A stretch of 35,232 nt of DNA. Origin: a virus. Its lineage: Duplodnaviria; Caudoviricetes. Under the pieces are notes generated by a model, which was given only the letters and a program-made list of their open reading frames with translations, was not told where the DNA came from and searched no databases. The position numbers were made by a program, and so were the translations under genes. This document shows positions 1 to 35,232 of this stretch, piece by piece; positions within the stretch are counted from its first letter, which is position 1, and each line of letters starts with the position of its first letter. The stretch lies in IMG/VR virus record IMGVR_UViG_3300048854_000041, positions 1-35,232 of that record; one strand, 5' to 3'.

Positions 1-45
1 ACCCGGGGTGCTATTACCCATTGGTCGTAAATCCAAGAAGGCAGC

Positions 46-399
46 ATGAAGGCCGCGGTGGAGTATCCCGAAGGCGAAGGCAAGAGGGAAGTCTGCACAA
101 AGTCCACTGCCGGCGTTAGGGAGTATCGCAACCGCACCCGTGAGATGTGGGAACGCCAGATGGGTAGGTGCGCCATCTGTCTTCTACCTATGCGTATAGA
201 GGCCGCAACTTTTGATCACGCCAATGGCCGCGGACTTTCTGGGTCCAAGCGCGATGACCGAATTTTAGTTGACGGTAAGTGGCAGAACGCGGCTTTGTGC
301 TGGGACTGCAACATGCGCAAAGCCTCGCGCCGTATTCCTTACCTCATTCAACAGCACGTCATGTTTCCGAAACATTTCGAAGAACTCCTAGGGGAGTAA
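46..399 (+). CDS. HNH-family endonuclease-like protein
   Basis: CxxC (CAIC), TFDH, and ALCWDCN Zn-binding HNH pattern. Confidence 0.65.
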   Translation: MKAAVEYPEGEGKREVCTKSTAGVREYRNRTREMWERQMGRCAICLLPMRIEAATFDHANGRGLSGSKRDDRILVDGKWQNAALCWDCNMRKASRRIPYLIQQHVMFPKHFEELLGE

Positions 400-402
400 C
401 TA

Positions 403-825
403 ATGTCCGCAATAACCGAAGTAGATTTTTCAGAGCAACTGCGCATTGATAGTGAGGAACACCGTAAAGAATATGGTGCTCCTACACCATGTATTCATTG
501 CGGGAGAATGATCGTTACTACTGGCGATTATCCAGAATGTTTGGAATGCCACGATTTCGACCTCAACAACCTTGGATATCAGACTGACCAGGATGGCGAA
601 GACATCGACTATGACGCTATGCCTTATGCGCAGTACTTGCGCACCGATCACTGGCAGGCTGTCCGGCAGACCAAGATTGAAACAGCCAGCGGTAAGTGCG
701 CCTGCTGCAGTAGCACACTCCAACTCCACGTCCACCATCGCGAATATCCAGCGAGACGACTAGATATAAAGCCATCCATGCTTGTCGTGTTGTGCAAGCG
801 CTGCCATTCACTACTTCACGGCTGA
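403..825 (+). CDS. HNH endonuclease with N-terminal zinc ribbon
   Basis: Y..YL.T.HW..VR, CACC, LHVHH, LVVLCKRCH motifs typical of phage HNH proteins. Confidence 0.75.
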   Translation: MSAITEVDFSEQLRIDSEEHRKEYGAPTPCIHCGRMIVTTGDYPECLECHDFDLNNLGYQTDQDGEDIDYDAMPYAQYLRTDHWQAVRQTKIETASGKCACCSSTLQLHVHHREYPARRLDIKPSMLVVLCKRCHSLLHG

Positions 826-837
826 GGGGGAATCACT

Positions 838-1791
838 GTGGGTCGCATACGCACAATAAAGCCGGAATTCCCTCAGTCGGAATCTATGGGCAAGGTAAGC
901 CGAGATGCTCGTCTGCTATTCATCCAACTTTGGACTCTAGTAGATGACCAAGGGCGCACCAGGGCGGCATCAAGGATGCTTGCCAGTCTTCTTTATCCGT
1001 ACGATTCTGACGCTCCAAAGTTGATTGATAAGTGGCTTATCGAGTTGGAAGAAGAGAAATGCATTCTTCGCTATCAGTTCGATGGAAAAACTTATCTCCA
1101 AATCGAAAAATGGACCGAACATCAGAAGATAGACAAACCAAGCAAAGCGAAATTGCCTTCTCCAGAGGATTCGCGAGGTCTCGCGAAATGTAGCGAGGGC
1201 TCGCGAGTAATTCCGGAAGCCTCTGACGACCCTCTCGAGGGCTCGGGTACGGACCAGGACCAAGGAAGGGACCAAGGAGAGGATCTGGAAAAGGAAAAGA
1301 AGGCGCTGGTGGAGCGCGCCTTTGTTTCTTACTGCACGGTGTTCAAGAAGAATCCCAAAATGTACACCCTTACCGATCAGAGAAAAGAAAAGGCAATTCT
1401 TCGTATGGAAGAGCGACTTGCTGTTCACGATGGCGACATGAACGCAGTCGCGGATGAGTTCAAGCTGGCGATATCAAACCTTAACTCCAGCGAATTCCAC
1501 CGAACGAAGGGATACATCGACTGGACAGAACAAATTTTCCGATCCACGGAAGAGTTTGAGAAGCGAATCAATTGGCAGAAGCCGGAAGTAAGCGGAGGCA
1601 GTAATGGAACCTATCAAGGCAATCAGAGTCGAGGGAATATCCGAGTTGAGCAGCAGCTCGAGGAGCTTAGAAAGGCGGGTGTCACCATCCCGTCAGGACG
1701 GCCTGAAGCTGGCCCTGAGCAAAATGTCCCTGTTGCGGGGCGAGGTGATGGATTCGGTTCGTCTGGAGTCGTACTCGAAGGCGTTAGGTGA
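838..1791 (+). CDS. Phage replication initiator (replisome organizer, lambda O-like role)
   Basis: N-terminal RIRTIKPEF...ARLLFIQLW..DD.GR signature; low-complexity central linker carrying repeats. Confidence 0.75.
   Translation: MGRIRTIKPEFPQSESMGKVSRDARLLFIQLWTLVDDQGRTRAASRMLASLLYPYDSDAPKLIDKWLIELEEEKCILRYQFDGKTYLQIEKWTEHQKIDKPSKAKLPSPEDSRGLAKCSEGSRVIPEASDDPLEGSGTDQDQGRDQGEDLEKEKKALVERAFVSYCTVFKKNPKMYTLTDQRKEKAILRMEERLAVHDGDMNAVADEFKLAISNLNSSEFHRTKGYIDWTEQIFRSTEEFEKRINWQKPEVSGGSNGTYQGNQSRGNIRVEQQLEELRKAGVTIPSGRPEAGPEQNVPVAGRGDGFGSSGVVLEGVR
1171..1280. repeat. Probable replication origin iterons inside the initiator gene
   Basis: 10-nt periodic repeats TCGCGAGGTC/TCGCGAAATG/TAGCGAGGGC/TCGCGAGTAA (1171-1210), then GGACCA(A)GGA repeats; same arrangement as lambdoid ori within O. 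Confidence 0.55.
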
Positions 1792-2065
1792 AGAGTTCAA
1801 GGAAGACTACGACACGCTCTATGTGCTCGATCGGCTTGTAAAGAACGGGCGCGGCGAGTATGAGTCCAAGATCCCGGAGATGGGGGATCTTATCGACATG
1901 GTGCGCGAGCGACGTTCTGAGCGCCTGAAAGCGATACAGGATCGCAGGAAACAGGAAGAGCTGGCGGCATACTTCCGTGATGTGCGGGAGAACCCGGAAA
2001 ACTACATGACCATGACGCAGTTGTTGGAAGAGATTGAGGCAAAGAAAGCAGGGAGGACAGCGTGA
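1604..2065 (+). CDS. Hypothetical protein, possible helicase loader/replication accessory; start uncertain
   Basis: Directly follows and overlaps the initiator; GGAGG before ATG 1604; coupled to the next gene. Confidence 0.5.
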   Translation: MEPIKAIRVEGISELSSSSRSLERRVSPSRQDGLKLALSKMSLLRGEVMDSVRLESYSKALGEEFKEDYDTLYVLDRLVKNGRGEYESKIPEMGDLIDMVRERRSERLKAIQDRRKQEELAAYFRDVRENPENYMTMTQLLEEIEAKKAGRTA

Positions 2066-2343
2066 CAGGAATGCAATTCAAGCAAGTACCCAAGGTGCAA
2101 GTGCCCTCGAACAAGCGAATGGTTCTGGGCAAGTATCAGCGATTCTTTAGCGAGCTCATGGATCTAAAGGCAAGCATGACAGCCTGCGTTGAGATGGAGA
2201 GCAGGAAGGCCGGCTACAACGCGACTAACGAGCTACGCAAGATGGCGAAGAAGGAAAACCTAATTCTTGGCTGGAGCCATAACGAGCTTTACACGGAGTT
2301 TTACTACTGGCTTGAGCGGACTCCGGTTAGGAGGGCGGCATGA
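2062..2343 (+). CDS. Hypothetical protein
   Basis: GGGAGG RBS; GTGA/ATGA coupling on both sides. Confidence 0.6.
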   Translation: MTGMQFKQVPKVQVPSNKRMVLGKYQRFFSELMDLKASMTACVEMESRKAGYNATNELRKMAKKENLILGWSHNELYTEFYYWLERTPVRRAA

Positions 2344-3050
2344 AGGAGAGACCGATTCTATTTTCAGCAGCCATGGTGCGCGCCATTTTAGAAAACAGGA
2401 AGACGCAGACGCGGCGGATTGTGAAGCCGCAGCCGACAGAAACAGCCGGCATGAATTGCCGCAGGCTAACGTTCTGCACGAAGAGCGGACGTGAATCCCT
2501 AAATGAGTCAATCGATCCCGTGTGCGAGCCGGCTCTTTTCCGAGGCTTATGCCCTCACGGGGATATAGGAGATCGGATGTGGGTGCGGGAGACGTGGGCG
2601 GCGCACGTAGGGTGGGACAAGCTAAAACCGAGCGACTTGGCCCATGATGCCAAAGCCAATTTTTGGTTTGCTGCAGATCCTGAAGGCACCGATGGAACGG
2701 CTGATATTCCATCGTTCAGACGCGGAAAATGGCGTTCGTCCATCTTCATGCCACGCTGGGCCTCGCGCATCACGCTAGAGATAACCGATGTGCGCGTGCA
2801 GAGGCTTCAGGAGATAAGCGAGAAGGATGCCGCGGCTGAGGGATCCAAAAGAATCTGCGATATCTGCTGGCAGAGTGACTCTAAGGAATCACACTGGGTC
2901 TGCGAAGCGGATTACCAGCCCGACGTTTCCAGAAGGTCCGGGTTTAGGGCAATTTGGGAAGACATTAACGGGCATGAATCATGGAATGCAAGCCCATGGG
3001 TGTGGGCTATCACCTTCAAACATCTTGAATCTGCGCAATGCGCAGCATAG
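2340..3050 (+). CDS. ASCH/PUA-like phage protein
   Basis: MKERPILFS..MVRAIL..RKTQTRR, GDR.WVRETW, W.SSIFMPRWASRI.LEIT.VRV.RLQ.I, PWVW.I.F motifs. Confidence 0.8.
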   Translation: MKERPILFSAAMVRAILENRKTQTRRIVKPQPTETAGMNCRRLTFCTKSGRESLNESIDPVCEPALFRGLCPHGDIGDRMWVRETWAAHVGWDKLKPSDLAHDAKANFWFAADPEGTDGTADIPSFRRGKWRSSIFMPRWASRITLEITDVRVQRLQEISEKDAAAEGSKRICDICWQSDSKESHWVCEADYQPDVSRRSGFRAIWEDINGHESWNASPWVWAITFKHLESAQCAA

Positions 3051-3366
3051 GAGCGCACTACATGAAACGAGGCTACAGCGAAGATTGCGAATGCCTGCAC
3101 TGTAAGGGGATTCGGCGAGAGATGGAGCAGGACCGCAAAGAAGAGGAACGTGAAGCCGAAGGGATGGAATAGATGGCGCAATGTCATTTCAACAGTCGTT
3201 ACTTAATCAGCATGAGGCGGAACATCAGGATGGACCGCAATTTGTTAGTTGAGGAGCGGGAGGCACTACTTGACACGATAGACCAACGCAGAGCACTGCA
3301 TGAACTGAATACGGGTTGCTACTGCTGGGAACAGGCACTGCGGAAGATGGATGCGGAGGTGGATGT

Positions 3367-3678
3367 ATGACCCCCGAAGGAATCGTTAAGGCAGCAGTAC
3401 TTGATTACCTCAAAGAAAGCGGCAGGTTTTACATGCGTATGAACAGCGGCACTGTCAGGGTGCGCGGCGGGATGATGCATTTATGTCCAGTCGGCACGGC
3501 TGACATTCTCACCTTTGGACCGACCGGCGGCTGTATGTGGATCGAACTCAAGCACCGTAAAGGCGAACAGGGAAAGAAGCAGGTTGAGTTCCAAGAGAAA
3601 GTAACCGCCATAGGCCATAGCTACGTCGTGGCTCGATCAGTGGAAGACGTAGTGGCAGCATTCAAGGAGGCTAGGTAA
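3367..3678 (+). CDS. VRR-NUC (PD-D/ExK) nuclease / Holliday junction resolvase-like
   Basis: GTADI, WIELK, Q..FQ, Y.VARSVEDV motifs; ATG 3367 after GGAGGT. Confidence 0.8.
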   Translation: MTPEGIVKAAVLDYLKESGRFYMRMNSGTVRVRGGMMHLCPVGTADILTFGPTGGCMWIELKHRKGEQGKKQVEFQEKVTAIGHSYVVARSVEDVVAAFKEAR

Positions 3679-3980
3679 TGCTACAAGTCGGATCGGCAGT
3701 ATATCGACGTAACGGAGATGCGGAGGTTATCAGTGGGGAGACCAGCAGAAGATGGATCGTAGGAGCTCCATGGAGACAGAACAAAATTAGTAAAGCTGCC
3801 ATGCGGGATAAGGGAAACGACGGTGAATATCATCCGGTATTTTTCGCCAGTAAAGAGATGGCGGCAGATTTCCTCTTTGTCGATAAAAACCTATGGAAAA
3901 TATCGAGCGCTGTTCAGGGCGTTCGTGATCCAACAATCCTCAGGAAAGTGGCAGAGTTGATCGGATTCAAGGAGGCGTAA
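3678..3980 (+). CDS. Hypothetical protein
   Basis: Coupled ORF (TAATG) with AGGAGG upstream. Confidence 0.55.
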   Translation: MLQVGSAVYRRNGDAEVISGETSRRWIVGAPWRQNKISKAAMRDKGNDGEYHPVFFASKEMAADFLFVDKNLWKISSAVQGVRDPTILRKVAELIGFKEA

Positions 3981-4151
3981 ATGAAGAAATTATGGTGGAT
4001 TCTGTGCAATGTCGGAGCGGCAATAATCATCCACAATATGTGGGTTCAGATGAACGGATTCGATAAGTGGCTCGCCGTTCTGCTTACTTCTTCTATGTGG
4101 ATCGGCAATCAAGTAGATGAAATCGAGAAGGTGTTCGGGGAGGCAGCATGA
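3981..4151 (+). CDS. Small two-helix membrane protein (56 aa, not in ORF track)
   Basis: MKKLWWILCNVGAAIII...WLAVLLTSSMWIG...EAA*; GGAGG RBS; ATGA coupling to the next gene. Confidence 0.55.
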   Translation: MKKLWWILCNVGAAIIIHNMWVQMNGFDKWLAVLLTSSMWIGNQVDEIEKVFGEAA

Positions 4152-4708
4152 AGAAGCAGGAATTTATCTGGGAACCCATTTCAGAATGGGGCATGTCAAT
4201 GAAGCCCTATCTGGATCAAGTAAAGCGGCAGGCCGTAATTGTGATGCGCAACCCTAAGCCGCAGGTGGTGCGCCCTCGCGTTAGGGTATACAGCCCTAAA
4301 CCATCGACCAAGGGAGATTGCCCTGGCTGTGGAGTTCAGTTGGGACCGCAGAACAAAAGCGGCATCTGCAATAAGTGCTGCACAAGTAATACCCGCAAGC
4401 AGATGAAGATGGGGCCGCGCCCTACCTGTAACGAATGTGGCATAAACATCCCACGCAACAACACCAAGGGACTGTGCAAACTTCATAAGAAGCGGCGGTT
4501 CTCCTATCAGTTCTGCGCGTGTGGAAAGCAGCTCAGTAATCGCAATATCAGTGGCGTATGCAAAGCCTGCCAATTGGCCGCTGCTGGCCCTAGGGAGCTT
4601 TGCACGGTATGCGGGATATGCCTGAGTCACCTGAATAAGACCGGCCTCTGCTTGAAGCATGGAAAGTCGGCGCGCCAGATGGCCTATAGAGCGAGGAAGG
4701 CGGCATGA
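4148..4708 (+). CDS. Protein with four tandem Cys-rich zinc-finger repeats
   Basis: Four copies of C-x(1-2)-C-G-x2-[LI]-x3-N-x2-G-x-C-x2-[CH]. Confidence 0.7.
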   Translation: MKKQEFIWEPISEWGMSMKPYLDQVKRQAVIVMRNPKPQVVRPRVRVYSPKPSTKGDCPGCGVQLGPQNKSGICNKCCTSNTRKQMKMGPRPTCNECGINIPRNNTKGLCKLHKKRRFSYQFCACGKQLSNRNISGVCKACQLAAAGPRELCTVCGICLSHLNKTGLCLKHGKSARQMAYRARKAA

Positions 4709-4761
4709 GACTCGCCGCCGATACATGCGCACAAATGTTCTATACAAGTTGTGCTTTAGTG

Positions 4762-4796
4762 TTTGACCGCTTAGAGAAACCTTTAAACTTAGAGAA
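4762..4796 (+). promoter_or_regulatory. Candidate sigma70-type promoter overlapped by a 9-bp direct repeat
   Basis: TTGACC (4763-4768) and TAAACT (4784-4789) with a short spacer; CTTAGAGAA at 4770 and 4788; AT-rich island. Confidence 0.35.
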
Positions 4797-5157
4797 GAGA
4801 TTAGTTGACTGCTACATGGCATGCCAAAAGTCGTTAACAAAGTCTCTATCTATGCGGGGACGCATAGCGGAGCGGACAAGATGGTTGGCAGTCCTGACAC
4901 CGACTCTCAGAGCTAGGAGAGCACGGGACACCGGAGAAGGCCGTAAGGCTCACTCGGATCGGGGAAGTGGACATGGAAACCTTGGTGACTTCGAGACGGG
5001 TCGGGGACTAGAACAGTCTCTCAAGCCGTGACACCAGACCTGCTGAGTGAAACCTATACGGGTGGCTCCTTTACACCGAATAGATCACTTTACCTGGACA
5101 AGGTGAAGTGTGCCTACCGGAGTTCACCATTACCCGAATGTAGTTAGGAGAGAAGAG

Positions 5158-5424
5158 ATGCAGATACTAACCATCGGCTCATCGATCAGACTGGCAAGGA
5201 ACAGTAAGTCGCTCAGCATCGAAGAACTGGCCAATCTTTCCGGAGTGTCGAGAAATGCGATCTGGGAAATAGAGAAAGGCATCAAATCTCCTACGCTCAC
5301 CACTCTTGAAAAGCTAAGTGCGGCTCTGGAAATTGATTCATGGCGCATTGTAAGGCACGCTTATAAATCAAAAGTGGCACAAGCGCAAGTTAGTGCTTTT
5401 AATCCCGAGCAACAATTGAGATGA
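5158..5424 (+). CDS. XRE/Cro-CI family helix-turn-helix regulator
   Basis: IRLAR....SIEELA..SGVSRNAIWEIEKG...PTL.TL.KLS.AL; AGGAG RBS 7 nt before ATG 5158. Confidence 0.85.
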   Translation: MQILTIGSSIRLARNSKSLSIEELANLSGVSRNAIWEIEKGIKSPTLTTLEKLSAALEIDSWRIVRHAYKSKVAQAQVSAFNPEQQLR

Positions 5425-5526
5425 TGTAGCTACACAGAGAAGGCAACACGCAGCCCTCCCATTTTCTTTGTGTCACTGGTTAGGCTAACCATAAGAGCCG
5501 GTCCCAATCCAATCGAGGAAATTCCC

Positions 5527-5814
5527 ATGCCTTCTGAAGCCGTGAAGATGGTAGCACTGCATAAACTCGGCGGAAACGGACGAGGCAAACCAGAAGCTTT
5601 CGTTACTCCCGAGATGGCGCAGGATCTAGTGGACGCGGGACAGGCAGAGTGGAACAAGAAGATGAAATTCATCACTCGCACCAAGCTTAGTGCGGAGATG
5701 TTCCGTCCGGCGCCGTCCCTGAAGCCAAACATTATGACGATGGACAAGTTTGTCGAAGGTGATACAAACGCGGTTGCCATCATCGAATCGTGGCGCTACA
5801 CATATGCCGCTTAA
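5527..5814 (+). CDS. Hypothetical protein
   Basis: GAGG RBS before ATG 5527; protein-like composition. Confidence 0.55.
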   Translation: MPSEAVKMVALHKLGGNGRGKPEAFVTPEMAQDLVDAGQAEWNKKMKFITRTKLSAEMFRPAPSLKPNIMTMDKFVEGDTNAVAIIESWRYTYAA

Positions 5815-6301
5815 TTTGAACAACTTACGGGGTGACGCATCCGTGCCATTTAGCGCCTAGCGATGGCTTCTAATCCACGTCACATTTTGCAATGCAGTGG
5901 GTGACGGCCTAGGCCCACAAGGTTCGCAACTCCATCGCTAGGTGTGAGGCTGGGCCAGCCATAAGTTTCCACAAGGCCGGAACCTCTGATCGAAATGCGC
6001 AATGATCACGTTTCGGCCCTATTTAGTTATGCGGGGTGCCGCCCTGCTCATACGCGGCAAAGATGACCGTAGAACTAGCGCAATGGTGACTACGGCGGTA
6101 AGGTGCAACGTCAAGGGAGCCGCACCGGGACTCCAGGGTTTCGATGTTGTGTTGAGGTGATGAGCCTCTTTGTCCGCACTAAAGTCGTCCTGACCAAATA
6201 CGGGAGGAAGTGCGAATAGATCCCGCAGGGCGCAGACTTTTACAGACACAGCCAAGCGACACCTTCGCAGGAAGTGGGTGATCCGAGTCTAGGAGTTAGG
6301 T

Positions 6302-6559
6302 ATGACCATGCTTGAAGCAGCGCAGGCACAACAGGCCGATGACAAGCAGAGCATGAAACATGACTATCTTGCGGTCTTCCTGATCCTTGTGGGGCTCTCT
6401 GCGATCGGAGCGGGCTGCCATTTCCATTTTGTTGAGCTGACCACTTCGGCGGCGGGGGTGGTGGGTGCGGGAACGGGCCTGATTATGGGTAAGCGCAACG
6501 ATACCAAGAATTTGAATGCCGGGGGAAACCTGGCGGTCTCTACTGGAGAAAACCAATGA
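6302..6559 (+). CDS. Small membrane protein, holin candidate; start may be ATG 6352
   Basis: Two hydrophobic segments and a charged C-tail; first gene after the RNA element. Confidence 0.5.
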   Translation: MTMLEAAQAQQADDKQSMKHDYLAVFLILVGLSAIGAGCHFHFVELTTSAAGVVGAGTGLIMGKRNDTKNLNAGGNLAVSTGENQ

Positions 6560-6915
6560 AGAAGATTCTTCTGCTGTCGCTTGTATGCCTTGGCCTGACA
6601 GCTTGTGACTCGTTCGAGCGCAATACCTTCAACACGCTCTCGAGCTCCAAGGCGGTCATTGACCAGACGCAGGCCGACTACGAGGCGAAGACCATCCCGC
6701 ATACTCAGTGCGCCTATTCGCTGATCAACAACGCCAAGGCGGCACAGACGGTTGCGGTTGAAGCCTTCCTCGACTACGAGAACATCAAGGCCGCCGGCAA
6801 GGACTTGAACGCGCAGACTGCGGTTGTCGTAACCGATCTGGCAAACCTGGCGCCTCTCGTGATTCAGGTCAAGACTCTGGTTTCTAACCCTGCATCAGCG
6901 TGCGGAGGAAAATAA
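6556..6915 (+). CDS. Lipoprotein, possibly lysis/spanin-like
   Basis: MKKILLLSLVCLGLTA-C lipobox; helical body. Confidence 0.65.
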   Translation: MKKILLLSLVCLGLTACDSFERNTFNTLSSSKAVIDQTQADYEAKTIPHTQCAYSLINNAKAAQTVAVEAFLDYENIKAAGKDLNAQTAVVVTDLANLAPLVIQVKTLVSNPASACGGK

Positions 6916-7182
6916 ATGACGGTTCAATCTTTCCTTGACGACCTCCAGAAGGTAGAAACTCTCGCGCAGGCTGGACTGAAGACTGTAGAAGCTCTTAGCC
7001 CAGATCCGACTGTTGACCTTACGGCAGGGGCAATATCCGCAGTACTCCCGATCGCGGCCTCACTTCTTTCTGCTGCTCTGAGTGCTTGGTCTACAGCCAA
7101 CAATCAGCCGGTTACCCTTGAAGCGATCCAAGCCCTGTTCCCGAACTCGACTCCACTATCTCAGCCTGACGGAACCGCATAA
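6916..7182 (+). CDS. Hypothetical protein with a hydrophobic helix
   Basis: GGAGG RBS; tightly packed in the operon. Confidence 0.55.
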   Translation: MTVQSFLDDLQKVETLAQAGLKTVEALSPDPTVDLTAGAISAVLPIAASLLSAALSAWSTANNQPVTLEAIQALFPNSTPLSQPDGTA

Positions 7183-7184
7183 CA

Positions 7185-7433
7185 ATGAACTGGAGTCTGA
7201 TAGCGGCGCTATTCAGTCTGTTCGGCGTAATAGCCACGATTGTTGGCGTCGCTTACACCTCGGGTCAGTTCTCGCAAAGGGTACATGCCAGCGAAGAGCA
7301 AAACAAGCTGCATGCTATCCGGTTAGATGAGCACGCCAAGCAGCTCTCAAGCCACGATGTAAAGCTGGGCCGCATTGAAGAGTGGAAGTCAGGTCTCAGC
7401 ACCGGCGCCAGGCTGAGTAAAGAGGCGCAATGA
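7185..7433 (+). CDS. Membrane-anchored coiled-coil protein (lysis-region type)
   Basis: N-terminal TM helix followed by a heptad-rich segment. Confidence 0.6.
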   Translation: MNWSLIAALFSLFGVIATIVGVAYTSGQFSQRVHASEEQNKLHAIRLDEHAKQLSSHDVKLGRIEEWKSGLSTGARLSKEAQ

Positions 7434-7624
7434 CCTCCGGCGAGCTTGCTGAACTTCATGCGGCTCATGACATTCTGCTGCACGCCTATGAGTATCTAGC
7501 TGATAAGCATGTAGGGCGCAAAGACGAGTTTATTGCGGACTGCGACTCAATGATGATCCTGCTCGATGCGCGGGTCCTGATTCAGCAGAAGATAGTGGAC
7601 TTCTTGGTTGGAGACCAGGGTTGA
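7430..7624 (+). CDS. Hypothetical protein
   Basis: ATGA-coupled ORF. Confidence 0.5.
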   Translation: MTSGELAELHAAHDILLHAYEYLADKHVGRKDEFIADCDSMMILLDARVLIQQKIVDFLVGDQG

Positions 7625-7767
7625 AGCGGTGCGTAAGACAGTTTCCTTTAGATCGATGCGAGAACCACTGCTTGCCTGATAGCAACTATTGCGGGACGTG
7701 CAAGCAAGAGATTGATTCGCGAGTGAAGACAAGAAAGCTTTATTCCCCGTGCTGGATCTGTTTCTAG
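7621..7767 (+). CDS. Small Cys-rich protein (48 aa, TTG start, not in ORF track)
   Basis: MKRCVRQFPLDRCENHCLPDSNYCGTCKQ...CWICF; TTGA overlap with the previous stop. Confidence 0.4.
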   Translation: MKRCVRQFPLDRCENHCLPDSNYCGTCKQEIDSRVKTRKLYSPCWICF

Positions 7768-7777
7768 AGGAGCCTAA

Positions 7778-7912
7778 ATGCTCATAGACCCGAACGACTT
7801 CGCCATAGCCGTGATCGTCGTCTTCGCCCTCGGGATTCTCGCCGGCGCTTTCTGGTCCCCATTGTCGGATAGGCCGAAGCGTGATGAAAAAGGACGATTT
7901 GTAAAGCGATGA
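7778..7912 (+). CDS. Small membrane protein with C-terminal RDEKGRF motif (44 aa)
   Basis: GAGGAG RBS; one TM helix; ATGA coupling to the next ORF. Confidence 0.55.
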   Translation: MLIDPNDFAIAVIVVFALGILAGAFWSPLSDRPKRDEKGRFVKR

Positions 7913-8133
7913 AGACTCCATTCTTTTTCAGATTCTCCAAGGGTGAAACCAACCGCCACGGAACGCAGAAGAAGGGCCAGCCTTGGAATCAAGAAACCGT
8001 CAAGGGCCCTAGGTTCTCGAGGATTATAAAGTTAGAACGCAAGTCTCCTGGGTTTAGCAGGCGAGTGATCTTCTACTTCCCGAGTGGAGCATGCTGGTAT
8101 TTCGACGTGTATAGCAAATTGAAGGCGCAATAG
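7909..8133 (+). CDS. Hypothetical protein
   Basis: Coupled ORF in the small-gene cluster. Confidence 0.45.
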   Translation: MKTPFFFRFSKGETNRHGTQKKGQPWNQETVKGPRFSRIIKLERKSPGFSRRVIFYFPSGACWYFDVYSKLKAQ

Positions 8134-8135
8134 CG

Positions 8136-8324
8136 ATGAAGCCCTCAGAATTGGCGTGTCGTGAATGCGCTGCCCAGCCTAACGAGCCTTGCGTGTTTCA
8201 AGGCATAAAGCTTGATTTTTACCACGCTGATCGGGTTATCGACGCCTTCTCTGTAACAAAGAGCAATGGCCATAGCCCCACAGATGAGCAGTGGGACGAT
8301 GCGATGCGAGGGCTGGAGATATGA
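8136..8324 (+). CDS. Small zinc-finger protein
   Basis: CxxC-A-x-P-x-x-P-C ... H-x-x-R pattern. Confidence 0.55.
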   Translation: MKPSELACRECAAQPNEPCVFQGIKLDFYHADRVIDAFSVTKSNGHSPTDEQWDDAMRGLEI

Positions 8325-8467
8325 GCAAGAATAAAATGCGGATGTTTTGCCCCAAGTGCGATAAGGAAGCAGTTAAGGATGAGAAGGACTCTACAGCAAA
8401 CTGGAGTGTATTTCCGGTTCACTGCCCTGATTGCGGCGGCAAGTGGGAATTCAAGTTTGGCAAATAG
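8321..8467 (+). CDS. Zinc-ribbon mini-protein (48 aa, not in ORF track)
   Basis: CPKC...CPDCGG; GGAG RBS; ATGA coupling. Confidence 0.55.
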   Translation: MSKNKMRMFCPKCDKEAVKDEKDSTANWSVFPVHCPDCGGKWEFKFGK

Positions 8468-8609
8468 GGGATAAACCCATGAAAGAGCTTATTCGTAGGA
8501 TTATCTTCTACTGCCCGTTCATGCCATATGAGTTCACCGCCCAAAGCGGCACGATGAGACACAAATTACTCGACTGGCTGTATGGAGATGGCAAAGGGCC
8601 GTACTTTCT

Positions 8610-8801
8610 GTGAAAAAGGCCAGCATCACCTGTTTCGGACATGGCTGGGCTATAGAACTCCCCGCTAAGACGATTTACTGCGGAAGCTTTCAAGAGTGCG
8701 TGATGATCTTTGACTTGCACTATGCTTCCTTGGTTTCGCAGGCCTTACATGATTCATGCACACAGAACAGATTAGGACTTCAGGAGACAGGGAGAGCATA
8801 G
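8610..8801 (+). CDS. Hypothetical protein
   Basis: GTGA-coupled ORF immediately before terminase. Confidence 0.4.
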   Translation: MKKASITCFGHGWAIELPAKTIYCGSFQECVMIFDLHYASLVSQALHDSCTQNRLGLQETGRA

Positions 8802-8805
8802 AGGT

Positions 8806-9279
8806 ATGGCAGGCAAAGGAGGACGTCCAACCAAATACACGCAGGAGTTAGGAGAAAAGATCTGCGCGGGAATCATGGCTGGCTATGGTCTTCGTAAAGT
8901 TTGCTCTGCTGATGGCTTTCCCTCTTTATCTTCTGTTTTCAATTGGTTGCAGAATAAAGATCTCGGGTTCTTGGAGCAATACGAAGAGGCTCGTAGGATA
9001 CAGGCCGAATTGCTGGCTGATGAACTCGTTGGAATTGCGGACGAAGTTCCAACTCATGATGTCCCCGATCCTGATGGTGGAATGAGCACAAGGATTGATT
9101 CTGCGGGAGTCCAGCGCAACCGGCTTCGCGTAGATGCTCGCAAGTGGGTCGCAAGCAAGCTTCTACCTAAAAAGTATGGTGACAAGGTTCAGGCCGAAGT
9201 GTCTGGTGCCGACGGTGGACCGATTCAAGCCGCAATTGCTGTGACCTTTGTAAGGACAAATGGAACCGACCAGAGCTGA
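8806..9279 (+). CDS. terS: Terminase small subunit (Sf6 gp1-like)
   Basis: GRPTKYT.EL..KIC..I..G..LR.VC, Y..AR, RLRVDARKWVASKL.PKKYGDK. Confidence 0.9.
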   Translation: MAGKGGRPTKYTQELGEKICAGIMAGYGLRKVCSADGFPSLSSVFNWLQNKDLGFLEQYEEARRIQAELLADELVGIADEVPTHDVPDPDGGMSTRIDSAGVQRNRLRVDARKWVASKLLPKKYGDKVQAEVSGADGGPIQAAIAVTFVRTNGTDQS

Positions 9280-10558
9280 GTTCCCCGAGAAGCTCGCTGG
9301 ACTGTTCGAGCCTCATCCATTCAAGACGCTGTATGGTGGCCGTGATGGCGTCAAGTCGTGGTCTATTGCAAGAGCGTTGCTGATCATTGGGGCCAACCCT
9401 GGCATTTTGTGGCCTGGAAGAACGGATGGTCCGAGGATCCTGTGTGGACGCGAGACGATGGACTCGATTCGGGAGTCTGTTCACCAGCTGTTGAATGATC
9501 AGATTAGCAATTTAGGGCTAGAAAACTTCTACACGGTCCTGCAGTCGGAGATCCGGGGCAAGAACGGCACTGAGATCATGTTTGCCGGATTGCGCAAGCA
9601 ATCGGTTTCGTCTCTGAAGTCGTATGAGGCGATCGACATCTTCTGGGGTGAAGAGGCTTCAACTGTTAGTCGGAGAAGTTTGACGATCCTGCTGCCTACT
9701 ATCCGCAAGGCCGGCAGTGAGATCTGGTGGTCGCTGAACCCTGACCTTGAGACAGATGCGGTATATCAAGACTTCATTCTCGACCCGCCGCCGAACTCGT
9801 TTGTTTGCAAGATGTCGTACAAAGACAATCTCTGGCTCAGCAATGAGTCGAAGCAGAAGATTGAACTGCTGAAAGAAAGAGATTATGACACCTTCCACCA
9901 CGTGTATGAGGGCGCTACTCGCTCTACTGTCGAAGGCGCAATCTATAAGGCAGAGATTCAGGCGGCAGAGAACGCTGGAAGAATTCGAGACATTCCTTAT
10001 GACCCGCTCATGCCGGTTGATACGTTTTGGGACTTGGGTTTTGCTGATCGAGTCAGTATATGGGCAGCACAGCGCACGCCTTTTGAGATAAGAATCCTCC
10101 GCTACTTCGAGGGTGACCACCAAGCGATTGACTACTACCTCCGCGAGATGCAGACGTGGGGCTATGTGTTCGGCACATGCTTCCTGCCATGGGATGGTGG
10201 GACGCGCAGCTTGGGTACAGGCAAGTCGATTGAAGAGCTAATGAGGCTCAAAGGTTTCAAGGTGCGGGTGAATCGACAACTAAGCGTTGCTGATGGCATC
10301 AATGCAACCCGCACAATCTTTCCACAGCTCTACTTTGACGCCAAGATGTGCGCGGACGGGCTGCAGTATCTCAGGCGCTATCAGTGGGGCCCGCCAACGG
10401 CCTTAGGCGTACCGCGTAGCACTCCGCTGCATGACGATGCTAGTCACCCAGCGGACGCGCTCAGGACGCTTGCTGTGGGCATCAAGGAACCGGCTAGAGA
10501 GCGCAAGGAAACAGTCTCGCATGGCTTCAACGGGGGATCAGACGCGTGGATGCAATAA
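9260..10558 (+). CDS. terL: Terminase large subunit (PBSX/Sf6-like)
   Basis: Walker A-like YGGRDGVKS, Walker B WGEEA, SLNP motif, RNase H WDLG...DDASHPADALR. Confidence 0.92.
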   Translation: MEPTRAEFPEKLAGLFEPHPFKTLYGGRDGVKSWSIARALLIIGANPGILWPGRTDGPRILCGRETMDSIRESVHQLLNDQISNLGLENFYTVLQSEIRGKNGTEIMFAGLRKQSVSSLKSYEAIDIFWGEEASTVSRRSLTILLPTIRKAGSEIWWSLNPDLETDAVYQDFILDPPPNSFVCKMSYKDNLWLSNESKQKIELLKERDYDTFHHVYEGATRSTVEGAIYKAEIQAAENAGRIRDIPYDPLMPVDTFWDLGFADRVSIWAAQRTPFEIRILRYFEGDHQAIDYYLREMQTWGYVFGTCFLPWDGGTRSLGTGKSIEELMRLKGFKVRVNRQLSVADGINATRTIFPQLYFDAKMCADGLQYLRRYQWGPPTALGVPRSTPLHDDASHPADALRTLAVGIKEPARERKETVSHGFNGGSDAWMQ

Positions 10559-10567
10559 GGAGATCTC

Positions 10568-10708
10568 ATGAAGTTGATTTGTAAGATTTTCGGTCATCGC
10601 ATACTCGTCCTCCCGTTTCTTCCTCACAGTCATCAGGACTTTTACGACACAGTCTGCACTCGCTGCGGCGGGTTCGACACAATCTTTGCCGGTAAGGGAA
10701 AGAAATGA
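10568..10708 (+). CDS. Small zinc-binding prophage protein (DUF1660-like)
   Basis: LICKIFGH...CTRCG; AAGGAG RBS. Confidence 0.55.
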   Translation: MKLICKIFGHRILVLPFLPHSHQDFYDTVCTRCGGFDTIFAGKGKK

Positions 10709-10823
10709 CACAAGACGAGCTCATAGCCGAACAACTTCTAGCTGAATACCACGTATGGACACAGAAGAAGCAGGCAGAAGATCAGAAGCGGTTGAAGTCA
10801 ATTCTCAAGGCATGGGGAGCAAA

Positions 10824-11018
10824 ATGAAAGCATCGACACGCAACGAGCTCCCATCGAGCAAATTCGGGCTGCCGGGATCGCGTAAATACCCGGTGAATGA
10901 CAAGGCTCATGCCGCTAATGCCAAGGCCCGTGCTACGCAGCAGGTAGAGAAGGGCAATCTGAGCCCTGAGGCCGCTGCAAAGATCCGCGCTAAGGCGAAC
11001 AAGGTGCTTGGAAAGTAA
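10824..11018 (+). CDS. Small basic phage protein (DUF6582-like)
   Basis: RNELPSSKFGLP..RKYP..DKAHA.NA.AR motif; GGGGAG RBS. Confidence 0.65.
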   Translation: MKASTRNELPSSKFGLPGSRKYPVNDKAHAANAKARATQQVEKGNLSPEAAAKIRAKANKVLGK

Positions 11019-13072
11019 TGGCTGACACCAAGAAGGAAGAATTCCTAGGTCTGGCGCGTAAACGTTTTGCCGCTGCCGCAGAGGACGAAAAGCATCTGCG
11101 CGAGAAGTTTATCTCGGATCTGAAGTTCGCCTCGCCTGACGGTGAGGATCAGTGGGATCCGCAGGTAAAGATGCAGCGCCAGCAGGCAGGACGACCAGCG
11201 ATGTCGTTCCCTCGCTGCCATACGTTCGTTCAGCAGGTCTCGAACGAAGCTAGGCAGAATAAGCCGCAAATCAAGTTCTCGCCACGCCTGGACGCCGACC
11301 AAGAGACGGCGGACATTTATGAGGGCCTTGCAAGATACATTCAGTACACCTCAGACGCTCAAATAGCTTACGAGACGGCGATCGAGTACAGCGCGGGCGC
11401 ATCGTTTGGCTATTACCGCTTCCTGACCGACTATTGCGATGAGGATTCTGACGATCTGGACCTGAATGTAGTTCCGGTTCTGGATCCGCTGCAGATTTAC
11501 GGCATTCTGGTGCCTGCATGCTTCAACCGCAAGCCCAAGTTCGCATTCGTGGTGGAGGACATCCCGAAGGATGAGTACAAGCTGCTGTACCCCAAGTCTG
11601 AACTCGCCAGCCTGCCATGGTCCGAGGCTGAGAAGGAGGGTGATGGCTGGGTTGGCTCCGAGTCGGTGCGCATTGCCGAGTATTGGTATGTCGAAGAGGA
11701 GAAGGTAGAGGGCAAGCGCAGGCCGAAGTGCACGGTAAAGTTCTGCAAGACGAACGGCATGGAGATTCTACCTGACTCAGAGACGGAGTGGCCGGGTTCA
11801 ACCATTCCGATTATTCCCGTTTTGGGTAAACAGATGATTATGGAAGGCAAGCCGAGACTGTTTTCGGTTGTCCGTCCGCAGAAGGCAGCACAGCAACTCA
11901 TCAACTATTCGAAGTCACGCATTGCTGAGACGCTTTCAACATCGCCTATATCGCCATTCATGGTTGTAGAAGGCCAGATTGAAGGCTACGAGAAGCAGTG
12001 GGAGACGCTGAACACGGTTCAGAGGCCCTTCGTGACCTACAAGTCGGTCGATGTAGCAGGTAGACCCGCTCCTCCTCCCCAAAGGCAGGTTAACGAGCCC
12101 CCAATTGCAGCTCTCTCCGCATTCGTAGCGCAGGAAGTAGAAGACCTGAAGGCCACAACGGGCATATTCGATGCTTCGATGGGCAATCAGGGCAATGAGA
12201 CCAGCGGACAGGCTATTGCACGGCGCCAGCAGCAAGCAAACCTGACCACGATGCACTTCATGGACAACCTTGAGCGGGCATTCCGCAAGGGTGGAGACGT
12301 AATTGCAGAGGTTGTGCCGAAGATTTACGACACAGAGCGCATAATTCAGATCCTTGGTGAGGATGAGGTTCGCAAGGCTGTAAAGATCAATCAAGAGCAT
12401 ACGGATGAGAACGGCAAGCCGCAGTTATTCGACATGACCAAGGGCAAGTATGACGTGGTTGTGACGATGGGCCGGGCATTCTCTACAAAGCGCATGGAAT
12501 CCTTCGACATGATGCAGCAGTTGGTGCAGTCCGCGCCGAATCTTCTGCCGATGTTCGGAGACGTGCTCTTCAAGAACTCGGACATGGCCGGCGCTGACAT
12601 CGTTGCAGAGCGCTTCAAGAAGATGCTGCCTCCGAACCTACAGTCTGATGAGGATGGCGGTGAGCAGATTCCTCCGCAGGCTCAGGCAGCCATACAGCAG
12701 CTTCAGCAGCATAATCAGGCCCTCAATGCTGCCGCTCAGGAGTACGAGAAGCAGATTCAGCATCTTGAGTTTGAGAAGAAGGCACAGATCGTCAAGTCGC
12801 AGTCTGACTTCGCTATCCGCAAGATGGAGGTTGAGGCCGACATTGCCAAGGCTGAGATTACGACCAAGGCGCAGAGTGCGAGCGAGCGTGAAGCCTTCGT
12901 CAATGACATAGCTCTGCAGGTTATGAACATGTCGCATGAGCGGGCTATGGCCGCACAACAGGCGGCCCACGCTCAGGATGCTCAGGCACAGCAGGCCGAC
13001 GTACAGAGCCAACAGATGGCTCAGGAAGCCGCACAGCAGCAGGAAGCGGCCGCGCAACAGCCCGAGGGCTGA
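11018..13072 (+). CDS. Portal protein, P22 gp1-like
   Basis: Size and position after TerL; QW......R...GRP.., SG.AI..RQQQ; Gln-rich C-terminal barrel helix. Confidence 0.9.
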   Translation: MADTKKEEFLGLARKRFAAAAEDEKHLREKFISDLKFASPDGEDQWDPQVKMQRQQAGRPAMSFPRCHTFVQQVSNEARQNKPQIKFSPRLDADQETADIYEGLARYIQYTSDAQIAYETAIEYSAGASFGYYRFLTDYCDEDSDDLDLNVVPVLDPLQIYGILVPACFNRKPKFAFVVEDIPKDEYKLLYPKSELASLPWSEAEKEGDGWVGSESVRIAEYWYVEEEKVEGKRRPKCTVKFCKTNGMEILPDSETEWPGSTIPIIPVLGKQMIMEGKPRLFSVVRPQKAAQQLINYSKSRIAETLSTSPISPFMVVEGQIEGYEKQWETLNTVQRPFVTYKSVDVAGRPAPPPQRQVNEPPIAALSAFVAQEVEDLKATTGIFDASMGNQGNETSGQAIARRQQQANLTTMHFMDNLERAFRKGGDVIAEVVPKIYDTERIIQILGEDEVRKAVKINQEHTDENGKPQLFDMTKGKYDVVVTMGRAFSTKRMESFDMMQQLVQSAPNLLPMFGDVLFKNSDMAGADIVAERFKKMLPPNLQSDEDGGEQIPPQAQAAIQQLQQHNQALNAAAQEYEKQIQHLEFEKKAQIVKSQSDFAIRKMEVEADIAKAEITTKAQSASEREAFVNDIALQVMNMSHERAMAAQQAAHAQDAQAQQADVQSQQMAQEAAQQQEAAAQQPEG

Positions 13073-13116
13073 TTACTACAAAGTTTAGTGAGTTTATCCC
13101 GCAATAAGGAAAAAGT

Positions 13117-13233
13117 TTAGGGTGGCCTCGGAAGGGTCGATTGAACTGCTCCGGCTCCATGCCGGGTCAGTTATCGCTTAGACATGGAAAGCCCGTGGCG
13201 GCTCCTGAAGTCAAGTTGGCTAGGCCACCCTAA
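13117..13233 (+). ncRNA. Structured intergenic RNA element with possible pseudoknot between portal and scaffold genes
   Basis: Perfect 12-bp closing helix TTAGGGTGGCCT/AGGCCACCCTAA, two inner arms, loop TCCAT complementary to ATGGA. Confidence 0.55.
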
Positions 13234-13287
13234 TTCAAGTTTTAGAAACACCTCGCCAGCCCTGCGCATGGGCACAAAGGAAAACCA

Positions 13288-14247
13288 ATGAATGAAGAGA
13301 CGGTAGTAGCGGAGTCGTCTGCCGCTGACGATGTGTTTGGTGGTCAGCAACCTACTTTGGATGAGTACAACAGCTATCGCCAGAGTGGGGAGCTTCCCGA
13401 AAGATTCAAGCCTGCCGAAAAAGCGGAGTCGGCCCCCGCTGACGCTCAGGAAGAGACTGAGGAATCCGAGGCTGAAGAGGCCGAAACTGCTTCCGAGTCG
13501 GAAACGGAAGAAGAAGCCCAGGAGCAACCGCTTACAAAAGGCGCTGAGAAGCGCATCAAACAGCTACTCGCCAAAACCAAGGAATTAGAAGCACAGCTGG
13601 CCAGCAAGCAGGACGTAAAACAGGAAGTAAAAACGGAGTCGTCTCCCGTACAGGCAACGCGCCCCAAGCCAACCGCAGAAGACAAGGGCCAAGACGGAAC
13701 TCCAAAGTACACCACGTACGAGGATTTCGTTGAAGACCTTGCCGACTGGAAGGCAGAACAGCGTATTGAGACTGTGAAGCGTGAGCAGGCACAGCAAGAA
13801 GCAATGAAGGCTCTCAATAGCACGCTGGAGAAGGCTCGCGAGCGTTATGAAGACGCAGACGATGTCATCTTTCCGGCAGCGAAGACGATAAACGAAGCCA
13901 AGATTCCTCAAGCAGTCAAAGAGGTGTTTGCGGGTTCAGATATGTTCATCGATTTGTGCTATGTGGTCGGTTCTGACCCGGATGAGCTGAAGAAGTTTGT
14001 AAAGCTCGCAGAGACGAACCCGCGAGCGGCGATTGGCAAAGTGTTTGAGTACGAGCGAGGGATTAAAGAAGAACTCGCGAAGTCCACAGATGGCGGAAAA
14101 GCTCCTGAACCGAAGAAAACCAGTGCCCCGAAACCTCCCTCGCCGGTGGGTGGCGGAAGTTCAAGGGCCTTTGACGTGAGCGACGAAAGCCTGTCTGCCG
14201 AGGAGTGGGCGCGAAAGCGTACTAAGCAACTCGACAGCAGGAAATAA
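13288..14247 (+). CDS. Scaffolding protein, P22 gp8-like
   Basis: Acidic N-terminus, coiled coil, C-terminal APKPPSPV..S.EEW.R.R; lies between portal and coat. Confidence 0.8.
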   Translation: MNEETVVAESSAADDVFGGQQPTLDEYNSYRQSGELPERFKPAEKAESAPADAQEETEESEAEEAETASESETEEEAQEQPLTKGAEKRIKQLLAKTKELEAQLASKQDVKQEVKTESSPVQATRPKPTAEDKGQDGTPKYTTYEDFVEDLADWKAEQRIETVKREQAQQEAMKALNSTLEKARERYEDADDVIFPAAKTINEAKIPQAVKEVFAGSDMFIDLCYVVGSDPDELKKFVKLAETNPRAAIGKVFEYERGIKEELAKSTDGGKAPEPKKTSAPKPPSPVGGGSSRAFDVSDESLSAEEWARKRTKQLDSRK

Positions 14248-14267
14248 GGGCGCTCTCAGGAGCCTAA

Positions 14268-15461
14268 GTGCCAAACTCTCTTCTCTCCCCGACAATCATC
14301 ACGCGTGAAGCTCTTCGCATCCTTCATGCAAACCTGAACTTCGTTGGCAACATCAACAAGCAGTACGACAACCAGTTTGCGAACGCCGGCGCTTCGCCTT
14401 CGGGCAAGATCGGTCCTTCCCTGACGATCCGTATGCCGAACCAGTACACGGTTCGTACTGGCGCTGCTCTGAGCACGCAGGACACGGTTGAAACCAGCCA
14501 AGTTCTGACTGTTTCGACGCAGAAGGGCGTTGATACTGTCTTCTCCTCGCAGGATCTCACTCTGACCATCGATGAGTTCAGCGATCGCTACCTCAAGCCC
14601 GCAATGTCGGTTCTGGCAACGTCCATCGAAGCTGATGCGCTGACCATGATCAATGATGTCTACAACACGTGGGTTAGCGCTGGATCATTTGCCTATGTGG
14701 ACTTTGCCCAAGCCCGCAAGCTGCTCAACCTGTCCCTGGCCCCTAACACGGATCGATGCGCAACCATGACCTCTGGCCATGTGGTTTCGTTCCTCGATGC
14801 TATCAAGGGATTCTTCAACCCGCAGGAGTCGGTATCCAAGCCTTACCTCTCTGGCAAGATCGGCAAGGTCAATGGATTCGACACCTACGAGAACACGGTC
14901 CTCAATCCGTTCCAGTCTGGCACGGCTGCTCCGACTACCGGATACACCGCAACCCTTACCTCCGGTAGCGGTGTTGCTGTTCTGGCTGCTGGCGCAACTA
15001 CCTTCAAGAAGGGTGACGTTGTTACCTTCGCGACGGTGAATACGGTTGACCCTGAAACCAAGGCAACCCGCGGCTCCCTGCAGCAGTTCGTGGTTACTGC
15101 GGACTATGCTGGCGGTGCGGGCAATCTGTCGATCTCTCCGACTCCCGTAACCTCTGGGGCAGCTCAGAACGTTACCAACGTTGGGGCCGGTCTGGCTGTT
15201 GTCAAGGTTACCGGGGCTGCTTCTGCGCTGGTCAATCAGTCCCTGCTCTTCCACCCCGAGGCTTTCACCTTCGTCTCTGCCGATCTCATCGACGTGTCGA
15301 AGTTCGGTGCGTGGGGCGCTCGTCAGGTGATGGACGGTATATCGATGCGTATTGCTCGTCAGTATGACATCTCGTCCGACACCATCCCCTGCCGTATCGA
15401 TGTCCTGTACGGCTATAAGACGCTGCGTCCGCAGTTGGCTGCCCGCGTCCTCGCTACCTAG
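14268..15461 (+). CDS. Major capsid protein, P22 coat gp5 family
   Basis: NSLL....ITREALRIL, KIG.SL.IR.P, RIDVLYG.K.LRP.LA.R. Confidence 0.92.
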   Translation: MPNSLLSPTIITREALRILHANLNFVGNINKQYDNQFANAGASPSGKIGPSLTIRMPNQYTVRTGAALSTQDTVETSQVLTVSTQKGVDTVFSSQDLTLTIDEFSDRYLKPAMSVLATSIEADALTMINDVYNTWVSAGSFAYVDFAQARKLLNLSLAPNTDRCATMTSGHVVSFLDAIKGFFNPQESVSKPYLSGKIGKVNGFDTYENTVLNPFQSGTAAPTTGYTATLTSGSGVAVLAAGATTFKKGDVVTFATVNTVDPETKATRGSLQQFVVTADYAGGAGNLSISPTPVTSGAAQNVTNVGAGLAVVKVTGAASALVNQSLLFHPEAFTFVSADLIDVSKFGAWGARQVMDGISMRIARQYDISSDTIPCRIDVLYGYKTLRPQLAARVLAT

Positions 15462-15469
15462 AAAACAAA

Positions 15470-15501
15470 GGGGTCGGATCAACCAGTCCGATCCCACTTT
15501 C
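15470..15501 (+). terminator. Hairpin after the coat gene (terminator/stabiliser)
   Basis: GGGGTCGGA/TCCGATCCC 9-bp stem followed by ACTTTC (weak U-tract). Confidence 0.45.
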
Positions 15502-15629
15502 CCTATGACACTAGAAGAAATCAAGCAAAAACCCGCGGCAGACTTCAGCACGAACTCGTGGCTGAGGGAGATTGCACTACAACTCGCACTACTAAACGAG
15601 AAGAAGAGACCAGGGAGGCCAGCAAAATA

Positions 15630-16358
15630 ATGGCAACAGCCTACGACATCATTACCAGCGCTCTTCGGCTTATCAACGTCATGGCTTCAGGTGAGCAGAC
15701 CCCGATTGCTATGGCAAACGAGAGCCTTTCCGTGCTGAATGACATGATCGATGGCTGGAATGCTGAAAGACTGGCTATTTTCACCACAAGAACGGATGAT
15801 TTCCCGTTTGTGCTTGGACAGCAGTCCTACACGATGGGAGCAGGTGGAGATTTCAACGTTCCGCGGCCCGCACGGATTGATGCGATGAGCACGATTCAGC
15901 TTACTAACCCCGGAAACCCGGTAGAGATCCCAATCGCGATGTATTCAGTGGAAGACTGGCAGACTCAGGTGCCTGTAAAGAACGTTCAAGGGTCAATTCC
16001 TCTTATTTGCTATGACGATGGCGGATTCCCTCTAAGAACGCTCAATTTCTGGCCTATCCCGATCGATCAGCCGAACGCGGTGAGGATCTATAGCTGGCAA
16101 GCACTCACGCAGCCGGCAAACCTAGCCTCACAAATGGCCTTCCCCCCAGGATACAAGGAAGCCTTTCGCTACAACCTCGCCGTTGCGCTCTCTGCGGAGT
16201 TCGCCAGCACGCTTTCTCCTACCGTAGCCGCTATCGCTGTCTCGTCTAAGGCTCGCCTGAAGTCAATGAACGCTCCAGATCTGGAGCTTAGGTCTGACCT
16301 CGCTCCGAATCCTGCAGGTTGGAACTACAAAGCCGATCTCTTTGGGATTGGCTGGTAA
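15630..16358 (+). CDS. Head-tail adaptor, P22 gp4-like
   Basis: TA.DII..ALR.I.V...GE......L..LNDM.D.W; P.GY..A.RYNLAV.L; position after coat. Confidence 0.75.
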   Translation: MATAYDIITSALRLINVMASGEQTPIAMANESLSVLNDMIDGWNAERLAIFTTRTDDFPFVLGQQSYTMGAGGDFNVPRPARIDAMSTIQLTNPGNPVEIPIAMYSVEDWQTQVPVKNVQGSIPLICYDDGGFPLRTLNFWPIPIDQPNAVRIYSWQALTQPANLASQMAFPPGYKEAFRYNLAVALSAEFASTLSPTVAAIAVSSKARLKSMNAPDLELRSDLAPNPAGWNYKADLFGIGW

Positions 16359-16479
16359 TGGTTCCCTGCAAGGTCTACCACCCGCACAAGAATGGCGGCG
16401 ACGATAAAGTGCTTACTGCCAACACCCAGGAAGAGCTTGAGGCGCTTCTGCGGATTGGATGGAAGCTGAAGGAGTCGAA

Positions 16480-17910
16480 GTGAGTAAATTCGGCTTCATC
16501 GGACCGTCTTACACGGCCAAATCTAATGTTGTCGCGGACGAGGAATGCATCAACTTCTTCGCTGAGACTAATGAGACGCCAGGAGCACAGACACAGCGCT
16601 CCTACTTCGGTACGCCAGGCCTTTCAGTATTCACAACCTTTGCATCGGGCGCTGCACGAGGTCAATGCTGGACTGGCAGCCGGTACTTTGTTGTAGCCGG
16701 TAACCTGCTGGTGGAAGTAACCGCAGATGGTACACAGACCTCTTGGGGTGAGGTTGGCAACGATGGCGCTACCGCCTCAATTGCGGCCTCCAACATCCAA
16801 CTATTGATCATCTCGAATGGCCGTGCCTTCTGCTTTACGCTGGCAACAAATATTTTGCAGGAAGTGACCCCAGACCTCGCAGGAATCCCGAAGCAGGCAG
16901 AGTATTCAGATGGTTATTTCATCGTCTGCTTTGAAGACAGCAACAAGTTTCAGATGTCGGACATTCTCGATGGCACGACATGGCCGGGTATTCAGGTCAA
17001 CGGTGTATCGGTTTTCGCAGAGAACATCGTAGGCATCATCGTTAGCCATAGAGAACTGTGGGTATTCGGAAGTCAGCATGCACAGCCTTATCAGAACACC
17101 GGATCTGATGAGATCTTCGATGTAATCCCCGGCGCGTTGATTGATACCGGCTTGATATCTACCTTCGGGCGCAATCTTGTAGACAACACGATCTTTTGGG
17201 TAAGCCAGGATCTGCGCGGAGCTCGGCAGGCATGGCGTGCCAGCGGGTATACACCGCAGCGCATATCGACCCATGCAGTAGAAACAGCCCTCACCTCTTA
17301 CGCGAACGTTGACCAATTAGTAAGTTACGCCTATCAGGATGGCGGACACCTCTTCTGGGTGCTTTATGTTCCCAATGCGGATTGCACATGGGTATATGAC
17401 GTAGCGGAAAACCTCTGGCACAAGCGTGCAGAGTGGCATCAGAACACCGCAAGATGGTCACCACACCGCAGCTGGAACCATACTTATGCGTTCGGCAAGC
17501 ATTTAGTGGGAGATTGGCAGACCGGCAGTCTCTATGAAATGAACCTCAGCTTCCTCGACGACAACGGAACGCTCATTCGCAGGCTTCGCAGGTCGCCAAC
17601 CATCGTCAACGAGATGAATTTCATCCCTCACTCGAGGATCACGGTTGACTTTGCCACAGGCCTTGGACCACAGCCTCCGCTTCTGGATGGAGACGGAAAT
17701 CCTCGGGCTCCACAGGCTATGCTGCGCTGGAGCGATGACCGCGGCTATACATGGTCCAACGAACACGTGACAGATTGCGGGATGGCTGGGCAGTTCAACG
17801 CAAGGGCCTTCTGGGTTCGTCTTGGGCGCTCGCGATACAGGGTTTACGAGCTGAGCGTTACTGATCCCATAGCCTGGACCATCGTTGACGCTTATTTGGA
17901 TGCCGCCTGA
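16480..17910 (+). CDS. Tail hub / DNA stabilisation protein, P22 gp10-like
   Basis: Beta-propeller-like, RISTHAVE, WSDDRGYTWS, W.RLG.SR.RV...V.DP. Confidence 0.85.
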   Translation: MSKFGFIGPSYTAKSNVVADEECINFFAETNETPGAQTQRSYFGTPGLSVFTTFASGAARGQCWTGSRYFVVAGNLLVEVTADGTQTSWGEVGNDGATASIAASNIQLLIISNGRAFCFTLATNILQEVTPDLAGIPKQAEYSDGYFIVCFEDSNKFQMSDILDGTTWPGIQVNGVSVFAENIVGIIVSHRELWVFGSQHAQPYQNTGSDEIFDVIPGALIDTGLISTFGRNLVDNTIFWVSQDLRGARQAWRASGYTPQRISTHAVETALTSYANVDQLVSYAYQDGGHLFWVLYVPNADCTWVYDVAENLWHKRAEWHQNTARWSPHRSWNHTYAFGKHLVGDWQTGSLYEMNLSFLDDNGTLIRRLRRSPTIVNEMNFIPHSRITVDFATGLGPQPPLLDGDGNPRAPQAMLRWSDDRGYTWSNEHVTDCGMAGQFNARAFWVRLGRSRYRVYELSVTDPIAWTIVDAYLDAA

Positions 17911-19112
17911 TGTCATCTCTCGGTTCTGTCGTATCCAGCACAACACCAAATGGCCGGCTCATCGATAGCGATGGGAAAGCCACCTTCCCCTTCATCAAGT
18001 GGATGCAGGGCGTGGGCGCTACGGTAAACGGTGCGTTCGATGCTGCAGGAAACTATCAAGGTCCAATTGGTGCACAGGCCACGATCAATGGCCGCGCAAC
18101 CCTTGCCAGTATCGTAAGCCGTATTGATACAGATGGTGTCGTTCTCGCATCTGGCATCGACTTTTCCCGAGCCTATATCAATAAGGACACTGACCACATT
18201 GATGATGGCACTGGGAGCCCTCTAGCGGGCGGCAAGGTAGCCTTTTCGGCATTGGTGGCCTCAATACCAACTGCGGGGCAAACCATCCGCTTCAATGGAA
18301 CTAACTGGCTGCCTGTGTTCATCGCTTTGACTCAGGCCGCTGCCCCTAGTCGTTGGCTGAATAGCTATAACGCCGCGACGGGAGTCTTTACAGCCTCACA
18401 ACCGGCATTCTCAGACATTTCGGGGGCTGCCACTTCTGCTCAGTTACCGGCTGATATTGCATATAAAAGCCAGCCCAATACGTTCACGCAGCCGCAGACC
18501 GTCAATTCAACGTTTCTCGCTACCGGATCGGCCTATTTAGCCACAGATGTACTTGTCGGTGCTTCGGCGATCAATACTGCGAACTCGACGCGCATCAGCC
18601 TTAGCGGAGGTGTCTGTTTTGTAGACACGTTCGGCCCTGACCCTTCGACACAGGGTGAAGTATTTGTCCGAACGGTTACGAGCGATGGATCATCGACGAA
18701 TGCTCCTGTACATATAACCCCTGGCGGACTTGCAGTAACTGGAAACTTGTCCGCTACTGGAGCGAAATCTTTCCGCGTTCCGCATCCCCTGGACGACACA
18801 AAAGACCTCTGGCACGCCTGCCTTGAAGGTCCGGAAAATGGTGTTTATTACCGCGGGGAAGTGAAGACGGAGAACGGCAGCGCAGAAGTTGTTTTGCCGG
18901 ATTACTTTGAAGCCCTGACCTATGCGGAAGATCGCAGCGTGCAGCTCACTCAGGTCTTCGAGGGCGAATTTTCCATGCTCGCATCATCGCGTGTGGTGGA
19001 TGGAAAGTTTCAGATACGGTCTTCGGAGTCATCCGCAATTGTGGCTTGGGAAGTAAAAGCGGTACGGCGCATTGGCGTGGACAGGTTACAGGTGGAGCAG
19101 GAGAAAGTATGA
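17910..19112 (+). CDS. Tail needle/fiber (gp26 position) with C-terminal chaperone-like domain
   Basis: Position after gp10; K.F.VPHPLD....L.HACLEGPE.GVYYRG...LPDYF C-terminus seen on phage fibers. Confidence 0.6.
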   Translation: MSSLGSVVSSTTPNGRLIDSDGKATFPFIKWMQGVGATVNGAFDAAGNYQGPIGAQATINGRATLASIVSRIDTDGVVLASGIDFSRAYINKDTDHIDDGTGSPLAGGKVAFSALVASIPTAGQTIRFNGTNWLPVFIALTQAAAPSRWLNSYNAATGVFTASQPAFSDISGAATSAQLPADIAYKSQPNTFTQPQTVNSTFLATGSAYLATDVLVGASAINTANSTRISLSGGVCFVDTFGPDPSTQGEVFVRTVTSDGSSTNAPVHITPGGLAVTGNLSATGAKSFRVPHPLDDTKDLWHACLEGPENGVYYRGEVKTENGSAEVVLPDYFEALTYAEDRSVQLTQVFEGEFSMLASSRVVDGKFQIRSSESSAIVAWEVKAVRRIGVDRLQVEQEKV

Positions 19113-19297
19113 CGATTGAGCAGGTGGTTGGAATCGTAGAAGAGCAGACCGGACAGAAAGTATCGTCCGACACCGAACTAAGCGAGTTGGGCCTAGACTC
19201 ACTCGAGTTTCTTAGCCTGTTGGTGGAAATCGGCATACCTGATGCCGTCGCGCCACGAATTCACACTGTCAACGATCTGTTCCTGGCGGCTCAGTGA
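19109..19297 (+). CDS. Acyl carrier protein (62 aa)
   Basis: ELGLDSLEFLSLL phosphopantetheine-site motif, acidic, C-terminal IHTVNDL; coupled on both sides. Confidence 0.75.
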   Translation: MTIEQVVGIVEEQTGQKVSSDTELSELGLDSLEFLSLLVEIGIPDAVAPRIHTVNDLFLAAQ

Positions 19298-19746
19298 TCA
19301 AGTTTCAAGTTGAAAAGTGGGCGGACAGCGTTGTAGAGATGCGCGAGATTTGGCCGGAGCACTGGGCCTCCCTTGCACTCAATCAGGACGAAATAAAGCT
19401 CTCCTGCGATGAGGAGAAGTATGAGCAGGGCGAGGCAGCGGGGAATCTCATCATTATTACCGCTCGCGCTGAAGGTGTTCTGGTTGGCTACTACTACGGA
19501 ATGCTGCTGAATCACCTGCATTACAAAGACGCGGGGCTAATGTGCTACACGGACGTGTATTACCTGAAGCCCGAACATCGCAAGGGTGGCGCAGGTGCAA
19601 AGTTCATGCTGGCAATCCAGCAAATTCTAAAGTTTCGCGGCGTGGTGAAGCTCTACATGTCCACCAAGGTCCATCAGGACAACGGCGCACTGTTCGAGCG
19701 GCTCGGCATGAAACTGAGTGACCGCGTTTTTACCAAGATGCTCTAA
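19294..19746 (+). CDS. GNAT-family acyl/acetyltransferase
   Basis: YYLKPEHRKGGAG motif A; LFERLG; position equivalent to P22 gp14/T7 gp13. Confidence 0.8.
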   Translation: MIKFQVEKWADSVVEMREIWPEHWASLALNQDEIKLSCDEEKYEQGEAAGNLIIITARAEGVLVGYYYGMLLNHLHYKDAGLMCYTDVYYLKPEHRKGGAGAKFMLAIQQILKFRGVVKLYMSTKVHQDNGALFERLGMKLSDRVFTKML

Positions 19747-19755
19747 GGAGATGGC

Positions 19756-20586
19756 ATGGGAATAGGCACAGGCACAGCAGCACTAATCGGAACCGTCGCG
19801 TCTGCGGGTGCAGGTGTCGCTGGATCTGCGATTGCGGCCAACTCTGCAGGGAAGGCTGCCGATGCGCAGACTCAGGCGGCGAATCATGCTGCAGACCTTC
19901 AGTATCAGGCATCTCAGCAAGCACTAGACTTCCAGAAGCAGCAGTACAACACATCGCAGCAGCAGATTGCACCATGGCTGCAGGCTGGACAGGGCGCACT
20001 CTCGCAGTTGACTGCCGGGACCAACCCGGGCGGGTCACTCGTCACTCCTTATTCGGGCTCATTCCAAGCACCAACTGGCCTCAGCGAGCAGAACGACCCC
20101 GGATATCAGGCACGGCTCAAGCTCGGCACGGACGCTTTGCAGAAGTCTGCGGCAGCGCGTGGCAGCGTGCTTACAGGTGGAACGGCAAAGGCCCTAGATA
20201 CTTATGCGCAAGACTATGCCTCGAACGAGTATGGCAACGTCTATAACCGCGCCCTGACTGATTACACGACCAAGTACAACGCCTACAACACGGATCAAGC
20301 GAATCAATACAACCGTCTTGCATCACTCGCCGGTGTTGGTCAGCAGGCCGCGGGGCAACTCGCAACTTCTGGCCAGGCCGCCTCGAACAATGTGAGCAGT
20401 AACCTACTCAACACCGCTCAGAACATGGGCCAGGATTACAACAATGCTGGCGCGGCAACCGCCTCGGGCTATGTGGGCGCCGGTAACGCATGGAGCAATG
20501 GACTTAGTGGCGTTGGCAACAACATATCTAATCTCGCACTGCTAAGCAGTCTCAACGGCGGTCGATACACGGTTCCGGGGGCATAA
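19756..20586 (+). CDS. DNA ejection (pilot) protein, P22 gp7-like
   Basis: Gly/Ala-rich hydrophobic N-terminus, PGYQ.RL..G, SAAARG..L.G.T.KAL..YAQ.YAS.EY, YNRLASLAG.GQ.A. Confidence 0.8.
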   Translation: MGIGTGTAALIGTVASAGAGVAGSAIAANSAGKAADAQTQAANHAADLQYQASQQALDFQKQQYNTSQQQIAPWLQAGQGALSQLTAGTNPGGSLVTPYSGSFQAPTGLSEQNDPGYQARLKLGTDALQKSAAARGSVLTGGTAKALDTYAQDYASNEYGNVYNRALTDYTTKYNAYNTDQANQYNRLASLAGVGQQAAGQLATSGQAASNNVSSNLLNTAQNMGQDYNNAGAATASGYVGAGNAWSNGLSGVGNNISNLALLSSLNGGRYTVPGA

Positions 20587-20587
20587 A

Positions 20588-22033
20588 TTGGCAACCATTC
20601 CTCTTGTAGCTCTAAACGCGAAGGCACCACAGCAAGAAGACTCACTGCAGAAGTTCGGGCAGTTGCAGCAGCTCAAAGCATTGCAGCAGCAGAGCCAGTT
20701 GCAGCAGCAGGAGGCACCTCTACGTCTTCAGGCTCTTCAGCAGCAGACCCAGACTGGACAGGTTAACCTTCAGCAAGCACAGCAGGCCCAGAAGGACTCG
20801 CAAGCGGTCACTGCGGCCATGCAGCAATATGACGGCAAAGATATCAACCAGCTTGCCCCACTCGTCCTGAAGAATGGCGGATCAGCACAGGCTGTTTTTG
20901 GGATCAAGAAGCAGATTCAGGAACAGCAGCAGGCAGCCGCAACCACATTCAAGGCGCAGGCCGATGCAGGCAAGGCGATCGTGGAGACGGCCAAGCAGAA
21001 GAACGACATGGTGAGCGGAGCCCTCGCCCCGCTTCTTGACCCGGCACAGGTTCCCGATGCGCAGCTTCCGCAGGCCGCGGGTCAGATTGTGCAGCAGTTG
21101 ACGCAGCAGGGCCTACTTGACCAGCCGTCCGCTCAGAAGGCAATGCAGCTCGTCCAGTCTGGCGACCCCAACGCTATCCGGCAAGGTGTGAATCAGTTCT
21201 CCAAGACGCTTTTGACGCACACGCAGATACTCGACCAAGCGCACAAGGAAGCGCAGGAAGCCAACGACAAGGCCATGCGCGAGCAGGCCGCGGCGAATGC
21301 CGAAGAGACTAAGCGTTATCACGATGTGGAGGCCAAGCAGCGCCAGCAGCAACTAGGTATTGAAGGCGGAAGGCTGGCAGTAGAAAAGCAGCGCGTAGCT
21401 CTGCAAAAGGGAGACCCGCAGGCGGCAGCTAGGCTCTTAGTTGACCACGATGCCACATTGTCTGAACTCAAGGCTCGCGGATCTACGCCAGAGTTCATCG
21501 CGCAAACCCTGAAGGCGGCGCATGAAATGTCGGGTGGGAAATACAACGCGCAGGCCGCAGATGCGGAGTTCTCTGTAGCCAAGTCGCCAGCGAATGTAGC
21601 TTTCTTCGGCTCTGCCAAGTCACTCACCGACCCGGGCGGAACGTTAGACCAATTGGCGGCAGTGGGCAAGACGATCCCTGGCAACAAGATTCCGGCTTTC
21701 AACTCCATCTCGGATTGGGAGAAGGCTGCGACTGGAAACGGACCCTTAGCGAAGTATGCATCGACAGCACTCGGTGTAGCAGACGACTATGCCAAGGTTA
21801 TGGGAGGTGGGCAGGGAAGCGATACATCACGCCTTCAGGCCCTCAACCTCATCAAGTCAAACGCAAGCCCGGAGGCGCGTGCGGGAGCCCTTGAAGGTAT
21901 CCGTGGGGCGGTTGTATCTCAGACCAAATCTCGCATTGGCAAGAATCCAGTGCTGGGAAGAATGTATGGCGATGAAGAGCCGGCAGCGGCAAGCGGCGGT
22001 TTCGATTGGAACGCTCACCCGGTGGCTAAATAA
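20588..22033 (+). CDS. DNA ejection protein (gp20 position)
   Basis: Gln/Ala-rich helical protein, second in the ejection cluster. Confidence 0.6.
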   Translation: MATIPLVALNAKAPQQEDSLQKFGQLQQLKALQQQSQLQQQEAPLRLQALQQQTQTGQVNLQQAQQAQKDSQAVTAAMQQYDGKDINQLAPLVLKNGGSAQAVFGIKKQIQEQQQAAATTFKAQADAGKAIVETAKQKNDMVSGALAPLLDPAQVPDAQLPQAAGQIVQQLTQQGLLDQPSAQKAMQLVQSGDPNAIRQGVNQFSKTLLTHTQILDQAHKEAQEANDKAMREQAAANAEETKRYHDVEAKQRQQQLGIEGGRLAVEKQRVALQKGDPQAAARLLVDHDATLSELKARGSTPEFIAQTLKAAHEMSGGKYNAQAADAEFSVAKSPANVAFFGSAKSLTDPGGTLDQLAAVGKTIPGNKIPAFNSISDWEKAATGNGPLAKYASTALGVADDYAKVMGGGQGSDTSRLQALNLIKSNASPEARAGALEGIRGAVVSQTKSRIGKNPVLGRMYGDEEPAAASGGFDWNAHPVAK

Positions 22034-23508
22034 TGCCTGTCACTCTACTTGATCCCCAAGGACAGCCCCGCGAGATTCCCGACGACCAGGTGCAGGCTGC
22101 TATCGCTGCAGGTGGTAAGAGGGCTCTCAAGATCACCGACCCCAAAGGAACCCTGCGATGGATACCGGAGGACCAAAAAGATTCGGCATTGCAGGCTGGA
22201 GGCAAGCTGGCGGATTCAGGACCCGCACCAGACACGCGCAGCCTATTCCAGAAGGCCAAGGATAACTTCAACGCTGCCACGCAAGGCGCTAAGCCCGGCG
22301 ATTCTCCGGTAAAAGCATTCGTCGAAAACGTTGGTCAGGGAGGGGGGCAGGCAATTCGATCCCTCGCGCACCCTATCGACTCTGCAATATCGATGGCCAC
22401 TGCTTTATCTCATCCTCTTGATTCGGCCCATGAAGAGGTGAACGCACTCTATGCAGACCCCAACCGATTTATCGGAAATGCTGTCGGTCAATTGGGCGCC
22501 GGCGCAATTATGGGAGAGATAGGCGGCAAAGTTCTCAGGCCAGCAGAGACCGTAGCCAAGAAGGCTGGAGAGAAGGCTGTACTGCTGGGCAAAACCCCAG
22601 AGGGTGCCTATGAGAGCGCCCTGAAGCCATCTCCGGCCTCATACTCTCAGGCTGAACGTGAGGCCTTCGTGAAGACCGGATTAGAAAAAAACATTCCAGT
22701 GTCCAAGGGTGGATTCCAGAAGATTGGTAAGCAAATCGAAACCCTGAACCAGGCGATCAAAGATGAGGTTGCCTCTGACCCAACCCGTCCAATCGATCCG
22801 AATAAGGTGGCGACCCGCGCAGATCAGGCAAAAGCTAAATTCGCGGAGCAAGTAAACAAAAGATCTGATTTGAAGGCCATCGAGGCCTCCAAGGATGAGT
22901 TTTTGGAGGATCAGGGTAGAACACAGGGCACGCCCGCACAGCCTACGGGTCTGCTGGATGCGCAAGGTAATCCGATCATGCGTCCAGCGCAGCCGTCACA
23001 ACCGGCACCGGCAATGAACGCATCCGATGCCCAAGCCATGAAGCAGGGTACCTATCGCGTCCTGAAAGGTAAATTCGGAGAACAGGGTAGCGCATCCGTT
23101 GAAGCGCAGAAGGCATTGGCTCGCGGATTGAAGGAAGAGATCGCCTCGCAATTCCCCGAAATAGCCAAACTCAACGCCGATGAGTCCCGTTTGCTCGACC
23201 TGCAGCCCGTTCTGGAGCGTGCAGTCAACCGCATCTCAAACCACCAGGCAATTGGCATAGGTACGCCGGTGGCGGGTGCGGCAGTCAAGGCTGTAACGAA
23301 TAGTAATTGGGTTTCGGGGGTAGCCAGTGTGCTCAAGGGAGTGCTTGACAATAACAACGTCAAGTCCCGGCTGGCCATTGCAATTAGTAAGTCTTCAAAG
23401 ATCCCGATTTCTGAGGCAAAGGCGAGGGTTCAGGCCTATTCCGTATCTCTTGGATCCACTGCTGCAGCTTCTCAGGGCGACAGTCCCGACGACACTCCCA
23501 GTCAATAA
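22033..23508 (+). CDS. DNA ejection protein (gp16 position)
   Basis: Ala-rich helical protein, third in the ejection cluster; TAATG coupling. Confidence 0.6.
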   Translation: MPVTLLDPQGQPREIPDDQVQAAIAAGGKRALKITDPKGTLRWIPEDQKDSALQAGGKLADSGPAPDTRSLFQKAKDNFNAATQGAKPGDSPVKAFVENVGQGGGQAIRSLAHPIDSAISMATALSHPLDSAHEEVNALYADPNRFIGNAVGQLGAGAIMGEIGGKVLRPAETVAKKAGEKAVLLGKTPEGAYESALKPSPASYSQAEREAFVKTGLEKNIPVSKGGFQKIGKQIETLNQAIKDEVASDPTRPIDPNKVATRADQAKAKFAEQVNKRSDLKAIEASKDEFLEDQGRTQGTPAQPTGLLDAQGNPIMRPAQPSQPAPAMNASDAQAMKQGTYRVLKGKFGEQGSASVEAQKALARGLKEEIASQFPEIAKLNADESRLLDLQPVLERAVNRISNHQAIGIGTPVAGAAVKAVTNSNWVSGVASVLKGVLDNNNVKSRLAIAISKSSKIPISEAKARVQAYSVSLGSTAAASQGDSPDDTPSQ

Positions 23509-23572
23509 GCCACTCCGCTATCTTGACGGCAATGTAGGCAAATGCATAGCCGATGATGATCGTTTCTAGCAT
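23384..23572 (-). CDS. Possible small antisense membrane protein
   Basis: N-terminal TM helix IIIGYAFAYIAVKIAEWLI; overlaps the 3' end of the ejection gene. Confidence 0.3.
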   Translation of the reverse strand: MLETIIIGYAFAYIAVKIAEWLIDWECRRDCRPEKLQQWIQEIRNRPEPSPLPQKSGSLKTY

Positions 23573-23610
23573 TCTCCCCAAAGTTTAGCACCCAAAAGGA
23601 AAAATCTCTC

Positions 23611-25116
23611 ATGAAACTACGGCTTTCGATAGCTGTTGCGATGTTGTGCGTCCCGAGTCTGGCCCAGGTTCCCGTTGCTCCGATACTTCAGCCTCACCAG
23701 ACCTACGTTGACCAGTCGGGAGCTCCTTGCGCTGGGTGCAGCTTCTATTCCTACATCGCAGGCACGACAACGCCACAGCCCACCTATACCGATTCCACTG
23801 GCGGCGTGCAGAACACCAACCCAATCGTCCTGAATGCTCAGGGCGGAGCTAATATATGGGTCAATACGAGCCTGGCTTACAAATTCGTCCTGAAAGATGC
23901 TAGCGGTGTAAATATCTGGACCGTGGATCAAATAGGCTCGCCATCGGGCGGTGCGATTCTCGCTAATCCAACGTCATCCCAGACAATCACCCAGCCAGCG
24001 CCGACTAACTTCAGCATCAACACTTCTGGCGGTGGCAAGTTCCTCTACAACGGGCTTGAAGTCGCCACCACACCCTCGGCCAACGGTGTATATTCCTCCA
24101 ATCTGACAGTAGGGAACTCAACTACTATCCCAAGCGTAACCGATCCAGTCCTCGGATCAGTTCCGACGCGCATTGTGAGCAAGGCGGCCAGTTCTGATTC
24201 AAGCTCTAACGGCATCGCTTCGCTTGATTCAACCGGGAGACCGGTTGCACAGTTTGACGGAGCCGGAAGACTCAATCTTGACGGCTACCAGCCTGGAGGG
24301 CCAGTTATTGATCTGCGCAACTGGACTACTCTCTCTTCAGGTGATCTGATTGGTCACTATGCCTTTGGGATGAAGACGGATGCGGGGCAGGCTATTACCT
24401 CGGGTGGCGTGTTCCACATCATGAACACAAGCACGCAGGCCAATGTAAACACGCAGCTAGCGCTTAAGTTCGCCAAAGGCCTAAATGCCTCGGCCTGTGT
24501 TGGCTTCTGCCAGCCCAATGGCCTTGTTACGGTTGGCCCTACGAGTGTTGCCTTGTATGATGGCCTGTCCCTAGACTTCATCAACCAAGCTACTCTTCAG
24601 GAGATCAATGGACAGATCAACCACGTCTTCCAGTTGAGGCCGCGCGGTGCGGGCGATGGATTTACCTTCCCGAACAACAGCAACAACTGGCTTCATGTGG
24701 ATGCTGGCATGAATCTCCGCTGGATCAATGACGGAAGCAAGGCATCAATGCAGTCCGTAAATGATGCAGGCAACTCTTTTCAAGCTATGGACATTCAGGC
24801 CTCGGCACTTAGCTACAACAATGCCGAGATTTGCACGAGGGCAGGAGACAATCTATGCGGCCTGCAGCGGGTATTCATCTCGGCTTGCAGCGCGAGTGCG
24901 CTCAATACCTGCACGACAAACATCACGCTTACTCATGCATGGCCGGATACCAGCTATATGGCCACATGCAGCCCTTATAACAACCTCGCTGGTATCCCTG
25001 TTATCACCAGCATCGCTAACGTCGATGGAGGCCATTTCAATGTGGTCATCTACAACGCACACGCTACCATAGCCACGAACAGCAATCTATCTTGCCTTGT
25101 GGCACGCTTGCCCTAA
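23611..25116 (+). CDS. Tailspike/tail fiber-like protein with N-terminal signal peptide
   Basis: Y.AGTTTP..TY.D..G...NTNPIVLNAQG head-binding-type domain preceded by MKLRLSIAVAMLCVPSLA. Confidence 0.7.
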   Translation: MKLRLSIAVAMLCVPSLAQVPVAPILQPHQTYVDQSGAPCAGCSFYSYIAGTTTPQPTYTDSTGGVQNTNPIVLNAQGGANIWVNTSLAYKFVLKDASGVNIWTVDQIGSPSGGAILANPTSSQTITQPAPTNFSINTSGGGKFLYNGLEVATTPSANGVYSSNLTVGNSTTIPSVTDPVLGSVPTRIVSKAASSDSSSNGIASLDSTGRPVAQFDGAGRLNLDGYQPGGPVIDLRNWTTLSSGDLIGHYAFGMKTDAGQAITSGGVFHIMNTSTQANVNTQLALKFAKGLNASACVGFCQPNGLVTVGPTSVALYDGLSLDFINQATLQEINGQINHVFQLRPRGAGDGFTFPNNSNNWLHVDAGMNLRWINDGSKASMQSVNDAGNSFQAMDIQASALSYNNAEICTRAGDNLCGLQRVFISACSASALNTCTTNITLTHAWPDTSYMATCSPYNNLAGIPVITSIANVDGGHFNVVIYNAHATIATNSNLSCLVARLP

Positions 25117-25853
25117 TTGACCTTGGCTTCCATCATCGGCTCAATAGTTGAATAGCCTGCCGCATTTGGATGCACTCCATCTGTGGTAAGTCCATCGGCA
25201 TAATGCAAAGCCTCGGTATTGGTCAGGGCGGTATGGTAGTCCACAATCGGAACGCCTTCCTTGGCTGCGAACTGTACTAGCCAAGCATTGATCTGCACGA
25301 TTCGCTCGTACCGCGCCTGGGTCTCATCGGCGGTAGACACTCCGCAGATTGGATCAGTGGCGCATCCCCATGGCGGAATAGTACCGATAACTACTTTAAT
25401 ATTGTTACGCTTAGCTGTTTCTACCATGTAGAGCATGTTGGTGCAGATGTCGGGGGATATGGTCGGATCGAACGGCTGGCCCGGAGGCGTTGTTGCAGTG
25501 GCTGGCTTTGGTACAGGCTTGCATAACTCCCAGCCGGGATAGACGTCATTTGTGCCGGCCAGGATGTGAACTTCGTCTGGATGCAGGTCTATAACGTCAG
25601 TCTGGAACCTAGCCGCAATCTGGTTGGATCCCTCTCCGCTGACGCCTTTAGCAACCCAGTCTTTATGAGCCTGAAATGCTGGCTGCTGCCCCCACAGCAT
25701 AGTTACAGAATCACCAATGAATACGGTTACTTTAGGCGCTGGCTGGCTTGGAGTAGATGGCTGGTTTGGTGTGTTGGGCTGTGCTGTGGTGGATTGCTTT
25801 GAGACTCCGCAGGCAGTAAGTGCAAGGCAAAGAAAACAGGCGAGAAATTTCAT
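25113..25853 (-). CDS. SGNH/GDSL hydrolase lipoprotein (moron)
   Basis: MKFLACFLCLALTA-C lipobox, Pro/Gln linker, FIGDS, GVSG, AGTND, DGVHP. Confidence 0.88.
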   Translation of the reverse strand: MKFLACFLCLALTACGVSKQSTTAQPNTPNQPSTPSQPAPKVTVFIGDSVTMLWGQQPAFQAHKDWVAKGVSGEGSNQIAARFQTDVIDLHPDEVHILAGTNDVYPGWELCKPVPKPATATTPPGQPFDPTISPDICTNMLYMVETAKRNNIKVVIGTIPPWGCATDPICGVSTADETQARYERIVQINAWLVQFAAKEGVPIVDYHTALTNTEALHYADGLTTDGVHPNAAGYSTIEPMMEAKVN

Positions 25854-26035
25854 CGATACCTGTTTTACAAGACGGCTGGAATTTTGGCAGTTATACTTAA
25901 GTTGCACTGGGTGTTCTCCGTTACAGCGGATGAGCTTTGTGCGGAAGTCTCTGACAAGACAACCGCGACCAGTGCTAGTTATACATCAGTTGCGACTTAC
26001 TGCAACATATTTCTCTTACAACTTTCAGGTAACTA

Positions 26036-26060
26036 CCGCCTTTTCTGGGCGGCTTTCTAT
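26036..26060 (+). terminator. Terminator-like hairpin upstream of the second tail/receptor gene
   Basis: CCGCC/GGCGG stem followed by CTTTCTATTT. Confidence 0.35.
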
Positions 26061-26075
26061 TTCACAGGAGAAACA

Positions 26076-28316
26076 ATGACCCGACTACTCAGAGTAGCGG
26101 CTGTTCTGCTTTGCGCAGTCGGCCTCAGCGCTTCCGCCTCCACCATGACTGCCACGTTAACCGACACGGACGGCACGGCATGGGCAAATGCCACCTATAC
26201 CGCTGTCCTTACGCTTCAGGGGCAGCCAGGCGCGGTTCCTACGATTAGCGGAGTTCCTGTCTCTCCTTTGACCATAAGCAGCACTGCAAGCTCTTCAGGC
26301 GTGATTACCGGCACGTTTACCGACACCAGCACTCTCGACCAGAAGAACGGCCTTTGGGTGTTTACGATTACCCCGAATGCATCGGGCGCTCCGGTTGTCG
26401 TTTCGGTGGCTATCACCGGGTCCACGCCGAACCTCACAAATAACTTCTCAAGCCTCAAGGCTCCGCGCTTCCCGGCAGGACTTTCTGCTTATGGATATAC
26501 AGACGGCGAGGTAACTAATGTTGCACTTGGCGATTCCTATTTCAACGTAGTCACGCCGTGCCCCAAGACGTTTACGCAGGCAGGATGGCAGTGCGGTGGT
26601 GGTGGAAGCAGTGCACCTACGCTGGTAGCTGGATCTCAGATTCTATTCCTCCCTTATCTTCAAGGCTCGGGAACAGTCCTCACCGATCAGAGCCCAAATC
26701 ACAACGACTGCACGTTTGCAGCAGCCCTACAGGCTCCTACATGGAACAACACAGGCACCGGCCTACTCTTCAACGGCAATCAGCGCTGCACGATGCCTGC
26801 TGGTGCAATGACCGGAGCCAAGACGATTGAGCTTTGGGTTGCCCTCACCGAGCCGATGCTGCGAGAAGGAGCTCAGGCGGTCAATATGCTTGTCTCCGAT
26901 TTCGCCAATAACTATATCGGAACTCACGGCTCCACAAATGGCGGGATTGCCATGGGGAACGGGATCGGAACGGCTCAGACTGTCGGCATCGATCGCTATA
27001 TCGGAAACTCTCACTTTGCAGGAACTTATTCCGGTACGGTTGCCATTCACTACATTAATGGCCGCCAGACGCAGGGATACATCCAGAACGCCAACAACTG
27101 GCAATGGACGAATACAGGTGTTGCCGCTATCGGTGATGCGGCCAGTGCTCCCGCAAATGGTTGGGGCTCGCAGTTCGTTCTTTGGGGCATGGCCGTCTAT
27201 AACACGGTCCTGACACCCGCCCAGATTCAGCAGAATGATGCGGCGATGAAAGCGACACTTGCGACCAAAGGGGTCTACTTTCAGGACTTCGTTCCAGAAA
27301 ATGCCGCCCTATTTGTTGGCGACTCGCTCTGCGAAAACCTTGGTGGAAACTTTGCGCAGTTAACCTCTCCTTCTTACCTTGCTGCCCAGTCTGCGGGAGT
27401 CACGCAATACAGCAGTACTTGCTTATCGAGCCAGACGCAGGTAACTATCAACTCCCTGATCGCTACCCGCGAGTATCCCATCTTGGACGGCGCCGCTGGC
27501 GGCTATAAGATCGTCATAGACAACGCGGGCACAAATGACATTCGTGCCCTCAGTCTGACGGGTGCAGCTGCATTCGCCAATCTCCAAACGTACATCACAA
27601 CCCTTCGCGGTCGTTATCCGCTAATTCCTATCGTTGTCGGCACACTGGCACCTCGGGGCGACAATTCAGCGGCTCAGGAAGTGCAGCGCGAAGCCTTCAA
27701 CACTCTGCTGATTGGGGCATGGACAGGAGGTACGCTGGGAGTTGGTGTCAGCGTCAATGACGTCGCAAACAATCCGATTGTTGCAACCTTGGCGTCTCCA
27801 AACAACTACGCTCCGACAACGTTAGCGACCTGCAATAACACGGTTTACTTCATCTCGGATTGCATCCACTGGCGCCCAGCCACAACCGCGACGATGGGCA
27901 CCCAGTATGGAGCCGCAATTCTTGATGCACAGGGAAAGCTTAACAAGACTCACTGGATCAACCTGACTGTCCCCTTCCAAGTGTTGGCCACCTTCGCGAA
28001 CACAAGCCAGACTCTTCCGATCGTTCAGCTCGGTCCGACATGGCAGGTATGCGGCACAAAGATGACAGTGAGCACTCCTTTCGTAGGAACCAGCATCAGC
28101 GCTCTTGCGGTAACGCTGGGCGACTCGACAGGAACAGCAACGCAATATCTTGCCTCGCAGGACATGCTTACTGCCACCTCTACTCGTTCTCCAAGCAGTT
28201 CCTTTGTCAGTAATCATGGAATCGTTCAGGCGGCTTTCTCTGCTACAGGCGCGAACTTCAGCGCTCTGACGGCGGGAAGTCTTAGCGTGGACGTCTGTGT
28301 AATTGCTGCTCCGTAA
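26076..28316 (+). CDS. Signal-peptide protein with LamG/ConA-like lectin and SGNH hydrolase domains (receptor-binding/esterase)
   Basis: AGGAG RBS at ATG 26076; MTRLLRVAAVLLCAVGLSASA; TIELWV..HFAGTY..YING..AVYN.VLT.AQI (LamG); FVGDSL, NAGTND, DCIH (SGNH). Confidence 0.75.
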   Translation: MTRLLRVAAVLLCAVGLSASASTMTATLTDTDGTAWANATYTAVLTLQGQPGAVPTISGVPVSPLTISSTASSSGVITGTFTDTSTLDQKNGLWVFTITPNASGAPVVVSVAITGSTPNLTNNFSSLKAPRFPAGLSAYGYTDGEVTNVALGDSYFNVVTPCPKTFTQAGWQCGGGGSSAPTLVAGSQILFLPYLQGSGTVLTDQSPNHNDCTFAAALQAPTWNNTGTGLLFNGNQRCTMPAGAMTGAKTIELWVALTEPMLREGAQAVNMLVSDFANNYIGTHGSTNGGIAMGNGIGTAQTVGIDRYIGNSHFAGTYSGTVAIHYINGRQTQGYIQNANNWQWTNTGVAAIGDAASAPANGWGSQFVLWGMAVYNTVLTPAQIQQNDAAMKATLATKGVYFQDFVPENAALFVGDSLCENLGGNFAQLTSPSYLAAQSAGVTQYSSTCLSSQTQVTINSLIATREYPILDGAAGGYKIVIDNAGTNDIRALSLTGAAAFANLQTYITTLRGRYPLIPIVVGTLAPRGDNSAAQEVQREAFNTLLIGAWTGGTLGVGVSVNDVANNPIVATLASPNNYAPTTLATCNNTVYFISDCIHWRPATTATMGTQYGAAILDAQGKLNKTHWINLTVPFQVLATFANTSQTLPIVQLGPTWQVCGTKMTVSTPFVGTSISALAVTLGDSTGTATQYLASQDMLTATSTRSPSSSFVSNHGIVQAAFSATGANFSALTAGSLSVDVCVIAAP

Positions 28317-28323
28317 TCAGACT

Positions 28324-28354
28324 GGCCCCTCGCTATGGGGGGCCTTTCCTGTTT
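28324..28354 (+). terminator. Intrinsic terminator at the end of the late operon
   Basis: GGCCCC/GGGGCC stem followed by TTTCCTGTTT. Confidence 0.7.
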
Positions 28355-28471
28355 CCAAATTGAAAACAATTGTTCTCAAAACAGCTAAAACCCCATAAAA
28401 CAGGGGCTTTTCGCGTTGCTCGCTGTTAAACTTACACAAAAGCGCATGCATGATACAGAACTCGTCATGTC

Positions 28472-29536
28472 ATGTCAAAAGCCGTCACTAGGAGACTCCC
28501 CTTGGCCACTACGCAGCCGTTATCTGCTGATAAAGTGCAACAGATTAAAGACTTAGTCGCTGAAGGAAAGCTAAAACGTGATGAGATTGCAAGGCTTTTG
28601 GGCGTTGGACAGGGAACGGTAAGCAAGTACAAGAATCAACTGAATACGCCGGCAGTCGTTGCAGACAAGAAGGTCGGAGAGTTTGACTGGCGCGAGTGGG
28701 CAGAATGGGCCAAGCAGGGACAGAAGCTCAAGAAGAAGGCGTCCTTCTCGCAGGAAGAGGCCACCTTCACTCTAGGAGACGGCACCTCTCCTATTATCCT
28801 TGCCACGTTCTCCGATCAGCACATTGGTTCATGGGGAGCGGACTATGACCTGTTTACGCAGATCACCAAGGAAATCGTAGAGACGCCCAATCTCTACATG
28901 GTCATGCTGGGAGATGAGACAGAGCACGCCATCAAGCTCCGCAGCGTGCTAGAGGTTTGCAGCCAGATCTTCGCACCTGAAATTCAGGAGCAGTTCATCG
29001 AAGCATGGGCCAAGGAAGTAAACCACAAGATCGCCTGGTCGGGATGGTCGAATCACGGCATCGAGCGAGGAGAGAAGCAGGCTGGCTCGAGCGTGCTCAA
29101 GAACATCCTCTCCCGCCAAGCTACCTACTTCAACGGCTTGGCTCATGTCACCATCAATGTCGGCACGCAGCAGTACAAGGTAGCCAGCAACCACAAGTTC
29201 CGCGGCAATTCGATGTACAGCCGGGTACAGGGTCCAAAGCGTTATATCCGCATGGAAGCTCCAGACCGAGACATTGTTCTCCAGGGCGATCTCCATACTC
29301 CCGAACTGGACGTTTACTACGAGGGCGGCATGCAGCACGTTGCCATCACTACCGGCACGCTTCATCTCAATTCTGGATATGCCAAGCGGTACTTCAGCCT
29401 TATGACTATACCCGCCTATCCATGCGTAGTTCTTGACCCCCACACCCACCAGAAGACTCCCTTCTGGACCATTGGAGAGGCTGTGGCCTACGTAGAGGGC
29501 TGGAAGGCGCAGCGAGGTGAATATGTTGCAGCCTAA
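28472..29536 (+). CDS. Calcineurin-like metallophosphoesterase with N-terminal HTH
   Basis: SDQHIG, LGD, SNH, NH, GDLH metal motifs; EIARLLGVGQGTVSKY helix-turn-helix. Confidence 0.8.
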   Translation: MSKAVTRRLPLATTQPLSADKVQQIKDLVAEGKLKRDEIARLLGVGQGTVSKYKNQLNTPAVVADKKVGEFDWREWAEWAKQGQKLKKKASFSQEEATFTLGDGTSPIILATFSDQHIGSWGADYDLFTQITKEIVETPNLYMVMLGDETEHAIKLRSVLEVCSQIFAPEIQEQFIEAWAKEVNHKIAWSGWSNHGIERGEKQAGSSVLKNILSRQATYFNGLAHVTINVGTQQYKVASNHKFRGNSMYSRVQGPKRYIRMEAPDRDIVLQGDLHTPELDVYYEGGMQHVAITTGTLHLNSGYAKRYFSLMTIPAYPCVVLDPHTHQKTPFWTIGEAVAYVEGWKAQRGEYVAA

Positions 29537-30017
29537 GGAATCTGTGAACTGCCTTCACTGCGGGTCAAACTTTATCCCCAAGAAGAAGGGGAAGTTCTGC
29601 AGCTCTTCCTGTAACAAGAGGTTCTACTATCTGGCCAACAAACAGCGCTTGGACTCCTATCGCGCTGGCTGGGCCAAGGAGAACGCAGGGAAGCAGGCCT
29701 CTTATGTTCAGAAGTGCCGCGACGCCAAGCCGGAGATGTACCGCGCAATGAGGCGTTCAGCGCAGAGCATCAGGGAGTCCCGCATAGCTCAGTCCGAGGA
29801 TCACTTCACGGAAGAACAGTGGCAAAAGTTACTGCAGTCTACCGGAAACAAGTGCCTGTGCTGTGGGAAAAGCGGAACGGAGGTAGCTCTAGGTCCAGAC
29901 CATATTCTTCCGGTTGCGCTGGGTGGATCTGACGGCATCAACAATATTCAGCCCTTGTGCTGGCCTTGCAATGCCGCCAAGCACACAAGGTATATCGACT
30001 ATCGCGAGGCGGCATGA
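29523..30017 (+). CDS. HNH endonuclease
   Basis: CLCCG...DHILPVALGG.D.INNIQPLC..CN..K; N-terminal CxxC...FCS..C finger. Confidence 0.88.
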   Translation: MLQPKESVNCLHCGSNFIPKKKGKFCSSSCNKRFYYLANKQRLDSYRAGWAKENAGKQASYVQKCRDAKPEMYRAMRRSAQSIRESRIAQSEDHFTEEQWQKLLQSTGNKCLCCGKSGTEVALGPDHILPVALGGSDGINNIQPLCWPCNAAKHTRYIDYREAA

Positions 30018-30328
30018 GCCTCTGCCATCGGGAGCTTCAGCGTGTCTACCGGCAGTACAACCAGCGGTGGTTTTACGGGGCACTCCCTGAGGACGTGGAC
30101 TGCATGTTCTCTCCCGCGGCTGACTGCTATGGCCTTGTCCGACAAGAGGACTCTGGCTGGATCCTAATGCTCGACCCAAAGTATGCGATTGATGGACGGT
30201 TATGGCGATTTACACTACTGCACGAGCAGAATCATCTCTATCTGAACCCCTACAGGCTGCACGGCATTCGCTTCCAAGACGGCATGAAGCGTCTAGCGAA
30301 CGAAGGTGCGTTTCGACTCCTGTGGTAA
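30014..30328 (+). CDS. SprT-like HExxH metalloprotease domain protein
   Basis: Y..YN..WF...LP, TLLHEQNH, HG..FQ..M.RL. Confidence 0.7.
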   Translation: MSLCHRELQRVYRQYNQRWFYGALPEDVDCMFSPAADCYGLVRQEDSGWILMLDPKYAIDGRLWRFTLLHEQNHLYLNPYRLHGIRFQDGMKRLANEGAFRLLW

Positions 30329-30477
30329 TCGACGCAGACCGAAGGCATCAGACCCTAGTGCTTCAGGAATTCTCCGAAGTAGACGAAACCCTGGCAAAGT
30401 ACCTCGGCCCTACTCATCCGATACGGAAAGAACTCGGAAGGCTGATGGCAGACCTGAAGCGGCGACTTCTCAAGTGA
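30322..30477 (+). CDS. Small hypothetical protein
   Basis: GTG start overlapping the previous stop; helical 51 aa. Confidence 0.4.
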   Translation: MVIDADRRHQTLVLQEFSEVDETLAKYLGPTHPIRKELGRLMADLKRRLLK

Positions 30478-30497
30478 TTTACCCACCCCTGTTCTTG

Positions 30498-30764
30498 TGG
30501 GTGTAAATCTGGGGGTATGTCTGCAAGGTTATCCAAGTAAATCATTGATTATAAGCAAGTAATTACCTTCACTTGACTCCTGCCCGGGCCACCAACACCC
30601 CTTTCCCATACATTCCCAACCGACTCCACCAAGCCCCTAAAATCCTGCTATCCCCCAATAGTTGTGCCTATTTTGTAGTCCCATCCCTTCCCAATCGGTA
30701 TCATGGAAGCGCTGTCCCCGTGGGGGTATATCTGGGGTAATCGCCTTTGGGGATTTGGGGGTAT
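30498..30764. other. attP site: tRNA 3'-end core, integrase arm repeats, IHF site
   Basis: Core GACTCCTGCCCGGGCCACCA (30575-30594) = T-arm/acceptor/CCA of a tRNA; TGGGGGTAT at 30510, 30721, 30756; IHF consensus AATCAATGATTTA on minus strand at 30538-30550. Confidence 0.8.
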
Positions 30765-30767
30765 CTT

Positions 30768-32003
30768 TTGCTGAGTGATACGGAAGTGCGTCGGGCGAAG
30801 GCTGGAGAAGAGGATTACAGGCTTGCGGATAGTGGAGGGCTCTACTTAATAGTTAGGTCGTCTGGAAGCAAGCTGTGGCGATGGAAGTACAGATTCAATC
30901 GGCGCGAAAAGTTGATGACGTTTGGGGCTTACCCGGAGGTGTCTCTAGCTGAGGCTCGAGAGCATCATGCCGCCGGCCGCAAGCTTCTCGCTTCAGGTGT
31001 GGATCCGATGGAGGAAAGGAAGGCTAATCGGTATTCACAAGAAGGCTCGTTTAAAGAGGTGGCTGCCAAATGGATGAAGAACTGGAGGGCAGACAAGAGC
31101 GAGAAGTCTGTCAGCATCACAGAACAGCGCCTGAACGATTACGTTTACCCCCAGCTTGGGCATATGGGTTTGGACACTATAGATGCGACTCATCTCGTAC
31201 GGATGGTCAAGCCAATTGACGAGAAAGGCAAAGGGGAGACGGCAAGACGCGTTCTGGAGGTAGTAGGTCAGATCTTCCGCTATGCGATCGCTCACGGCTT
31301 AGCCAAGCGCAACCCCGTATCAGATATAAAGCCGAAGGACGTTCTCAAGCCCCTGGCGAGCAAGAATCACGCTCGTATTGATGCATCCAACCTGCCTAAG
31401 CTACTTCGGGATATCGAAGTGTACAGCGGTAGGGTTGTGACTCGCCTGGCGATGAAGCTCATGGTCCTTACGTGGCCGCGCACGAAAGAGCTTATCGGAG
31501 GAAAGTGGAAAGAGGTCAACTTCGAGCTGCGTCGATGGGATATACCAGAGGAGCGAACGAAGGAGGGGCGCCCCCACATCATCCCACTCTCGACTCAGGC
31601 TATCGAAGTGCTTGAACTTCTCCACTCAATCACAGGCAACGGGGAATTGATGTTTCCGGGAGAATTTAATCCCAGGCAAACGATGAGTAAGAACACCATC
31701 CTCGAGGCCCTATACCGAATGGGGTACGGTGGCGAGATGACCGGGCACGGGTTCAGGGGAGTCGCATCTACGATTCTTCATGAGCAGGGATTCGAGCACG
31801 ATCATATTGAGGTACAGCTATCCCACCTTGTGGGGAATCAGGTCAGCGCCGCCTACAACTATGCGCTTTACCTGCGGCAGAGGGCCGAAATGATGCAGCA
31901 TTGGGGAGATTTCCTGGAGCAGACACGGAGGAGCGGAAAGGTCGTAGAGTTCCACGTCACGCCGCCCGCCCCCGTTCGATCTTCTCGTTCACCCAGCCGC
32001 TGA
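30768..32003 (+). CDS. int: Tyrosine integrase, P4 family
   Basis: LSDT.VR.AK...DSGGLYL.V...GSK.WR..YR arm-binding domain; catalytic R, K, HGFR, H, Y residues. Confidence 0.93.
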   Translation: MLSDTEVRRAKAGEEDYRLADSGGLYLIVRSSGSKLWRWKYRFNRREKLMTFGAYPEVSLAEAREHHAAGRKLLASGVDPMEERKANRYSQEGSFKEVAAKWMKNWRADKSEKSVSITEQRLNDYVYPQLGHMGLDTIDATHLVRMVKPIDEKGKGETARRVLEVVGQIFRYAIAHGLAKRNPVSDIKPKDVLKPLASKNHARIDASNLPKLLRDIEVYSGRVVTRLAMKLMVLTWPRTKELIGGKWKEVNFELRRWDIPEERTKEGRPHIIPLSTQAIEVLELLHSITGNGELMFPGEFNPRQTMSKNTILEALYRMGYGGEMTGHGFRGVASTILHEQGFEHDHIEVQLSHLVGNQVSAAYNYALYLRQRAEMMQHWGDFLEQTRRSGKVVEFHVTPPAPVRSSRSPSR

Positions 32004-32148
32004 CTTCTGACTCGAGCCACGCAACAGAATTCGGTCCCAGTTGGATAGGACGAGGAAACTTGCCCTCTGGGATAAGTCGGTAGATGTTGCTCTTGCTGAT
32101 GCCAACCCTGTTCACAACCTCTTTCAAGCGAATAAACCTGTTTTCCAT
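31957..32148 (-). CDS. alpA: AlpA-family excisionase/regulator
   Basis: FIRLKEV...GISKS.IY.LI..GKFP.PI.LG..SVAW.ESEV..W. Confidence 0.9.
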   Translation of the reverse strand: MENRFIRLKEVVNRVGISKSNIYRLIPEGKFPRPIQLGPNSVAWLESEVSGWVNEKIERGRAA

Positions 32149-32155
32149 ATTGGCC

Positions 32156-32350
32156 CTATTCCTTCCTCTTCAAAACCCACTCAATAGCCTCAATCAGGCA
32201 CTTCCGCTTGAACTCATCCGTGTAATGCTCCTGCCATCCAAGCATCATGCAGAGCTGGTCGATTGGATCTACAACTTCATTTTCTTTAGGCATAGAATTC
32301 ATGGTCTCCAATCGTTGAGATGAGCGGATGGGATTCAGGATTTCCGGCAA
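32156..32350 (-). CDS. Hypothetical protein; start uncertain
   Basis: Fills the gap between hydrolase and alpA on the same strand. Confidence 0.45.
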   Translation of the reverse strand: MPEILNPIRSSQRLETMNSMPKENEVVDPIDQLCMMLGWQEHYTDEFKRKCLIEAIEWVLKRKE

Positions 32351-32699
32351 TATTCACCTTGAACCAGCCCGAGGTGGCAATCTTGGCGTTCCAGTAGTAG
32401 AGGGCTCCGTTGGTGACATCCTTGAGCGTCCCTTCAACTACTCCCTTGGCGATGTCCTGAGCTTGCTGCCATGTGGCGCTAGTGGTAGGTGGCCAGCGTA
32501 CCGTGTTCGGATCGCCCTTGATGACCAGGGAGGAGAACTGGTTGGCGGCAACACACTGCGAGTAGATAGACCCTCCCCACTTCTGTGCGCGGTTCCTGAC
32601 GACACAGGCGACGGCCTGCATACCTTCAAGGCCTTGGTTAGAAGCTTCCCGCCATACGGTCAGGGCTAGGATGAATTCATCTCCAAATGCTGGACTCAC
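32286..32699 (-). CDS. SleB/CwlJ-like cell wall hydrolase (Hydrolase_2)
   Basis: LALTVWREA..Q..EGM.AVA.VV.NR, QFS, D.TNGALYY, IGDH.FY; AGGAGG RBS. Confidence 0.88.
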   Translation of the reverse strand: MSPAFGDEFILALTVWREASNQGLEGMQAVACVVRNRAQKWGGSIYSQCVAANQFSSLVIKGDPNTVRWPPTTSATWQQAQDIAKGVVEGTLKDVTNGALYYWNAKIATSGWFKVNIAGNPESHPLISTIGDHEFYA

Positions 32700-32722
32700 T
32701 GTTGCCTCCTATAATTCTGTTC

Positions 32723-32890
32723 ATGCCCCGACCCCTGCGCGTCCGCGATAGAGTAATACCCTCGGGATCTACTTCTGTTTATGTAGTCACCCGCGTTAGT
32801 CAAGACGGCACACAGGCTGACATCTGCCTTGAGAACACTGATCTTGAGAGATTCAGGGTGCCGGTGAGTGAGTTGAAATTGGTGGAGTGA
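32723..32890 (+). CDS. Small beta-rich (SH3/KOW-like) protein, probably leaderless
   Basis: TATAAT at 32710-32715, 7 nt before ATG; fits exactly between minus-strand genes. Confidence 0.5.
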   Translation: MPRPLRVRDRVIPSGSTSVYVVTRVSQDGTQADICLENTDLERFRVPVSELKLVE

Positions 32891-32892
32891 TG

Positions 32893-33084
32893 TCATCCGC
32901 GTTCCTCCCTAGCCTTCTTCATAAAGTAGAAGCTATCCACATCGGTGTAAGCCGCTGCCAGTTCGAGCGCCCTCTTTGTTACCTGGAGTTCGGCTTCGAG
33001 TGATTCAAATAAGGCGTCGGCTTCGGACTGGGCATAGTACCCGCAATCGTTGGCCTCATATGCAACACAAGGTCGTTCGCTCAC
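32893..33084 (-). CDS. Hypothetical protein
   Basis: GTGA-coupled to the upstream gene with GAGGGAGG RBS. Confidence 0.55.
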   Translation of the reverse strand: MSERPCVAYEANDCGYYAQSEADALFESLEAELQVTKRALELAAAYTDVDSFYFMKKAREERG

Positions 33085-34181
33085 TTGCCCTCCCTCAGCT
33101 TCTCTTCCAACTCAGCGATCTTGGCGCGGGAATCTCGCAACTCTCGCACTACCTCATAAACCTCATCTCCGGGAACCTTCCACCACTTCGTCTCATCGAT
33201 CATTCCTTCGAGGCGCTTGTCGGATATTTGGCCCTTAGTGTAGGCGTAGAACTCAGGTCCGCGATGTGATGCCGCAACTACTGCCTCCAGTTCAGCGATC
33301 TTTTGTAGCAGAGGGGACTGAGCGGCCATGTAGCCAGCATGAAAACAGTTATAGGGCCACGTGGAACCGGGACCGCCGATTGTCACCTTTGGCTGAAACT
33401 CTTTCCACGCTGCCTCAAATCCCTCAGTTGGTTTGGGTTCACGTTGCTCTGCAATTTCATCAATCAGCCTCTCAAGTTCCAAGGAAAGGTATTTGGTATC
33501 TGTATCTCCTCCTAGCTGCTCAATCCAATCCCGTATATTGCCTTCATAATCTCGACAATCTACGCAAACGTCCTTATCCCCCTGCGCTGTGGCGGGTTCG
33601 GGTTCCATACTGCGAACTTTCCATGCAAACCAAGCTGCCGCCCTATGTGATCCTTCGAGTTCGAACATCTTCGATCCGCGCTCGGCCCATACCTTAGCAA
33701 ATGCCTCGCGCTCTCTATCCCCTTGCATTGTGGCGGGTTGCAACTCTGGCGGAATCATCTGCGGCGCTGTTGTGTCGATAAAAGCGGGAGCGGGAGCATC
33801 GAGATGAATGTTCGCTTGCCGCGCTAGGTCTCGCATAATTGCCGCGTCAGACGGTCCACATGCTGCTATGAACTCTTCAAGGCCCTTCTTTTGGTCTGCT
33901 ACGGGCACACCACCGCGAGTTACGATCAACGGCGATACTGTTGGCGGAATGTCAGGCTCCGCGCACCCACAATCCGACGAGCAGCATAGGCAGCCTTGGC
34001 AAATCCAAGCGCCACAAGAACATTTTCTCTGGGTAGGCTCATCCTGCCCTGTTGTGTCGATAGGGGATGGGGTGGGAGCGGATTCAAGAGGTGGGCAATC
34101 GCCACACAATAGGACCTCGGTATCCCAGAGTCTGGGGCAATCGGTGCAACGATCATGCGTTTCTGTTTTCTGCTCTGTCAT
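33081..34181 (-). CDS. Mosaic early-left hypothetical protein (Cys-rich segments, coiled coils)
   Basis: Long ORF; repeated IDTT/EPATxQGD linkers and KIAELE motifs. Confidence 0.65.
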   Translation of the reverse strand: MTEQKTETHDRCTDCPRLWDTEVLLCGDCPPLESAPTPSPIDTTGQDEPTQRKCSCGAWICQGCLCCSSDCGCAEPDIPPTVSPLIVTRGGVPVADQKKGLEEFIAACGPSDAAIMRDLARQANIHLDAPAPAFIDTTAPQMIPPELQPATMQGDREREAFAKVWAERGSKMFELEGSHRAAAWFAWKVRSMEPEPATAQGDKDVCVDCRDYEGNIRDWIEQLGGDTDTKYLSLELERLIDEIAEQREPKPTEGFEAAWKEFQPKVTIGGPGSTWPYNCFHAGYMAAQSPLLQKIAELEAVVAASHRGPEFYAYTKGQISDKRLEGMIDETKWWKVPGDEVYEVVRELRDSRAKIAELEEKLREGK

Positions 34182-34185
34182 ATCC

Positions 34186-34842
34186 CTACTCTCCCGTAAC
34201 CGCTGCTTTGATCCTGTCGTGTACTCTCATGGCCCAGTTAGGGCGGCCCTCGTCGTCGATGTCTACGCGGTCGTAGGCTTCATCCTGAATCTCTATAAGC
34301 AGATCTCGTAGCCGCTCCTTACCCTCTAGAGAAGCCTCTTTAGTCGCACGGGAGTAATCAATCCACTCTTTGCGGCTGCGCCATAGCATGTCCCACGTTA
34401 TTTCCTCGTTGCCATTTAGCGGCTTCGGTTCATTTAGGCTGCGTCCATCGCCGGACTCGACCTTGGCAGGCTCGACCCACGGCACAAACTGATGACGAAC
34501 AGGTTCATCATGGAACCAAGCAATGCCCGCGAAATATCCCTTGGCCCCGCAGTGCTTACAAACCGAACGCTTGCACTTCTCCCCATCTTTGGGGGCAGGC
34601 TCTACCTTGTGTAGCGGGTTGTAACAAGGGGTGCCGCAGATTTTACATGCCTTCTCTTCTGAGGCAGGTAGCTTTCTGGCAGCGTCTTCCCAGCTATCGC
34701 CCAGATAATACTCAGTCTCAGTGGGATGTATTGCGGGTACAAGACCAGCCTCAATGAATCCCACCTTGGATGTCCAAACTCTTCCGCTGAATGGTTGATA
34801 CGCATTTGGATGTACCTTCAAAACCTGTTCTTTGCTTGTCAT
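34186..34842 (-). CDS. Hypothetical early-left protein
   Basis: GAGG RBS; two CxxC motifs. Confidence 0.6.
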   Translation of the reverse strand: MTSKEQVLKVHPNAYQPFSGRVWTSKVGFIEAGLVPAIHPTETEYYLGDSWEDAARKLPASEEKACKICGTPCYNPLHKVEPAPKDGEKCKRSVCKHCGAKGYFAGIAWFHDEPVRHQFVPWVEPAKVESGDGRSLNEPKPLNGNEEITWDMLWRSRKEWIDYSRATKEASLEGKERLRDLLIEIQDEAYDRVDIDDEGRPNWAMRVHDRIKAAVTGE

Positions 34843-34872
34843 AATCCTCTGCTCCTCCCTTGCGATAGATTC

Positions 34873-34982
34873 TGGTGCTGCATTCTGAACAGGGTTCGAA
34901 CCTGTACGGTACGTCTACCACCGGGTTCAGGACCGTCGTCCATCCGCCAGCGCGTATGCCAGTTTCGCCATCAGAATGCAGC
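34873..34982 (-). ncRNA. tRNA-like RNA (Leu-type body) with 12-bp acceptor stem and no anticodon loop
   Basis: GCTGCATTCTGA TG GCGAAACTGGCATACGC G CTGG-CGGATGGAC-GACG-GTCCTGAAC-CCGG T GGTA-GACG-TACC GT ACAGG-TTCGAAC-CCTGT TCAGAATGCAGC ACCA. Confidence 0.8.
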
Positions 34983-35232
34983 CCACAATCTACTAAGCCA
35001 TTGCGATATAGGTGGACTAAACCCTAACCAATCTCATCGGCAATTCATCCTCAGCAAGGTATTTCCAGCAATCGCAATTTGTCTCAGCCACCTAGCCTTC
35101 TCCTAGTTTCTGTTGGGATTCAGCCCTGGGAAGACTGTATGCAACTGGAACTAACTGAAGCACCTTTTCTGCATCGTCAAACTTTCCAGCCATTGTGAAT
35201 ACTGCCGATAGCAACCTGAATGCGTCTCTCTG

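Follow-up and report, generated by a model that had tools for sequence, protein, structure and literature searches.

The described RNAs closest to the tRNA-like cargo considered here are RNA1 and RNA2 of phage T5 and rnaC and rnaD of T4. Concerning the release of an RNA from a longer transcript, the systems relevant for comparison are the RNase III processing stems, such as the rRNA leader-trailer helices and the T7 early sites, and the C4 RNA of P1/P7, together with the C4-like antisense CI RNA of P4. T5 RNA1 and RNA2 (misc_RNA T5s03 and T5s06 of NC_005859, annotated as 'tRNA-like stable RNA with unknown functions') have a tRNA body with a T arm and with a long arm replacing the anticodon arm, a 7–9-bp acceptor and a location in the tRNA cluster of a large lytic phage; RNA1 has also a Leu-type D arm. 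T5 RNAIII and RNA2H have closing helices of about 12 bp round non-tRNA interiors. C4 is a small temperate-phage RNA with a closing stem and a variable interior, which is cut by RNase P from a longer transcript (PMC5320573). The RNase III stems are irregular leader-trailer helices formed round an RNA for its release, with a size of about two turns (PMC1540722).

The DNA analyzed here (hereafter, the window) is the whole stretch of 35,232 nt of one virus record, with a P22-like temperate gene layout. A PHROGs scan of 48 ORFs found, on the plus strand, a replication initiator, terminase, portal, capsid, head-closure and ejection genes and an integrase, 3′ of which the right end is a block of minus-strand ORFs. 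The host is likely acidobacterial, because the one named terminase relative (85% identity) belongs to a Terracidiphilus MAG; 251 Terriglobia-class genomes searched at 1e-60 contained no close terminase, nor did the genome contigs searched. Homology searches with the integrase led to one locus and those with a 63-aa ORF to two loci, and two soil DNA runs, possibly the source of the window, have contigs with exactly the letters of the element studied. Elsewhere in the window, positions 25884–28316 encode a laminin-G plus GDSL-esterase tail-region protein, and positions 28472–29536 an HTH plus DNA-repair-exonuclease-like protein. Positions 33575–34079, within a 366-aa ORF, contain two direct-repeat pairs (34 and 24 nt) that code for recurring linker peptides; it is at these repeat points that related soil contigs are joined, which suggests domain shuffling.

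The tRNA-like element is intergenic: upstream of it is the stop codon of an ORF truncated at the contig end, and downstream the start codon at 34842. In the 5′ to 3′ direction of the minus strand, the features of the cassette and its surroundings are the following:

35092–35232, minus strand: ORF upstream of the cassette, 3′ end only (46 aa visible, cut by the contig end, no Pfam match)
35001–35008, minus strand: upstream member of a pair of 8-nt direct repeats on either side of the cassette (inverted 7-nt copy at 35071–35077)
34983–34993, minus strand: leader strand of the clamp (positions −11 to −1), pairing with CCA and trailer, common to phage G046
34971–34982, minus strand: 5′ strand of the 12-bp closing/acceptor helix, first 9 nt common to G046
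34952–34970, minus strand: U8-G9 and Leu-type D arm (A14, A15, G18G19), 1 nt off acidobacterial tRNA-Leu D arms
34921–34950, minus strand: long arm standing where the anticodon arm would be (two 4-bp stems separated by a symmetric 5×5 loop, GACG end loop)
34906–34919, minus strand: variable arm and G-U48 linker (4 bp, GACG loop; A15.U48 possible)
34889–34905, minus strand: canonical T arm (5 bp, 7-nt loop)
34877–34888, minus strand: 3′ strand of the 12-bp helix, matching the E. coli RNase III proximal box at 4/4 positions
34873–34876, minus strand: ACCA, the A bulged and the CCA predicted to be paired to the leader in the precursor
34865–34872, minus strand: clamp strand on the trailer side (7 pairs after a G.G mismatch), where a compensatory change falls
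34860–34867, minus strand: downstream copy of the 8-nt direct repeat, between trailer and ribosome-binding site
34846–34859, minus strand: purine-rich, Shine-Dalgarno-like region, from the sequence
34186–34842, minus strand: 218-aa ORF downstream of the cassette (no Pfam or PHROG match; a weak homologue, 29%, lies 3′ of the G046 cassette)

The neighbour genes point to no target protein in the PHROG and Pfam scans. No sigma-70 promoter of the cassette's own was called upstream, and a TAnnnT hexamer found in the leader belongs to the helix.

The first-pass annotation of this DNA had described a 110-nt tRNA mimic on the minus strand, and the sequence from 34982 to 34873 agrees with it in every arm and in the ACCA end. 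The 12-nt arms 34971–34982 and 34877–34888 are 100% complementary, in accordance with the perfect 12-bp helix that it had reported. Among the perfect 12-bp inverted repeats with arms 40–114 nt apart, the window contains one other, without NCCA, at 13117–13233 in the gap between the portal and scaffold genes. The D stem has 3 bp and an 11-nt loop, and the acceptor branch comprises 12 + 5 = 17 bp up to the encoded ACCA; a 7/5 branch ending in NCCA is absent, and 12/5 is found instead. The core has U8, A14, A15.U48, G18G19, U54-A58 and A73. These are the E. coli tRNA-Leu identity elements listed in PMC6614811, so the Leu core identity set of the tRNA-like body is complete at the level of sequence. 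The acceptor, the T stem and the variable arm are wholly unlike those of host tRNA-Leu; nevertheless, all four internal stems are paired.

ARAGORN run with default settings on the window called 0 genes, so that it missed the element, as had been expected, and gave no other tRNA gene. The covariance search proposed beforehand had a divided outcome: the Rfam scan of the whole window gave 0 matches at E ≤ 1, and a 533-nt stretch scanned with laxer filters gave RF00005 (tRNA) with 31.4 bits (gathering 29) at 34881–34977. The RF00005 alignment has a 7-bp acceptor and a 22-nt insert in the anticodon loop, which bears out the replacement of that loop by a long arm; a 7-nt loop with U33 and a purine at 37 is absent. 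The first-pass annotation had named as a possible refutation the splicing of the insert to give a 7-nt loop. A single excision restored a U33 loop in 0 of 8 prefix-suffix joins in the register of a 5-bp stem, and an alternative register inspected by eye also failed; an intron-containing tRNA is thereby ruled out over the two registers. As had been claimed, the element would be unable to decode: with the Leu core intact and with no excision tried yielding a U33 loop, the anatomy supports the view that a tRNA body lacking the anticodon loop is non-decoding. A tmRNA was rejected with both ARAGORN and Rfam negative, and an attP site was rejected as well, the 3′ half being unlike host tRNA-Leu and the integrase lying 2.9 kb away.

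In the 5×5 loop of the long arm, GGA stands opposite GAA, with C.C and U.U on either side. Such a GGA/GAA loop could give three sheared G.A pairs. A K-turn needs an asymmetric loop with a 3-nt bulge, and a K-turn or box C/D identity was discarded for the long arm, as its loop is symmetric and lacks this bulge; the weak snoRNA matches, below gathering, arise because the arm has CUGA opposite GAUG. Folding of the 110-mer gave −45.2 kcal/mol (z −3.25, beating 199 of 200 shuffles), with −42.4 for the cloverleaf as drawn. In the 2D ensemble the pair probabilities were low for the D stem (0.02–0.03) and the T stem (0.15–0.18). The interior 34889–34970 alone (z +0.57) and the long arm alone (z −0.97) were no better than shuffles, and the stability of the 110-mer is therefore the contribution of its closing helix. 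The argument that intact pairing speaks against decay holds in what concerns the pairing itself, but it is not backed by these statistics.

The first clue to the nature of the outer helix was a contig in soil run X1 that matched only the 3′ end of the element and diverged at 34885. The search with this 3′ end gave 41 viral matches, of which a single one was real, L320, located in the complete 43.5-kb phage G046. This phage differs from the window phage in its terminase and has just a few of the same early genes, two of them 3′ of the cassette. The G046 cassette (L320:3004–3075, minus strand; G046:C1 14906–14977) specifies a 72-nt RNA with two hairpins, a 10-bp closing helix and ACCA, with neither D nor T arm and without any Rfam match. 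The 50 letters of its interior are unrelated to the window interior (local alignment p = 0.87), and this cargo is structured by itself (z −2.99). On the contrary, the clamp is identical to that of the window in 19 of 20 letters at the left end and in 20 of 21 at the right end, and the one difference per side makes one compensatory pair (window A-U, G046 G-C). Out of 16 frame pairs scored, 15 were invariant and one was changed on both sides, all being paired, while slid registers were 25–47% paired. With two sequences the shuffle control of pair conservation is uninformative (249 of 500 shuffles reach the score); by simple arithmetic, two random changes in 20-nt flanks would meet in one still-paired pair about once in 60 cases.

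The predicted helix runs beyond the ACCA: G-1, G-2 and U-3 pair with C, C and A, the A of the discriminator position is bulged, and a G.G mismatch is followed by 7 further pairs in the window (7–8 over the two phages), giving an outer helix of 22 pairs over 23–24 positions in the window and of 21 over 22 in G046. In folding with flanks, the CCA is predicted to be paired in the precursor with a probability >0.99, and the z values reach −5.22 for the window and −6.29 for G046, with 0 of 200 shuffles as good. The conservation of the flanks can be understood because they extend the helix and pair the CCA, and the structured unit would be 34865–34993, larger than the 110 nt. The bulged A and the G.G mismatch are identical in both phages, the bulge is placed exactly at discriminator-CCA, and there is one copy per genome. 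Both the window and G046 have G.U pairs on the gene-sense strand, and therefore an RNA of that strand is favoured; folding of the opposite strand as DNA gave z −4.39. A pairing of the T loop with the first codons was predicted in the window, and no counterpart was seen in G046.

From the comparison of these sequences, 9 of the 12 'acceptor' pairs belong to a frame common to a non-tRNA RNA and 3 to the cargo. The two full frames show frame and cargo to be separable modules: the tRNA body is an exchangeable cargo, because the same clamp encloses in G046 an RNA without D or T arm. So, what had been taken for a 12-bp acceptor stem is right as to the pairs and wrong as to their being a tRNA-specific extension. 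In the same way, the statement that the element keeps its CCA would apply only after processing and not to the precursor, and the idea of a processing signal, put forward among others in the first-pass annotation, gains support from the frame. In both phages the cassette lies 30 nt 5′ of a start codon, and each has a phage-specific repeat at about −25 and just behind the trailer, with two direct copies in the window and, in G046, three copies near the cassette and four in all. In G046, a 10-nt motif is present four times, three of them directly 5′ of ribosome-binding sites.

Concerning relatives of the cargo, blastn matched 24 phage records, with 31 nt as the longest match and no long one in 50,697 phage records, and 8 plasmid records, with no relative among them. 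A one-sequence covariance model, which does detect host tRNA-Leu in 2 of 3 Acidobacteriota genomes, gave 0 matches in the 45 of 55 related viral records covered, and 0 of the 4 near-complete ones had a match. The homolog and covariation search suggested at the outset yielded then no cargo relative and, for the frame, one compensatory pair from two sequences only. Pattern scans for D arms and T arms found at least 119 and 59 viral stretches, about 160 being the estimate. Among the top-ranked elements listed out of 112 distinct ones, the window included, 12 Watson-Crick pairs followed by NCCA occur in the window only, and the window ranks 6th in leader-trailer folding energy among 111 D/T-arm viral elements. 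Recurrent viral families with a Leu-type D arm and a T arm (L005, L006/L007/L009/L011, L004, L041/L052/L083 and others) have 7–8-bp acceptors and aberrant middles of 44–63 nt; elements of the L006/L007 family recur across many contigs, with a middle that, inspected by eye, may hold a pseudoknot. L135, L139, L173, L162 and L188 have a T arm and half an acceptor ending in a similar 3′ octamer, which in the first three is directly 5′ of a ribosome-binding site and ATG.

Concerning relatives of the frame, one scan gave 70 viral matches, with only L138 having a matching 5′ strand in register. Other scans gave 46 viral, 83 metagenome and 105 genome matches, and of 158 distinct ones only L364 (= L320) had the full outer helix. 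In Terriglobia-class genomes, 42 matches were found in 39 of 401 at 2 mismatches, below the backwards control; the 30 matches examined had no closing helix over 8 bp, and the outer frame was present in 0 of 401. Altogether, the full frames found in all scans were two, those of the window and G046. In L138, from a GC-rich phage, the same outer six pairs surround an ARAGORN-callable tRNA-Leu(CAG) whose anticodon loop is normal; ACAA takes the place of ACCA and faces G-1 and U-2; such pairs can therefore be mere precursor flanks, and the refuting possibility that homologs are ordinary tRNA-Leu genes is partly touched by this case. The L138 gene (L138:3002–3110, minus strand) has a 14-position acceptor-side helix and a TATAAT hexamer 7 nt upstream, with early genes on one side and a convergent lysis cassette on the other. 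The terminase relative G010 repeats the 11-nt leader strand letter for letter, which happens nowhere else in the 588,813 nt of the 24 related records or pieces; there the strand belongs to an extended leader-trailer helix of about 20 pairs round a tRNA-Cys(GCA). This tRNA (L639:21–96 with flanks; G010:C1 about 39965–40130) has two anticodon-stem mismatches and is antisense to the neighbouring genes; its 3′ strand differs, so that a kinship of the G010 sequence to the clamp is uncertain. In G451 a homologue of the downstream gene is present without the cassette, which is therefore dispensable; its absence from G451 and from the 24 related records or pieces makes its presence patchy. Finally, clamping of the CCA as such is not unique to the window phage, because the leaders of two other phages, L018 (1490–1610, plus strand) and L111, clamp the CCA of anticodon-less Leu-type bodies that ARAGORN misses and that have a ribosome-binding site and ATG directly 3′ of the body.

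With respect to processing, the RNase III substrates of E. coli have a helix of two helical turns, and the frame of 22 pairs in the window and 21 in G046 matches the size quoted in PMC1540722. The box geometry, partly deduced from the text of that source, was applied with E. coli rules, which may not be those of the host: a cut at −6/−5 has 3/4 proximal positions, a cut at +1 has 3/6 box positions, and the only 4/4 proximal box, which both phages have, would place the cut close to where the helix ends on the inner side, the distal box scoring 0/2. A cut at this last position would excise the cargo rather than mature it. Natural RNase III sites often miss the consensus (PMC5371410). As to RNase P, RCCA pairs with the RNase P RNA, and CCA-guided cuts take place in non-tRNA helices, e.g. 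pre-4.5S (PMC11143913), C4 RNA being a precedent for processing by this enzyme (PMC5320573). The element has G+1 and RCCA, with the CCA predicted to be paired in the precursor, and a buried CCA must first be freed, because RNase P needs RCCA for base pairing with its own RNA. A second guide of the enzyme is a distance of 12 bp counted from the T loop (PMC11143913), and by this ruler the cut would therefore fall at +6, not at +1, which is the main alternative.

Taking these data together, the reading that we favour, with a probability of roughly 0.45, is that the frame could be a processing clamp, opened by RNase III and then by RNase P plus trimming, that would release a stable, CCA-ended decoy with a tRNA elbow. 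Starting from frame and cargo as separable modules, the frame is predicted to form about two helical turns in the primary early transcript and to hide the CCA. A double-strand cut, most plausibly by RNase III, would loosen the outer helix; RNase P could then cut at G+1 by means of the freed RCCA, exonucleases would trim the trailer to CCA, and processing might also free the 5′ end of the downstream mRNA beside its ribosome-binding site. The product, with a 17-bp acceptor branch and no anticodon loop, would neither decode nor be cut at the anticodon, and its branch would be too long for EF-Tu and probably for LeuRS. The most speculative step is that it may bind and titrate a host protein that reads elbow or CCA, for instance a tRNA-attacking defence enzyme. 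EF-Tu reads 12 bp of acceptor branch (PMC5389517), and the 13-bp branch of tRNA-Sec is the longest given in PMC7609411; a long branch plus a Leu core fits, as far as the sequence goes, a ligand bound at the elbow yet not used. Phage tRNAs that defeat tRNA-cutting defences have been published (PMC11555353, PMC11464382), and those described there are working tRNAs, unlike the anticodon-less element of the window. Against the clamp and decoy stand the number of full frames (two) and of cargo relatives (0), the z of +0.57 of the interior, the poor fit to the E. coli RNase III boxes, the T-loop ruler leading to +6, the ordinary tRNA within related pairs in L138, and G451 doing without the cassette.

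The same frame could instead be a cis-acting processing handle that cuts the early transcript and sets the 5′ end of the downstream mRNA, its stability or its translation, any stable fold serving as cargo and the released RNA having no job. This comes close to the favoured reading, although it is on the unlikely side, and is the foremost of the alternatives. The exchangeable cargo, the start codon 30 nt 3′ of the cassette in either phage and the repeat between trailer and ribosome-binding site, and the clamped CCA before ribosome-binding site and ATG in L018 and L111 are in agreement with it; however, a plain stem would do for that purpose and the full Leu D/T tertiary set costs 80 nt, the homologous gene of G451 has no cassette, and the Shine-Dalgarno region stays outside the frame helix. 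It is rather improbable that the element is a degenerate tRNA-Leu in precursor flanks, in which the outer five pairs would be an ordinary leader-trailer helix, RNase P would cut at +6 leaving a 7/5 body with G73, and the anticodon arm would be what is left after decay or recent scrambling, carried along by the frame. Rfam does align a 7-bp acceptor at 34881–34977, the interior folds no better than shuffles, L138 and G010 have tRNAs within the same or a related helix, and many viral D/T-arm elements have odd middles. But the inner 7-bp stem would start with A1-U72 and lose the encoded CCA, the four internal stems remain paired despite acceptor, T stem and variable arm so different from host tRNA-Leu, and G046 keeps ACCA at the end of the outer helix without any inner tRNA.

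An antisense immunity RNA of the C4/CI type would be matured by RNase P and would silence an operon by pairing of its loops with the repeats, the cargo then defining the immunity type. The layout resembles that of C4 in the closing stem, the processing by RNase P and targets beside a ribosome-binding site (PMC5320573), and each phage has its own repeat on both sides of the cassette. Nevertheless, 10 of 10 duplex tests between interior and flanks fell within the range of shuffled flanks (p 0.07–0.93), own flanks being no better than those of the other phage, and neither the window RNA nor the G046 RNA matches C4 in Rfam, so that we consider this reading very improbable. Hardly more credit, indeed slightly less, is given to an inverted repeat acting at the DNA level, as the ends of a miniature mobile element or as a single-strand recombination hairpin with captured inserts, with an incidental RNA fold. 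Its patchy presence, the flanking direct repeats and the folding of the opposite strand are what such an element could show. Against it speak its occurrence once per genome, the same asymmetries in both phages (the bulged A and the G.G), the bulge exactly at discriminator-CCA and the G.U pairs favouring the sense RNA. Integron attC sites have ends in AAC/GTT order, which the cassette lacks.

Returning to the clamp and decoy, a broader version would make the frame a portable clamp of soil temperate phages, a common CCA-ended helix for unrelated cargo, holding in this case a purpose-built decoy within an RNA-only anti-defence hotspot; we consider it a doubtful extension, a little below the cis-acting handle in probability. 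According to it, a decoy with a 17-bp branch, uncharged, undelivered and uncut at an anticodon, might soak up a tRNA-reading defence enzyme. Annotations still assign no function to the 'tRNA-like stable RNAs' of T5 (RNA1/RNA2) and of T4 (species 1 and 2). The phages compared here offer a natural swap experiment, with the frame holding tRNA-like cargo, holding non-tRNA cargo, or absent, and this comparison, with a cassette of 130 nt, separates a processing role in cis from a role in trans. If the frame were a general cut-out clamp, gene finders would be overlooking a class of phage small RNAs, and it could be a compact means to express CCA-ended RNAs. A search of largely open-access literature gave no description of the frame or of a 12/5 tRNA mimic.

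Concerning the comparison with known systems, the allo-tRNAs of Acidobacteria are non-canonical tRNA shapes from soil, some of them inactive in translation, and have a 12-bp branch (8/4 or 9/3), a Sec-like D stem with a tetraloop and an anticodon (PMC5389517). The window element differs by its 12/5 branch, Leu D arm and lack of an anticodon, and was ruled out as a member by its 17-bp branch and its 3-bp D stem with an 11-nt loop. YrlA, a Y RNA, is non-decoding and presents a tRNA elbow, but it is permuted (T before D), with a loop-closed acceptor, a GNCGAA Ro-binding motif and an adjoining Ro60 gene (PMC4201824); its membership was rejected with the D-to-T order of the element, the absence of an Rfam match and no Ro60 among the 48 ORFs, in a contig that ends 250 nt upstream. 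The G046 72-nt RNA is near C4 in size (77 nt). The window element, unlike C4, has a tRNA D/T core, and C4/CI membership was discarded for lack of an Rfam match and of complementarity between loops and flanks (10 of 10 duplex tests). With the RNase III stems it has in common an irregular leader-trailer helix of about two turns round an RNA for release; in contrast to them, the frame itself bears the CCA end, and the E. coli box rules are only partly obeyed. With respect to T5 RNA1/RNA2, neither homology (50,697 phage records) nor a tRNA-cluster location (window) was found, and there is no sequence in common. The trait typical of these RNAs, a tRNA body with a long non-canonical anticodon arm, is present, as is the Leu-type D arm of RNA1, and the window element combines it with a lone cassette in a small temperate phage, a 12-bp stem and a CCA clamped by a conserved frame.
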